The notes under the pieces are model-generated. The model was not told the origin of the DNA. It saw only the letters and a program-made list of their open reading frames with translations, and ran no database searches. Shown here piece after piece: positions 1-64,000 of a DNA stretch of 64,000 bases; position 1 is the first letter of the stretch, and each line of letters starts with the position of its first letter. The DNA comes from Prevotella sp. (GTDB lineage Bacteria; Bacteroidota; Bacteroidia; Bacteroidales; Dysgonomonadaceae), in the NCBI GenBank assembly GCA_031285625.1, contig JAITVV010000025.1, positions 32,005 through 96,004 on the forward strand, written 5' to 3'. Made by a program: the position numbers and the translations under genes.

Positions 1-916
1 GCAATTACTAACAACAGTTGATGAAGCTAAAAGTATTCTTGATACAGAGAATGATGCCGAACTAAGGGAGATTGCAAAAGAAGAGCTTGATCTGGCCGTT
101 AATCGTATTCCAGGTTTGGAAGAGGAGATTAAGTTATTATTGATCCCTTCCGATCCTGAAGATAGTAAAAATGCCATAGTTGAAATCAGAGGAGGTACAG
201 GCGGTGATGAAGCTGCTATTTTTGCTGGAGACCTTTATCGTATGTATCTGAAATACTGTGAGTTTAAAGGTTGGAAAACAGAGCTTACCAGTCTCACGGA
301 AGGTTCTTCCGGAGGATTTAAGGAAGTCATCTTTACAGTCACTGGCGAAGGTGTTTACGGCATATTGAAGTATGAATCCGGTGTACACCGTGTTCAGCGT
401 GTACCGGCAACAGAGACTCAGGGACGTGTACATACTTCGGCTGCAACTGTTGCCGTTCTCCCAGAAGCGGAAGAAGTAGATGTGGATATAAATCCTGCGG
501 ATATTGAGATGCAAACCGCCAGGTCGAGTGGAGCAGGAGGTCAGAATGTAAATAAGGTAGAAACAAAAGTGCAACTTACACATAAGCCATCAGGCCTGGT
601 GGTGGTCTGCCAACAGTCACGTTCACAGTTAGCTAATAGAGAATTGGCAATGCAGATGCTAAGATCTAAATTATATGATATCGAATTATCTAAATATCAA
701 AACGAAATAGCTTCGAAGCGTAAAACAATGGTTTCTACAGGCGACCGTTCGGCTAAGATCAGAACATATAACTATCCTCAAGGGCGGGTGACAGATCATC
801 GTATCAACCTGACTCTTTATAATTTGTCAGCTATTATGGATGGTGAAATACAGCCAATCTTAGATCAGTTAATAATTGCAGAAAATGCAGAAAGGCTGAA
901 AGAAAGCGAAATGTAA
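1..916 (+). CDS. prfA: Peptide chain release factor 1 (5' part lies outside the window)
   Basis: Frame is open from position 2 ([10 protein letters not shown]...). It contains [18 protein letters not shown] (RF1 PxT specificity motif), GAGGQNVNK and [14 protein letters not shown]. Confidence 0.97.
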
Positions 917-967
917 TACAAAGTAATGGGTTAGAAAGTCGTAAGCTAGCTTTAAACTTAAAAAAAT

Positions 968-1795
968 ATGACAAAGCAAGAATTATTTGAAAATATAAAA
1001 AGAAAGAAATCTTTTTTGTGTGTAGGATTGGATACCGATATAAATAAGATTCCATCTTTTTTGTTAGAGGAGGAAGATGACCCAATCTATGCCTTTAATA
1101 CAGCTATTGTTGATGCTACTGCGAAATATTGTGTAGCATATAAGCCTAATACTGCTTTTTACGAAAGTCAGGGAGTTGAAGGAGTTAAAGCTTTGGAAAA
1201 GACAATAGAATATATCCGTCTCAGATATCCTGATCAGTTTATTATATTAGATGCCAAACGCGGAGATATTGGCAATACATCTGAGATGTATGCTGTTTCT
1301 GCCTTTGAGCATATGAAGGCTAGTGCTGTAACTGTTGCCCCGTATATGGGTGAAGATAGTGTAAAACCTTTCCTTAAGTATCCTAAAAAATGGATTATTC
1401 TTTTGGCTCTTACCTCTAATAAAGGTTCCCTGGATTTTCAATTAGTGGAGGATAAAAATGGAGAGCGATTATTTGAAAAAGTACTGAAAAAATCACAGGA
1501 GTGGGCTACAGATGAACAAATGATGTATGTTGTAGGCGCTACCAGGGGAGAGATGTTCGCTGATATTCGTAAATATGCTCCCGATCATTTCTTGCTTGTT
1601 CCGGGTGTTGGTGCTCAGGGAGGTAGTTTAGAAGAAGTGGTCAAGTATGGAATGAACTCTGAGTGCGGCTTATTAGTGAACTCTTCACGTGGTATCATCT
1701 ATGCAGATAATACTGTTAATTTTGCTTTTGCTGCTACTACAGAGGCTAAAAAATTGCAACAGGAGATGGCTGGTTATCTGGAAAAAATAATGTAG
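968..1795 (+). CDS. pyrF: Orotidine-5'-phosphate decarboxylase
   Basis: [27 protein letters not shown] and [10 protein letters not shown] motifs; follows prfA as is usual in Bacteroidales. Confidence 0.96.
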
Positions 1796-1920
1796 TTATT
1801 CTATTGCCATTTTTTGTGATGAATATAAGGTGAAATATTTCCTTATAAAAAGAGGAAAAATAAACTTTTTATTGTAAACTTGTGTTTAAACTAAATACGA
1901 ACTTCTTAAACAAAACAAAA

Positions 1921-2259
1921 ATGGGAAAATTTGAAATTACAAAAAGAAAAAACGGAGAATTTCAGTTTAATCTAAAAGCAGGCAACGGACAGGTAATCCT
2001 TGGCAGCGAGGGATATACAAAGAAAGAAAACTGTAAAAACGGTATTGAATCAGTAAAGAAAAACAGCCAGGTAGATGAGCGGTTTGAAAAATTAGAAGCT
2101 AAGAATGGGAAACCATATTTTAATCTAAAAGCTACTAACGGACAAATTATCGGAACAAGTGAAATGTATGAAAGTGTAGCTAGCAGAGACAATGGTATTG
2201 CTTCTGTGAAAAAGAATGCGCCTGATGCTGAGATTGTTGATTTGACAGCGGAGAAATAA
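1921..2259 (+). CDS. YegP/DUF1508 family protein (two tandem repeats)
   Basis: Duplicated FNLKAxNGQ(V/I)IxxSExY...NGIxSVKKN unit. ATG at 1921 is preferred over the upstream GTG. Confidence 0.9.
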   Translation: MGKFEITKRKNGEFQFNLKAGNGQVILGSEGYTKKENCKNGIESVKKNSQVDERFEKLEAKNGKPYFNLKATNGQIIGTSEMYESVASRDNGIASVKKNAPDAEIVDLTAEK

Positions 2260-2276
2260 ATTAAGATTAACAAATA

Positions 2277-2315
2277 AAAAAGACGGAGACTTATACTTTA
2301 AGCCTCCGTTTTTTT
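2277..2315 (+). terminator. Intrinsic terminator
   Basis: ACGGAG...CTCCGT stem followed by a T tract, with an A tract on the other side. Confidence 0.8.
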
Positions 2316-2348
2316 ATGTATTTTGCTACAAATTTTAATATGAATAAT

Positions 2349-2792
2349 ATGAAACTAACAGGCGTAAGATTATTAGTGAAAGATTTTGACGAAAGCTTTA
2401 AATTTTATTCGGAAAAATTAGGTTTAAGAGTAGTATGGGGCAAATTAGGTGGAGAATATGCCAGTTTTGATTTTGGATCAGGTAATGATGGATTCTCCAT
2501 TTTCCCTTCAGATCTGATGGCCCATGCAATAGATAATGTTGATTTGCCAATGCCTACAGGTTGTAGGGAGAAAATAGCTATAATTGTAAGTGTAGATAGT
2601 GTAGATAAAAGCTATGAAGAGTTATTGGCTAAAGGTGTGGAATTTGTAAATAAACCTACCGATATGACTGGTTGGGGAATGCGCACTGTTCACTTAAGGG
2701 ATAATGAGGGAAACCTGATTGAATTATACTCAGAATTACCTATGGATAAATGGGATAAAGACCTTCTCGATGAAATGAAAGAATATGAATAA
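2349..2792 (+). CDS. VOC/glyoxalase family protein
   Basis: VRLLVKDFDESFKFY, WGMRTVHLRDNEGNLIEL. Start may be 2340 or 2349; the 2316 ATG abuts the terminator. Confidence 0.85.
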   Translation: MKLTGVRLLVKDFDESFKFYSEKLGLRVVWGKLGGEYASFDFGSGNDGFSIFPSDLMAHAIDNVDLPMPTGCREKIAIIVSVDSVDKSYEELLAKGVEFVNKPTDMTGWGMRTVHLRDNEGNLIELYSELPMDKWDKDLLDEMKEYE

Positions 2793-2803
2793 ATCCGATA
2801 TAT

Positions 2804-3166
2804 ATGAAGCAGGAAATAGTTGAATGTGAGGAGAAACTATTACAGGCTTTTCGGGATTCCGATTTAGCTGTAATGGATCAACTTATTCACGATGATTTAA
2901 TATTTAATGGACCAACAGGTGAGTTGATAGATAAAGAAATGGATTTGTCAACTTATCGTTCAGGTAATATGATTGTGGACATAATGGAAGCTATTGACCG
3001 CGAGATACGTATCTTTGCCGATACGGCAACAGTATCCACAGTGATTTATCTGAAAGGTTCGTTTTTGAAAAATCCAATAGATGGAAAAGCCCGATTTTTT
3101 CGTACATGGAAGAATTTTTCCGGACAGTGGAAAGTTATCGGAGGTTCGAGTGTCCTTTTACAATAA
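2804..3166 (+). CDS. NTF2-like/DUF4440 family protein
   Basis: 120 aa; DLAVMDQLIHDD...GELIDK...RFFRTWK..GQWKVI pattern typical of SnoaL/NTF2 folds. Confidence 0.75.
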   Translation: MKQEIVECEEKLLQAFRDSDLAVMDQLIHDDLIFNGPTGELIDKEMDLSTYRSGNMIVDIMEAIDREIRIFADTATVSTVIYLKGSFLKNPIDGKARFFRTWKNFSGQWKVIGGSSVLLQ

Positions 3167-3181
3167 TTTATTTCATACATA

Positions 3182-3219
3182 AAATAACCATGTAGTAATC
3201 TTAGTCTACATGGTTATTT
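3182..3219. terminator. Bidirectional intrinsic terminator
   Basis: Perfect 14-bp inverted repeat AAATAACCATGTAG/CTACATGGTTATTT between convergent genes. Confidence 0.85.
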
Positions 3220-3246
3220 ATTGTGTTTAAATAGTATAGCCTTCTA

Positions 3247-4659
3247 TTACTCTTCTTCGCTGTAGGCTATTTCTCCATGTTGAGAAATATCTAGACCTAC
3301 GGCCTCATCTTCTCTGTTTACTCTCAGGCCAATCGTTTTGTTAACAATAAAGAATAGTATGAACGTCAAGACCGCACTATATACTATTGAAGCAGCTGTT
3401 GCTATCACTTGTATCCATAGTTGGTTCCAGTCTCCATATAATGCACCCTGTACACCATTGGCACCGGTAATGGCTTGCGTTGCAAACACACCTGTGAGTA
3501 TAGAACCGACAATTCCGCCGATACCATGTACTCCAAAAGCATCCAGGGAATCATCATATTTAAGTTTAGGTTTTACATAAGCTACCATAAAGAAGCATAT
3601 CAATGCTGAAATACCACCTATGGCGAGTGCTCCTAATACATCTGCAGTTCCGGCCGCAGGAGTAATGGCTACAAGTCCGGCAACTGCTCCGGTACAGAAC
3701 CCTACAATGGTAGGCCTTTTATACATGATCCATTCCATGGCCATCCATACAACGGCTGCTGCACAGGTAGCCAGATGAGTAACAAGAAATGCATTGGCAG
3801 CAAGTCCGTTAGCTGCAAGACCACTACCTGCATTGAATCCGAACCATCCCAGCCATAATAGTGCTGTTCCAATGAAAACAAATGGAATATTATGTGGTGT
3901 AAATGGATGTCCTATTGTTCTATATCCTTTACGGCGTCCTAGCATTATAGCCATTACAAGGGCTGATATACCTGCATTGATATGTACTACAGTTCCCCCG
4001 GCAAAGTCTATGGCACCCATTTCCATTAGCCAGCCTCCGCCCCACACCCAATGAGCCATAGGGTTGTAAACGACGATTGACCACAGAACGATAAAAACCA
4101 CATAACCCGAAAATTTGATTCTTTCAGCAAAAGCACCAATGATCAGCGCCGGAGTGATAACTGCAAACATACATTGAAATACTGCAAATAATATTTCAGG
4201 GATACCTACACCGTCCATATAGGTGTCGAGGGTTAAACTACTGAGAAATATTTTGTCAGAACCACCTATAATCGCGCCTATCGAACTATCCATATAGTTG
4301 GTTCCAAATACCCAACTGTATCCGAAGGCAACCCATATGATACTGATTACTCCCGTAATAAACAGACATTGCATAATGATACTTAAAATGTTTTTTTGCC
4401 GGACAAGACCTCCATAGAATAGAGCCAATCCGGGGACAGTCATTAGCATGACCAATATTGTTGCTACTATCATCCATGCTGTATTTCCCGAATTTAAAGT
4501 CGTAGCTTCTTCTATAATTGAAATCTTTTCTACCGGAACGACTGCTGTAGTTTTCAGTGTATCTGTAACTGATGTTAGTGAATCCTGTGCCCATGTAATT
4601 GTAGGTAAGGCCAGAACCAATAATAAGGCAGTGATATATTTGAATAATTTTTGTTTCAT
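3247..4659 (-). CDS. amtB: Ammonium transporter with signal peptide and N-terminal extension
   Basis: PGLALFYGG, FQCMFAVIT, DFAGGTVVH, WFGFNAGS and DDSLDAFGVHG motifs. Confidence 0.97.
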   Translation of the reverse strand: MKQKLFKYITALLLVLALPTITWAQDSLTSVTDTLKTTAVVPVEKISIIEEATTLNSGNTAWMIVATILVMLMTVPGLALFYGGLVRQKNILSIIMQCLFITGVISIIWVAFGYSWVFGTNYMDSSIGAIIGGSDKIFLSSLTLDTYMDGVGIPEILFAVFQCMFAVITPALIIGAFAERIKFSGYVVFIVLWSIVVYNPMAHWVWGGGWLMEMGAIDFAGGTVVHINAGISALVMAIMLGRRKGYRTIGHPFTPHNIPFVFIGTALLWLGWFGFNAGSGLAANGLAANAFLVTHLATCAAAVVWMAMEWIMYKRPTIVGFCTGAVAGLVAITPAAGTADVLGALAIGGISALICFFMVAYVKPKLKYDDSLDAFGVHGIGGIVGSILTGVFATQAITGANGVQGALYGDWNQLWIQVIATAASIVYSAVLTFILFFIVNKTIGLRVNREDEAVGLDISQHGEIAYSEEE

Positions 4660-4697
4660 ATTTTTACTTTTTTACCTAAACCTTTATAACCTGATCT

Positions 4698-5063
4698 TTA
4701 TTTACTCTCTTCTTCTTCGTCTTTATCATACAAAGCCTCATCTCCATGGTCTCCTGTGCGTATGCGGATCGACTGCTCGATTGCCGAAACAAAGATTCTG
4801 CCGTCCCCACTTTCTCCTGTGAAAGCTGATTCCAGAATGGCTTTTATCGATTTTTCAACATTTATATTTCTTACGACAAAAGCAATATAGATACGTTCAA
4901 TTGTATTTACATCATAAGATATACCTCTGAATATAAGCCCCTGCCGGGCTGTTCCCTGTCCGTTTACTTCCCACCAGGATAAGAAGTCGATATCGGCTTC
5001 GTGCAAGGCGCGGCGCACTTCATTGAATTTAGATTTGCGAACAATAGCTTCGATTTTTTTCAT
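4698..5063 (-). CDS. glnK: P-II family nitrogen regulator
   Basis: MKKIEAIVR, TGESGDGRIFV, IRIRTG; adjacent to amtB. Confidence 0.9.
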   Translation of the reverse strand: MKKIEAIVRKSKFNEVRRALHEADIDFLSWWEVNGQGTARQGLIFRGISYDVNTIERIYIAFVVRNINVEKSIKAILESAFTGESGDGRIFVSAIEQSIRIRTGDHGDEALYDKDEEEESK

Positions 5064-5086
5064 ACTAAAAAATTATTGAGTGAATT

Positions 5087-5821
5087 TTATTTAAATGATA
5101 TACCAAAGACGAAGTGAATATCTTCGAGATTAGGGTTGCATATTATGTTTCCAAATATTGGTAAGGAAAATGAGTCTGTAACTTTGATACTTTTGGATGC
5201 ATTGAGTGCAATAGATGTAAATTTGAATCCATCCGTACCATAAACAGCACTTTCCCATGGAGTGAATCCTGTAGATATGCCCATATCTACGCCGGAAACA
5301 GAGAAGGGATAGGCCAGTTCTATGAATGTAGAATAGGAATTCTTACCATTTTCTTTTTTGTTTCCTTTACCGAGTACGAACGTATTCCATGTTATGCTTA
5401 AAGGGAAAGTTTCGGGAAGGGTGTATCCTAATGTCGTTTCCAGATAATGTCCGTTATTTCCTTCAAGAGGATTGCTGAAATAACGTTCCTGGCCTTCTCC
5501 ATCCCACCAATAATCGGTCACAGCTAACTTAAATCCACTGTTATTATAAGCTGCTGTAAAATCAACCTCTTTCTTTCCTTCTTTACTGGTGAAGTCTGTA
5601 GAAGCCCATGCTCCTAAACTAAATCCACTTATGCTGGCGCTTAATGCCGGCTGAAAACTTGCTCCGGCATTTTTGTATCCACGCCATACATATGAACTAA
5701 CTAAATCGGCACCAAAATTGATATCAACAGATTGGGCATTTAAGAATGGTGCAAAAAGTAGACTTAAAAATGTGATAACCAGACAAACCTTTTTCCTTAA
5801 AGACGAAATTTTCATAATCAA
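5087..5821 (-). CDS. Outer-membrane beta-barrel, TorF-like putative porin
   Basis: Signal peptide, ADLVSSYVWRG motif, C-terminal FGISFK beta-strand; heads the glnK-amtB operon. Confidence 0.75.
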   Translation of the reverse strand: MIMKISSLRKKVCLVITFLSLLFAPFLNAQSVDINFGADLVSSYVWRGYKNAGASFQPALSASISGFSLGAWASTDFTSKEGKKEVDFTAAYNNSGFKLAVTDYWWDGEGQERYFSNPLEGNNGHYLETTLGYTLPETFPLSITWNTFVLGKGNKKENGKNSYSTFIELAYPFSVSGVDMGISTGFTPWESAVYGTDGFKFTSIALNASKSIKVTDSFSLPIFGNIICNPNLEDIHFVFGISFK

Positions 5822-5907
5822 AATATTTAAAGATGTTAAAATTATTCTTTAATTTTCTTTTTGACTAGAAAAATGGTATTGGAGTTTCTTTTTGATTTAT
5901 TTATGTA

Positions 5908-5915
5908 CAAAAGTA
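5908..5915 (-). promoter_or_regulatory. Bacteroidetes -7 promoter element (TACTTTTG) for porin-glnK-amtB
   Basis: CAAAAGTA on + strand matches TAnnTTTG on - strand, upstream of the operon. Confidence 0.55.
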
Positions 5916-6165
5916 TGTCAAATTATTTTATGTATCAAAATAAAATTAATAAAATTTTAGAGAAAATTTTATTAATTATTATAAATAGCTTAAAATGAGT
6001 GTTTTTAGAGGTTCTCAATTATTGACTCTGCCTTCTTACAATGTTTTGGAATGTAGATAAAGGAAAGAGTGACCGGAGAAAGAAAACTAATTTTGTAGAA
6101 AAGTCGGAAGTGTGTCGATACTAATAGTTCAAATCACTGAATAATAATGTCTTCTTAAAAATAGC

Positions 6166-6173
6166 TACCTTTG
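6166..6173 (+). promoter_or_regulatory. -7 promoter element (TACCTTTG), 4 nt before the start codon
   Basis: TAnnTTTG match immediately before ATG 6178. Confidence 0.6.
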
Positions 6174-6177
6174 TATT

Positions 6178-7860
6178 ATGAAAGTAATTTTGACAACTCT
6201 GAACGCTAAATATATACATACTTCACTGGCATTACGCTGGTTGTATGTTGCTAATAAAGATCAATTTGATATCTCATTTAAAGAATATGTAATAAAGGAA
6301 GATATACTTACTGTTGCAGACGAATTATTGCAATTAAAGCCCGATGTTATTGGTATCAGTGTATATATATGGAATGTAGAGAGATCAAAACGCTTGGTTG
6401 ATTTACTTCGAGAGAAAAGCCCGCAGACCACTATCATTTTGGGAGGCCCTGAAGTTACCTATGAGCCAGATTTCTTCCTTACAAACTGGAATGTAGATTA
6501 TGTGATCAGTGGAGAGGGGGAGTTTGTATTGGGAGAACTGCTATCCGCTTTAGAGAATAATAATAGATTGGACATCGATGGAGTTTCTACTAAAGATCAT
6601 ATTAGCAGGGTTGTAGTTAAAGCAGATTTGGAAAGACTTACAACTTTATCATCACCTTATCAATTGGATGAAGATAGAGAGCATATGAAGAATAGACTTA
6701 TCTATTTTGAAACATCAAGAGGATGCCCCTATCAGTGTCAGTATTGTCTCTCTTCGCTCGAAAAAGGAGTGCGTTACTTTCCTCAGCAATATATTTTTGA
6801 TAACCTGTTATACTTTACACAAAGTAGCGCTAAACAGATAAAGTTTCTTGATCGCACTTTTAATCTGAACAGAGCGCATACTAAATCTGTATTTGATTTC
6901 CTGATTGACAACTATCGTCCAGGTCTTAGCTGTCAATTTGAAATATATGCAGACTTACTGACAGATGATTCGATTAACTATTTGAACGAGCGGTTACCCA
7001 AAAACTACTTCCGGTTTGAAATTGGCATCCAGTCTACTTATGAACCAACGAATATTGCTGTAAACCGCAAGCAGGATTTTGAGCTCTTGTCAGGTAATAT
7101 TCAAAAACTGATGGATGGAGGTAAGATAGACTTGCATCTCGATCTGATTGCAGGTTTACCTTACGAAACTCTTGACAGGTTCAGAAAATCTTTCAACGAT
7201 GTATTTAAGCTGAAAGCGAAGGAACTCCAGCTTGGCTTCCTAAAGATGCTAAGAGGAACTGCATTAAGGCGTAATGCAGGAAAATTCGGATATCGGTATA
7301 ATCAGCAAGCTCCTTACGAGATAGAGTCTAATAATGATATATCGTCCGGAGAATTGGAACAGATACATGATGCGGAACATGCCTTGGAGAAATATTGGAA
7401 TAGCGGCAAGTTTAAACGAACAATGAATATACTTGTTGAAACTTACTATAAAGATAAATACTTTGAACTATTTGATGAAATAGGGCAGTATTATAATCAA
7501 CAAAATTATCCCCATCATGGCTACAGACTAGAAGATATTTTTATGTATCTGAATAATTTCTTAGTATCTAAAGATATCGACCTATTCGATGAATTAAGAA
7601 CAGACTATTATCTCAATTTCAAAATACGTCCTCACGGTTTTTGGGATAACAAGATAGAAAAGAAAGAGAGAAAGCAATTGTTGTATCAGATAGGTAATGA
7701 TAAACCTTTTCTTAAGAAATATGGACTAAATAGGAGGATTATAGAAAAGCAGGCTGCTATTGATCCTGTTTCAGATAATGAGTATCTATTGACTATTTTT
7801 CTACAGGATGACAATACTGTCGATCATTTGTTTATACCTTATATTTTCACTGAAAAATAA
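6178..7860 (+). CDS. B12-binding radical SAM protein (DUF4080-type C-terminus)
   Basis: N-terminal cobalamin-binding domain (SVYIWN, LGGPEV, GEGE) and CxxxCxxC in ETSRGCPYQCQYC. Confidence 0.9.
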   Translation: MKVILTTLNAKYIHTSLALRWLYVANKDQFDISFKEYVIKEDILTVADELLQLKPDVIGISVYIWNVERSKRLVDLLREKSPQTTIILGGPEVTYEPDFFLTNWNVDYVISGEGEFVLGELLSALENNNRLDIDGVSTKDHISRVVVKADLERLTTLSSPYQLDEDREHMKNRLIYFETSRGCPYQCQYCLSSLEKGVRYFPQQYIFDNLLYFTQSSAKQIKFLDRTFNLNRAHTKSVFDFLIDNYRPGLSCQFEIYADLLTDDSINYLNERLPKNYFRFEIGIQSTYEPTNIAVNRKQDFELLSGNIQKLMDGGKIDLHLDLIAGLPYETLDRFRKSFNDVFKLKAKELQLGFLKMLRGTALRRNAGKFGYRYNQQAPYEIESNNDISSGELEQIHDAEHALEKYWNSGKFKRTMNILVETYYKDKYFELFDEIGQYYNQQNYPHHGYRLEDIFMYLNNFLVSKDIDLFDELRTDYYLNFKIRPHGFWDNKIEKKERKQLLYQIGNDKPFLKKYGLNRRIIEKQAAIDPVSDNEYLLTIFLQDDNTVDHLFIPYIFTEK

Positions 7861-7867
7861 TATTAGG

Positions 7868-8551
7868 TTATTCTTTTTCATATTTTGTTACTCTCAATTT
7901 CAGTGGTTCCCGGAAATCATCTAAAATTTCGATTTTAAAACCGTTCCACTCTTTTGTGCCATTGTTTTCTATAATTCCTCTGTTGTTAACATATTCAAAT
8001 TCAATGGTTCCTTTGTCTTTTCCATCGGATACCCTAAACATGTGCCTTATGTCATAGCCTGTGTAGTTATGGTCAGGACTAATTAAATTTTCACTACTGC
8101 CGAATTCATAAGTAATCACAAAATCTTCGATAATAATGCTGTCTTCAATCTTTAGGTCAGTGACAAATTCGTCTCCGTATTTTAATGTGTTGATGAGTAA
8201 ATCTACTCCGTTGTCACGGATATCAAGGTCGAAGAGATATTTTCCGATCGCTTTTGGATAATTGTTACGGAGCTGGTCGTCGTTCTCTTCATAATAGCCG
8301 AGGAATGTTGTATACTCTTTTGCCTGATCTATAACTTTCATCTCCAACTGTAAAGAAAGATTCCGTCCATCCCAAGGTTCGGAGCGGATAAACAGATTGA
8401 CCGGATCTATTGTTATGTCATCAATCCTGACGGATGGATTGTTGTTATATCCTTGTTGTAACGGTATTCTCATATTAGTTTGTGCAGTAATACCCCCTTG
8501 CGATATAGTAGACATAAATAATAGGGATGTGATATAAATTATGATTTTCAT
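7868..8551 (-). CDS. Hypothetical secreted protein
   Basis: 227-aa ORF with N-terminal signal-like segment; no recognised motif. Confidence 0.65.
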   Translation of the reverse strand: MKIIIYITSLLFMSTISQGGITAQTNMRIPLQQGYNNNPSVRIDDITIDPVNLFIRSEPWDGRNLSLQLEMKVIDQAKEYTTFLGYYEENDDQLRNNYPKAIGKYLFDLDIRDNGVDLLINTLKYGDEFVTDLKIEDSIIIEDFVITYEFGSSENLISPDHNYTGYDIRHMFRVSDGKDKGTIEFEYVNNRGIIENNGTKEWNGFKIEILDDFREPLKLRVTKYEKE

Positions 8552-8569
8552 TATTCTGAATATATGTTG

Positions 8570-9274
8570 TTACTTATACAGTAAAAATATACAAAGTTGT
8601 TTCCCCATATCAGGAAGTTGTTTAGCCCATTGTTTGACCGAAAGTGTTTTGATATATTCATCCTCACATGTTATATTCATGGCAATACATAGTTTTGTGG
8701 AGGGAGCACAATGTTTAATAATGTCTTCTACCAGTTTCTGGTTTCGATAAGGAGTTTCTATAAATATCTGAGTCTGATGCTCGTGATGAATCAGGTTCTC
8801 CAGTTGTTTGATTTTCTTTATCCTATCAGAACCATCAACAGGCAGATATCCCTGAAATGCAAAGCTTTGCCCGTTAAAACCGGATGCCATCAAAGAAAGT
8901 AGGATAGACGAAGGTCCTACTAGGGGGACTACTTTATAGTTCTTGCGTTGAGCTATTGCTACAATGTCACTTCCCGGATCAGCTATGGCAGGACAGCCGG
9001 CTTCGGAGATGATGCCTATATGAAAACCGTTCGTCATCGGCTGAAGGTAATTTTCAATCTGCTCGGGTTTTGTATGCTTATTCAGTTCATAGAATGTCAG
9101 TTCATCTATATTAATGTTACTATCTACTTTTTTCAAAAACCGGCGTGCAGAACGGATATTTTCAACAATAAAGTATTTTATCTGTAGGATTATTTCTTTA
9201 TTGTAAATTGGCAATACTTGCTCAATGGAAGTTTCACCTAGTGTAACGGGAATAAGATATAGAGAGGCTTGCAT
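8570..9274 (-). CDS. SAM-dependent tetrapyrrole-methylase family (RsmI-like) methyltransferase
   Basis: LYLIPVTLG, SEAGCPAIADPG, VPLVGPSSI, FIETPYRN. Confidence 0.88.
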   Translation of the reverse strand: MQASLYLIPVTLGETSIEQVLPIYNKEIILQIKYFIVENIRSARRFLKKVDSNINIDELTFYELNKHTKPEQIENYLQPMTNGFHIGIISEAGCPAIADPGSDIVAIAQRKNYKVVPLVGPSSILLSLMASGFNGQSFAFQGYLPVDGSDRIKKIKQLENLIHHEHQTQIFIETPYRNQKLVEDIIKHCAPSTKLCIAMNITCEDEYIKTLSVKQWAKQLPDMGKQLCIFLLYK

Positions 9275-10785
9275 TAGTCTTTTCTTTTATATAAGTAATA
9301 GGTTTTTGTCTCATGTTCTACATACCTGTCTATTATAGTATAATTATCGTTGAGAGCAGGGAGGTTGTGGAAATAGTCGAAATTGAATGAAAACTCAGAC
9401 AGTATAATAAACTGAACTTGTTTGTTCTCAATATATTTAGTTTGTTCATCCCGCATCTCAGGATAGATAGAGTGGGGGAGGTTAGGCGATATAAAGTATT
9501 TAACGTTAGGCATTATATTTGCCTTGGTGAATACTCCGTTCCCAAGATCGAGGCTAAGGTTGAGCAGGGTAGGATCTTTCTCTTTTATAATAATGTCACT
9601 GAATTGGAAAATCAGACCATCCGGTTTTTGCTCTCTCAATAAAACAGCTTTTGATGTTCCAAAGAAGTCCTTTTCTTTAACACCAATTAGCGATGCAAAC
9701 ACAAAGAATAATGTGAAGTAATACCATTTAGGTTGTAATTTCAGATATTTAGAAATCAGGCCTGCAATTGCAATACAGCCTAAAAGGCTAAAGATATAGT
9801 AAGGTATAGAATAATAAAAAACATAGTTAGGTGACATGAATATAACTATATGCAATGCAATGAATGAAAGTATAATAGCTATTTTACCTAATGTATTTTT
9901 GATATATTTTATAGGGAAATAGAATACTCCTATCAGGATAATTAAATACTCAAATGTTTCGAATCGCAGGCGTTGATAAAATCTGACAACTAAGTTCTCA
10001 ACAATCTGACTTATATTCTCTAATTTTGCATAGCTACTATTGAGTACAATATAACTATCCCATGCCTCTGAAAGTGCATTGTTATATATAAAGTAGATTA
10101 TTACAGGCAGGATCAGAACCATAAGTCCAGTGATGTAAGCTACAATGTTTTGTATGAGATTTCTATACTCTTTGTTCTTGAAAATACTTATAAATACAGC
10201 TAATAATGGAAAGGCCCAGAATACAATAAGATTGATCTTTATTAGTATCGTTGCCGCACACATTATGCCATGTATCAGCATATATGCAGGCTTGTGTATT
10301 GAATTATTCTTTCCCTTGAAATACGATAGGAATAGCAACAGGCTGATACTCTCAAAGATGATAATGAATTCTTCGGCTGATCCGCCCTCCGATGAATGGG
10401 ATAGTACAAACAGGGGAAATATCAAAGCTATAGCAAATGCATATAATTTATCCAGATACAATCTGGCAGTGAGATATCCGGCATATACCAAAAATGTCCA
10501 CATAATTCCTTCTATGATATACATTCCCAGAAATGAAGTATTTGATATCAGATAGCCTATTCCATATATAAAAAATATAAGCGGACCTTTATGATCGAAA
10601 GCATCTACATACAAAATCTTCCCATTCGCAATACTTTTGCCTATATTAAAATATAGATTTATATCAGACCACTCATTGAATGGATACAAAGGTGACATTT
10701 TGGAACAAAAGAAAAGTAACAGAATAGTATAGACAAATAATATTATAAATGTCTTTTTATTCTCTGCTATTTCTTTTTTGATCAT
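9274..10785 (-). CDS. Polytopic GT-C fold (ArnT/PMT-like) glycosyltransferase
   Basis: Many TM segments; WSD..LY...G..LYVDAFDHKGPLIF motif. Start set at ATG 10785 because the upstream TTG lies within a TACTTTTG promoter (10813-10820). Confidence 0.75.
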   Translation of the reverse strand: MIKKEIAENKKTFIILFVYTILLLFFCSKMSPLYPFNEWSDINLYFNIGKSIANGKILYVDAFDHKGPLIFFIYGIGYLISNTSFLGMYIIEGIMWTFLVYAGYLTARLYLDKLYAFAIALIFPLFVLSHSSEGGSAEEFIIIFESISLLLFLSYFKGKNNSIHKPAYMLIHGIMCAATILIKINLIVFWAFPLLAVFISIFKNKEYRNLIQNIVAYITGLMVLILPVIIYFIYNNALSEAWDSYIVLNSSYAKLENISQIVENLVVRFYQRLRFETFEYLIILIGVFYFPIKYIKNTLGKIAIILSFIALHIVIFMSPNYVFYYSIPYYIFSLLGCIAIAGLISKYLKLQPKWYYFTLFFVFASLIGVKEKDFFGTSKAVLLREQKPDGLIFQFSDIIIKEKDPTLLNLSLDLGNGVFTKANIMPNVKYFISPNLPHSIYPEMRDEQTKYIENKQVQFIILSEFSFNFDYFHNLPALNDNYTIIDRYVEHETKTYYLYKRKD

Positions 10786-10905
10786 CTGGCGATTCCTGAT
10801 TTTAATATAAGACAAAAGTAGAAAAAAATATTACTGGTTACGAATAATTTATGCTATTGCTAGGTAGGGATGATTTATATTTTAATCTAACTTTGCAGGA
10901 AATAT

Positions 10906-12282
10906 ATGATAATGAACTTACCTGTTGAATTTATAACACGGACAAAACCACTTTTAGGAGAAGAATGGGATCTCTTTGTAGAAGCATTGAATGTTGATGC
11001 TCCAACAAGTATCCGTTGCAGTAAGTATAAGAGTAGTATAGAAAAGGAATCATCTTTTGTTCTATGGAGTAGTCGGGGATATTACCTCAACCAAAGACCT
11101 TCATTTACATTCGATCCCTTGTTTCATGCCGGATGTTATTATGTGCAGGAAGCCTCGTCTATGTTTATTGAGCAGGTGGTGAGGCAATATATAAATGACG
11201 ATATTAAGATTCTGGATTTGTGCGCTGCACCCGGCGGTAAATCTACTTTACTAGCAGATGCAATGACTGAAGGAAGTCTGTTAGTATCTAATGAGGTTAT
11301 TCGCTCCCGTGCAAATATATTATCAGAGAATATTACAAAATGGGGGAATCCAAATGTTATTGTCACAAATAATGATCCTGCACAAGTAGGTAAATTGAAT
11401 GGCTTCTTCGATTTTATATTGGTAGATGCACCTTGTTCGGGTGAAGGTATGTTTCGCAAAGATGAAGGTGCGATGTACGAATGGTCGGTTGATAATGTAA
11501 AGCTATGTAAGGAACGACAACAACGTATATTAGCTGATATCTGGCCATCTTTAAAATCAGGGGGATTATTATTGTATAGTACATGCACTTATAACCTGGA
11601 GGAAAACGAAGAGAATGTGCAGTGGATAAAGGATGAATTAGGAGCAGAAACATTACCTGTAGAGGTGAAGGATAAATGGAATATAACCCCTTCTTTTGTT
11701 GAAGGCGTTTCTGCTTACCGCTTCTTTCCACACAAAACAAAGGGTGAGGGTTTCTTCTGTGCATTATTACGGAAATCAGAAGCTTCAGACTCTGTTCAGA
11801 GGAGGAAGAATGAAAAAGAGAGAAAGACAAAACTGGATTTACCTCTTGAGTATAAGAACTATATCAACCAAAAAGAGAAGTTTATATTCTATTCTAAGAA
11901 TGATAAGTGGTATGCTTTTCCTTCCGGTTTATCCTCAGATCTGATGGTGTTGAATTCACAATTAAACACAATATCAGAGGGCATCGTATTAGGTGAATTT
12001 AAAGGTAAAGACTTTATTCCTAGCCATTCTTTGGCACTCAGTAATTACTTGAACATAGATGCATTTCCTACTAATGAGGTAGATTGGAAAACAGCTATTG
12101 CATATCTGCGTAAAGAAGCCCTTATACTGGATAATCAACCTAAAGGTTATATATTACTTACATATCGGGACAAACCACTTGGCTTTGTAAAGAATATCGG
12201 CAATAGGGCTAATAATCTTTATCCACAGGAGTGGCGCATCAGATCAACAAATATTCCAACAGAGGAAGTTGCTGTTATTTAG
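10906..12282 (+). CDS. RsmB/RsmF-family rRNA cytosine-C5 methyltransferase
   Basis: YYVQEASSM, LDLCAAPGGKST, DAPCSGEGMFRK, YSTCT. A TAACTTTG promoter lies at 10888-10895. Confidence 0.93.
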   Translation: MIMNLPVEFITRTKPLLGEEWDLFVEALNVDAPTSIRCSKYKSSIEKESSFVLWSSRGYYLNQRPSFTFDPLFHAGCYYVQEASSMFIEQVVRQYINDDIKILDLCAAPGGKSTLLADAMTEGSLLVSNEVIRSRANILSENITKWGNPNVIVTNNDPAQVGKLNGFFDFILVDAPCSGEGMFRKDEGAMYEWSVDNVKLCKERQQRILADIWPSLKSGGLLLYSTCTYNLEENEENVQWIKDELGAETLPVEVKDKWNITPSFVEGVSAYRFFPHKTKGEGFFCALLRKSEASDSVQRRKNEKERKTKLDLPLEYKNYINQKEKFIFYSKNDKWYAFPSGLSSDLMVLNSQLNTISEGIVLGEFKGKDFIPSHSLALSNYLNIDAFPTNEVDWKTAIAYLRKEALILDNQPKGYILLTYRDKPLGFVKNIGNRANNLYPQEWRIRSTNIPTEEVAVI

Positions 12283-13315
12283 ACTTCAAAGTCTTTGATA
12301 TCTGTTCAATCTGTTTGAAGGTTTTATCGATATCATTATTCGCCATTCCGGTGTAGGATATCGTTGCTTTATTATCTCCTGTAACTAATATATAAACCTT
12401 CATAGGCTTATTCATATAATTAGTATCAAAAGTTATTTCGTATCCTTTCATTCCATTTATTTCAACTTCTTTTCTAGATACTTCAGAAACAGGAGTCATA
12501 CCTGAACGGGCATAGCGGGGCAGCACATCTTCTGCAAATTCCACTCTTTTTTCGTATGTTACGGCAGGTAGAGGCATCACCATTATCTGATCAAGGAAGG
12601 GATCATTCAAAGGATCTCCCGCTCCACCTTTTGTATAATAGAATATGGAAGACATATTCCTGTTGAATTTGAAATCCGATTTAGAAAGGTCTATCGTAAA
12701 GTTTGATAATGATTCATAATCTACTTTTGCCGATTTATCTACGTATATAGTTTGTAATGCGTCTGCAATCTGTTGTTTCGATTTATTGTCATTCCGTATT
12801 AATGCACCGGCTATCATAACACTAAAGTCATTATCACCGAACATCATTACTATCTGGTCCAGATAAGGCTTGTTATCAGCTCCGTATATAATGAATGCAT
12901 CATAGTCTCCAAGTTTAAATTCTTTCTGTAAATATGGGATAAGACCTAAATCTTTTGCGTCGTCGAACGCTTTCATTACATCTGGCTTTTTCTCATAATA
13001 ACTTACTCCAAAAGTTTCAACAAAATGAATATATACATCATCGCTTTTTTGCAGTCGTACCATTTCAGGGAGAAGTTTAAAGCCTTCCGGTTGCGAGACG
13101 AATAGATGGGTACCCGGGAGTTGTATCTGCCCCTTATCTTTATTTACTTCCACTTTGTCGGGAATATTTAATGCCGGCGCAGATTGTGTATCGTTGTCAG
13201 ATGTAATATTCTTATTTGGTTTCTGTTTTACATCACAGCTGGTTAAGTTACAGATAAAGAGGAATAAGATGATTGTTTTGATGTAGTTCATGGTAGGAAA
13301 GGTTATATTATTCAT
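12275..13315 (-). CDS. Hypothetical lipoprotein, last gene of the glycan operon
   Basis: Lipobox-like LTSC after a hydrophobic stretch; overlaps the stop of the upstream GT2. Confidence 0.7.
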   Translation of the reverse strand: MNNITFPTMNYIKTIILFLFICNLTSCDVKQKPNKNITSDNDTQSAPALNIPDKVEVNKDKGQIQLPGTHLFVSQPEGFKLLPEMVRLQKSDDVYIHFVETFGVSYYEKKPDVMKAFDDAKDLGLIPYLQKEFKLGDYDAFIIYGADNKPYLDQIVMMFGDNDFSVMIAGALIRNDNKSKQQIADALQTIYVDKSAKVDYESLSNFTIDLSKSDFKFNRNMSSIFYYTKGGAGDPLNDPFLDQIMVMPLPAVTYEKRVEFAEDVLPRYARSGMTPVSEVSRKEVEINGMKGYEITFDTNYMNKPMKVYILVTGDNKATISYTGMANNDIDKTFKQIEQISKTLKSK

Positions 13316-14129
13316 TCTTTACAAAGCCAAATATCCGCCCGAGCTTTGCAAATACTCGGAATCCGTTATATATCCATGTTTTCGACTTCATAATATCAGT
13401 AACAAACCCATTCTGATCCAGATAATATAAACGCTTCAATTTTTCAACCAGCGATGGAGACAATAATTCATTACATACTTGCAGTTTCTCTTTATAGATA
13501 GTTTCTCCTCCGATCTGAGTGCTGAAGCCTTCCATATTGTATATGACAATGAATGTATCTACATATTTCACAGGAAGTTGGTCGAGCGCTATTCCCTGAA
13601 AGAATAACTTCCAGTCTGACATAACTCTTAAGTCTTCACAATAGAGTCCGTATTTTTCAAAGTTAGACTTATGTATAAAGAAAGCCTGATGACATAAGAA
13701 ACCTGCAAACAAATCATAGATTGCAAAACGCCAGTCCCGGTCTTTATATGATTTATCCTCTTCCAGCTTGCCGGCCACCTCCATATAGAAGTTACCACAA
13801 ATGAAAGCTTCATGCGGATCTCCTTCGAATATCTTTTCCAGCACATCTTTTGCATATAGTGCATCACCCGAATTGAGGAAATAAAGATATTCTCCTTTAG
13901 CATGGCTGATGCCTTTATTCATAGCGTTGTAGATACCACTATCTTTCTCACTCACCCAGTAACTGATACTATCTTTATATTGATTGATAATATCTACACT
14001 TCCGTCTGTCGATTTACCGTCTATAATGATAAATTCATAATCGGTGAATGTTTGCGATACAATGCTTTCGATGGTCTTTTGTAAGCCACTTTTATCATTG
14101 AGATTGATTGTTATTATAGATAGTTTCAT
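13308..14129 (-). CDS. GT2 glycosyltransferase (WcaE/WfgS-like)
   Basis: SIITIN, IIDGKSTDGS, SEKDSGIYNAMNKG, FLNSGD. Confidence 0.9.
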   Translation of the reverse strand: MKLSIITINLNDKSGLQKTIESIVSQTFTDYEFIIIDGKSTDGSVDIINQYKDSISYWVSEKDSGIYNAMNKGISHAKGEYLYFLNSGDALYAKDVLEKIFEGDPHEAFICGNFYMEVAGKLEEDKSYKDRDWRFAIYDLFAGFLCHQAFFIHKSNFEKYGLYCEDLRVMSDWKLFFQGIALDQLPVKYVDTFIVIYNMEGFSTQIGGETIYKEKLQVCNELLSPSLVEKLKRLYYLDQNGFVTDIMKSKTWIYNGFRVFAKLGRIFGFVKNE

Positions 14130-15007
14130 TATTTTCTTCTGGATTCTATTAGAAACGGATTAATAAAGATAAGTTTCTGGTATAGAGATAACACTGCAGC
14201 TGCTTTGCGCAAACTATAGCCTTTTGCATAATATATCTGTAATTTATACATCCGTTTTATCCGTTCTATAATGCTTTTTTTATAAGTCTTGTTTGTGTAT
14301 TTATTAAACTCATGCAATAAATATACCATCCATGCTGTCTGGTTCAGAGGCTTTAATGTAGATGACATCCCTCCTAAATGTTGCCTGTATACTGCCATAT
14401 ATTCAGGTAGAAACTTAATTTTACCTGAGAGAGATACAATTAGTTGTAGGGCGTAGTCGCCATTCTTAACAGTATAATACCAGTCCGGAGTTTTATGTGC
14501 ATCTTTCCGGAAGAAAATAGAGGCAGTAAGAAGTGCCCAGTCTTTTTGGATGAGGTCTTCTGTTGTCAGTACATCCTTTTCTATTTCGATATTCTCATCC
14601 AGAACTCCGCACATGAGTGTGTGTACTTTGTGGGAGCACATGGCAAAGTCAGGATTGGCCTCCATGAAATCTACCTGTTTTTGCAATTTGTAAGGATCCG
14701 ACCAATAGTCATCACCATCACACAAAGCGGTATATTTCCCCTGCCCGGAGTTTATATTGTTGATCCAGTTGAGCATCATTCCCTGATTGGTATCAGGCAG
14801 TCTCAGCTTTATAGTATCAGGATACTTTTTTTGGTATTCTATGCAAATGGCCCGCGTGCTATCTGTGCTGCAATCTTCTCCGATAACCAACTCGAACGGA
14901 AAGTTAGTCTTTTGCATCACAACGCCCTCTATTGCTTCTGCTATAAATTTCTCATGATTGTAAGTAATCATGGAGACAGAAACCATTATATTTTGCTGAT
15001 CAGCCAT
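14129..15007 (-). CDS. GT2 glycosyltransferase
   Basis: ITYNHEKFI, GEDCSTD, CDGDDYW..KLQKQV. Confidence 0.9.
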   Translation of the reverse strand: MADQQNIMVSVSMITYNHEKFIAEAIEGVVMQKTNFPFELVIGEDCSTDSTRAICIEYQKKYPDTIKLRLPDTNQGMMLNWINNINSGQGKYTALCDGDDYWSDPYKLQKQVDFMEANPDFAMCSHKVHTLMCGVLDENIEIEKDVLTTEDLIQKDWALLTASIFFRKDAHKTPDWYYTVKNGDYALQLIVSLSGKIKFLPEYMAVYRQHLGGMSSTLKPLNQTAWMVYLLHEFNKYTNKTYKKSIIERIKRMYKLQIYYAKGYSLRKAAAVLSLYQKLIFINPFLIESRRK

Positions 15008-15031
15008 ATTTATTTATTGAATGTTTAGTAA

Positions 15032-15099
15032 AAAAGTGACAAAGGTGACAAAAGTAACAGCTTTTATGCACTTTTTATTTTTTCTGTTTTGTTACCTTT
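15032..15099. repeat. Three tandem 9-mers plus a 13-bp inverted repeat around an internal promoter
   Basis: AAAAGTGAC-AAAGGTGAC-AAAAGTAAC (15032-15058). AAAGGTGACAAAA (15041-15053) matches the reverse complement of 15087-15099 at 12/13. TACTTTTG on - strand at 15049-15056. Confidence 0.6.
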
Positions 15100-15134
15100 T
15101 CTAATCATATAGCCCTTTATATATGACAAAGATA

Positions 15135-16088
15135 TTATCTGTATATAACATCTACAATCCGCTTCATGTCTTCTTCGTCATAGCGGTGATCACATGGTAG
15201 TGGTAACAGATAATTTACAATTTTATATTCGGCAGAATCTTTTTCAACTAAGCCTAATGTTTCCTTCCAGTAAGTAGAAACATATATTTTATTATCTATC
15301 AGTTTCTTTCTTAGGTTTGGGTCTTCTGAGTAGAACATATAACTCAGAGGACATGTTTCTGTCGGGAAATCGTCATATTCAAACTGATTGTCTTTACCCA
15401 GGATGGAATGTAGATATCTGAAATTATTGATCTGTCTTTCTTTCAGATTTTCATAATCAATATTAGCTAATAATGCAGAAGCAAGATTGGACATTCTCTT
15501 TATTGGCTGGTTGACAAGGCTTGCACAATAAACAAGGTAATCCTGATATCCTGCATTCCCACTTCCATATTCAATACGTTTCATCAGGTGTGTCATATGA
15601 GGAATGGACATATCCTGTTTGAATTCTTCATCCAGTAATGTATCAGTATAGAGATAAGCTCCATCTGGTAAACCAAAAAATTTGCGAGGGGAATATATTG
15701 TATCAATCCCATCATATGGTTTGGAAAAGAACGCATGGGTATTATCTACAATCAACTGTTTGCCATATTTTTTTACCAGTTTTTCCACTGTACAAGGTTT
15801 GATCCCGTAAGTGTCTGAATAGAAGAATACTTCGTCCTTACCTAATTCTTTATCAAAAATAGGGTTAATCTTTGAATCCACAGAATAGAATTCATATTCT
15901 ATTCCAAGCTTTTTCATAGGCTCCCAGATAACCTCAGAGTCGAGGTAAGGGATATATATTTTTTTATACTTCTTTGCTCTTAATATATATTCAAGGCAAT
16001 TACGGGCAGTATTTAGCTGTACGGCCCCTTTATGATAATGTTCCCCTTTACGGAGTTGAAGTTCAAAGTATCCGCCTATTTCTTTCAT
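15135..16088 (-). CDS. Divergent DegT/DnrJ-like PLP-dependent protein
   Basis: IVDNTHAF and YSPRKFFG align with the PLP Asp and Lys motifs; C-terminal LPLPCDHRY. Confidence 0.7.
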   Translation of the reverse strand: MKEIGGYFELQLRKGEHYHKGAVQLNTARNCLEYILRAKKYKKIYIPYLDSEVIWEPMKKLGIEYEFYSVDSKINPIFDKELGKDEVFFYSDTYGIKPCTVEKLVKKYGKQLIVDNTHAFFSKPYDGIDTIYSPRKFFGLPDGAYLYTDTLLDEEFKQDMSIPHMTHLMKRIEYGSGNAGYQDYLVYCASLVNQPIKRMSNLASALLANIDYENLKERQINNFRYLHSILGKDNQFEYDDFPTETCPLSYMFYSEDPNLRKKLIDNKIYVSTYWKETLGLVEKDSAEYKIVNYLLPLPCDHRYDEEDMKRIVDVIYR

Positions 16089-16783
16089 TCCACTAAGGTA
16101 TAGTTATTTAGCATTACTTTTATCTCATCTACCGAGTTAAACATAATAACATCTATAATAGATAAGCTGGGGATGAATTCGTTAGAAAATTGTTTATAAA
16201 CAATCGGGTTGGATGAAACAAATCGTAAATTTATATTTTCCTTTTCAAAATCAGCAGGAAAATATAATTCTTTGCCTCCAATAGCATTGTAGTAATCCGT
16301 TGAATTCATCTTATTACAGATAGAAAGAACACGGTCTACACCTTTTAGCGAGTGTTCTATACCGAGAGATGAAGAGATAACAATCTCTGTATCAATGCCC
16401 AGATATTCACAAATCTTCTTTATTGAATTGTATATATACTCAAACAGATTGTTATCTTCATAGTTGATTATCTCTTCAATCAATGGCATTGCTACCACAA
16501 AATAGGGCGCTTTGCGATACGATTCCCGTATCTGATTTAGAAGTTTCTTCTTGTCGAAAGAAGAGGCAACAAACCGTTCTCTGATATCCAGATAATCCGA
16601 ATCTTTTTCTACAGCTATTGTTATTAATATATCTTTACCGTTTTGCAAAATACGGTTTCTGTTCATCCAGCCTTTTTTTGTATACTGCGCATCATCGTAT
16701 AGTACATATTTGTCAACTGCATTTAGTAATTGAAAATAGCCGATGTATGGCATAAAATAGGGCTGCATAATCCCTAAAATCAT
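16085..16783 (-). CDS. WbqC family protein
   Basis: IMQPYFMPYIGYFQL, DDAQY.K.GW.NRNRI, LSIIDVIM. ATGA overlap with the upstream gene places the start at 16783. Confidence 0.9.
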   Translation of the reverse strand: MILGIMQPYFMPYIGYFQLLNAVDKYVLYDDAQYTKKGWMNRNRILQNGKDILITIAVEKDSDYLDIRERFVASSFDKKKLLNQIRESYRKAPYFVVAMPLIEEIINYEDNNLFEYIYNSIKKICEYLGIDTEIVISSSLGIEHSLKGVDRVLSICNKMNSTDYYNAIGGKELYFPADFEKENINLRFVSSNPIVYKQFSNEFIPSLSIIDVIMFNSVDEIKVMLNNYTLVE

Positions 16784-17901
16784 TTCTCCCAAGGTTTATT
16801 TTTAATTAGATCACAAATTTTTCTTACGTCATCAAATTCCAGATTGGCATATATAGGCAGGCAAATTATCTCTTTTGCTACCTGCGTTGCAACAGGAATA
16901 TTTCCAGCACTGGCAGAAGGTAAGCCTCTATATGTCGGAAAATCGCTGATGAGCGGGTAGAAATAACGACGTCCAAATACATCGTACTCCTGTAGTTTGA
17001 AATACAGATCATCGCGACTCATTCCATATTCTGCCGTATTTATGCGTACCGGATAATATGGATAGGTATGACTTACACCTTCGCCTACCTGCATATAAGT
17101 TGTTCCCGGAACATCTTTCAATAATTCATCATATAGTTTAGCCAATTCAAGACGTTTGGAAATATAACTATCCACGTATTTAAGTTGAAGCGAGCCATAA
17201 GCAGCCTGCAACTCATTCATTTTTCCATTGATACCGGGCTCAATAACGGTCGTTTCATTCCTGAATCCAAAGTTTTTAAGCAGGTCTATCCGTTGTTTCG
17301 TTTTTTCATCTTGGCATACAATGGCACCTCCTTCTATTGTATTATATACTTTGGTCGCATGAAAACTAAGGATGGATAAGTCTCCCCAGTTCATCACCGA
17401 CTGCCCGTCTTTCTTTACTGCAAAAGCATGGGCTGCATCATATATTACCCGAAGCCCGTATGTATCGGCTATACGCTGTATTTCGTCCATATCGCACGGA
17501 TTTCCGTAAACATGTACAGGCATAATAGCTGTTGTTTGCGGGGTGATGGCAGCTTCTATTTTTTTAGGATCGATATTATAATACTCATTATCAATATCAA
17601 CAAACACAGGCTTAATATTGTTCCACCACAAGGAATGAGTTGTAGCGACAAAGCTGAATGGTGTTGTGATAACTTCACCTGTAATGCGAAGGGCCTGTAG
17701 AGCTGTTATCAGAGCTAAAGTTCCATTAGAAAAAACAGATATATATTTTACGCCCAGATACTCCGCCAGTTCTTTTTCAAACTGTCTGTGAAAGGGTCCG
17801 TCGTTTGTTAACCATTTATTGTCCCATATTTTTTCCAAGTAAGGAATAAACTCATCCAATGGAGGAAGAGCCGGCTGTGTAACCATTATTTTCTTGCTCA
17901 T
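16780..17901 (-). CDS. vioA: DegT/DnrJ/EryC1/StrS aminotransferase (VioA-like dTDP-4-amino-4,6-dideoxyglucose synthase)
   Basis: VTQPALPP, NGTLAL, YDAAHAF, SFHATKVYNTIEGGA, GINGKMNE. Confidence 0.8.
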   Translation of the reverse strand: MSKKIMVTQPALPPLDEFIPYLEKIWDNKWLTNDGPFHRQFEKELAEYLGVKYISVFSNGTLALITALQALRITGEVITTPFSFVATTHSLWWNNIKPVFVDIDNEYYNIDPKKIEAAITPQTTAIMPVHVYGNPCDMDEIQRIADTYGLRVIYDAAHAFAVKKDGQSVMNWGDLSILSFHATKVYNTIEGGAIVCQDEKTKQRIDLLKNFGFRNETTVIEPGINGKMNELQAAYGSLQLKYVDSYISKRLELAKLYDELLKDVPGTTYMQVGEGVSHTYPYYPVRINTAEYGMSRDDLYFKLQEYDVFGRRYFYPLISDFPTYRGLPSASAGNIPVATQVAKEIICLPIYANLEFDDVRKICDLIKNKPWEK

Positions 17902-18755
17902 AATCCTAAAAGTTTGTTGTATATTTTTCTAATAAACGAAGGAGTAATACTTTTCAGGCGTCCCCTGAAGGATTTGTCGCCATAGAGAAGTATTTCCAAT
18001 CGCCGTTTGTGTTTTGTAAAAGTCTCAGTGTATTTATAATTGAAATATTTATCATATTCGTTTATGAGTTCTATAACTCTTGCACATTGGTCTCTTTCAT
18101 TCATCCGCGACCATTGACCATTGTCGTGGATACGATATGCCGAGGTTACATCTTTGAGATATAATAATGGCCCGAACTGTCCCATATACATTCCCAGCAT
18201 CCAGTCGGCAATTTCCATATCAAACAGTTTCTTATCTAGCTGCTGAACTAATTTCCCTCGAAAAACACAACAAGAAAGATTCCCAATCCTATTACCTAAG
18301 GCCAGTTGCTCTGTGGTTACAAACTCATAATCTTTATCGCTAGTCCAATCGAATATTTCTTCCCTATGCTGGTCTTCAAACAGTCGTATATGTCTGTTGT
18401 AACTCATTGAAGCTTCAGACTGCTTTTCCAGAAAATCAATGTGATTTTGCAGATGAGATGGCTTTACCCAATAATCGTCACCTTCCATAATGGCAACGTA
18501 ATCTCCTGTACATGCAGCAAAAGCCTGTTGATAGTTGCGTATATATCCTGTATTCCTGGTCTTATTCAGATAGTGGAATGAGAAGTGTGTAGTAGATTCA
18601 TACTCTTTTATGATCTCTACAGTATTATCTGTAGAGCAATCATCAGCCACAATAATTTCTACATCAGAAGGTGTCTCTTGCATCAGGATGCTTTCGAGTG
18701 TCTTTCTGACATAATTTGCATGATTATAAGTGATGAGTATGATATTTATTTTCAT
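17898..18755 (-). CDS. GT2 glycosyltransferase
   Basis: ITYNH, ADDCSTD, MEGDDYW. Confidence 0.9.
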   Translation of the reverse strand: MKINIILITYNHANYVRKTLESILMQETPSDVEIIVADDCSTDNTVEIIKEYESTTHFSFHYLNKTRNTGYIRNYQQAFAACTGDYVAIMEGDDYWVKPSHLQNHIDFLEKQSEASMSYNRHIRLFEDQHREEIFDWTSDKDYEFVTTEQLALGNRIGNLSCCVFRGKLVQQLDKKLFDMEIADWMLGMYMGQFGPLLYLKDVTSAYRIHDNGQWSRMNERDQCARVIELINEYDKYFNYKYTETFTKHKRRLEILLYGDKSFRGRLKSITPSFIRKIYNKLLGL

Positions 18756-18779
18756 AATAGTTTGTATCGCAACAAATCC

Positions 18780-19637
18780 TTATTTAGAGAAAATCCTGCT
18801 AAAGAATCTCTTTATTGAACGTAAAGGCGCACATATTATTCTCCCCACTCTGTAATCGATAGTATGATAATGCCAGTAGAGTTCTTTTTTATATGTCTCT
18901 GCCTCGATCTTGTCTCTTATCGGATTGAAATATTCAAGAAACAAAGGTACATGATTCTTAAACATTTGTAAAAGCATTGCATTGTTTTTTTCCGATTCAT
19001 TATTGATATGCATCGAACGCGATGCTTCTTTTATCCTATAGTATCCATGGAATGCATTGAGTTTAACTACTTTATCATTTGGCTTGATTAAAGAGAGATA
19101 AAAATCCCAATCTTCTATTCCGTCATACATATTCAGGTTATATCCTCCTACTTCTAAGAAATCGGCTCTTTTGAACATGGCGAAACTGTGAATCTGGTTT
19201 TCGGTCAGCATCTTTTCGAAAACGAATTCAGGGTTGACAATCTTCTCATTTTTTACGCCAAATAGTATTATATCACTATAAATAAGCTTTATATCAGGAT
19301 CATTCGAAAATGCTTTGATTGCTTCGCTGAAATAATGAGGTCCCAGCTTGTCGTCCCCATCCAGTGGCACGATGTATTCTCCTATTGCCTGACTAACGCC
19401 ATAGTTTCGCGTGTCAGAAACACCGCTGTTTGTTTTCCGGAAATACTTAAACCGTTTATCTTTTTCTACCCATTCTTTTGCTACTTCTTCTGTATTATCC
19501 GGCGAACCATCATTGACAATAATACATTCCCAATGAGGATAATCCTGATCGAGAAGGGATTGTAGTGCTTCAGGCATATACTTTGCCTGATTATAGCAAG
19601 GCATAATAACGGATATAATCGGGTTCATATTGCTCAT
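18780..19637 (-). CDS. GT2 glycosyltransferase
   Basis: SVIMPCYN, VNDGSPD, PLDGDD, EDWDF. Confidence 0.9.
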   Translation of the reverse strand: MSNMNPIISVIMPCYNQAKYMPEALQSLLDQDYPHWECIIVNDGSPDNTEEVAKEWVEKDKRFKYFRKTNSGVSDTRNYGVSQAIGEYIVPLDGDDKLGPHYFSEAIKAFSNDPDIKLIYSDIILFGVKNEKIVNPEFVFEKMLTENQIHSFAMFKRADFLEVGGYNLNMYDGIEDWDFYLSLIKPNDKVVKLNAFHGYYRIKEASRSMHINNESEKNNAMLLQMFKNHVPLFLEYFNPIRDKIEAETYKKELYWHYHTIDYRVGRIICAPLRSIKRFFSRIFSK

Positions 19638-20426
19638 TTATGATTTAAGCCATCTTAGAAAACCAAGTTTTCTCAAATATCTTACACTTACAGATGTTTT
19701 TAGCTTATACAGCTCCTCTTTTTTATCCATCCACTCACTATACATACTATTATATAACGGATAAGCATAAGCTATATGTTCATCCCGCTCGGATTTCAAA
19801 AGTTGCTTGTTTTCAGCGTCGGAACTTATGCCATCTATAAAGAATGTTGAAAATGTTTCATTTACATGTTTATAGGTACATTTTGATAAACAAACTGCAT
19901 CTATAAAAAAGGCCCAGTCTGAAGCTATTTTCATATTTTCGGAATAATAGCCATAATTAACTAATAGTTCCCGTTTTATGAATGAAGCTGTATGAGGTAG
20001 TGCATCTTCGGCGAAATATTTAAAATCGAGCTGGTCAGGGTAGTTTTTAATATAACTTATCCCTGATGAAGCGTCAGTAATCTCCAAATTGAAATAAATT
20101 ATATCTTCACCGGAAATCTGATCTGTTATTTTTCGGATATCGGCCTGTTCCTGAATAACATCCCCACTATTAACGAAGAGGATATATTCTCCTTTAGCCT
20201 GTCTGATACCCTTATTCATAGCATTGTATATGCCGGAGTCGGGTTCACTGATCCAGAAATCTATGCGACTCTCATTTTCTTTTATGATATCTAAACTTCT
20301 ATCAGATGAATTTCCATCAATAACAAGGTACTCAAAGTCAGTGCCATTCTGAGAAACAATGCTTTTAATGGTTTTTTCTAACCCAATAGCATTATTGTAG
20401 TTTATTGTTATAATGGATACTTTCAT
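19638..20426 (-). CDS. GT2 glycosyltransferase (WcaE/WfgS-like)
   Basis: SIITINYNN, SEPDSGIYNAMNKG, VNSGD. Confidence 0.9.
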   Translation of the reverse strand: MKVSIITINYNNAIGLEKTIKSIVSQNGTDFEYLVIDGNSSDRSLDIIKENESRIDFWISEPDSGIYNAMNKGIRQAKGEYILFVNSGDVIQEQADIRKITDQISGEDIIYFNLEITDASSGISYIKNYPDQLDFKYFAEDALPHTASFIKRELLVNYGYYSENMKIASDWAFFIDAVCLSKCTYKHVNETFSTFFIDGISSDAENKQLLKSERDEHIAYAYPLYNSMYSEWMDKKEELYKLKTSVSVRYLRKLGFLRWLKS

Positions 20427-21328
20427 CTTTTTAATAGTCGGGATACCAATCTTTTTAATTCATAGTAAGCAACCATTGGCTGATGCCGGATAAACATGAA
20501 TAAGATTTCTTTATTGATCGATTGTGGAAAAGAAAACTTAAGTTTATATGATTGCCATTTGTAATACCAATTTTGGCTATATTTTTTATCTAGCTTCAAA
20601 TGTAGCCATTTTGCAATCATTCTGGAAACTTTATAGCCTTCTAATATACTTAATCCTCTGTCTTCAGCCTTATTTGATACTTTTACTGAGTGAGACCTGA
20701 AATAATTCAGGTATTCTTTTACTTCGGATACAGTTGCACCCTTATCTTCACAAAGGCTTCCCCATAATAACCAGTCCCCACAATATCTGAAGTTAACAAT
20801 CTCATCCCATAAATTTTTAGCTATAGCCTGTCTCTTGAAAACAACCATACTCGCATTGCAAATCGGATTGCTGAATAATAAATAATCTCTGGTGAATTGA
20901 TTAATATTCATCGAATAACCGGGTAGGATAGGAGGTTGCTCCGTTAGAATGTTGTTTTCTTTATCAACTATCTTGGTTTGCGAGAAGCAGAGGACAGAAT
21001 TATATTTAAGGATAGAATCCATCGCTTTTTCGAGCAATGTCAATTCTGCATAATCATCACTTTCTGCAATCCATATATAATCACCTTTAGCAAGTTCAAA
21101 TCCTTTTTTCCATTGCTTGAATGTAGAACCCGAATTAGTCTCATTATATACAATATGCGATATACGCGAATTGCCTCTGTATTGTTCAATGATATCCCTA
21201 CTATTATCCGGTGAGCAATCATCTAGGATAATTAGTTCAAAATCCTGATATGTCTGATTCAAGATCGAATCAATGCGCAGCTTCAGGTATGGAGCATGAT
21301 TATATGTAGGAAGTATGACTGATACCAT
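20423..21328 (-). CDS. GT2 glycosyltransferase
   Basis: SVILPTYNH, LDDCSPD, NSGSTFKQW, IAESDD. Confidence 0.9.
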   Translation of the reverse strand: MVSVILPTYNHAPYLKLRIDSILNQTYQDFELIILDDCSPDNSRDIIEQYRGNSRISHIVYNETNSGSTFKQWKKGFELAKGDYIWIAESDDYAELTLLEKAMDSILKYNSVLCFSQTKIVDKENNILTEQPPILPGYSMNINQFTRDYLLFSNPICNASMVVFKRQAIAKNLWDEIVNFRYCGDWLLWGSLCEDKGATVSEVKEYLNYFRSHSVKVSNKAEDRGLSILEGYKVSRMIAKWLHLKLDKKYSQNWYYKWQSYKLKFSFPQSINKEILFMFIRHQPMVAYYELKRLVSRLLKR

Positions 21329-21330
21329 AG

Positions 21331-22872
21331 TTAATCATTTTTGATATCTATCTTCCAGGAATTGGAATCGCTGGCTGTTTTAAAATAGTACTCTTCTTCT
21401 TCTGTCAGATTCTGATTGTCAATATACCAGCCATTATGTTGTGCTATAAAATCTCCGGCTACTCTTATTGCAAAATAAAAATTCAATAAGTCGTATGTAT
21501 AATGTGGAGGATATATGGCAAAGGTTGTATCCAACTCATTTCTATATAGATCATTACCCATTGGATTTTCCCAGTGTTTCTTCTCCCAATCAAGCACTTT
21601 CAGCTTTTGTTGGAAGTAGTCCGGGATATCATCTATCTTTAGAGCAAATCCGACCTTGGTTACGTCTCTATTTTTGTCGAGTATATCTATCAATTGCTTT
21701 ATATAATCTTTGGGTAGGTTTTTGTTTGGAATGATATCAGCATCAGTGATTATGTGATACCCTTTTGCGTATTTGTTGTATAAATTTTCATTTTTCCAGA
21801 ATACCAGATGTCCGTAATTATCTTCCATTCTTTCTATTGTTACTGTATTTTCCATCTCGTTATAATATTTCAGTAGAGGTGGATATGTTGATGCATTGTC
21901 AACAATAACAATATTCTTGTGCTTTCTCTCTAAGAGGAAATTTACAAGAGTCTTCAGATCGGATAACCTATTGTAATTGATTATTATTACAGGAATAGTT
22001 AGCGGGTCTTTTTTCTGATTACGGACGGTTTTATTAATCAAAGAGATGAGAGCATTAATACGATGATTGTATATATAATTTTCTCTATCCTCTTTATGTA
22101 TAATACAATTGATTACATTCCTTATTTTACGCCCGATTTTAAAGATTTTTTTATTATAAAAATTATAATATTTGCTGTGTTTCTCATATATGTCAAGTAA
22201 TTCGTAAGAGAAACTTTCTTTTATTACTTTTTGAGTTTCAGCAACAATTATTTTTTGATTTTCGGAAGTACTGCTTATCCCATCCATTTTGAAGGCAGTA
22301 ATCACAATGGGTAGATGTAATTGACTTACTCTGCCAAATACAATTAGCTTGAAGAAGAAAGCCCAATCCGATACAATTTTCAGATCTTCTCTGTAGAGTC
22401 CATACTCCTGAAACAAATTTCGCTTAATGAAGGTAACAGGATGACACAGGGTTGCAACAAACATATGGTTGATATCAACATGATCGGGCATAGCTGCTAT
22501 ATCTGTCTTCCCATCGGGAAATATTCTGTATAAATCTCCATAAACAAGATCCTGATCCGGGTTATTGATAAATACCTTTGCGAGAACTTCATTGTCATAC
22601 AGGGTATCTCCACTATTGATAAACAGGAGATAATCGCCTGTAGCTTTCTTTATGCCTTTATTCATGGCATTGTAAATGCCAGAGTCAGGTTCACTCACCC
22701 AGTAATTAATCTTATCTGAATATTCTTCAATTATCTCTTTACTACCGTCTGTAGAGTTACCATCTATTACTAAATACTCAAAATCAGCATATGACTGAGA
22801 AATAATACTTTGAATAGTATCTCTCAATCCTGATGAATTATTGTAGTTGATAGTAATAATGGATAGCTTCAT
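21331..22872 (-). CDS. Two-domain glycosyltransferase (WcaE-like GT2 plus a second GT-A domain)
   Basis: N-terminal SEPDSGIYNAMNKG domain. C-terminal IPVIIINYNR...VDNASTY...TDADI domain. Confidence 0.85.
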   Translation of the reverse strand: MKLSIITINYNNSSGLRDTIQSIISQSYADFEYLVIDGNSTDGSKEIIEEYSDKINYWVSEPDSGIYNAMNKGIKKATGDYLLFINSGDTLYDNEVLAKVFINNPDQDLVYGDLYRIFPDGKTDIAAMPDHVDINHMFVATLCHPVTFIKRNLFQEYGLYREDLKIVSDWAFFFKLIVFGRVSQLHLPIVITAFKMDGISSTSENQKIIVAETQKVIKESFSYELLDIYEKHSKYYNFYNKKIFKIGRKIRNVINCIIHKEDRENYIYNHRINALISLINKTVRNQKKDPLTIPVIIINYNRLSDLKTLVNFLLERKHKNIVIVDNASTYPPLLKYYNEMENTVTIERMEDNYGHLVFWKNENLYNKYAKGYHIITDADIIPNKNLPKDYIKQLIDILDKNRDVTKVGFALKIDDIPDYFQQKLKVLDWEKKHWENPMGNDLYRNELDTTFAIYPPHYTYDLLNFYFAIRVAGDFIAQHNGWYIDNQNLTEEEEYYFKTASDSNSWKIDIKND

Positions 22873-23882
22873 AAATTTGATATAATTCTGATTAATCTGC
22901 TTTTTAACCTATCCGAAAATTTTCTTTGTTTTTTATATTCAGCTTCTTGTTTTAGACGTTCTTCTTCCAGATAATTATTCCTTAAGACCGAGTAGAAACA
23001 TTCTACTTCCTTTAACTCAAAATATTTATTTGATATGAGATTGTCTGCATATTCTGCATATAATTTATGTAAGAGCTCTTCTTTATCTAAATCAAATCTT
23101 GATTGAAAGATTGATATGTTTAATGGTTGTACGGGTTTGAAAGAACTAAAATGTAAAAAAGTAAGAGGGTACTTTTCATTTATATAGTACTTATCATCTT
23201 TTAAAGATATCTTTCTTTCGTGAAAGTTCCAATAAGCGTAGTTATATCCTGGTGTTCTGGATACTTGTACATCTTCAAAAAATAGAGGTGCAAAATTCAT
23301 CGGCAGCTGATCGACAAACAAACCTTCGGCTACCCTGTTAAATGATTGCACAGATAATCTTTCGGCCCACCATTGTAACAGTTTATCTGCTTGCAGGGAT
23401 GGTCTGATAGCCAGAAAACCAAGATTATATAACCCATAATTAAGGAAGGTAGACTCATAAGGGAACTTTCCATCCAGAGGAATGGGAGATAATATATGTG
23501 GTGTTAACAATGCACTCTTTTGCTGCAGTTCTGACTCTATTGGTGATAAGCTATCAAAGACTTTGATATCCGGATCGAAATACATGATTGTTTCAACATC
23601 TCGATATTGCTTGAGTAGATATTGAAAAAAGAATGGTTTGATTGCTGTATTTAATTCTATAATATAATAGTTGTAAATCATCCATTCAAAATTCGCTATA
23701 TCAAGTTTTTCAGCTTCAATGATTTCGTAAGGTTCAAAGAAACTATAATCAATATCCTTGCTTTTTTTATCGCATAATCCTATAATGAATTTATAATCAG
23801 GATTATACTTAATTAGAGAATCTCCTAAAGTTTTCGCCTGTGATAAGTAATTATTGGAGCATATGGTAAAAACTATCTTCAT
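22869..23882 (-). CDS. Putative GT-A glycosyltransferase
   Basis: FTICSNNYL, ELNTAIKP, YFDPDI, GLYNLGF, FVDQ motifs seen in polysaccharide-locus transferases. Confidence 0.75.
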   Translation of the reverse strand: MKIVFTICSNNYLSQAKTLGDSLIKYNPDYKFIIGLCDKKSKDIDYSFFEPYEIIEAEKLDIANFEWMIYNYYIIELNTAIKPFFFQYLLKQYRDVETIMYFDPDIKVFDSLSPIESELQQKSALLTPHILSPIPLDGKFPYESTFLNYGLYNLGFLAIRPSLQADKLLQWWAERLSVQSFNRVAEGLFVDQLPMNFAPLFFEDVQVSRTPGYNYAYWNFHERKISLKDDKYYINEKYPLTFLHFSSFKPVQPLNISIFQSRFDLDKEELLHKLYAEYADNLISNKYFELKEVECFYSVLRNNYLEEERLKQEAEYKKQRKFSDRLKSRLIRIISNL

Positions 23883-24682
23883 AATCTATATCCAAAAATA
23901 TTCAGTTGTAAATCGTAATGGGAAGTTCTCGGATCAATATAGGGAACCGGCATATTATTCCAAGCTTCTTTTATATAATATTTGAATCCTGCCTTTTTTA
24001 ATATTAGAAGAATTTCATCCAGCTTTTGCTCATTTTTAAGGAAACTATGATATTCGATAAAAATGTTGTTTACATTTACCAGATTCTCAGCACAATCTAT
24101 CAATACATCGTATTCTACGCCTTCAATATCTATTTTTAGGAAATCTATTTCAGATGTGAGATAGTCTTTTAATCTTACTGCATCTATTTTAGTCGTTCCT
24201 TCTCCTTCTTCGCTGATCTGTCCACCCACAGATCCATCAGATTTAAAAGATAATACAGTATTCTCTGTCCAAACGGCTTTAGGTACTATTTCTACATCAT
24301 CAAAACCAAAAGAGTGTAGATTAGATTTTAATATCTTAGCTATATCAGTATCTGCCTCAAAAGCAATGACTCTGGCTTTTGGATATAATCTTTTGAAAAA
24401 AATGGCACTAAGACCTATATTTGCTCCACAATCTAGTATAAGAGGGTTCTCTTTTTTTGAATTAAACTGATAGGTTTTTTCTAAGAAGATCTCATTCAAT
24501 CCATGCACATACCAGAAGAAGTTTGTAATTTCAATCTTTTTGTTGAAGAGCGTCGTTTCTGTTTTTCCAAGCCCTCTCTTTAGTCTAACAACTTCTGAAT
24601 TATCTATCTCCAATGGCCTGTAAATTTTATTATGACGATAGTCAGCTATTCTGTCCAGTACTTTTTTAATAATTTTCATCAT
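23879..24682 (-). CDS. FkbM family methyltransferase
   Basis: ILDCGANIG, AFEAD, FLKIDIEG.E. Confidence 0.9.
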   Translation of the reverse strand: MMKIIKKVLDRIADYRHNKIYRPLEIDNSEVVRLKRGLGKTETTLFNKKIEITNFFWYVHGLNEIFLEKTYQFNSKKENPLILDCGANIGLSAIFFKRLYPKARVIAFEADTDIAKILKSNLHSFGFDDVEIVPKAVWTENTVLSFKSDGSVGGQISEEGEGTTKIDAVRLKDYLTSEIDFLKIDIEGVEYDVLIDCAENLVNVNNIFIEYHSFLKNEQKLDEILLILKKAGFKYYIKEAWNNMPVPYIDPRTSHYDLQLNIFGYRL

Positions 24683-25298
24683 TTGTGTTTTTTATATCTA
24701 TCCATTTATTCTGTTCAAAAGAAAATCTTTTTATAGCTCTGGCCGGAGATCCTGCAAGCATTGTATAGTCAGGAAACGATTTTGTTACTACAGAGTTGGC
24801 TCCAACTACACAATTTTTTCCTAAAGTAACGCCGGATAAGACGCATACTCTATAGCCAAGAAAGCTATTACAACCGATTTCTACTGGTCCTTTAGAAGTT
24901 AGATCTTGCTCCTTGGGCGAAAGGTTTAATGTAGGATCATATCCATGTCCATGATCCGAAATATATACATATTCACTAAACAAGCAGCCATCACCTATTT
25001 GAACTCTGTCAATTGCTGTTATACAAACATAATTTCCTATTCTGACATTATTCCCGATAACTATGCTTGGCGTGAATTTTTGATTTAGGTAGCTGTCGAA
25101 AGCTCCCAACCAGGCATTCCTTCCTATTCCGGTATCTTTCCCCAACCTTATATACTGTGCTCCGTCAATTTGTAAAGTCGGACCATCAATAAACGAATTT
25201 TCACCATATTGTATGCCGGGCGTATCGGTTGGAATTGCTGATAGAGAGTTATTCTTTCGTAGAATGTATTTATATAAATAAGATTTCAATTTATTCAT
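24666..25298 (-). CDS. Hexapeptide-repeat (LbH) O-acyltransferase
   Basis: IGNNVRIG, ISDHGHG, GVTLGKNCVVGANSVVT, AGSPAR. Confidence 0.88.
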   Translation of the reverse strand: MNKLKSYLYKYILRKNNSLSAIPTDTPGIQYGENSFIDGPTLQIDGAQYIRLGKDTGIGRNAWLGAFDSYLNQKFTPSIVIGNNVRIGNYVCITAIDRVQIGDGCLFSEYVYISDHGHGYDPTLNLSPKEQDLTSKGPVEIGCNSFLGYRVCVLSGVTLGKNCVVGANSVVTKSFPDYTMLAGSPARAIKRFSFEQNKWIDIKNTNDENY

Positions 25299-25309
25299 AT
25301 CAGAGATAT

Positions 25310-26275
25310 TTAAGATAACTGTTCTTTTATATCATCGGCTGAGAACCGAAACCATTCTTTTTTCTGAACACTGATAACTTTATTGTAAGGCATAATCATT
25401 CCCAAAAATAAGCCAACATTGGTGGTGTATGTTCCGATGAATAATTCGGACTTTCGGATTATTTCTATTGAAGAAAATAATTTTACCAGTTTTTCTTTCT
25501 TATTAAGACCAGACATTATTTTGAAAACATCGTGATCATAACCCTGTTCGTCAGGTGTTGTTAATGTTGTAATTTCCCAGTTGGGATATTCATTCTTTAC
25601 TTCTTTAATCACATTATAATCATCTGTCAGTATAAATGTATTCCGATTGTCGGAAACCAGGCTTGCTGCATCAAAGTAGTATAATATAGGACATAAAGAA
25701 CATTCAGTAATTTTGTCTCCTCTGCGAATTTGCATTGAGTTATATTGAGACGGTAATGTAATATTACATATATGTGATTGGACCTCTTTTAAGGTTTTAT
25801 CATTATATCGATATATCATGTTCACTATGACAGTAGAAGCTATTCTCAGATCGCCATGAATACCTAATGCCGGAATATCAAAGAAAGCATGATCAAAATC
25901 TCTACAAAAATATTTATTCCACAACTCATAGGTTAAATATGTTTTTCTGTTGAATGTTCTGTATAGTTTCCATAAAAAATAATGCTTCTTTTTTATTTGT
26001 AGAGGTTTATAGTTTCTTGTATTGTAGTACTTATGTAAGAAGAATGTTGACTCTTCACAAAATGGGAGAAAGAAATCGTTCCACCCTTCTTTGTACGAAA
26101 AATTGGCGTCTTTTGAATATAGAATAAATTTATACTCATATTTTAGGCAATATAATATCGCAAATACCATATTGCATAGTTCAGAATAAAATCCTGCACT
26201 GGCACCAATATGAAAAATATATTCTTTTTTGAATGAGTTGTTTAAAACCCTGTATTTGCTTAATAGGTCATCCAT
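25310..26275 (-). CDS. Putative fucosyltransferase (GT11/GT23/NodZ-like fold)
   Basis: AGFYSE N-terminal motif, QIRRGDK (HxRRGD-like GDP-fucose motif), FILTDD, FIGTYTTNV. Confidence 0.55.
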   Translation of the reverse strand: MDDLLSKYRVLNNSFKKEYIFHIGASAGFYSELCNMVFAILYCLKYEYKFILYSKDANFSYKEGWNDFFLPFCEESTFFLHKYYNTRNYKPLQIKKKHYFLWKLYRTFNRKTYLTYELWNKYFCRDFDHAFFDIPALGIHGDLRIASTVIVNMIYRYNDKTLKEVQSHICNITLPSQYNSMQIRRGDKITECSLCPILYYFDAASLVSDNRNTFILTDDYNVIKEVKNEYPNWEITTLTTPDEQGYDHDVFKIMSGLNKKEKLVKLFSSIEIIRKSELFIGTYTTNVGLFLGMIMPYNKVISVQKKEWFRFSADDIKEQLS

Positions 26276-27531
26276 TATTCAAGTATTAAGAACCCATTGT
26301 CTTTATATTCAAATTCTAAACCTGTAATTCCTATTTTTCCTTTTGATATTATCTTAACAAAATCGGGAATATTTAAGAACAATTCTATATTAGGTTGATG
26401 GAGTGATATTCCTAAAAAGAAATTCCCTTTTGTCATATTTTGGGGCAGGTGAATTGTTTCTTCAATCTTGAAATGCCCTTTTTCATATCTTTCGTTTTCA
26501 GCTTTGATATGTCCGGGACTAAATACTCCAAGCCTGACTTTCCTGTAATCATATAGCACTAGTCCTAAAGACATAGTTTTTTCTGAATAATTTTCTCCTT
26601 CTATAACTATATTTAGTTCAGTGTTCTTTTCATCTATATTGATAATATTACTTTCAGAGTTGTTTATTGTGATAGAGTCGATTTTTATACCTGGATGACA
26701 ATACTCGATTCCGCTTATAATTTTTTCTTCTGAAAATGAATCATTTTTTAAGTAATATTCGATTGAGTTTTCAACAGAACCTGCGTATGAAACCAATCCG
26801 TTTTCTAAAACTACTCCGTTGGTGCAAAGTGCTTCCACAGCACCCATATTGTGACTTACAAATAATACAGTACGTCCTTCACCTCTCGATACATCCTGCA
26901 TCTTTCCGATAGCCTTTTTCTGAAATTCTGCATCTCCAACAGCTAGTACCTCATCTACAACGAGTATCTCCGGCTCAAGATGTGCCGCTATAGCAAATCC
27001 TAAGCGTACAGTCATTCCTGAAGAATAACGTTTGACGGGTGTATCAATATATTTTTCTACCCCGGCAAAATCAACGATCTCATCCAGCTTTCTTTTTATT
27101 TCAGACTTGTTCATCCCCATAATAGATCCATTCATGAATATGTTTTCACGTCCGGTCATCTCTGGATGGAAGCCCGTGCCGACTTCAAGTAATGAAGCTA
27201 TTCTTCCTTTTGCTTTTATGCTCCCTGTAGAGGGTGATGTTACTCTTGATAATATTTTGAGTAAGGTTGATTTACCTGCTCCATTTTTACCAATGATACC
27301 AAGTACTTCTCCTTGTCTTACGTCGAAACTAATATCTTTTAATGCCCAAATATATTTGCTGGAGGCTTTTGATGAACGATCATTAACTTCTCCAATTTTA
27401 AGATAGGGATCTTCTTTTCCTCTAACAACATGCCACCAACGATTCAGGTCATGGGTTATAGTCCCTGTACCTACCAGTCCTAAGCGGTATTGCTTGGAAA
27501 TATTTTCAAATTTTATAGCAATGTCTGACAT
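26275..27531 (-). CDS. wzt: Polysaccharide ABC exporter ATPase with C-terminal Wzt_C-like domain
   Basis: GKNGAGKST, YSSGM, VDEVLAVGDAEFQKK, VSH; about 160-aa C-terminal extension. Confidence 0.92.
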   Translation of the reverse strand: MSDIAIKFENISKQYRLGLVGTGTITHDLNRWWHVVRGKEDPYLKIGEVNDRSSKASSKYIWALKDISFDVRQGEVLGIIGKNGAGKSTLLKILSRVTSPSTGSIKAKGRIASLLEVGTGFHPEMTGRENIFMNGSIMGMNKSEIKRKLDEIVDFAGVEKYIDTPVKRYSSGMTVRLGFAIAAHLEPEILVVDEVLAVGDAEFQKKAIGKMQDVSRGEGRTVLFVSHNMGAVEALCTNGVVLENGLVSYAGSVENSIEYYLKNDSFSEEKIISGIEYCHPGIKIDSITINNSESNIINIDEKNTELNIVIEGENYSEKTMSLGLVLYDYRKVRLGVFSPGHIKAENERYEKGHFKIEETIHLPQNMTKGNFFLGISLHQPNIELFLNIPDFVKIISKGKIGITGLEFEYKDNGFLILE

Positions 27532-27579
27532 ATATTCAGATTGATTTGTTCATAATTTATTTTAGGTGATATTCAAATG

Positions 27580-28440
27580 TTATACGACGTCAATGAAACT
27601 TCGTTCTACTTTATTGAATACCCAAGAGCCTATAACAATAACAATAATTGTTACGACAAAACTATACCCCAGCCAGAACCAACTAACTGTACCGGCTCCC
27701 ATGAAACCGTACCTTAGGGTCTCTACAATGGAAGTCAATGGATTAAGCTGGATCAGCCACATGTAATCTTCATATTTCTCTTTCATTACAGATAATGGGT
27801 ATACTACAGGTGTAGCATACATCCATAATGAAGTGACAAATCCAAAAAGAATGGCCATGTCTCTGTATTTTGTTGTAACAGAAGATATTATTATCCCAAA
27901 TCCAAGTCCTAGGCCTGCTAACATCAACACCAATAGAGGAAAGAGTAGAATATAAGAATTGGGCTGTATATTTGTTCCACTATATATATAATAGAAATAT
28001 ACAGCAAGGAATAGCAGTAATTGGATTGCCAGCCGTACCAGATTGGAGAGAACTGCAGATATTGGCACAACTAATCGGGGAAAATATACTTTACTGAATA
28101 CTCCGGCATTCCCGAGGAATGTTCCGGACGTCTTGCCCAGACAATCGGAAAAATATGACCAGCATAATATACCAGACAGGTAAAATAATGTTTGTGGTAG
28201 ACCGTCAGTTGGAATTTGGGCTATGCTACCAAACACAAACATATACATCACAGTTGTAAAGAGTGGTTGTATGATAAACCATAGAGGGCCTAATACTGTT
28301 TGTTTGTATATCGTAACAATGTCGCGGCGGACATACATTTGTAATAAGTCGCGGTATCGCCATACTTCTTTCAAATTGAGAGAGAAATTACTACCACGGG
28401 GTTTAATTTCTATATCCCAATGTTCTTTTTCAGATTCCAT
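27580..28440 (-). CDS. wzm: Polysaccharide ABC exporter permease
   Basis: RRDIVTIYKQTVLGPLW, KVYFPRL, KYRD, NPLTSIVE. Confidence 0.92.
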   Translation of the reverse strand: MESEKEHWDIEIKPRGSNFSLNLKEVWRYRDLLQMYVRRDIVTIYKQTVLGPLWFIIQPLFTTVMYMFVFGSIAQIPTDGLPQTLFYLSGILCWSYFSDCLGKTSGTFLGNAGVFSKVYFPRLVVPISAVLSNLVRLAIQLLLFLAVYFYYIYSGTNIQPNSYILLFPLLVLMLAGLGLGFGIIISSVTTKYRDMAILFGFVTSLWMYATPVVYPLSVMKEKYEDYMWLIQLNPLTSIVETLRYGFMGAGTVSWFWLGYSFVVTIIVIVIGSWVFNKVERSFIDVV

Positions 28441-28491
28441 CTAGATGTTTAATATGATTATATAGGTTTGTGTGAATTATTTATAAGGGTA

Positions 28492-28499
28492 CAAAGATA
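28492..28499 (-). promoter_or_regulatory. -7 promoter element (TATCTTTG) of the glycan operon
   Basis: CAAAGATA on + strand, about 50 nt upstream of the wzm start. Confidence 0.6.
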
Positions 28500-28545
28500 G
28501 CTAATTTTGTCAAATAAATAAGTTTGTGTGATTTGCATCTTTGTT

Positions 28546-28585
28546 AAATAAAAAAACCTATATGAGGTGTTCCTCATACAGGTTT
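28546..28585 (-). terminator. Intrinsic terminator of the small lipoprotein gene
   Basis: AAACCT.TATGAGG/CCTCATA.AGGTTT stem with a U tract on the - strand. Confidence 0.75.
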
Positions 28586-28609
28586 GTAAATTTTTGGCTG
28601 TTTACTGTA

Positions 28610-28834
28610 TTATTTCTTTACAGCGTTAGCTAGAGAATCAGCAGCAGCTTTTGCAACAGCAGCGATTGAGTCAGCAGTAGCTTTAGCTTGAGCTTCAGCT
28701 TGTGCAGCTGCTTCAACAGCAGCGATAGAATCAGCAGTAGCTTTAGCTTTAGCTTCTTCAGCAGCTTTATTATTTCCACATGATGCAAAAGAGATTGCTA
28801 CAACAGCAACAGCAAATAAAACTAATTTTTTCAT
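28610..28834 (-). CDS. Small Ala-rich lipoprotein with internal repeats
   Basis: MKKLVLFAVAVVAISFASC lipobox; repeated AKATADSIAAV; own promoter (TATCTTTG at 28897-28904) and terminator. Confidence 0.85.
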   Translation of the reverse strand: MKKLVLFAVAVVAISFASCGNNKAAEEAKAKATADSIAAVEAAAQAEAQAKATADSIAAVAKAAADSLANAVKK

Positions 28835-29009
28835 TTTCTTTTCTATTAAAACTTAAACGGTAAATGTATTTGAGTTATTTTTCTGATAACACGCTGCAAA
28901 GATATACATATTTCTTTAGATGTTATACAACACAATTATGTTTTTTTTAGTGTTTTTTTAATTTTTTCTTAAGAAAATGATTCTGTTAGTCTGTTTTTAC
29001 ATTAACTGT

Positions 29010-30677
29010 TTAGTTTTCATATAGATATCTTTTTATACTTTTTTTGGGAGTTTTTTCAAATTCGCTCGGATATATCTGAATTGCAGTAATATTTTCATAT
29101 GTTGACAGCATTTTATTCAGATTCAGCCGGTTTTGCTCCATTATAGCCGGTAGCATATCATGGTCTACATGGGCCGCATCCATCGTTTCATAATCAGGGT
29201 GGGTTAGTGCTACTAATTTCCCATTTCGTTGCACGATGAGGCTTTCCATTACAAAAGGCATATTGTTGAGTCTCGATTCTATTTCTTCAGGAAAAATGTT
29301 TTGCCCGTTTGGTCCCAGAAGCATTGTTTTACTGCGTCCTCTGATGAAAATTGTATTGTTTTTATCTATTGTGCCCAGATCTCCTGTTTTTAGCCAGCCA
29401 TCTTCAGTAAATGCTGCCTTGGTAGCCTCCTCATTTTTGTAATAGCCAACCATTACATTTTCGCCCCTTACCTGAATCTCGCCCACGACATTATATGGAT
29501 CTTCAGAATCTATCCTGACTTCCATGATGTTATCCAGTATCCTGCCACATGATGTCGGGATAAAATCATAATTATGCTCGTATGATATAAGCGGAGCACA
29601 CTCAGTCATACCATATCCTACTGTGAATGGAAATTTAATTTTATGTAAAAAAGCCTCTACTTCGCCATTTAGTGCTGCACCACCAATAATCACTTCATGA
29701 AAATTGCCTCCTAAAGCATCCATCATGCCTTTTCTGATTTTTGCATAAATCTGGTCTTTTATAATTGGAATCTTCAATGCCATCTTTATAGCTGGTTTCT
29801 CAATTTTAGGAAGGATTGCTTTTTTATATATTTTTTCTATCACCAGAGGTACGGATATAATGAGGTGAGGCTTAATCTCCGCAAAGGCTTCTGCCAGAAT
29901 CTTTGGAGACGGAGCCTTACCTAATAGGGTTGTGTGAGAGCCTTCTGTAAGGGAATATAAGAATTCAAAGGCGCAGCCATAGGCATGTGCCAGAGGCAGA
30001 AAAGATACAATGTCCTGACCTCTGAATAAAAGTTTCAGATAATGTGCATGAGTAATATTCCCGGCCAGATTATTAGCTGTAAGCATAACCCCTTTACTAA
30101 AACCTGTGGTTCCTGAGGTATAATTGATGAGTACCACTTCCGAATTATCAACTTTGGCGTAATTTATATCATCAATGGTATACCCATCCGGATATTTTTT
30201 GTTCATCTTTTCATCCAGAGTTTCAACTAATGATGAAAATTTCTCACCTTTTTGTTCGTGTAGGCATTTAAAGCCGAAATCATTAATAGAAAAAGCACCC
30301 CTGACTCCAGGGATATGGTCTTCATCCAACGAATCCCAAATGTTGGTACTGGTGAATAATAATTTCGACTCGGAGTGATTTATAATATGTTGTATATTAT
30401 CAGCATGGAAATCTTGTAATATAGGAACAATAATAGCACCATATGTAATTACAGCAAGGTATGTTATACACCATGGAATATTGTTTTTTCCGGTAAGTGC
30501 TATTTTATCACCTTTCTTTATCTGAGCTTCTTCAAATATGATATGTATGCGGGCTATTTCTCTTGCGAGGTCTTTATAGTACAAGGTTTTTTTTTCTGAA
30601 TAGTCGGAAAGCCCCTTTAAGTTCCAGTTATGTCTGAAGCTGTCTTCATATAAGGTAATCAGATTTTTATCTATCAT
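29010..30677 (-). CDS. Long-chain fatty-acid-CoA ligase (AMP-binding)
   Basis: YTSGTTGFSKG, GYGMTE, WLKTGDLG, GQNIFPEEIE. Confidence 0.92.
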   Translation of the reverse strand: MIDKNLITLYEDSFRHNWNLKGLSDYSEKKTLYYKDLAREIARIHIIFEEAQIKKGDKIALTGKNNIPWCITYLAVITYGAIIVPILQDFHADNIQHIINHSESKLLFTSTNIWDSLDEDHIPGVRGAFSINDFGFKCLHEQKGEKFSSLVETLDEKMNKKYPDGYTIDDINYAKVDNSEVVLINYTSGTTGFSKGVMLTANNLAGNITHAHYLKLLFRGQDIVSFLPLAHAYGCAFEFLYSLTEGSHTTLLGKAPSPKILAEAFAEIKPHLIISVPLVIEKIYKKAILPKIEKPAIKMALKIPIIKDQIYAKIRKGMMDALGGNFHEVIIGGAALNGEVEAFLHKIKFPFTVGYGMTECAPLISYEHNYDFIPTSCGRILDNIMEVRIDSEDPYNVVGEIQVRGENVMVGYYKNEEATKAAFTEDGWLKTGDLGTIDKNNTIFIRGRSKTMLLGPNGQNIFPEEIESRLNNMPFVMESLIVQRNGKLVALTHPDYETMDAAHVDHDMLPAIMEQNRLNLNKMLSTYENITAIQIYPSEFEKTPKKSIKRYLYEN

Positions 30678-30865
30678 ATTTATTGCTCATTTTTAGTGAA
30701 TTTGTGCAAAAATAGAGAGTATCATTATAATCTACAACTATTTTATAGGTAAAATTTGTAGTAAATGTGTAATTTTGTACTCTTTTAATATCGTATGATA
30801 ATATATTCATTCGTGTAAAATAACTATTTTATTCAATATTATTTACTTAGGTACTTCACTATATA

Positions 30866-32182
30866 ATGATAGATAATTTAATCTTTGAAGATAAAAAAGC
30901 AGCTTATCTGACACTGGGCTGTAAACTTAATTTTGCCGAGACATCGGCTATCGGACGTCAATTGTCACAAGTTGGTGTTCGAAAAGTGAGAGAAGGGGAG
31001 ACAGCGGATATTTGTGTGATAAATACATGTTCGGTAACAGAACTTGCAGACAAAAAATGCAGGCAGGCTGTTCGTAAGATGATCAAAGAAAACCCCGGAG
31101 CTTATGTTATTGTTACAGGATGTTATGCTCAGCTTAAACCGGAAGATATTGCGGGAATTAAGGGTGTTGATATTGTACTTGGATCAGAGCAGAAACTGGA
31201 TGTTGTAGCATATCTTGACGAACTTAAGAAGAAGGATAAGGGTATTGTTCACACATCAAAAACAAATAAAATAAAATCATTTGTTCCATCTTGTTCGCAG
31301 GATGATCGTACCCGTTATTTTCTGAAAGTACAGGATGGGTGTGACTATTTTTGCTCGTTTTGTACTATCCCTTTTGCAAGAGGGCGAAGCCGGAATGGAA
31401 CGATTGAAAGCATGGTGAAGCAGGCGCAAGAGGTTGCAGCAAAAGGAGGAAAGGAAATTGTGCTGACAGGTGTAAATATCGGAGACTTTGGTAGGACTAC
31501 AGGTGAAACTTTCTTTGATCTGGTAAAGGCATTAGATGATGTGGAAGGAATAGAACGTTATAGAATTTCATCTATCGAGCCCAATCTTCTAACAGATGAA
31601 ATCATTGAGTTTGTAGCTCAGTCCAAACGTTTTGCTCCTCATTTTCATATACCCTTACAATCTGGTTCGGATACCGTACTGAAATTGATGCGTCGCCGGT
31701 ATGATACTGCCTTATTCAGGCATAAGGTAGAAAAAATAAAGAGTATTATACCTGATGCTTTTATTGGAGTAGATGTGATTGTGGGTACTCGTGGTGAAAC
31801 TGATGAATACTTTGAAGAGGCAAGGTCGTTTCTTGAAAGTTTGGATTTTTCCCAATTACATGTATTTACATACTCAGAGCGTCCTAATACGCAAGCATTA
31901 AAGATCGAGCATGAGGTTGATCATAAAACAAAGCATACACGCTGTAAAATATTATTAGATCTGTCTGACAAGAAACTTCAGGCATTTTACGAATCACAAC
32001 AGGGTACAGAACGAAAAGTTTTATTTGAACATGCCCAACACGATAATATGATGTATGGATTTACTGAAAATTATGTGAAGGTGGAAACTCCTTATCTCAT
32101 AAGTAAAGCCAATGAAATAAAAATGATTACCTTAGGACAGTTTAATCAGATAAGAACTGCGCTTACTGAAAGTATAGGATGA
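30866..32182 (+). CDS. mtaB: tRNA t6A37 methylthiotransferase
   Basis: TLGCKLNFAE, NTCSVT, TGCYAQ, KVQDGCDYFCSFC, SSIEP. Confidence 0.93.
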   Translation: MIDNLIFEDKKAAYLTLGCKLNFAETSAIGRQLSQVGVRKVREGETADICVINTCSVTELADKKCRQAVRKMIKENPGAYVIVTGCYAQLKPEDIAGIKGVDIVLGSEQKLDVVAYLDELKKKDKGIVHTSKTNKIKSFVPSCSQDDRTRYFLKVQDGCDYFCSFCTIPFARGRSRNGTIESMVKQAQEVAAKGGKEIVLTGVNIGDFGRTTGETFFDLVKALDDVEGIERYRISSIEPNLLTDEIIEFVAQSKRFAPHFHIPLQSGSDTVLKLMRRRYDTALFRHKVEKIKSIIPDAFIGVDVIVGTRGETDEYFEEARSFLESLDFSQLHVFTYSERPNTQALKIEHEVDHKTKHTRCKILLDLSDKKLQAFYESQQGTERKVLFEHAQHDNMMYGFTENYVKVETPYLISKANEIKMITLGQFNQIRTALTESIG

Positions 32183-33093
32183 ATAAGTTATTATATTATA
32201 TAGTATATACATGGATGTATCTGCACGCTCTTTTGCCGTTCAGTGTCTTGTACGTGCTGTCAGATATTCTTTATTGTTTGGTATATAAAGTGGCTGGTTA
32301 TCGTCTGAAGGTAGTCCGCAATAATTTGAAAAATAGTTTTCCCGATAAGACTAAAGAAGAGTTATTGGTTATTGAAAAGAGGTTTTATCATCATTTTTGT
32401 GATTATTTTGTTGAAACATTGAAGTTGTTGCATATCTCTGATAAAGAAATGCGTAAGCGGATGCAATTTGAAAATGTAGAACAAATAAAAGATTTGATGA
32501 AGGATGGAAATTCTGTTCTTATGTTTCTTGGACATTACTGCAATTGGGAATGGATACCATCAATAACATTAGATTTTCAGGGGAAAGATAAAGATAAAAT
32601 CTTAGGACAGATATATAGGCCTTTGAAAAATAAAGCGTTCGATGAGTTATTCCTGAAAATACGTAGCCGTTTCGGTTCACTGGGAATACCGAAGAATGAA
32701 ACATTACGTGCTATTGTTAAGCTCAGAAAAGAAAAAAAACAGGTTCTTATTGGGTTTATGTCTGACCAGATACCATCTGTATTTAATATTCATTATTGGT
32801 CTACATTTTTGAACCAAGACTCTGCTATTTTTACAGGTGTTGAGCGAATTGCAAAGCAAACCGGATTTTCAGTGATTTATCTGGATATGGAAAAAGTAAA
32901 ACGAGGGCATTATAAGGCTACCGTAAAGCTGATTACCGATAAAGCTCAGGCTGAACCTGAATTCTATATTACAGAAACTTATATACGTTCAATGGAAAGA
33001 ACGATACTTCGTGATCCTGCATATTGGCTGTGGACGCATAAGAGGTGGAAGTGGAATCGTAAAGATGTAGAATTAGTACAACAACATAAATGA
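32179..33093 (+). CDS. Lipid A biosynthesis acyltransferase (LpxL/HtrB family)
   Basis: GHYCNWE, YRPLKN, SDQ, YWLWTHKRWK. Confidence 0.9.
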   Translation: MNKLLYYIVYTWMYLHALLPFSVLYVLSDILYCLVYKVAGYRLKVVRNNLKNSFPDKTKEELLVIEKRFYHHFCDYFVETLKLLHISDKEMRKRMQFENVEQIKDLMKDGNSVLMFLGHYCNWEWIPSITLDFQGKDKDKILGQIYRPLKNKAFDELFLKIRSRFGSLGIPKNETLRAIVKLRKEKKQVLIGFMSDQIPSVFNIHYWSTFLNQDSAIFTGVERIAKQTGFSVIYLDMEKVKRGHYKATVKLITDKAQAEPEFYITETYIRSMERTILRDPAYWLWTHKRWKWNRKDVELVQQHK

Positions 33094-34118
33094 AAAAAAT
33101 AGCTGTTGTTATTTTAAACTGGAATGGTAGGAGACTATTGGAGGAGTTCTTACCTTCGGTTATACAATATTCTACACATCCCGATATAGATATAGTAGTT
33201 GCTGATAACGGCTCTACAGATGATTCTCTTACATTTCTGGAAACAGTATACCCTCAGGTTACGCGCATTGTATTACCCCAGAACTATGGGTTTGCAGATG
33301 GATATAACCGCGCATTAAAGCAAGTCGAGTCAGACTATTATGTCATTCTTAATTCTGATGTTGAGGTTACTGAGGATTGGTTATTACCTGCTATAGAATT
33401 TCTGGATAATAATGAAGATGTTGTTGCTGTTCAACCCAAGATTTTGGCACAACGAAATAAGGATTATTTTGAATATGCCGGAGCATCAGGGGGGTTCTTA
33501 GATAAATACGGATATCCCTTTTGTAGAGGACGTATATTCCAAAAAGTAGAACAAGATAAAGGACAATACGATGCCCCCTTGGATATCTTATGGGCTACAG
33601 GGGCCTGTCTGATTATCCGTTCCCGGGAGTTTTTTGATGCTGGTGGATTTGACTCTTCATTCTTTGCTCACATGGAGGAAATTGATTTGTGCTGGCGTTT
33701 AAATAACAGAGGCTGGCGTATTGTTTGCTTACCTTCTTCGGTCGTTTATCATGTGGGCGCTGCTACATTGAAAAAAGAGAATCCACGTAAGACATTCCTC
33801 AATTTCAGAAATAACCTGATAATGTTATATAAGAATTTGCCTCAGGAACATCTTAAGAGGGTGATGACTATCCGCTTGATTCTTGACTATATAGCAGCTA
33901 TTCAATTTACACTAACTGGTAAGTATGCTAATGCAAAAGAAGTAATCCGTGCACATAAGGATTTTTATGATAATAGGAGGGAATATCGCTCTGTGAGACA
34001 AGGAAATCTGAAGAAAATGGTTCAGCCTTATCCCAAAACGATTTACAAAAAAAGTATATTGGCTGCATATTATCTAAAGAGTATCAGATTATTTTCTAAG
34101 TTGCAGTCTTTCAGTTGA
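33090..34118 (+). CDS. GT2 glycosyltransferase (conserved Bacteroidetes type)
   Basis: VILNWNG, ADNGSTD, LNSDVEV, FFAHMEEIDLCWR. Confidence 0.92.
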   Translation: MKKIAVVILNWNGRRLLEEFLPSVIQYSTHPDIDIVVADNGSTDDSLTFLETVYPQVTRIVLPQNYGFADGYNRALKQVESDYYVILNSDVEVTEDWLLPAIEFLDNNEDVVAVQPKILAQRNKDYFEYAGASGGFLDKYGYPFCRGRIFQKVEQDKGQYDAPLDILWATGACLIIRSREFFDAGGFDSSFFAHMEEIDLCWRLNNRGWRIVCLPSSVVYHVGAATLKKENPRKTFLNFRNNLIMLYKNLPQEHLKRVMTIRLILDYIAAIQFTLTGKYANAKEVIRAHKDFYDNRREYRSVRQGNLKKMVQPYPKTIYKKSILAAYYLKSIRLFSKLQSFS

Positions 34119-34188
34119 CTTATTAAAATATTTAAAATCTTATCTGAATATTTTTTTTTCTCGTATATTTGAGAATTGTATTTTTTGT

Positions 34189-34818
34189 ATGAAAATATTT
34201 ATAATATCTCTTATTATATTCCTTTCTTTTTCTATCTCTGTCAGATCGCAGCAGGAAGAAAGGAAGACATATATAGATATGGCCGCTATATATAATGGGG
34301 ATACTATTGCGATTATGAATCTAAAGCCTGTTTATATTTTTGCTCCTTTGAAGTTTAAAAACGATAAGCAACGGCAGGAATATTCTAAATTGGTGCGCGA
34401 TGTAAGGGTTGCTTATCCGTATGCAAACAAAATAACAGCCGCTATTATTGAGACTTATGAATACATGCAAACCTTGCCTACCGAAAAAGAGAAAAACAAG
34501 TATATGGATGATGTCCAAAAGTTTATGATGGATGAGTATAAGCCTAAGATGAAGCGTATGACTAAAAATCAGGGTAAGATACTTGTGAAATTAGTTGATC
34601 GCCAATGTAATACTTCTTCTTATAATATAGTCAAAGCTTTGTTGGGTAGTTTCAAAGCTGGTGTTTATAATGCATTTGCAGGACTTTTTGGTAATAGTCT
34701 GAAGACTGAATATGATCCTGAAGGTAAAGATGCTGCCATAGAGGCTATCGTTACTCAATTAGAGCAGGGTACCCTCGATTATTATTATGCCAGTAATTAT
34801 CATGGATATAACAAATAA
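34189..34818 (+). CDS. DUF4294 family protein
   Basis: Signal peptide; LVRDV..AYPYA, QGKILVKLVDRQ, FGNSLK.EYDP. Promoter TATATTTG at 34164-34171. Confidence 0.8.
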   Translation: MKIFIISLIIFLSFSISVRSQQEERKTYIDMAAIYNGDTIAIMNLKPVYIFAPLKFKNDKQRQEYSKLVRDVRVAYPYANKITAAIIETYEYMQTLPTEKEKNKYMDDVQKFMMDEYKPKMKRMTKNQGKILVKLVDRQCNTSSYNIVKALLGSFKAGVYNAFAGLFGNSLKTEYDPEGKDAAIEAIVTQLEQGTLDYYYASNYHGYNK

Positions 34819-34831
34819 TTCTACAAAATAA

Positions 34832-34859
34832 AAAGAGAGCCGGAAATCCAACTCTCTTT
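34832..34859. terminator. Bidirectional terminator
   Basis: AAAGAGAG/CTCTCTTT stem between convergent genes. Confidence 0.65.
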
Positions 34860-34886
34860 ATCTTCTTATACTTCAGTCTAACTTTA

Positions 34887-35747
34887 TTAGCCTAAGTATC
34901 CCTTAAGTAATTTACTTCTTGAATTTTGTCTTAAACGCTTAATTGCCTTTTCCTTGATTTGACGTACACGCTCACGTGTTAATTGAAATTTGTCACCAAT
35001 TTCTTCGAGGGTCATTTCCTGATACCCAATTCCAAAGAACATTTTGATAATTTCACTTTCTCTTTCTGTCAATGTTGATAGTGCACGTTCGATCTCCTGT
35101 TGGAGCGATTCGTTTATCAACGTACGGTCAGCAATAGGTGCGTCGTCGTTTACAAGTACATCTAACAGACTGTTATCTTCACCTTCAACAAAAGGTGCGT
35201 CCATTGAAATGTGTCGTCCTGAAACTTTGAGCGAATCGGCGATTTTATCTACGGGTATGTCTAATTGCTCTGCTAGCTCTTCTGCCGATGGCTTGCGTTC
35301 GTTTTCCTGCTCGAATTTAGAAAAGGCTTTGCTGATTTTGTTCAGCGAACCAACCTGATTGAGTGGAAGGCGTACGATACGCGATTGTTCTGCTAATGCC
35401 TGCAATATTGACTGGCGAATCCACCATACCGCATAACTGATAAATTTAAACCCTCTGGTTTCGTCGAATTTTTCTGCAGCCTTGATAAGTCCCAGATTTC
35501 CCTCGTTGATTAAGTCCGGTAGGCTCAATCCTTGATTTTGGTATTGCTTTGCAACAGATACCACGAATCTCAGATTTGCCCGGGTAAGTTTTTCGAGTGC
35601 GGCTCTGTCACCTTTTTTAATAGCCTGAGCTAACTCTACTTCTTCCTCAACCGTAATCAAGTCTTCACGACCAATTTCTTGTAAATACTTGTCTAAAGAC
35701 GCGCTCTCGCGATTAGTAATTGACTTTGTAATCTTTAACTGCCTCAT
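34887..35747 (-). CDS. rpoD: Primary RNA polymerase sigma factor (Bacteroidetes RpoD/SigA)
   Basis: [15 protein letters not shown] start, [35 protein letters not shown]. Promoter TATATTTG at 35786-35793. Confidence 0.96.
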
Positions 35748-35903
35748 ATACAGATATGTGTGATAAAATATCCCAAAAATGTTTGCAAATATAGTAAAAA
35801 AATACCATAAAGTAACCATCAGTGGGTGAGATTTATTCTTCTGATAGCTTTAATTAATTATAAACGGACTGTTGTTTCGTTTTTTAAAGTTTATCTACAA
35901 AAT

Positions 35904-35950
35904 AAATAACGCTTAAGTTCCTTTTATGTTTTAAGACTTAAGCGTTATTT
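35904..35950 (-). terminator. Terminator after htrA
   Basis: Perfect 15-bp inverted repeat AAATAACGCTTAAGT/ACTTAAGCGTTATTT. Confidence 0.8.
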
Positions 35951-35973
35951 TAAATTATTAAGTATAAGTGAAA

Positions 35974-37488
35974 TTATTCACTTAAATCTATCGCATAATA
36001 TTTACGTGCTCCACTTGGGGTAATACCTGAAATAAAGAGCGCTTTGTCCTGGCTGTTAGCTGCTGAACGGATAATGTTTTCTACTTCATCAGGAGAAGAT
36101 ACCGGTTGATTATTGATCTTTTGTATGATAAATCCTTTTGAAATACCTTCTTTACTAAATTTACCAGTATTATCTACTCCACCTACTTCAACTCCATAGC
36201 TGATGCCCAGGTCTTTTTTCTTTTCAGCAGTCAATTCTTTGAATGCTGCACCTACACTGGCTATTCCATCACCTTTTTTCACTACAGATGTACTTCCTGA
36301 ATTATTTTTCAAGGTAATATCGTAAGACTTGCTGGAGTTGCCACGGGTAATATCAACTTTTACCTTATCGCCAGGACGGAATCTGTTTACCTGATCCTGT
36401 AATTCACTTACATTTCTTACTTTAACACCGTTTATCGCTGTTATAACGTCACCTTCTTCTACTCCTGCTTGTTTAGCCGGGCTCATTTCAGCAAAACCTC
36501 CAACATATGCCCCTTCTGTTGCGCTCAGAGTTTTTGTCTTATCAGGATTTGCTTCTTTAGCAATAGCAATGTCTTGTATCATTACTCCCAATACAGCACG
36601 TTGAACAGTTCCGTATTCCTTGATATCAGCTACAACTTTTCCGGCAATTGAGATTGGTACGGCAAAACCATATCCTGCAAAATCTCCTGTTTGTGAATAT
36701 ATAGCTGTATTAATACCGATTAGTTCTCCATTTGTATTTACAAGTGCTCCCCCGCTATTACCTCTGTTAATGGCGGCATCAGTCTGGATAAAAGACTGGA
36801 TATCTCCACTGCTTCTCATTCCGATGTTGCCTCTTCCTTTAGCACTTACGATACCCGCAGTAACTGTTGATGTCAGATTAAACGGATTGCCGACAGCTAA
36901 TACCCACTCGCCAACCTTCAGATTATCAGAATTTCCGAACGGAATATAAGGGAATTCTTTCCCTTCGATTTTTAATAGTGCAATATCAGTCTGAGGATCT
37001 GTTCCCACTAGCTTTGCTGTATATTTACTGTTGTCGTTTAGGGTAACTTCAATCTCATTGGCTTTGTCAATCACATGATTATTAGTTACTATATAGCCAT
37101 CCTTTGATATAATGACTCCGGAACCGAAACCAACGCTTGGTTGAGGGATGCCATAATCCTGTCCGCCTCTGTCTCCAAATCCAAAGAAATATTCAAATGG
37201 ATCTATTGCTCTCTGACGTCCTTGAGAGGCTTGGCTTTTCACTGTGGATTTGATATGTACCACTGCATGAACTGAATTTTCAGCAGCTTTTGTGAAGTCA
37301 GGATAACCATCTGCTGTCAAACTGGCCAGGTGTACTCCCTTTTGATCAAACTCTCCTCCATAATTATAGAAATCAGCAGAACTGTAACCTTTTCTGTGAT
37401 CCATAAAACTATACATGCCATATGTAGCGCCTATACTCACTAATGCAACCACTACATAGGTTGAAATATTCTTCCAAATTTTTTTCAT
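35974..37488 (-). CDS. htrA: Do/DegQ family serine protease with PDZ domains
   Basis: GSGVII, TNNHV, TDIALLK, QTDAAINRGNSGGAL; two PDZ-like domains. Confidence 0.95.
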   Translation of the reverse strand: MKKIWKNISTYVVVALVSIGATYGMYSFMDHRKGYSSADFYNYGGEFDQKGVHLASLTADGYPDFTKAAENSVHAVVHIKSTVKSQASQGRQRAIDPFEYFFGFGDRGGQDYGIPQPSVGFGSGVIISKDGYIVTNNHVIDKANEIEVTLNDNSKYTAKLVGTDPQTDIALLKIEGKEFPYIPFGNSDNLKVGEWVLAVGNPFNLTSTVTAGIVSAKGRGNIGMRSSGDIQSFIQTDAAINRGNSGGALVNTNGELIGINTAIYSQTGDFAGYGFAVPISIAGKVVADIKEYGTVQRAVLGVMIQDIAIAKEANPDKTKTLSATEGAYVGGFAEMSPAKQAGVEEGDVITAINGVKVRNVSELQDQVNRFRPGDKVKVDITRGNSSKSYDITLKNNSGSTSVVKKGDGIASVGAAFKELTAEKKKDLGISYGVEVGGVDNTGKFSKEGISKGFIIQKINNQPVSSPDEVENIIRSAANSQDKALFISGITPSGARKYYAIDLSE

Positions 37489-37716
37489 ATGCAAGTATTT
37501 TTTAGTTGTTTAATAATTTAATCTTAATGTATTTATTTTACTTTCAAAAATAAACACAAAAACTGTACAGTTGGTGCATTACAACTCTATTTTTTAACAC
37601 TTTTAACCGAGCAAATTCCCTTTATTATTATTTTAACAATTTAACCAGACTTTTTGTCATGTATATATCTGACAGAAATAAATTATCTTTGTCTGGTTAA
37701 TGGAGCTTATTGTTTG

Positions 37717-39387
37717 ATGAAAAAAGGATTGCAGATTTTTCTAATATTATTGGTTATATGTCAATTAGGCCTATTATTGGTTACGATAATTGATAATAAT
37801 ATATTAATCAATTATTTTTTGTCAGATATAAAAGGCGCTAAAAGCCTTGATGCCCTAAATGGCCTGACCTCAGCCTCTATTGCTATATTTGATGCTAATT
37901 TGATTTTTGTACAGGTATTATTATCACTGTTTATTGCTTTTTTTACTTGGTGTATTTTTAAGATAGGTTTGGTTTTTAGGTATTTATCTTCTTTTTGTGC
38001 TTATTTATTCATAGGATTTAAGACAGTTTTTGGTGAATTAAAGAATAAATATGTTTTAATTTTACTTCTTATTCCTTTGTTATCTTCAATTTATTTTGGA
38101 TTTACTATGCCTGTTTCGTACGATGAGGCGTTGACCTATGTGGAGTTTACGCATAATCCTATTATATATTGTATTTCGTCTTATCCTCTGCCAAATAATC
38201 ATATTTTTCATTCTATATTGACTCATATATCAACGAGTATTCCATTTTTTGATCTTCTGTTCAAACTAAGGATACCTTCTATAGTAGTATCTTTTTTGAC
38301 ATGGATTATCGCTTTTTCTTTTGTAAAGAGGTTTTATTCACAGAAAATTGCATTTTTTGTGATTGCCATTTCTTCTATGTTATTTATGTCTGTCTATTAT
38401 AGCTATATGTCGAGAGGATATGCACTGGTTACTTTGTTTTTTATTATATCGCTTTATGCTGCGTTTAATATAATCAAGTTTGGTAGCCGAAATAGGGATT
38501 GGGCTATTTTCTCTATCAGTAGTGTCTTGGGCTTTTATGCAATACCATCATTTTTATATCCTTTCCTTACACTCAATCTTTTTATATTTATATATAATTA
38601 CAAAAATATAAAACAGCAGTTTATGTTTAACCTGCTTATTGCTCTTTTCACTTTGCTGCTTTATTCCCCAATCATTCTCCATCAGGGTTTTGAAGCATTA
38701 ACATCTCCAGCCAAAGATAGATTATGGGTGCTATCTTACATGCCGATCTTTTTCAAAGATACATTTTCTGAAATATTTGGTATGCCCTTACTTATTACTT
38801 TTATAATTATTTTCGTAGCTCTGTTTTTTGCTTTTCGTGAACGAGAAAAAATGACATTGTTACTTTGGCTTGTATTTGGATTATCACCAGTTATACTATT
38901 AATCGGGCATTCCGTCATTCCTTTTCCACGTACTTTTGTATACTATGGTTTCTTTATTATTTTTCTGATCGGTATATCTTTTTCAAAGTATATTGAAAAG
39001 ATTTCTGTAAAATTGCTGGTCGGAGGGTTGTTTATTATTCAATCTATTCTTTGTTTAAATTTTGGATTGAATATAAATGGTTATGAGACCTTTAATATAT
39101 GTTATAAGGATATGACAGATAAGGTAATGGATATAGAAAAGGAAAATAGAGGTTATGTCTTGAGCGGGCTTTATCTCGACACTCACAAATTTGAAATGAT
39201 TTCAAGAGGTTATAATCCGGATGTTGTAAAATATGACAGACTATTCATTAGTTTTGACGACATAAAGCAAGTGAATGTTGATACAATCAGCAGTGAATAT
39301 AATTATATAATTATTGACAAAGATAAAGATGTCACTGTGTATAAGAAACCTTCCTATTCCAATGAGTATCTGAATCTATATAAGTAG
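37717..39387 (+). CDS. Polytopic GT-C fold glycosyltransferase-like membrane protein
   Basis: YDEALT, PNNHIFHSIL and SRGY motifs with many TM helices. Promoter TATCTTTG at 37684-37691 supports a start at ATG 37717. Confidence 0.7.
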   Translation: MKKGLQIFLILLVICQLGLLLVTIIDNNILINYFLSDIKGAKSLDALNGLTSASIAIFDANLIFVQVLLSLFIAFFTWCIFKIGLVFRYLSSFCAYLFIGFKTVFGELKNKYVLILLLIPLLSSIYFGFTMPVSYDEALTYVEFTHNPIIYCISSYPLPNNHIFHSILTHISTSIPFFDLLFKLRIPSIVVSFLTWIIAFSFVKRFYSQKIAFFVIAISSMLFMSVYYSYMSRGYALVTLFFIISLYAAFNIIKFGSRNRDWAIFSISSVLGFYAIPSFLYPFLTLNLFIFIYNYKNIKQQFMFNLLIALFTLLLYSPIILHQGFEALTSPAKDRLWVLSYMPIFFKDTFSEIFGMPLLITFIIIFVALFFAFREREKMTLLLWLVFGLSPVILLIGHSVIPFPRTFVYYGFFIIFLIGISFSKYIEKISVKLLVGGLFIIQSILCLNFGLNINGYETFNICYKDMTDKVMDIEKENRGYVLSGLYLDTHKFEMISRGYNPDVVKYDRLFISFDDIKQVNVDTISSEYNYIIIDKDKDVTVYKKPSYSNEYLNLYK

Positions 39388-39392
39388 TAGCA

Positions 39393-40847
39393 ATGGGAAT
39401 ATCTATTCTAGTCATTATCGCAATATATTTTGGAGCATTATTGCTAATATCATATTTTGTCAGTCGGAAAAACAGTGACAATGACGCTTTCTTCCTAGGA
39501 AACAGGCAATCGCCATGGTTTGTCGTGGCTATTGCTATGGTCGGTACTTCTATATCGGGTGTAACTTTTGTATCAGTACCGGGTATGGTAGGCAAATTTG
39601 ATATGACATATATGCAGATGGTCTTCGGCTTCACGGTAGGATATTTTGTTATTGCTTATGTACTATTGCCCTTATACTACAGACTTAATTTAACTACTAT
39701 TTATGGTTATCTGGAACAACGTTTTGGATTTTTTTCATATAAAACAGGAGCTTCTTTCTTTATCCTGTCTAAGATAATAGGGGCCGCTGCAAGATTATAC
39801 CTTGTTGCCATGATATTGCAAACTTTGGTATTTGATCAGTGGAACATTCCTTTTATTGTTACTGTAACAGGTATTATCTTGCTGATCTGGGCATATACAT
39901 TTCGTAGTGGTATAAAAACTATAATATGGACAGATACCTTGCAAACATCCAGTTTAATACTGGGAGTAATTCTTATTATTTGGCAAGTGGCTTCCAAGAT
40001 GGATATGGATGTGGCACAAATGGTAAACTCCATTACCAATAATGAGCATTCCCGTATTTTTGTGTTTGATGACTGGACTTCAAAGCAATACTTTTTTAAG
40101 CAATTCCTTAGCGGGATTTTTATTACAATTGTAATGACAGGACTTGATCAGGACATGATGCAGAAGAACCTTACTTGTAAAAGTTTAAAAGATGCTCAAA
40201 AAAACATGATCACCTATGGATTTGCATTTACTCCAATAAATCTTTTATTCTTGTCGTTAGGAGTACTGTTATTACTTTTTGCATCACAATATAATATAGT
40301 TTTACCCGAAACTTCAGACCAGATACTTCCTGTGTTGGCTACCGAATATTTGGGTTTCCCGGTGCTCGTTTTTTTTACAATTGGGATTATAGCCGCTGCA
40401 TTTTCAAGCGCCGATTCTGCTTTAACAGCATTGACAACCTCAGTTTGTGTAGACTTGTTGAACATAAAAAAAGAGGACGCCATAAAGGCAAAGAAGACAA
40501 GGCAAAGGGTTCATTTGTTCGTGAGCTTGGCTTTTCTACTAGTGATTCTTATTATTAATTATATACATCAAGATAACATATTGGATACAATTTATAAAGT
40601 GGCCTCTTATACCTATGGGCCATTATTAGGGTTATTCTTTTTTGGCCTATTTACCAAGGTTAGTATACGAGATAAATATGTTCCGTATATATGTGTGCTG
40701 GCACCAGTCTTGAGTTATCTGGTTGAATTTATTTTAATGAGACAGTTCTCTTATCAAGTAGGATATGAGATACTTTTATTTAATGGTTTACTCACAGTTA
40801 TTGGTTTATTTTGTTTATCCCAAAGAAGAACTCAAACAACTCTTTAA
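39393..40847 (+). CDS. Sodium:solute symporter
   Basis: FFLGNRQSPW, SGVTFVSVPG, IIWTDTLQ, GLDQDMMQK, FSSADSAL. Confidence 0.92.
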   Translation: MGISILVIIAIYFGALLLISYFVSRKNSDNDAFFLGNRQSPWFVVAIAMVGTSISGVTFVSVPGMVGKFDMTYMQMVFGFTVGYFVIAYVLLPLYYRLNLTTIYGYLEQRFGFFSYKTGASFFILSKIIGAAARLYLVAMILQTLVFDQWNIPFIVTVTGIILLIWAYTFRSGIKTIIWTDTLQTSSLILGVILIIWQVASKMDMDVAQMVNSITNNEHSRIFVFDDWTSKQYFFKQFLSGIFITIVMTGLDQDMMQKNLTCKSLKDAQKNMITYGFAFTPINLLFLSLGVLLLLFASQYNIVLPETSDQILPVLATEYLGFPVLVFFTIGIIAAAFSSADSALTALTTSVCVDLLNIKKEDAIKAKKTRQRVHLFVSLAFLLVILIINYIHQDNILDTIYKVASYTYGPLLGLFFFGLFTKVSIRDKYVPYICVLAPVLSYLVEFILMRQFSYQVGYEILLFNGLLTVIGLFCLSQRRTQTTL

Positions 40848-40890
40848 CTTATTTGTTATAAGACATAAGAGTTTATAAAACAATAACACT

Positions 40891-41190
40891 ATGTCTTTCA
40901 AGCGCATTAATCATAATCAGGCAGAAGATTTACTGAATAATTCTAATGCAATCTTAGTCGATATCAGGGATGAGGAAAGTTATAATACATCTCATGATGA
41001 GCGAGCTATTAATCTTCTACATTGGACTTTTCCACAGTTCTTATTTGAGACAAATAAGGAACTCCCTATTTTAGTTTTGTGTTATCATGGCAACAGTAGC
41101 CAGATGGTTGCTGAATTTTTATTTCAGCAAGGTTTCTCGGATGTTTATAGTATTGATGGCGGATATGCAGAATGGATATTGAATAATTAA
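40891..41190 (+). CDS. glpE: Single-domain rhodanese (GlpE-like thiosulfate sulfurtransferase)
   Basis: LVDIRD, CYHGNSSQ active-site loop, VYSIDGGY.EW. Confidence 0.8.
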   Translation: MSFKRINHNQAEDLLNNSNAILVDIRDEESYNTSHDERAINLLHWTFPQFLFETNKELPILVLCYHGNSSQMVAEFLFQQGFSDVYSIDGGYAEWILNN

Positions 41191-41335
41191 ACTTGTAAGT
41201 CTTTTTTCTTTATTAATGTAAAATAAGTGTCGTAATATTATTTGGAACCCACTTTTAGTGAAAAAAGGTTTGTTTTTTGATTAATATTTTCTTACTTTGT
41301 TATTATTGTTGTTAATTCATTAAAATAAGCTTAGT

Positions 41336-41995
41336 ATGAAAAACAGATGCTTTCTTTTATTTTTTATTTTACCTGTGCTTATATTGGCCCAAACTCAAGG
41401 TGATTTTGAAAAGAGATATATATATGATCAATTTACATCAGGTCGGGTTGTATACAAAGATGGAGGAGGTTCTAACGGATTATTTAATTATGATACAGTT
41501 CTGGAAAGATTGCTATTTGTTTCAGAAGATAAAATTCTGGAGATCTCTAACCCTTCGGATGTTGCATTTGTGAAAATTGATGACCGTACATTTGAACATA
41601 TTAAAGGTGGAATATTCTATGAAAAGATTCTTGTAAATAATGACAATGCTTTTTATATCCAATGGAAGTCAAAGCTTAAGTCGAAAGGAAAGAAAGAAGG
41701 ATATGGTATGACTTCCAATACTTCGGCTGTCACTAGTTGGGAAGATGTATATACAGGGCATTCACCAGTAGTGAAATTGAATGTGAACGAGGATCTCTTT
41801 GTTGATTCCAATAATTCATATTATTTGAAAATCAAAAATTCTTATAAAAAGTTTTATTCTTTAGATTCTCTAGCTAAATTATTCAAAGGGAGAGAGGAAG
41901 AAATAAAGGGATACTTAAAAGATCAGAATCTCAACTTTAAAAAACTTAATGATATTAAAAAAGCTATTGAATACTGCTCCCAATATATGGAATAA
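41336..41995 (+). CDS. Hypothetical secreted protein
   Basis: Signal peptide, 219 aa, followed by a terminator. Confidence 0.7.
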   Translation: MKNRCFLLFFILPVLILAQTQGDFEKRYIYDQFTSGRVVYKDGGGSNGLFNYDTVLERLLFVSEDKILEISNPSDVAFVKIDDRTFEHIKGGIFYEKILVNNDNAFYIQWKSKLKSKGKKEGYGMTSNTSAVTSWEDVYTGHSPVVKLNVNEDLFVDSNNSYYLKIKNSYKKFYSLDSLAKLFKGREEEIKGYLKDQNLNFKKLNDIKKAIEYCSQYME

Positions 41996-42014
41996 TGAAA
42001 ACATCAATATAAGT

Positions 42015-42039
42015 AAGGCATGATTTAGTCATGCCTTTT
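42015..42039 (+). terminator. Intrinsic terminator
   Basis: AAGGCATGA/TCATGCCTT stem plus T tract. Confidence 0.75.
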
Positions 42040-42228
42040 ATTTTGTGCATTAAGTAATATAATCTTATCCTGTGAGACTTATAAGTTATTACCTATCAGT
42101 ATATAAAAAAGATCTATGGATAAAATAGTATTATTTTGCTCTTTTTTGTATAAATTAGTTTGTTTATTCATGAATACTTTTTTCCTTTGTTATTGATTAA
42201 AATACTATCTGTTATTTAAAAGTAAGTA

Positions 42229-44076
42229 ATGCAAAGCACAGTAAAAATTAAAGACGTAAAAGACATAGTCGTACGTTTTTCTGGTGATTCGGGAGATGGT
42301 ATGCAGTTAACCGGAACCATCTTTTCTAACCTTTCCGCAATCTTTGGAAATCAAATATCAACATTTCCTGATTTTCCGGCCGAAATTCGTGCGCCACAAG
42401 GAACTCTTTCCGGTGTTTCCGGGTTTCAGGTACATTTAGGCAACCAGATATATAATTCAGGAGATAAATCTGATGTCTTGGTGGCTATGAATCCTGCAGC
42501 TTTGAAAGTAAATGCTAAATCATTGAAAAAGGATTCTGTGATAATTATCGATACGGATTCCTTTGCCAAAAGAGACTTGGAAAAAGCATTATTTGCTACA
42601 GAAGAGCCATTTAAGGAATTAGGTCTTACCACCCAGCAAGTAATAGCTGTACCTATCACATCTCTCACTAAAAGTAGCCTGGAAGGTATGGAAATGGATA
42701 TGAAATCCCGGGTACGTAGTAAGAATATGTTTGCACTAGGATTAGTGTGCTGGCTATTTAACCGGCCTCTTGATGTAGCTAATCATATGCTTTCTGCTAA
42801 ATTTGCCAAAAAACCTGTTCTGGTAGAAGCTAACCTGAAAGTATTGGCAGATGGTTTTAATTATGGACACAATACAGATATGTCAATATCATCATACAGG
42901 GTAGAAACTGTAAATGTTGATAAAGGCTTTTATATAGATGTTAATGGTAATACTGCAGCGGCATATGGGTTGATCGCTGCTTCCGAGAATTCAGGCAAAC
43001 CTTTATTTCTGGGATCATACCCGATTACACCAGCTACAGATATTTTACACGAACTAGTGAAGTTTAAGCAACTTGGAGTAAAAGCCATTCAGGTAGAAGA
43101 TGAGATTGCTGGTGTTTGTACTGCTATAGGTGCCAGCTTTGCTGGTAGCTTAGCTGCGACTTCAACCTCAGGACCTGGTTTGGCTCTTAAGAGTGAAGCT
43201 ATTGGGCTCGCTGTAATGGCAGAATTACCTTTGGTTGTTATAGATGTTCAGCGTGGTGGACCATCTACCGGCTTGCCAACAAAAACAGAACAAACAGACC
43301 TTCGTCAGGCATTATATGGACGTAATGGCGAAAGCCCTATTGTTGTTCTGGCGGGCGCAAGTCCTACAGACTGTTTTGATATGGCATACTGGGCATCTAA
43401 GATTGCATTGGAACACATTATGCCTGTAATATTACTTACTGACGGATACATTGCAAACGGTTCTTCAGCATGGCGTATTCCTGATCTGGATAAATATCCG
43501 GCAATTGTACCTCATGATGTTACACAATATAAAGGAAATGAGTGGCGTAGCGCGCTACGAAATGACGAAACAATGGTCCGTTATTGGGCAGAAGCAGGTT
43601 TAGAGGGTTATACTCATCGCATAGGGGGACTCGAAAAAGATTTTAATACAGGTGCCATATCAACAGATGCTGACAACCACCAAAAGATGACAGATGTGCG
43701 TCAGGCTAAAGTGGATAAAGTTGCAGATGTTATTCCTCAACTGGAATTGATCGGAGGTGAAGATGCTGATTTACTTGTTGTAGGGTGGGGAGGAACATAT
43801 GGCCATCTACGCGAAGCGGTAGAAAAAATGAATGCAAACGGGGATAAGGTAGCTTTAGCACATTTCCGGTTTATCAACCCATTACCAAAGAATACAGAAT
43901 CTGTACTCAGGAAATTCAAAAAGATAATTGTTGCAGAGCTTAATAATGGACAACTAGCAGGTTTTTTGATGGAAAAAATACCTGGATTGCAAGTATCCCG
44001 TTATAATAAAGTAGAAGGGCAACCTTTTGCTGTTTCTGAATTAATAGATGCATTTACAAAGAAGTTAGGAGAGTAA
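42229..44076 (+). CDS. korA: 2-oxoacid:ferredoxin oxidoreductase alpha subunit
   Basis: RFSGDSGDGMQLTG, SYPITPAT, EDEIAG, TSGPG, QRGGPSTGLPT. Confidence 0.93.
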   Translation: MQSTVKIKDVKDIVVRFSGDSGDGMQLTGTIFSNLSAIFGNQISTFPDFPAEIRAPQGTLSGVSGFQVHLGNQIYNSGDKSDVLVAMNPAALKVNAKSLKKDSVIIIDTDSFAKRDLEKALFATEEPFKELGLTTQQVIAVPITSLTKSSLEGMEMDMKSRVRSKNMFALGLVCWLFNRPLDVANHMLSAKFAKKPVLVEANLKVLADGFNYGHNTDMSISSYRVETVNVDKGFYIDVNGNTAAAYGLIAASENSGKPLFLGSYPITPATDILHELVKFKQLGVKAIQVEDEIAGVCTAIGASFAGSLAATSTSGPGLALKSEAIGLAVMAELPLVVIDVQRGGPSTGLPTKTEQTDLRQALYGRNGESPIVVLAGASPTDCFDMAYWASKIALEHIMPVILLTDGYIANGSSAWRIPDLDKYPAIVPHDVTQYKGNEWRSALRNDETMVRYWAEAGLEGYTHRIGGLEKDFNTGAISTDADNHQKMTDVRQAKVDKVADVIPQLELIGGEDADLLVVGWGGTYGHLREAVEKMNANGDKVALAHFRFINPLPKNTESVLRKFKKIIVAELNNGQLAGFLMEKIPGLQVSRYNKVEGQPFAVSELIDAFTKKLGE

Positions 44077-44080
44077 AGTT

Positions 44081-45115
44081 ATGATAGATATAAATTTAAA
44101 GATGGCTTCATCCCATCAGTCAAAAGATTATAAGAGCGATCAGTATGTGCGTTGGTGTCCGGGATGTGGAGACCATGCTCTTCTCAATTGTTTACATAAA
44201 GCAATGGCTGAGCTTGATATCGAACCTCATATGACGGCAGTGATATCGGGTATTGGTTGTTCGTCACGTTTACCATATTATATGAATACATATGGTTTTC
44301 ATACGATTCATGGCCGTGGCGCAGCAATAGCAACAGGTGTAAAAACAGCAAAACCCGAGTTGTCAGTTTGGTTGGCAACAGGAGATGGTGACTGTTTGGC
44401 TATTGGTGGGAATCATTTTATCCATGCTGTACGCCGTAATGTGGATATTAATATTCTATTATTGAATAACAAAATATATGGACTGACTAAAGGGCAATTT
44501 TCACCGACATCGGATAGAGGGTTTGTGTCTAAATCTTCTCCATATGGAACAGTAGAAGATCCGTTTCATCCAGTAGAATTAGCATTAGGGGCCCGTGGCA
44601 CTTTCTTTGCCCGCTGTATTGATGTTGATCTTGCAAACACTACAGAAATCTTGACGATTGCAGCCAGACATAAAGGAACATCTGTTGTGGAAGTGTTGCA
44701 AAATTGCGTGATCTTTAATGATGCAATACACGATAATATAGTGGATAAAGCATGGAGAGCAGAGCGTACGATTTTACTTAAACATGGTGAAAAAATGCTT
44801 TTTGGAGCAAACAAAGATAAAGGTCTAGTTATGGACGGATGGCAAATAAAAGATGTTATAATAGGTCAGAATGGATATACTATTGATGATGTATTGGTAC
44901 ATGACGCTACATCTCAAGATAATACTTTGCATATGAAACTAGGTTTAATGTCTCCGGAGAATGGTTTACCTTTAGCATTGGGAGTTATTCGCGATGTGGA
45001 AGCATTAACTTATGACGGAGGTGTAAAAGATCAGATTGAAGAGGTGCAAGCTAAGAATCCGGTTCGTAAACTTAGAGATTATCTAATGAAACAGGATATT
45101 TGGGAAGTAAAATAG
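44081..45115 (+). CDS. korB: 2-oxoacid:ferredoxin oxidoreductase beta subunit
   Basis: WCPGCGD, SGIGCSSR, GDGD...NN TPP motif, YGLTKGQ.SPT. Confidence 0.93.
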   Translation: MIDINLKMASSHQSKDYKSDQYVRWCPGCGDHALLNCLHKAMAELDIEPHMTAVISGIGCSSRLPYYMNTYGFHTIHGRGAAIATGVKTAKPELSVWLATGDGDCLAIGGNHFIHAVRRNVDINILLLNNKIYGLTKGQFSPTSDRGFVSKSSPYGTVEDPFHPVELALGARGTFFARCIDVDLANTTEILTIAARHKGTSVVEVLQNCVIFNDAIHDNIVDKAWRAERTILLKHGEKMLFGANKDKGLVMDGWQIKDVIIGQNGYTIDDVLVHDATSQDNTLHMKLGLMSPENGLPLALGVIRDVEALTYDGGVKDQIEEVQAKNPVRKLRDYLMKQDIWEVK

Positions 45116-45134
45116 TTTCAAAAATCTAATATAG

Positions 45135-45167
45135 AAAGTCTCTAATATCAAATTAGAGACTTTTTTT
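45135..45167 (+). terminator. Terminator after korAB
   Basis: AAAGTCTCTAAT/ATTAGAGACTTT plus T tract. Confidence 0.85.
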
Positions 45168-45227
45168 GTTTTAGTACTTGCAAACAAGATCTAAAGAATA
45201 TTTTCAGTAAAAAACACGGGAAGAAAT

Positions 45228-45258
45228 TTTGAAAAATTAAAAATAGCCTCTATATTTG
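45228..45258 (+). promoter_or_regulatory. Canonical Bacteroidetes promoter for the tRNA pair
   Basis: TTTG (45228-45231), 19-nt spacer, TATATTTG (45251-45258). Confidence 0.8.
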
Positions 45259-45269
45259 CACTCTCAATT

Positions 45270-45342
<73 letters not shown>

Positions 45343-45383
45343 CAGATGTGACAAGAGGTCACATTTTTTGTTTAAGCATACAC

Positions 45384-45467
45384 GCACACGTGGTGGAATT
45401 GGTAGACATGCTACTTTGAGGGGGTAGTGCTCGCAAGGGCGTAGGGGTTCAAGTCCCCTCGTGTGTA
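45384..45467 (+). tRNA. tRNA-Leu(GAG)
   Basis: GCACACG/CGTGTGT acceptor, CTACT-TTGAGGG-GGTAG anticodon arm, long variable arm, GGTTCAAGTCC. Confidence 0.95.
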
Positions 45468-45472
45468 CTTAT

Positions 45473-45502
45473 AGCCTGATAGATTTTTCTGTCAGGCTTT
45501 TT
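45473..45502 (+). terminator. Terminator after tRNA-Leu(GAG)
   Basis: AGCCTGATAGA/TCTGTCAGGCT plus T tract. Confidence 0.85.
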
Positions 45503-45668
45503 ACTTCTTTTACCTCTATTTATTTCCCTTTAATTCATCGGTCATTTCTCCCATTGACATAGATTTTTTCCAATATGGGGTATAATTACTATTTTTTGGT
45601 TTTTCTTAATTTTGTCTCAAGTGAATATATTTCTTTAATCTAGTGTGCAAGTGCCTAATTTTAGTAAA

Positions 45669-45734
45669 TGTTACCAAAGTATAAGTATTTGTACTAATTA
45701 TTATATGATTTTAGTATAACTTCCTTTATACTTG
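45669..45734 (+). promoter_or_regulatory. Putative HTCS-activated promoter of the GH32 gene
   Basis: Two 21-bp-period direct repeats (45669-45689, 45690-45710), 16 nt, then a degenerate -7 element TATACTTG. Confidence 0.65.
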
Positions 45735-45766
45735 CGTTAAAATTAATATTAAAAATATCGATTATC

Positions 45767-47413
45767 ATGAAATTACTAACCAGAACAGCACTTAGTGCAC
45801 TCATCTATTTTTTTTCGGTCTTTTCTATATATGCAGGAGATATAACCATTAAAATAACGAAAAAATATCTTAATCTACCCGTTTCTCACAATGTAAACAG
45901 GGCGCATATGAGTTTTGAGATTGATGGCAAGCAGGAACGTTCGTTTGTTATTCGCCTGGCCCCGGCTGAAGCCGATTACTGGGTATTCTGCGATGTAGAG
46001 CATCTGAAAGGGAAAACAATAAAAATAAGTTATAACGGTGATACTGCCGGACTGAGTAAAATCTATCAGGACGACAAGATAGAAGGTTCGGAAAGTCTCT
46101 ATAAAGAAAAGAATCGCCCTCAATTTCATTTTACAACACAACGCGGATGGATAAATGATCCTAACGGGCTAATATACTACGATGGGGAATATCACCTTTT
46201 CTATCAGCATAATCCATATGAAAAAGATTGGGAGAATATGCATTGGGGGCACGCCGTAAGCCGTGACCTTGTACATTGGAACCAGTTACCGGAAGCGCTT
46301 TATCCCGATCATCTTGGTACCATGTTTTCAGGTTCGGCTGTAATCGATTATGATAATACGGCCGGTTATAATAAAGGGAATACACCGGCAATGATTGTTT
46401 TCTTTACAGCTGCCGGCCCCGAAAAACAAGTGCAGGGGATGGCATACAGTCTCGACAAAGGGAGAACTTGGACGAAATATGATAAAAACCCGTTGATAGA
46501 CTCCAAAGCAAAATGGAATAGTCAGGATACACGCGATCCGAAAGTGTTTTGGTATAAACCGTCGAATCATTGGGTAATGGTACTCAACGAACGTGACGGT
46601 CATTCTATATATACATCCAAAGACCTGAGGGAGTGGACTTATCAAAGCCATACAACCGGATTCTGGGAATGCCCTGAGTTATTTGAACTACCGATAGATG
46701 GCAACAAGAATAATACCAAATGGGTGATGTATGGCGCTTCGGGAACATATATGTTGGGGCAATTTGATGGAAAAGTATTTACACCTGAATCGGGTAAGTA
46801 TTATTATACTTCGGGTACAATTTATGCTGCACAGACTTTTACCAATATACCAGACAGTGACGGACGGCGCATACAGATAGGATGGGGTAGGATACAGAAT
46901 CCAGGTATGTCTTTTAATGGCATTATGACTCTACCTACCGAATTAACATTGCGGACTACTAAGGATGGGCCCCGGCTTTATAGCGTACCCGTAAAAGAAA
47001 CCGAACAATTATTTTCTTCGGTAAAGTCGTGGAGTAACCTGACATCAAATGATGCCAATGCTAAGATGAAAGAGTTTTATAACGCTGATTGTCTGCGTAT
47101 AAAAACAACAATAAAACTATCACATGCTACTGATGCCGGATTTAATCTTTTCGGACAACGTATGATTGATTATGACATGAACGGTAATAAGCTTAATGGC
47201 ATGTTTTATTCTCCTCAGAATATGACCAGCATGGAACTGACTGCAGATATCTATATAGACCGTACTTCTATCGAGGTATTTATAGATGGCGGAATATATT
47301 CTTATTCTATGAGCCGGAAACCGGACAATGATAACGCAGAAGGTTTTCATTTCTGGGGAAATAATATAACAGTAAAAGATCTGGAAGTATTTTCCGTGAA
47401 GTCGATCTGGTAG
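45767..47413 (+). CDS. GH32 beta-fructofuranosidase/levanase with N-terminal extra domain
   Basis: Signal peptide, WINDPNG nucleophile, FSGSA, RDPKV, WECP acid/base. Confidence 0.95.
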   Translation: MKLLTRTALSALIYFFSVFSIYAGDITIKITKKYLNLPVSHNVNRAHMSFEIDGKQERSFVIRLAPAEADYWVFCDVEHLKGKTIKISYNGDTAGLSKIYQDDKIEGSESLYKEKNRPQFHFTTQRGWINDPNGLIYYDGEYHLFYQHNPYEKDWENMHWGHAVSRDLVHWNQLPEALYPDHLGTMFSGSAVIDYDNTAGYNKGNTPAMIVFFTAAGPEKQVQGMAYSLDKGRTWTKYDKNPLIDSKAKWNSQDTRDPKVFWYKPSNHWVMVLNERDGHSIYTSKDLREWTYQSHTTGFWECPELFELPIDGNKNNTKWVMYGASGTYMLGQFDGKVFTPESGKYYYTSGTIYAAQTFTNIPDSDGRRIQIGWGRIQNPGMSFNGIMTLPTELTLRTTKDGPRLYSVPVKETEQLFSSVKSWSNLTSNDANAKMKEFYNADCLRIKTTIKLSHATDAGFNLFGQRMIDYDMNGNKLNGMFYSPQNMTSMELTADIYIDRTSIEVFIDGGIYSYSMSRKPDNDNAEGFHFWGNNITVKDLEVFSVKSIW

Positions 47414-47421
47414 ACTATCAT

Positions 47422-47454
47422 AAAAAACGCCTTGATATCTTCAAGGCGTTTTTT
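47422..47454 (+). terminator. Terminator after GH32
   Basis: AAAAAACGCCTTGA/TCAAGGCGTTTTTT perfect stem. Confidence 0.85.
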
Positions 47455-47542
47455 ATAATTCACAATGGTTAAATAGTATAATCCATACTTGATATATAGC
47501 AAAAGGCTTATATCTTCATAACCATTAATACTATATAATACT

Positions 47543-50293
47543 ATGAAACCCAGAATATCTATCCTATCCCTATTATTTGTATTTATTTCATTTGCATGCT
47601 CCGACAACTCCGATGACAATACCAAATATGTTATTGGATTTTCGCAATGTACATCAGATCCATGGAGGGAGGCTGTGGTTATGGAAATGCAGATCGAAGC
47701 TTCCAATTACAAAGATGTAGAACTTGTGGTATACAATGCCTTAGGTAATAATAGCCGCCAGATAAGCCAGATACGAAAACTTATTTCCCAGAATGTAGAC
47801 GTATTGATTATATCGCCAAACGAGGCTGTTCCGATTACAGATGTAGCCGTTGAAGCTTACCATAAAGGTATCCCTACCATTATTCACGACAGAAAAATCC
47901 AATCGGATGAATACACTGTTTCCATTGGGGCCAATAACTATAATATAGGCTTGGCTATCGGTGAATATGTAAACAAAATATTACCTAAGGAATCTAACAT
48001 ATTGGAGATATGGGGGCTTGAAGGTTCTTCCCCGGCTATTGAGCGTCACGAGGGTTTTATGTATATTCTGGATAAATATAAAGTAGAACAAATTTATGGC
48101 AAGTGGCAATATAATGTAGCATTAGACGAAGTCGAAAAAATAAACTCCTACGATAATATCGATCTTATTTTTGCACACAACGATATTATGGCCATTGCTG
48201 CCAAAGACGCTATAAAAAGAAAAGATTCGATAGCAGCAGAACGAATTAAATTTATAGGTATCGATGGAGTATATGGCGATAATTCAGGAATAGAGGCAGT
48301 TGCAAACGGGGAGTTTGAGGCATCGTTTCAATATCCGACAGGGGGAGCTTTGGCTATAGAAGTAGCTATGAATATAATAAAAGGAAAAACTGTTCAGAAA
48401 AATTACTCCCTGAATACTACTATTATAGATAAGACAAATGCTAAAACAATACTGGCACAGTCAGAACAATTAAATAACTATCAAAAACGGATTAATAAAC
48501 AAAAGGAAGAAGAGGTTAGCCTGCTGTCCAGATTCAGATTCTTAAGAAATTCAACTTTTTTAATACTAGGGCTACTATTAATAATAATTCCATTGCTGAT
48601 TTATGTTATGTATATGAACCTTAAAATTAAAAACAAGAATAAAGAATTATATGAAAAAAATTTATTGGTAGAAAATCAGAAACAAGAGCTATTTGTCAAA
48701 AACGAACAAATAGAAAATATATCTAACCAGAAATTACAGTTTTTTACTAATATTTCCCACGAGATCAGAACACCCATTACCTTAATTGCAGCTCCTATAA
48801 ATAAAATAATAAAGAGTAAAAAAATAGATAGTTCTTTGCATGAAGACCTTATACTTATCAAGCGAAATGTTGACAGGCTTTATCGTATTGTAAACCAGAT
48901 ATTAGATTTTCGCAGAATAGATAATAATAAAATGAGGCTTATTGTCAGGCGGGTAGATATAATTACAATGATAATGGAGATCCTTGACTATTTTAACGGG
49001 ATAGCTGAGGAAAAACAAATACAATATGAGTTTAAGACAGATATTAAAGAATGCTATATATTCCTGGATGTAAATAAGATTGAGCAGGTTCTGGTAAACA
49101 TACTATCCAATGCTTTCAAATACTCGTCAAAGAAAGGCCATGTATATGTTTTAGTCGAAGAACAGGAAGAATCTGTTACCATAAAAATAAAAGATCGGGG
49201 AAAAGGATTGACAGAAGAGGAACAACAACTTTTGTTTGACCGTTTTTATACCGGAAATAAAAATCTGGGAGTTTCGGGTTTTGGTATCGGCTTGAATCTG
49301 GCAAAGGAATATGTAGACTTGCATGATGGTGATATTCAGGTCGAGAGTCAGTACGGAGAATATACGCTTTTCACCGTCACTTTATTTAAGGATATCAGCC
49401 ATTATTCCAGAGAATATACACTTGAAGAGAATCCGATTCTTGAATTTGATTCTCAAAATAAGATAATAGATAAGGAATTGATAAATGAAAAATTGTCACA
49501 ATTCTATGATTATAAGATTTTGGTTGTAGAAGACGATTCCGATGTAAGAAATTTTTTAAAGAAAGAATTAGCTGAAAACTTTGAAGTAAGAGTATCTGAA
49601 AATGCTCAGGAGGCAATCAATATATTAAATGAAGGGAGTGATATATCCCTTATAGTAAGTGATGTTTTAATGCCTGGTATGAATGGCTTCCAATTAAGCA
49701 ACAGAATTAAGACAGACCTGGCTTTTAGTCATATACCTATTATTCTGTTAACAGCTTTATCTGAAAACAATCAGCGGATGTATGGTTTCCTTGAGGGAGC
49801 TGACGATTATATACAAAAACCATTCGATGTAGATTTTCTAAAAACAAGGATTATAAGCATTATTCATGAACGGTTGAGGATGAAAGAAACCTTCATGCAA
49901 AAAATGCAATCCGGCTTTATCGATAATGCAGCAATAGATGATATTGTCAGTATAGATGATAATTTTAGGCGTAAGTTACTGGATTTGATAGAAATTTCAT
50001 ATGAAAATTCAGACTTTAGTATAGAAGAGCTAAGTGGAGACATTGGTTTATCAAGAGTACACCTTTACAGAAAGATAAAAACACTTTTTGGAATATCTCC
50101 TACAGACTTCCTCAGAAACTACCGGCTAAATAAAGCTGTGATATTATTAAAACAAAAACAATATACCATAAGTGAAATTACATATATGACAGGTTTTTCT
50201 TCTCCGGCATATTTTACAAAATGCTTTAAGACATTGTATAATGTAACCCCTACAGAATACATTGTTTCTTCTGGTAAAAAGATTGATTGTTGA
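47543..50293 (+). CDS. Hybrid two-component sensor with a periplasmic sugar-binding domain (BT1754-like fructose sensor)
   Basis: N-terminal periplasmic-binding-protein domain (IGFSQCTSDPWR), TM, FTNISHEIRTP His kinase, GFGIGL, receiver (SDVLMP), AraC HTH (GFSSPAYFTKCFK). Confidence 0.92.
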   Translation: MKPRISILSLLFVFISFACSDNSDDNTKYVIGFSQCTSDPWREAVVMEMQIEASNYKDVELVVYNALGNNSRQISQIRKLISQNVDVLIISPNEAVPITDVAVEAYHKGIPTIIHDRKIQSDEYTVSIGANNYNIGLAIGEYVNKILPKESNILEIWGLEGSSPAIERHEGFMYILDKYKVEQIYGKWQYNVALDEVEKINSYDNIDLIFAHNDIMAIAAKDAIKRKDSIAAERIKFIGIDGVYGDNSGIEAVANGEFEASFQYPTGGALAIEVAMNIIKGKTVQKNYSLNTTIIDKTNAKTILAQSEQLNNYQKRINKQKEEEVSLLSRFRFLRNSTFLILGLLLIIIPLLIYVMYMNLKIKNKNKELYEKNLLVENQKQELFVKNEQIENISNQKLQFFTNISHEIRTPITLIAAPINKIIKSKKIDSSLHEDLILIKRNVDRLYRIVNQILDFRRIDNNKMRLIVRRVDIITMIMEILDYFNGIAEEKQIQYEFKTDIKECYIFLDVNKIEQVLVNILSNAFKYSSKKGHVYVLVEEQEESVTIKIKDRGKGLTEEEQQLLFDRFYTGNKNLGVSGFGIGLNLAKEYVDLHDGDIQVESQYGEYTLFTVTLFKDISHYSREYTLEENPILEFDSQNKIIDKELINEKLSQFYDYKILVVEDDSDVRNFLKKELAENFEVRVSENAQEAINILNEGSDISLIVSDVLMPGMNGFQLSNRIKTDLAFSHIPIILLTALSENNQRMYGFLEGADDYIQKPFDVDFLKTRIISIIHERLRMKETFMQKMQSGFIDNAAIDDIVSIDDNFRRKLLDLIEISYENSDFSIEELSGDIGLSRVHLYRKIKTLFGISPTDFLRNYRLNKAVILLKQKQYTISEITYMTGFSSPAYFTKCFKTLYNVTPTEYIVSSGKKIDC

Positions 50294-50352
50294 TGTAAGG
50301 TATTTATAATCATAAATTTGTATATTTTTTATCTGTTTATTTTTTTTCTCTA

Positions 50353-50418
50353 TGTAACAATTATTACATCATTTGTTTCATTTGTTATATTCATTCAGTA
50401 TTTATATACCTAAAATTG
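50353..50418 (+). promoter_or_regulatory. Putative HTCS-activated promoter of the permease-kinase-GH172-susCD operon
   Basis: Two 21-bp-period direct repeats (50353-50373, 50374-50394), 16 nt, then a degenerate -7 element TAAAATTG. Confidence 0.65.
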
Positions 50419-50465
50419 CAATGTTTTAGAATGTATAGTTTAACATAATCTAATCTATTGTATAA

Positions 50466-51782
50466 ATGAAAAAAAATAATTCCCCTTTGTTTTTATACAC
50501 GTTTATTGCTGTTTTAGGAGGGCTGATCTTTGGACTGAATATGGCTGGTATTTCAGGAGCTATCCCTTTCATACAGGAATATTTCAGGTTAGACGATATG
50601 ACCCTTGGGTTTGTCGTCAGTATATTAACTATAGGTTGCCTCTTTGGTGCTTTATTGGGAGGGCAGTTCAGTGATAAATTCGGAAGAAAGAAAGTCATGT
50701 TTTTTTCTGCAATTTTATTTGTGATATCTTCCATTGGCTGTGCCTTTAGTTCAGGTATGTACGGATTGATACTTTTCCGTCTGATTGGCGGTTTCGGTGT
50801 AGGTATGATTTCGGCTGTTATACCTGTATATATATCTGAAATATCACCTGCAAGACTGCGCGGAACTCTGGTGTCTTACAATCAATTGGCGGTTGTAATT
50901 GGTATATTGATAGCCTATATTGTAGATTATATATTGTTGAACCATGAGGATAACTGGCGAATGATGCTTGGTTTTCCTTTCGTTTTCAGTATAGCATATT
51001 TTCTGCTACTGATTATCCTGCCCGAAAGTCCGCGATGGTTATATATGAAAGGCCATACGGAAAAAGGGGATACAACATTAGAGAAACTGGGTTTAGATAA
51101 AACCGAAGTTAGCATAAATACAACAGAGAAGAATAGTACAAAACTGAGTTCGCTTTTTAAGGGGAAATTAGCAAAAATACTATTGATCGGTTCTTTACTA
51201 GCTGCATTTCAGCAAATAACAGGTATAAATGTAATAATAAATTATGCCCCGACTATTTTTGAGATGACAGGGGTCGCAGGTGATACAGCTCTGGTACAAT
51301 CCATATATGTGGGGATCGTAAACCTTATATTTACATTGGTAGCTGTATGGCTTGTCGATCGCATAGGGCGGAAGATGTTATTGCTATGTGGCTGCGGTGG
51401 AATGATTGTGTCGTTATTATATCTGATTTATACGTTTATTGTTCCATCAGCCAGCGGTGTTGGATCTTTGATTGCAGTGTTATGTTATATTGGTTTCTTT
51501 GCAGCATCATTGGCTCCTGTGATGTGGGTTGTAACTTCTGAAATTTATCCTTCGCGTATCAGAGGTACTGCCATGTCTATATCTACTGGGATAAGTTGGT
51601 TATGTACTTTCCTTACAGTACAGTTCTTCCCTTGGATACTAAATAATCTGGGCGGTTCAGTAGCATTTGGCATATTTGCAGTATTTAGTGTTATAGCTTT
51701 TATTTTTATTCTTGTATACATACCCGAAACAAAGGGTAAATCGTTGGAACAAATAGAGAAAGAATTAGGCTTAAATGAATAA
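50466..51782 (+). CDS. Sugar porter family MFS transporter (probable fructose permease)
   Basis: SDKFGRK, YISEISPA..RG, PESPRWL, QQITGIN, PETKGKSLE. Confidence 0.92.
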   Translation: MKKNNSPLFLYTFIAVLGGLIFGLNMAGISGAIPFIQEYFRLDDMTLGFVVSILTIGCLFGALLGGQFSDKFGRKKVMFFSAILFVISSIGCAFSSGMYGLILFRLIGGFGVGMISAVIPVYISEISPARLRGTLVSYNQLAVVIGILIAYIVDYILLNHEDNWRMMLGFPFVFSIAYFLLLIILPESPRWLYMKGHTEKGDTTLEKLGLDKTEVSINTTEKNSTKLSSLFKGKLAKILLIGSLLAAFQQITGINVIINYAPTIFEMTGVAGDTALVQSIYVGIVNLIFTLVAVWLVDRIGRKMLLLCGCGGMIVSLLYLIYTFIVPSASGVGSLIAVLCYIGFFAASLAPVMWVVTSEIYPSRIRGTAMSISTGISWLCTFLTVQFFPWILNNLGGSVAFGIFAVFSVIAFIFILVYIPETKGKSLEQIEKELGLNE

Positions 51783-52659
51783 TAACATGAAAGAAAAAAA
51801 TATTATTATAGGTATTGGTGAATTGTTGTGGGATGTTCTCCCATCCGGTAAAAAGGCTGGGGGAGCGCCTGTAAACTTTGCCTTTCATGCATCGCAAACC
51901 GGAGCTGACGCCTATGCTATAAGTGCTTTGGGGAAAGATTCGCTTGGTGATGAATTATTACAGGAATTAAATAATAATGGTATAAAGTACCTGGTAGAAA
52001 AGGTAAGCTATCCTACAGGAACAGTTGATGTTAAACTGGATAATGGAATACCACACTATACCATAAATGAGAATGTAGCCTGGGATTATATCCCTTTAAC
52101 TGATACAATGAAACAGCTTGCAGTTCAGGCTGATGCTATTTGTTTTGGTACTTTGGCTCAACGGAACCATGTTTCAAGAAACACAACAATAGAATTGCTT
52201 AAACTTGCAGAAAATTGTGTCTATAAATTATATGATATAAATTTAAGACAACATTTCTATTCAAAAGAACTGATCGAAAATTCCTTATTGTATGCAAATG
52301 CTTTTAAAATCAATGAAGAGGAAATTGAAATACTAAAGGATTTATTTTCGCTCAGAATGGAAAATGAACAAGTATGCCACTGGTTTATATCACAATACAA
52401 CCTGAAACTTGTAATTCTTACAGCCGGATCATCTTATAGTACTGTTTGTACTTTTGGCGAAACTTCAACTATAGAAACACCTCGGATAAATGTTGCTGAT
52501 ACAGTAGGTGCCGGTGATTGTTTTTCAGGGGTACTGATTACATCATTACTGATAGGAAAAACACTTGCAGAAGCACATAGAATGGCTGTGAATGCTGCCG
52601 CACATGTCTGTTCATTTCCGGGAGCATGGGTTAAGCATACCGAAACAATTACTAAATAA
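51775..52659 (+). CDS. PfkB family carbohydrate kinase (fructokinase)
   Basis: GIGELLWD, GGAPVNFA, DINLR, DTVGAGDCF. Confidence 0.9.
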   Translation: MNNNMKEKNIIIGIGELLWDVLPSGKKAGGAPVNFAFHASQTGADAYAISALGKDSLGDELLQELNNNGIKYLVEKVSYPTGTVDVKLDNGIPHYTINENVAWDYIPLTDTMKQLAVQADAICFGTLAQRNHVSRNTTIELLKLAENCVYKLYDINLRQHFYSKELIENSLLYANAFKINEEEIEILKDLFSLRMENEQVCHWFISQYNLKLVILTAGSSYSTVCTFGETSTIETPRINVADTVGAGDCFSGVLITSLLIGKTLAEAHRMAVNAAAHVCSFPGAWVKHTETITK

Positions 52660-52675
52660 CCTAAATACATATACT

Positions 52676-54757
52676 ATGAAAATAACAAAACTGTGTTTTA
52701 TACTCATCAGTCTTGGATTATTATTCAAATCGTGTGACAAAGGAGAAAAGGTCATTACGTTAGAGTCACTTCTCGAAGAAATGGTATCTGTAGAAGAACT
52801 ATCCCGTTTTCCGGATCCATATTATACCTGCCATCAAGAAAGCAGTTATGACAGGCGTTCCGTTTCTCCGGATGATCCTACTTGGTTTGCCAATGATGAT
52901 GGGTTTGGTATTATGCGGATAGATACAATTGGAGACAGAATAGAAAAAGTAATGTTCGACGAAACCGGTCCCGGAGTGATAACCCGTATTTGGGTAACAA
53001 CAATAAATAAGAGTGGTACCTGGCGCTTCTATTTTGATGGCTCTTCTGAACCCGGATGGACTATACCGGCTTACGACCTTATGCAGATAAATGTACCGGG
53101 CATTGGACGCGGACTACTCCAGCCTCATACCAGTTACGAGCCGGATGGAAAGGGAGGAAACACATTATTTCTTCCTATCCCATACGGTAAAGGTTGTAAA
53201 ATTACATTTGAGGATGCACCGGGTGTAGAACTAACACCTAAATACTATGGTATTAATTTTCGTAGGTATCCTCAGAATACTGCTATAGAGACATTTTCGG
53301 AGGAAGTACTAAAAAGGGCTCAGCAAAAGATTGCCCAGACCGATAACCTACTGTTAAATCCTGCTGAAATTAGAAAGGGGGAAGTAATAAATGAAAGCAA
53401 AGAATTGGCAGCAACCGACTCTTTATCCATCAGTTTGCCCGAAGGAGAGAAAGCCGTTTATGAAATAAAGTTCAATGTAGGTGTTAAAGATTCGTCAGAT
53501 TTTGCACAGATGATGAGGCAAATTATTTTTTGCGCTCAATTTGACGGTAAGCAAACCGTATGGGTACCACTTAGCGATTTTTCCGGTGGGGGTATGGGTG
53601 CCCCATATGTAAAAAGCTGGTATCTTGATTCAGATGGAAAAGGAAATATTATCAGCCGTTGGCTAATGCCATACAAAAAGCAAGGAGTAATCAAACTGGT
53701 AAATATATCACCTTTGCCAATAAATGTAAAGATAGAAGCAAATGTACTACCTCTTACATGGGATGCGAGATCACTATACTTTCACAGCTCATGGCGTCAG
53801 GAAGCACAGATCCCTGTTCATAAATATGATGAACCGGAAAACTGTACCGAATGGAACTTTGCAACCATACAAGGACGGGGACTTTACATGGGTGATCTAT
53901 TGTCATTATTTAATCATGCGCCACGTTGGTATGGAGAAGGCGATGAAAAAATCTGGGTAGATAATGATACTTTTCCTTCACATTTTGGTACTGGAACTGA
54001 AGACTATTATAATAGTTCATGGGCTCCGGTTGTCCCTTTCCATACACCATTTGGTGGAGCACCCCGTGCAGATTTGGAAAGTTCACATGGTTACAATGCA
54101 TTTTTCCGTACGCGGAATCTGGATGGCATACCTTTTAAGGAGAAATTTAGATTCGATATTGAGATGATTGGTTGGCAAAGGGGCTACTCCGATTATGCGA
54201 CAACTACATATTGGTATGGAGACTATGATGCTAAGGCAATAGGGCTTTCCGGAGTAGAAGAAGCTACAAAAAAATTAGTTCCTACCCCCGAGAATCCCAA
54301 AGATTATAAGATAGCGAATAGTATAGAGTTTGAGGAGTTGAAGCCTGTAGCTCAATCAGTTTCGCTGCAGATTGGAGGACAAGGTACTGCAGATTTCTCA
54401 GATGGAAAGTGGAGCCGGGCAAAACATTTGTTGTGTAGGAACGGAAAAGAGGGAGATTTTATAGAATTTGAATTTGACAATCTGGAATCAGAAGAGAAAT
54501 ACAAAATGGTACTTTTTGCTACACAAGCAAGTGATTATGGGATACTGAAATTCATTGTTAATGATAAAACTTCTAATGTAACATTTGACGGATACAACAA
54601 AACAGTCAGACATTCTGCCCCAATAAACATCGGAACTTATAGACCGGTATCAGGTAAAATTAAATTGAAAATAGAGATAACAGGAACAAACACACTATCT
54701 GAAGGAGCAAGGTATATGTTCGGATTGGATTGCGTACAACTAATGCCAGAAAAGTAA
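52676..54757 (+). CDS. GH172 (DUF2961) glycoside hydrolase lipoprotein with C-terminal beta-sandwich extension
   Basis: Lipobox MKITKLCFILISLGLLFKSC; SSYDR, GPGVITRIW, WYGEGDEKIWVD and FGTGTEDYY motifs of DUF2961. Confidence 0.85.
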   Translation: MKITKLCFILISLGLLFKSCDKGEKVITLESLLEEMVSVEELSRFPDPYYTCHQESSYDRRSVSPDDPTWFANDDGFGIMRIDTIGDRIEKVMFDETGPGVITRIWVTTINKSGTWRFYFDGSSEPGWTIPAYDLMQINVPGIGRGLLQPHTSYEPDGKGGNTLFLPIPYGKGCKITFEDAPGVELTPKYYGINFRRYPQNTAIETFSEEVLKRAQQKIAQTDNLLLNPAEIRKGEVINESKELAATDSLSISLPEGEKAVYEIKFNVGVKDSSDFAQMMRQIIFCAQFDGKQTVWVPLSDFSGGGMGAPYVKSWYLDSDGKGNIISRWLMPYKKQGVIKLVNISPLPINVKIEANVLPLTWDARSLYFHSSWRQEAQIPVHKYDEPENCTEWNFATIQGRGLYMGDLLSLFNHAPRWYGEGDEKIWVDNDTFPSHFGTGTEDYYNSSWAPVVPFHTPFGGAPRADLESSHGYNAFFRTRNLDGIPFKEKFRFDIEMIGWQRGYSDYATTTYWYGDYDAKAIGLSGVEEATKKLVPTPENPKDYKIANSIEFEELKPVAQSVSLQIGGQGTADFSDGKWSRAKHLLCRNGKEGDFIEFEFDNLESEEKYKMVLFATQASDYGILKFIVNDKTSNVTFDGYNKTVRHSAPINIGTYRPVSGKIKLKIEITGTNTLSEGARYMFGLDCVQLMPEK

Positions 54758-54896
54758 TAATAGTTAACTGATATCTAATTAATTAGTAATTAAAAGAAGA
54801 ATTGTGTAGAGCACCCTAATCAGGGTGTTAGGGGGCATGCTATCTAATTAAAAACACTATTTCAACTTATATGTTAATCAAATTTTAATCGTAATT

Positions 54897-57800
54897 ATGA
54901 AACATTTAAAACATTTTGTTGTAACAAATCCTAAAGGTTTGTTACGGAAGAGAGCCAGATATCTGGGTTTGATCTTCCTCTTCATGTGGGCAACCAGCAT
55001 CACACATGCCAATCCATACCAATCGACACAGAAAAGACTTGTGACAGGGGTTGTAACAGAAAAAGAAACCGGAGACTTTCTTCCGGGAGCTACAATCTCT
55101 ATTAAAGGGAGTTCGAAAGGATCAATGACCGACATTAATGGTAAATATTCTATAGAAATTAATTCGGATAACGATATTCTGGTATTTTCATTTATTGGTA
55201 AAAAAACAGAAGAAAGGTCAGTGCGTGGAATCAATACACTGGATGTTATAATGGAAGACAATGCAACTGCATTGGGAGAGGTCATTGTCCAAACTGGTTA
55301 TATGACTCAGCGAAAAGCCGATTTAACAGGCTCTTTAGCAATAGCGTCTGCTTCAGATATTGCACAAAATCCTTCTACAAATGCTTTGAAATCGTTACAG
55401 GGTAAACTACCGGGAGTATTTATTACAGGTGATGGTAGTCCCGGGGCAAGTGTTAATGTTCAGATCAGGGGACTAACATCGCTAAATGCCCAGCCCGGGC
55501 CATTGATTGTACTGGATGGATTAGCCGGTGATTATAATCTGCGTGATATAAATCCTGCTAATATTGAATCTATACAGGTATTGAAGGATGCTTCTTCTGC
55601 CAGTATTTATGGCTCACGAGCGGCAGCCGGGGTAATTATTATTGAAACAAAAAAAGGAAAAGCCGGAGAGACAACTATTAGTTACGATGGCAGATTGCAA
55701 TTGTCAACCTGGTCGAACAAACCCGATCTGATGAATACCGATGAGTATGGGCGCGCACTGTGGCAGGCATGGGCAAATGATGGTAAGCTGGGAGAAATAG
55801 GAACCGGAATAAGATATTATAACTATGATTGGGGATACGATGGAAACGGAAATGCGGTTCTGAATTCGTTACAACCTGTGGAGTGGTTGAACAATGCAAA
55901 AACAATGCGTCCGGCCAATACCAATTGGGTTGATGAAATATCCAGAACAGGAGTATCTCATAATCATCAGATATCTATTTCGGCTGGTAACGATAAATCG
56001 CGCACGTTTTTCAATCTGGGTTATGAAGATACACAAGGCATCCAGATAGAGACATTCTGGAAAAAATATTCTGCCAGAATCAACACTGAATTTAATCTGA
56101 TAAATAAACGTTTAAAAATCGGGGAAAACTTCGAAATGAACTATATCAATTATAGAGAAGCCAATGAAACCGATTGGGCTGTAATGGAACCACCTATTAT
56201 TCCTGTTTATACAGACACCGGAGGATGGGGAGGTGCCTCTTTAGACGTGGGTATGGACGATTATCGCAATCCTGTGAAAAATCTCATATTAGGAAAAGAT
56301 AATGTAAATAAGTTCTTAAAGCTAATTGGTAACACCTATGCGGACCTGATGATAATTAAAGGATTACATGCACGTACTTCTTTTGGTGTCGACTATCGTG
56401 GAAGTTACTACCGGGCTATAGATCCTAAATGGGATGAAGCAGATGGAGCAGGAAGATCTGAAAAGTTGAACTATGTGAGAAATGATCAAAGTCATTTTCT
56501 CGAATATCAATGGACTAACCAGTTGAATTATAGTGGAACCTTTGGCAAGCATGCTATTGATGCTGTTGCCGGAGTTGAATTTACGAAAGCTGAAAGCGAA
56601 GGTTTTTATGCCAGAAAAAACGGACTGTTATTAGAGGACAGAGATTACGCATATCTTGATGTAGCTACAGGAGACCAAATAACAGAGGCTAAAGGATCAG
56701 GAGATGAATATTCATTGTTTTCTTATTTTGCAAAGGCGAATTATGCTTACGATTCAAAATACTTATTATCCGTGACATTCCGCCACGATGGTTCTTCTAA
56801 GTTCGGAGCCAATAACCAATGGGCGTCTTTTCCTGCATTCTCTTTAGGTTGGAGAATCAAGAACGAATCTTTTATGGAGAATCTGAATTATTTATCTGAC
56901 CTGAAACTCCGGTTCAGCTGGGGTAAAAATGGTAACTCTGCTATTCCTAGCGGATGGTTGCAAAATAGTTATATCGCAAATTATGATAAAACATCTTATG
57001 ATATAAAGGGAGTCGGTAGCGGCTCATTAATGTCTGGTTACTATAAAGACCGTACAGGAAATCCCGACCTAAAATGGGAGACAGTAACACAAACGAATTA
57101 TGGAATTGATTATGGTTTCCTGGATCAGAGAATCAGCGGATCTATTGACTACTTCTATAAGAAAACTACCGATATGCTTTACAAACCTGAATACATGGCT
57201 GGGATAGGTGAAGGAGGATATCAGTATGTAAATGGACCGAGTATGGAGAATAAAGGGATTGAATTACTTCTCATCTATAGAAGCAAACCGTCATCGGAGT
57301 TTAACTATAGCATAACAGGAAACTTTGCTACTTACAAAAATAAGATACTTGATCTTCCGGAATCTGTACGTAGCGTATATGGAGGTAATGGTATGCTGGA
57401 TGACATGATAGGACGTCCCCGTTCTTCTTTCTATGGGTATGTTGCTGATGGTATTTTCAAAACACAAGAGGAAGTTGATAATTCGCCTCAACAATCGGGA
57501 AAAGGTATAGGCCGTATACGCTACAAAGACCTTGATGGTGACGGAAATATAACATCTGATTTTGACCGTACATGGATTGGTGTCGGTGACCCTGATTTTA
57601 CTTTCGGACTTAACTTTCAGGCTAATTATAGAAATATAGATTTTTCAATGTTCTTTCAAGGTGTGTATGGAAACCAGGTATGGGATGAGTGGATAGAATA
57701 TAGCGATTTCTGGAATATCTCAACCAGAAGTAATAAAAATCACCTGAAAGGTGTATTTGATGCATGGACACCTCAAAATCCTAATTCTAATAAACCGGCC

Positions 57801-58085
57801 CTATCTACACAAAACCTGAACGACGAAGGAAGGTCTTCGACTTATTTTATCAAAGACGGATCGTATCTGAAGTTGAGAACTATAGAAATTGGATATACTT
57901 TCCCTAAGAGTATTATTAATAAAATATCAATGAGTCGTCTTAGAACTTATGTGTCTGCGAATAATCTGTTTACGATAAAGAAATGGTGGAGTGATGATAA
58001 ATTTACCGGACCTGATCCTGAAAATGCAGGTTTTGGATATGTAGTTCCTTTTACAATGACTTTTGGCGTTAATCTAACATTTTAA
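54897..58085 (+). CDS. susC: SusC/RagA TonB-dependent transporter
   Basis: GYMTQRKADLTGS, IESIQVLKDASSASIYGSRAAAGVI, NPDLKWET, DGSYLKLR, terminal NLTF. Confidence 0.96.
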   Translation: MKHLKHFVVTNPKGLLRKRARYLGLIFLFMWATSITHANPYQSTQKRLVTGVVTEKETGDFLPGATISIKGSSKGSMTDINGKYSIEINSDNDILVFSFIGKKTEERSVRGINTLDVIMEDNATALGEVIVQTGYMTQRKADLTGSLAIASASDIAQNPSTNALKSLQGKLPGVFITGDGSPGASVNVQIRGLTSLNAQPGPLIVLDGLAGDYNLRDINPANIESIQVLKDASSASIYGSRAAAGVIIIETKKGKAGETTISYDGRLQLSTWSNKPDLMNTDEYGRALWQAWANDGKLGEIGTGIRYYNYDWGYDGNGNAVLNSLQPVEWLNNAKTMRPANTNWVDEISRTGVSHNHQISISAGNDKSRTFFNLGYEDTQGIQIETFWKKYSARINTEFNLINKRLKIGENFEMNYINYREANETDWAVMEPPIIPVYTDTGGWGGASLDVGMDDYRNPVKNLILGKDNVNKFLKLIGNTYADLMIIKGLHARTSFGVDYRGSYYRAIDPKWDEADGAGRSEKLNYVRNDQSHFLEYQWTNQLNYSGTFGKHAIDAVAGVEFTKAESEGFYARKNGLLLEDRDYAYLDVATGDQITEAKGSGDEYSLFSYFAKANYAYDSKYLLSVTFRHDGSSKFGANNQWASFPAFSLGWRIKNESFMENLNYLSDLKLRFSWGKNGNSAIPSGWLQNSYIANYDKTSYDIKGVGSGSLMSGYYKDRTGNPDLKWETVTQTNYGIDYGFLDQRISGSIDYFYKKTTDMLYKPEYMAGIGEGGYQYVNGPSMENKGIELLLIYRSKPSSEFNYSITGNFATYKNKILDLPESVRSVYGGNGMLDDMIGRPRSSFYGYVADGIFKTQEEVDNSPQQSGKGIGRIRYKDLDGDGNITSDFDRTWIGVGDPDFTFGLNFQANYRNIDFSMFFQGVYGNQVWDEWIEYSDFWNISTRSNKNHLKGVFDAWTPQNPNSNKPALSTQNLNDEGRSSTYFIKDGSYLKLRTIEIGYTFPKSIINKISMSRLRTYVSANNLFTIKKWWSDDKFTGPDPENAGFGYVVPFTMTFGVNLTF

Positions 58086-58095
58086 ATAAATAATT

Positions 58096-59838
58096 ATGAA
58101 AATAATATATACATCTTTATTATTGCCTGTTATAGCCTTAATAATGATTAGCTGTAACGATCAGCTGAATGTAAATCCGAAAGGACTTCTGGCAGACGAT
58201 TTTATGTTGGGAAAGCCGGAATATATTGAAGGTTTTATTACGCCATGTTACTCGGCTATACCGAATCTCCCGTGGTCAGATTCCCATAATAGTTGGATGC
58301 ACGGTTCGATAAGGTCGGACGATGCTTATAAAGGAGGGGCAGGTACCAGCGACCAGCAAAGCTGGTATGAAATGGAAATATTTACTTCGGTAGTGCCTAC
58401 AATTGATAGAAATGATGGAGTATGGACAAGTGGATATTTTGCCATATCTAGGTATAATACGGCACTTTACGCATTGTCTTTACTTACCGATGAGAATTAT
58501 CCGTTGAAAAACACAAGAATAGGAGAAGTGAAGTTTCTCCGCGGATCGACATATTTTTTTATGAAAACCCTGTGGCGGTATATTCCTTGGATTGATGAAA
58601 CTACTGCCCGGGATGTAGAGGTTATTAAAACAACCCCTAACAAGATTGACGGTGCTGATGATAGCCAATTATGGCAAAATATTGTAGCCGATCTTGAAGA
58701 AGCTGTAAGGTTACTTCCCGAGGAACAGAAAGATGAACCGGGACGGGTGAATAAAAATACAGCCCGGGCTATGGCGGCAAAGGCTTTACTCTTTATGGCT
58801 TATGAACAGGACGAAAGGCATCAGGTAAAAAATATAAACAAGGATGTACTTCAACGTGCCCTTACTTATATAAATGAAATTACTGATCAGGAAGGTAATG
58901 CGGTAGCTTTATGTGAAGATTTTGCCGATAACTTTTTGCCGGAATATGACAATGCTACCAAAGAAGCAATATGGGAACTTCAATATTCGATAAGTGATGG
59001 AACCTCTAATGGTGGGAATACCAATAATGGTTCGGAATTAAATGCACCATCGTGGGAACCTTATTTCCCTTGCTGTGATTTCCATAAAGTTAGTTTCAAC
59101 CTGGCAAATGCATTTAGGGTAGATGCAAATGGGTTACCTCTTTTCGATACATTTAATAATGCAGAACTAAAGGGTCATTATGATACCTATTTTGCAGAAA
59201 ACACTTTCGATCCCCGTTTCAGTCACACAGCCGCTGTACCCGGATATCCATTCAAGTATGACCCGGATTTGCTTTTCCAGGAGAGTGGCTCACGAAGTCC
59301 TGGTGATTATGGATATATGAAATCTTTAAAGGAATTGGTACATCCGGACTGTGCTTGTCTTATCGTAAACCGGAATTCAATGAATGTGAAGCAAATCCGT
59401 TATGCAGAGGTTCTTTTATGGAAGGCTGAGATTCTAATTCAATTAGATCGTCACGCAGAGGCTCGTCCTATTATTAACAAAGTTCGTCAAAGGGCTGCTA
59501 ACAGTACTATTCGATTGAGAAATAATGATGGTTCATATTATCTTGATTATAAAGTAGGCTTATACCCGAATGATTCGAAATGGACTAAAGAATATGCCTG
59601 GAAAGCTTTAATGTTTGAGAATAGAATGGAAACGGCTTGTGAAGGCCGGCGCTTTTTTGACTTGCAGAGATGGGGTATTCTGGAACCGACAATGAATGCG
59701 TATTTTCAAAAGGAAAAAAATAGATTCTCGTGGATGAACAATGCAGTTTTTGTAGCAGGAAGAGACGAATATAAACCTATTCCACAAAATCAAATGAATT
59801 GGTCGATGGGTGTATATACACAAAACCCTGGTTATTAA
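58096..59838 (+). CDS. susD: SusD/RagB nutrient-binding lipoprotein
   Basis: Lipobox MISC, RSDDAYKGG, IRYAEVLL, ENRMETACEGRRFFDLQRWG, QNPGY end. Confidence 0.95.
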   Translation: MKIIYTSLLLPVIALIMISCNDQLNVNPKGLLADDFMLGKPEYIEGFITPCYSAIPNLPWSDSHNSWMHGSIRSDDAYKGGAGTSDQQSWYEMEIFTSVVPTIDRNDGVWTSGYFAISRYNTALYALSLLTDENYPLKNTRIGEVKFLRGSTYFFMKTLWRYIPWIDETTARDVEVIKTTPNKIDGADDSQLWQNIVADLEEAVRLLPEEQKDEPGRVNKNTARAMAAKALLFMAYEQDERHQVKNINKDVLQRALTYINEITDQEGNAVALCEDFADNFLPEYDNATKEAIWELQYSISDGTSNGGNTNNGSELNAPSWEPYFPCCDFHKVSFNLANAFRVDANGLPLFDTFNNAELKGHYDTYFAENTFDPRFSHTAAVPGYPFKYDPDLLFQESGSRSPGDYGYMKSLKELVHPDCACLIVNRNSMNVKQIRYAEVLLWKAEILIQLDRHAEARPIINKVRQRAANSTIRLRNNDGSYYLDYKVGLYPNDSKWTKEYAWKALMFENRMETACEGRRFFDLQRWGILEPTMNAYFQKEKNRFSWMNNAVFVAGRDEYKPIPQNQMNWSMGVYTQNPGY

Positions 59839-59864
59839 TCTTAAATCATTAAAATAAGATAAGT

Positions 59865-60275
59865 ATGAAAAAAATAATATACATTCTGTTAACGATCAGT
59901 TTACCCTTCTTAGCAAATAGTTGTTACGATAGGGATGTCATTGATGGCAAAGATGGTGTTATATTACCTACGGTAGAGGGCCTGAAATCTACTTTATCAG
60001 GTTCTGATCAGGCTGTATTGTCTTGGAGTATACCATCATCTGGTATTTCCGATGAAATAAAAAGGCCTATATCTGTATTTATTCAGGTATATAAAGGTAC
60101 TACCAGAGAGTCTTACGTTTATCTGGAGGATGAACCTACAACATGGAATTTGACTTTAAAAGAACCTGATTCTAAATATAAAGTAGTCGTAAAACTCTAT
60201 GGTAACCTGAAAGAAAAATCCTATGGAAAATCAGATGAGATATATTCATTAGGTCAAACAGTGGAGGTTAATTAA
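59865..60275 (+). CDS. Small PUL-associated lipoprotein (possibly DUF4945-like)
   Basis: Lipobox ANSC followed by YDRDVID; 136 aa, Ig/Fn3-like beta pattern; directly after susD. Confidence 0.7.
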   Translation: MKKIIYILLTISLPFLANSCYDRDVIDGKDGVILPTVEGLKSTLSGSDQAVLSWSIPSSGISDEIKRPISVFIQVYKGTTRESYVYLEDEPTTWNLTLKEPDSKYKVVVKLYGNLKEKSYGKSDEIYSLGQTVEVN

Positions 60276-60294
60276 TATTTCTAGATTGGGGATG

Positions 60295-60337
60295 AAATGC
60301 CTCAAGAGTTTAATGATACTTTTGGGGCATTTTTTTT
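60295..60337 (+). terminator. Terminator closing the PUL
   Basis: AAATGCCTCAAGAGT/ACTTTTGGGGCATTT stem (G-U pairs) plus long T tract. Confidence 0.8.
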
Positions 60338-60500
60338 ATACATTATTGAATAGATATTCCTGTTAGTTAACCACAAATACAGAGTGCATCTAAGCTGAAT
60401 TAGCGTGGTTGAATATTAAAATAGTAATAAGATTCCTTCAATTTCTAGCTTAAAATTTGCTTTTTGTATCAGAAAATATATTAATTTTGCGAGACCAATT

Positions 60501-60573
60501 GCGAAAGTAGCTCAGTTGGTAGAGCACAACCTTCCCAAGGTTGGGGTCGCGGGTTCGAGCCCCGTTTTTCGCT
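60501..60573 (+). tRNA. tRNA-Gly(CCC)
   Basis: GCGAAAG acceptor, CAACC-TTCCCAA-GGTTG anticodon arm, GGTTCGAGCCC; TAATTTTG promoter at 60482-60489. Confidence 0.96.
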
Positions 60574-60580
60574 CGAAAAG

Positions 60581-60662
60581 GCGCATGTGGCGTAATGGTA
60601 GCCGCGCTGTCTTCAGGTGGCAGTGGACTATGTCCGTGGGGGTTCGAGTCCCTTCATGCGCA
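60581..60662 (+). tRNA. tRNA-Leu(CAG)
   Basis: GCGCATG/CATGCGC acceptor, CTGTC-TTCAGGT-GGCAG anticodon arm, long variable arm, GGTTCGAGTCC. Confidence 0.94.
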
Positions 60663-62219
60663 CTGAGAGCGACAAATTGAAGATTTCTTCTTTTTGTCGC
60701 TTTTTTCATTTCTATAACTTGCTATTTCTGTGTTGATTAAATGAAGAAATGAATTGTGTTTTGCAGTTCGATAACCTTCAATTTTTTGGTCATAGAAAAC
60801 ACCCTCAGGAAACACTAAATTTTGCAATTTTTCTTTCTTTACAATATCAAATTCTTTCCATAAACTACCTAATTTACAAGACATTTGCAGTGCATAATCT
60901 ACATACGGTTCATAGTTCGATAAATTTATTTCAGCAATTTCAAGTTTTTGCTTTAAATCAGTCAACTGTGGTGCAAGTTCGTTATGTACTGCATCATATA
61001 TATCTTTATCTATTTCACCGCACCCATATTTAACTTTGGCTGTTTGTATTTTATTCTCTATTTCTGTAATTCTTGTTTTAAACTGTTTTTGTTGGTTTAT
61101 AGCAATCTTATTCCAATCATTGAACAAATCCTTCATCATACATGAAAGAACAGGTTTAAACGCATCTGGAATACTGTATGAGCGTAATATATTAGAGTAT
61201 TGATTGTGTATCATCTCGCCCGAATAGTTTTTGCAACAACCAACAGTATTGCATTTATAATATATATATCTGCCTTTTTTAGTATAACTTGTTAAACTTA
61301 CTCCACATTCAGCACAAAATACATGTCTTCTTAATGGGTAGCTATCATTGATTCGCTCATGTTTGTAAGCGTATTTCTTTGATGTAGCTATGCCATTTGC
61401 CAAATCGAATAATTCTACTGATACAAGAGGTTTGAAGTTGGTAGCTTCTACCAACTCATCCCCTAACATTTTATGTTTGATATATCCCTTATAGAATGGG
61501 TTTCTAAAAATCTTAGATAACTCCTGTTTGGTCAGATTTAATCCCTCTTCACTTCTTAGTTTGAATAAAATCTCGCTGTTTGCTAAATTATCATAGGCTT
61601 TCCATTCAAAAGCCTTCCTAATGGATTCACCTTCCTTATTAATCACAATCTTGGTGGTTTCTTTACCATTGACAGTTTCTTTCACCTTCGTATATCCAAT
61701 TGGTGGTTTGAATGTACATATGCCCTTTTCTAACTTATTTTTTATACCTGTAAGACACTTCTTCCTTCGTTGCATATTATCATATTTCCCCATGATGAAG
61801 TGTATATCTTGCATCAATACACCTGAATCGGTTGATGTATCTATCGGTTGTGTTACTGAATGAAGATAGATACCTTCTTCTAACAATTCATCTTTCAATA
61901 CGATTGCACCGCCCCCACTTCGTGAAAAGCGGTCTAAGTCGAAAACCAATATTGTATTAATCTTTCTATTCTTTTTCGCATCAGTAATCATTTTGTTAAA
62001 CTCTTTCCTGTCGTCAGTTTTAGCTGATTCAAAAGTTAAGCCATAAGACTGGACTATTTCAATATTGTTTCTGGTAGCATAATCAATTATATACTTCATT
62101 TGTGTTTCTATGCTGCAATTATTATCAAACTGTTTCTTTGTTGATACCCTTGCATATGTATAGGCGAATAAGCCAGCTTCTGTTTTAGTTCTTTGCGTTT
62201 TTATATTATTCTTTTTCAT
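60654..62219 (-). CDS. Large serine recombinase (integrase)
   Basis: YARVSTKKQ catalytic Ser motif, ESAKTDDR, DLDRFSR, PPIGY recombinase domain, Zn ribbon CAECG...YYKCNTVGC, coiled coil. Confidence 0.93.
   Translation of the reverse strand: MKKNNIKTQRTKTEAGLFAYTYARVSTKKQFDNNCSIETQMKYIIDYATRNNIEIVQSYGLTFESAKTDDRKEFNKMITDAKKNRKINTILVFDLDRFSRSGGGAIVLKDELLEEGIYLHSVTQPIDTSTDSGVLMQDIHFIMGKYDNMQRRKKCLTGIKNKLEKGICTFKPPIGYTKVKETVNGKETTKIVINKEGESIRKAFEWKAYDNLANSEILFKLRSEEGLNLTKQELSKIFRNPFYKGYIKHKMLGDELVEATNFKPLVSVELFDLANGIATSKKYAYKHERINDSYPLRRHVFCAECGVSLTSYTKKGRYIYYKCNTVGCCKNYSGEMIHNQYSNILRSYSIPDAFKPVLSCMMKDLFNDWNKIAINQQKQFKTRITEIENKIQTAKVKYGCGEIDKDIYDAVHNELAPQLTDLKQKLEIAEINLSNYEPYVDYALQMSCKLGSLWKEFDIVKKEKLQNLVFPEGVFYDQKIEGYRTAKHNSFLHLINTEIASYRNEKSDKKKKSSICRSQCA
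60668..60706 (+). terminator. tRNA terminator overlapping the integrase 3' end in antisense
   Basis: AGCGACAAA/TTTGTCGCT stem with inner GAAG/CTTC and T tract. Confidence 0.7.
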
Positions 62220-62224
62220 CTTAA

Positions 62225-62386
62225 TTAATTATCTAATTTATTATTTATTCTAAATTGCTCATAAGTAAGTTGAGCATACAAATACATCTGGCTTAATACA
62301 GATTGTAATTCTTTTTCATCTGCAAACTCTACATTATTCTTTTTGAAAATTTCTTCATATTTTCTAATTTGTTCTTCATTAAACAT
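62225..62386 (-). CDS. Small 53-aa protein directly upstream of the integrase (not in the ORF track)
   Basis: Hand translation MFNEEQIRKYEEIFKKNNVEFADEKELQSVLSQMYLYAQLTYEQFRINNKLDN*; stop is 5 nt before the integrase ATG. Confidence 0.65.
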   Translation of the reverse strand: MFNEEQIRKYEEIFKKNNVEFADEKELQSVLSQMYLYAQLTYEQFRINNKLDN

Positions 62387-62673
62387 CCATAAAGATTTTA
62401 CACCTTTATTTTTTCCACAATAGCAATGCTATTGATATTCTTTTTTAAGAAAAAATACCAATCAACATATATTAGTAAGCTACTGGGTGACTACTTCCTA
62501 TGTTTGTGTTTTAACTAATATTTGCAATTGTACTATTTTTATTTTTCATTCCCAAATTCTGGCGTAATTTTTTTCTGGAATTTTTTTTATAGCACATCGA
62601 CACCTTCAGAATAATAGTACTCATATTTTGAGGACATAGCTTTTGTAAATTGACTCAGGATACCTTGGCGTAG

Positions 62674-62698
62674 GGGGTAGGTGGGGGATACCTACCCC
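62674..62698. repeat. GC-rich inverted repeat between the two recombinase genes
   Basis: GGGGTAGGT-GGGGGAT-ACCTACCCC, immediately after the small recombinase stop; no U tract. Confidence 0.7.
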
Positions 62699-62700
62699 TG

Positions 62701-63321
62701 TTACATTATTGCTTTAATTCTTCTTAAAGTATTTACGCTGGTATTCGTAATCTTTTGTATATTTCTGAGCGAATAACCCTTTCTCAATAGTTTGATATCT
62801 TCTGCATATTGGTTTTTCATAGCCTCATTATCTTTCCTATAACCAACTTTACGACCAACTGAACCCCCATTTTTAATGAAGTTTTGATAACCTGACCGCA
62901 TGCGTTCTCTAATGTTACCTTTTTCAAGATTAGCTATTTCAGATAGTAATGAAACAAGTAATTGAGCCATTGGGTTTACCTTCTTGTCTTCTGTTAATGT
63001 TTCAATATTAAGGTTTTGAATATATACTGAGACTTTATTCTCATTTAATAATGAAATAGTTTCAAGTAAGCCTAATTGGGTCCTATGTAATCGTGAAACT
63101 TCACTAACTAACACCTTATCGATATTGTTGTCTTTTACATAATTAATCATACGCAATAGCTCAGCTCTATCCTCTTGGCGTTTAGTCCCACTTACCTTTT
63201 CAGCAAATACACAATCAATTATCATATCGTTTCGCCTAGCAAAAGTGGTTAGGTCATTAATTTGCCTATTGAAATCTTGATTTAAAGTTGATACCCTTGC
63301 GTATATAACTACTTTCTTCAT
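62701..63321 (-). CDS. Small serine recombinase (resolvase/invertase family) with C-terminal HTH
   Basis: YARVSTLNQ, EKVSG, SEVSRLHR, IRERMRSG, VGRK and GYSLRNI..IT.TSVNT HTH. Confidence 0.92.
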   Translation of the reverse strand: MKKVVIYARVSTLNQDFNRQINDLTTFARRNDMIIDCVFAEKVSGTKRQEDRAELLRMINYVKDNNIDKVLVSEVSRLHRTQLGLLETISLLNENKVSVYIQNLNIETLTEDKKVNPMAQLLVSLLSEIANLEKGNIRERMRSGYQNFIKNGGSVGRKVGYRKDNEAMKNQYAEDIKLLRKGYSLRNIQKITNTSVNTLRRIKAIM

Positions 63322-63346
63322 AATCTGACTTTCATTAATTACAAAT

Positions 63347-63426
63347 CAAAGGTAATTATATTTAATATATCTACCAAATGAAATGGTATATATTTTTATT
63401 ATATTTACTAAAATACTATATCTTTG
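63347..63426. promoter_or_regulatory. Divergent promoter pair
   Basis: TACCTTTG on - strand (63347-63354) toward the resolvase; TATCTTTG on + strand (63419-63426) 5 nt before ATG 63432. Confidence 0.6.
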
Positions 63427-63431
63427 TAGTT

Positions 63432-63662
63432 ATGAAAGAAAAAGAATCACAACAAAGACAAGTTATTCATGTACATATTCTGAATATTGATGAACACCTC
63501 TATTTCGGCTCAATACAGGCTATTTACGACACTTTTAGCAAAGATGAGATTGGTATTGCTGCACAGACCTTATATAATCGAGGATTGGATGAAAAGTATG
63601 TAAATGATAAGGTAGTAATTAGAAAGGGTTTACTGCAACAAAAGAAACACCTAAAGAAATAA
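63432..63662 (+). CDS. Small hypothetical protein of Bacteroidales mobile-element type, possibly DNA-binding
   Basis: 76 aa: VIHVH...YFGSIQAIYDTFSKDEIGIAAQTLYN (HTH-like)...VVIRKG. Start chosen from the promoter position. Confidence 0.7.
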   Translation: MKEKESQQRQVIHVHILNIDEHLYFGSIQAIYDTFSKDEIGIAAQTLYNRGLDEKYVNDKVVIRKGLLQQKKHLKK

Positions 63663-63748
63663 TTATTACTTTTGTGCAAGATTATATTTATAGCGATAAG
63701 TATAATCTCATATTTAAAAATAAACGAAGCGTTTAATATTATCCTGTA

Positions 63749-63903
63749 ATAAGAAATCTGGTAAATTTTATAGGTACAAGGATAGTAAGCAGAACGTTCC
63801 ACGTCTTTTATAACAAGGGCGTGGGGCTGTTGCTTATTTGTACCTAGGGCTTACCAGAGCCTCTTATACGATAAGTTAGCAGTTCCCACGTATTCTATGC
63901 TAA
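63749..63903 (+). ncRNA. Candidate structured RNA (long interrupted hairpin plus a second hairpin)
   Basis: Five nested complementary segments, G-U pairs favouring the + strand, and an upstream TACTTTTG promoter at 63667-63674. Confidence 0.6.
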
Positions 63904-64000
63904 TATCCTAATGTTTTATTTGATTTAACAATAAATTAACTGTTTATTATTCTCAGTTGTCCTCTCTTGTATGCGGGATGCATAAAACTTGTACGTGTAT

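Follow-up and report, generated by a model that had tools for sequence, protein, structure and literature searches.

The hairpin at the end of the window (the whole 64,000-nt stretch that was analysed, contig C6:32005-96004, whose end is also the end of the contig) is one copy of a widespread Bacteroidota leader RNA family that is absent from Rfam. The family possesses two conserved, mutually exclusive folds, which supports a cis-acting conformational switch. In the window copy, an IS110-family insertion sequence (IS) parts the leader from its U-rich run, from a downstream segment complementary to its tail (segment d) and from the gene for a 78-aa membrane protein, now on contig C49; this copy should therefore be read as a severed leader and not as a free small RNA. 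To our knowledge, Bacteroidota largely lack Shine-Dalgarno-led initiation, and we know of few cis-regulatory RNAs in the phylum outside riboswitches. No relevant description of a Bacteroidota leader of this kind was found in the literature, and the window copy has led us to a two-state leader RNA that is widespread and still uncharacterised.

The Leader RNA in the Window and Its Distribution

The preliminary description, made from the window alone, had listed a TAnnTTTG-type box (TACTTTTG), five nested stems, a tail (TAGCAGTTCCCACG) and a second hairpin formed by TTAGCA and TGCTAA, and all of these motifs lie where it had placed them (Table 1). The + strand of 63740-63910 folds with a minimum free energy (MFE) of -58.7 kcal/mol, against a shuffle mean of -37.8 (sd 3.9; z = -5.3), and none of 200 shuffles folded as well; for the - strand of the same region z was -2.9, and 1 of 200 shuffles was as good. 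No ORF of at least 30 aa is present on the + strand in 63663-64000.

Table 1. Positions in the window of the leader features and of the adjoining insertion sequence.
Feature	Position	Strand	Remarks
-7 promoter box, Bacteroidota type (TAnnTTTG)	63667..63674	+	TACTTTTG; strict motif upstream of most copies
5' hairpin H1, predicted transcript start	63679..63708	+	12 pairs plus one U-G; loop AGCG 63692-95
Small hairpin H2 (AAACG / CGTTT)	63722..63734	+	Motif kept in most copies
Rod (fold A) with its helices P0-P5; contains the five stems	63739..63874	+	MFE and covariation
Segment a (TATTATCC)	63737..63744	+	Partner: start of the tail (fold A) or 63780-87 (fold B)
Segment b, 5' strand of P4-P5, after GGATAGTA	63780..63807	+	Covariation, duplex test
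Segment b', shared strand	63816..63838	+	Partner: b (rod) or tail c (terminator-like helix)
Fold B mini-hairpin (GGGC / GCCT), loop = P2 3' strand	63847..63862	+	Covariation
Tail c (GATAAG..CAGTTCCCACG), mimics segment b	63870..63890	+	Native leader sequence ends here
End of IS110-family insertion sequence, 1415 bp in full	63891..64000	-	Transposase on - strand; runs off contig

The genome from which the window comes carries two clear paralogues, one on C21 (72% identity, no IS) and one on C40, which is also followed by the IS, as well as two weaker model matches on C52 and C4, i.e., five matches in all. Searched by blastn with 63712-63897, 31 of 170 genomes of the same taxonomic family, the window's own included, proved to contain copies. 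Of 151 genomes taken from the whole order, 60 contained matches to a covariance model (R1; 160 positions, 51 pairs) built from 41 copies, corresponding to about 40% of the genera sampled there and with at least 19 matches in some genomes; in the phylum-wide sample the same was true of 21 of 151 genomes, among them all seven sampled genomes of one genus from another order. Most copies found in the order and phylum samples are single and dispersed across the genomes.

That the RNA could not be assigned to a named family was borne out for Rfam. A scan with Rfam 15, whose families include 6S, 6S-Flavo, C4 and the Bacteroides and Bacteroidales motifs, of window positions 62000-64000 with E up to 10 returned four chance-level matches, none of them in 63667-63903; in five intact loci the sole overlap was mir-1303 on the C21 rod, which scored 27.4 bits (E 0.13) where the gathering score is 107, and five loci of other orders gave no match. 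Similarly, blastn with 63665-63890 found nothing in 50,697 phage or 72,556 plasmid records.

Two Mutually Exclusive Folds Are Conserved

The rod (fold A) is maintained across the family. On the model alignment of 41 distinct copies, 90.3% of the cells form standard pairs, and 47 of 51 pairs show changes on both sides (354 cells); the covariation score of 0.517, compared with 0.206 in shuffles, was reached by none of 500 shuffles. In an independent set of 28 copies from other taxonomic families the proportion paired was 90.6%, with 45 of 51 pairs changed on both sides and a covariation score of 0.594 vs. 0.186 (again 0/500 shuffles). Both alignments were fitted to the covariance model, a bias that favours the structure; the rod is nevertheless secure because of the size of the effect and because controls in which the partners were slid by 1-3 columns gave covariation of only about 0.1. 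Among the pair cells of 40 distinct homologues, 217 are G-U or U-G and 45 A-C or C-A, which identifies the + strand as the folding strand, as the preliminary description had argued from the G-U pairs of the window alone. The loop of the rod varies from 5 to 16 nt among the copies.

The helices of the rod differ in how they vary. In both sets (41 and 28 copies) P2 and P3 change only by full Watson-Crick swaps, with zero or nearly zero G-U cells; unlike them, P4-P5 keep conserved U-G pairs. The P2 sequences fall into about a dozen classes, and the classes differ between copies within one genome. The near-absence of G-U pairs in P2 and P3 is odd for helices that would act purely at the RNA level.

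The alternative pairing (fold B) engages the tail. Run on a plain MAFFT alignment, RNAalifold returned the pairing of b' (the 3' strand of P5-P4) with tail c, and not the rod, with changes on both sides in 13 of 18 pairs. On the model alignment, the b':c helices together with the mini-hairpin are 86.6% paired, 22 of 29 pairs are changed on both sides, none of 500 shuffles scored as high and slid controls stayed at or below 0.153, part of this covariation resting on few lineages (the CACAC variants, for example, are related copies). Taken separately, the mini-hairpin has 91.3% of its cells paired and 4 of 6 pairs changed on both sides; one three-pair helix of fold B, drawn from the window's own fold, is 45% paired and not conserved. 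The a:b hairpin shows 87.3% paired cells, two-sided changes in 6 of 8 pairs (a count reached by 27 of 500 shuffles) and a covariation score of 0.289 compared with 0.184 in shuffles (0/500).

Duplex tests that need no alignment agree; for the independent set (alignment A5), whose ragged b' columns gave no structure with RNAalifold in the 3' part, such a test was used instead. Cognate b':c duplexes of the first set averaged -25.8 kcal/mol vs. -21.4 for non-cognate ones (0/5000 permutations), and the difference recurred in the independent set (-19.5 vs. -16.5; 0/5000). The b':c duplex is on average also stronger than b:b' (-22.6 kcal/mol), and where the rod has conserved U-G pairs, b' forms C-G pairs with the tail. 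In thermodynamic folding, the rod is preferred over fold B in 39 of 40 copies, with means of -62.1 and -48.1 kcal/mol and hence an average margin of about 14 kcal/mol.

Thus, the switch between exclusive pairings that had been proposed from the single copy in the window is borne out by its homologues, which carry compensatory changes in both folds. The tail that repeats the apical 5' strand and can pair with the 3' strand is real, conserved and covarying.

Promoter, Transcript and Downstream Gene

The strict motif TAnnTTTG, which we take to be the consensus of the Bacteroidota -7 box, occurs upstream of 35 of 51 copies; the opposite strand of that stretch has it in 5 of 51. Together with the folding energy of the + strand and the covariation, this supports the earlier proposal of a promoter-driven structured RNA. 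Hairpins resembling H1, in the same place and of the same shape, with ANNG loops, are found in family f1 copies; in the copies of some other families (L057, L058, L061, and L062) no such hairpin was predicted. In one public RNA run (X1) the leader is assembled on its own contig, which starts at 63700, passes through 63890 and enters a flank of the C49 type. The upstream ORF and the resolvase gene are on other contigs, and the promoter box falls within the gap, between 63653 and 63700; since contigs show neither ends nor levels, the break is only a hint. Two further RNA runs (X6 and X7) contained no contigs matching the stretch.

Downstream of the tail in uninterrupted copies, the 11 nt that follow its CACG have a T fraction of 0.70, compared with 0.34 overall (50 copies). 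About 25-30 nt further on, uninterrupted copies contain segment d, which is complementary to the tail: cognate c:d duplexes come to -12.3 kcal/mol vs. -10.4 for non-cognate ones (0/5000 permutations), and individual copies show clear co-changes. A same-strand ORF of at least 45 aa follows 61 of 62 copies, its start lying at a median of 50 nt (IQR 46-61) beyond the 3' boundary of the sequence profile, a boundary located about 10 nt downstream of the CACG in the tail. The C4 copy of the window genome, like a few others, has no nearby ORF.

The products of these ORFs tend to be exported. A crude hydropathy rule assigned a hydrophobic N-terminal window to 51 of 61, compared with 71 of 165 other ORFs of the same loci. 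Pfam named a minority of the 34 products scanned, and these are heterogeneous (outer-membrane beta-barrel, 3; Big_2, 2; Bor, 1; HlyD, 1; BACON, 1), with no common pathway that would hint at a ligand. In three loci of one genus from another order (L068, L069, and L071), which has one copy per genome, the leader lies 250-310 nt upstream of a gene for a SusC-like TonB-dependent receptor.

An IS110-Family Element Severs the Window Copy

The last ~110 bases of the window recur at the ends of contigs C40 and C20. The latter holds the body of a 1415-bp element encoding a 358-aa transposase with DEDD_Tnp_IS110 and Transposase_20 domains (E 5.7e-17 and 1.7e-14), and it is this element that accounts for the break of the window contig. 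Two left junctions (C6 and C40) and at least three right junctions (C20, C27, and C49) were identified; a third left junction was not found among the contigs of the window genome. Two of the three clear leader copies in this genome are occupied. In two public runs (one from RNA), contigs follow the window as far as 63890 and then continue with C49 sequence from beyond the element. There is thus an allele without the IS, and 63891 is the first position of the insertion. Past the tail, the native sequence on C49 comprises a U-rich run, a short hairpin and the 78-aa membrane-protein ORF; the element has landed precisely at the boundary of the tail (..CCCACG) with the U-run.

These junctions change two points of the preliminary description. 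The second hairpin (TTAGCA 63876-81 / TGCTAA 63898-903) is a chimera, since its 3' arm lies within the insertion and its arms are thus split between leader and IS; it is not native, and where the 3' arm stood, uninterrupted copies have the U-rich run and a different partner for the tail. Likewise, the RNA had been thought to control genes of the integrative element, a view that does not hold for a phylum-wide leader whose own gene, that of the 78-aa membrane protein, is on another contig.

IS110-family elements recognise their targets with the guidance of a bridge RNA (PMC11208160). The left non-coding end of the present element is 304 nt long and has a 12-bp stem. Within its loop are two exact matches to the target, each to a different strand: an 8-mer that corresponds to one flank of the cut and a 6-mer that corresponds to the opposite flank. 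Further words in this end match the ends of the IS (donor). No Rfam model matched it. Such an arrangement is that of IS110 bridge RNAs. The transposase domains and the guide-bearing non-coding end both conform to the family, the bridge RNA being predicted from sequence only. The element appears to be programmed for the stem/U-run junction of the leader family, and may be a natural example of a bridge-RNA-guided element specialised on the terminator junction of a regulatory RNA. ISPpu10, an IS110-family element, has been described as targeting REP sequences. In the leader family, too, a conserved multi-copy intergenic site is the landing place of such an element, but unlike REP the target is the terminator-like stem/U-run junction of a promoter-driven leader RNA.

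A Possible Role in Transcription Termination

Regulated transcription termination by the two-fold leader is a reading that we consider evenly poised between right and wrong. Window positions 63667-63890 make up the 5' portion of a leader RNA, about 330 nt long, that has its own promoter. In fold A, segment a pairs with the 5' part of c, and b with b', P1-P3 form, and the 3' tail is left free, later to pair with d. In fold B, a pairs with the 5' part of b, and b' with c, giving a 20-bp helix around the mini-hairpin with the U-rich run directly after it. Since a GC-rich stem base and the U-run end it, we read fold B as a putative intrinsic terminator, with the rod as its antiterminator. Given that b':c is the stronger duplex, the formation of P1-P3 would decide the outcome, and a putative factor with the P1-P3 arm as its target would control the extent to which transcription continues into the gene. 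As the rod is more stable in silico, transcription should normally read through, with termination depending on a factor that blocks P1-P3. Some observations speak against termination: the sole RNA contig (X1) reads through the site, with no 3' end seen at the U-run; the preference for the rod in nearly all copies implies that fold B needs help; and for a terminator, a stem closing a loop of about 45 nt is unusual. Also to be set against it are the few lineages behind part of the fold B covariation, the near-absence of G-U pairs in P2 and P3 and the lack of a common pathway among the downstream genes.

More tentatively, and with distinctly less confidence, we suggest that the family could be a Bacteroidota-wide riboregulator class for the exported and surface proteome, in which P1-P3 would sense an envelope-linked trans factor, be it a protein, a small RNA or a small molecule. 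Such a factor would tip the four-segment mimicry switch and gate dozens of otherwise unrelated genes (lipoprotein, outer-membrane, and SusC-like). The all-Watson-Crick P2 could in addition serve for loop-loop contacts, either within the off state or from one copy to another. The wide spread of the family, the conservation of both folds and the genes for exported proteins point to a common layer of cell-surface control, which would concern gut and environmental Bacteroidota.

The conserved c:d helix, which is possible only in read-through RNA, and the tightly kept distance from leader to start codon would also suit folds that act post-transcriptionally. The rod would then be a processing or stability element (e.g., an RNase III substrate) without regulated termination, and refolding between b':c and c:d would alter mRNA half-life or access to the AU-rich start region. 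That the rod is by far the stable state and that the RNA contig reads through agree with this alternative, which we nonetheless judge unlikely: a GC-rich stem base with a U-rich run immediately after it, as in b':c, is what marks an intrinsic terminator, and no complementarity between d and the start regions was found by eye.

The leader, or a terminated or processed form of it, could also act in trans as a small RNA, with cross-talk between family members, loosely in the manner of P4 CI or P1 C4 RNA. Fold B displays the P2 3' strand in an 8-nt loop of the mini-hairpin, from which it could kiss the P2 5' strand of other nascent copies. The multiplicity of copies per genome (five in the window genome, elsewhere at least 19), the purely Watson-Crick pairing and many sequence classes of P2 and the few copies without a nearby ORF, such as that on C4, are in line with such activity. 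The differing P2 classes within one genome, however, would limit cross-talk, and none of the C4 families of Rfam matched; we regard a trans-acting role as quite improbable.

Least credible, to the point of being very remote, is a DNA-level element, i.e., a recombination site, a cassette boundary (attC-like or rAID-like) or a palindromic repeat that forms a hairpin in single-stranded DNA: serine recombinase genes just upstream of three copies (window, C21, and L028), the targeting of the site by an IS110-family element, the tandem gene-after-gene copies in L047 and L074 and the scarcity of G-U pairs in P2 and P3 would fit it, but the conserved promoter box, the fixed orientation and distance to the next start codon, the excess of G-U over A-C cells in the rod as a whole, the variable loop length, the absence of a visible recombinase at most loci and the age and divergence of copies within a genome (72% identity) all argue the opposite.

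Other identities were rejected. A retron msr/msd, prompted by the long hairpin, was discarded since the downstream ORFs, as far as they could be named, encode diverse envelope proteins and not a reverse transcriptase, and a 6S-like RNA because of the lack of an Rfam match and the many copies per genome. Integron attC sites lie 3' of cassette ORFs, with an adjacent integron integrase and conserved R and L boxes; the leader lies 5' of ORFs and has its own promoter, and the recombinases seen are of the serine type, at three loci only.

Comparison With Known Systems

The leader would work like a terminator/antiterminator leader, a group that comprises the trp and pyr attenuators and the expression platforms of riboswitches. 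As in attenuators, it is situated between a promoter (box in 35/51 copies) and a same-strand ORF (61/62), and one strand is common to two exclusive conserved helices, one of which is directly followed by a U-tract (displaced by the IS in the window). Unlike attenuators, the family has no leader peptide, known aptamer or known binding protein, its competing strands are full mimics (b of c, b' of d, and a of the end of b'), its terminator-like helix encloses about 45 nt, and it occurs in many copies per genome, in front of unrelated genes.

The P4 CI and P1/P7 C4 RNAs are also borne on leaders, within which repeated and complementary segments compete and affect downstream expression; P1 C4 and P4 CI are processed from the leader and pair with target repeats of the same operon, in the context of phage immunity. 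The Bacteroidota leader resembles them in the competition of short repeated and complementary segments of one transcript, but differs in that it matches neither the C4 models of Rfam nor the phage collection, is not tied to phage immunity regions and has for the most part other surroundings than a phage. The processing or antisense activity that the preliminary description had raised, by comparison with P1 C4 and P4 CI, would be an analogy.

Intergenic repeats of Bacteroidales immunity-gene arrays, termed rAID-1, have been described (Ross et al., preprint 10.1101/471110; PMC12247911), the arrays consisting of an XerD-like tyrosine recombinase followed by co-oriented, short, low-GC genes separated by the repeats (10.1101/471110). 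As far as these descriptions go, the leader shares with rAID-1 the occurrence in Bacteroidales and the position as an intergenic repeat before co-oriented short genes, often on poorly assembled short contigs; unlike rAID-1, most leader copies are single and dispersed, and no tyrosine recombinase is seen in L047 and L074, the comparison being one of descriptions. Structured RNA candidates from the human microbiome, palindromic, 109-132 bp long and mostly from Bacteroidetes (Fremin and Bhatt, 2021; PMC8040213), were likewise compared by their text description, which gives neither sequence nor function. The leader may be related to the rAID-1 motifs or to these candidates, or be listed among them, as judged from the descriptions. 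Also considered and set aside were the FopS small RNAs of B. thetaiotaomicron, which have been linked to the regulation of polysaccharide utilisation.

Genomic Surroundings of Individual Copies

In G015, three leader copies are at or near contig ends (the end of C36 and the starts of C12 and C41), which suggests that some repeat follows them. A search with the transposase of the window IS in G015, G184, G210, and G243, chosen for their numerous copies or for copies at contig ends, found only a 34%-identical relative, located elsewhere in G015, and hence these contig breaks are not explained by that element. L048 (G019:C33, 7117 bp) has two identical, inverted leaders at both ends of the whole contig, reading outward.

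At window positions 60501-62219, genes for tRNA-Gly(CCC) and tRNA-Leu(CAG) are followed by a gene on the - strand for a 521-aa large serine recombinase. Since its 3' end and the tRNA-Leu gene share the final 10 nt of the latter, the integrative element probably sits at the 3' end of that tRNA gene. A small ORF of 76-86 aa without a Pfam family, present at window positions 63432-63662 (+) and at L028:1132-1389, lies in both of these unrelated loci between a divergent gene for a resolvase-type serine recombinase and the leader. Finally, a tandem leader-gene-leader-gene order is seen in L074 (G253:C66) and L047 (G016:C17), and in the former both genes are close paralogues with the same signal peptide.
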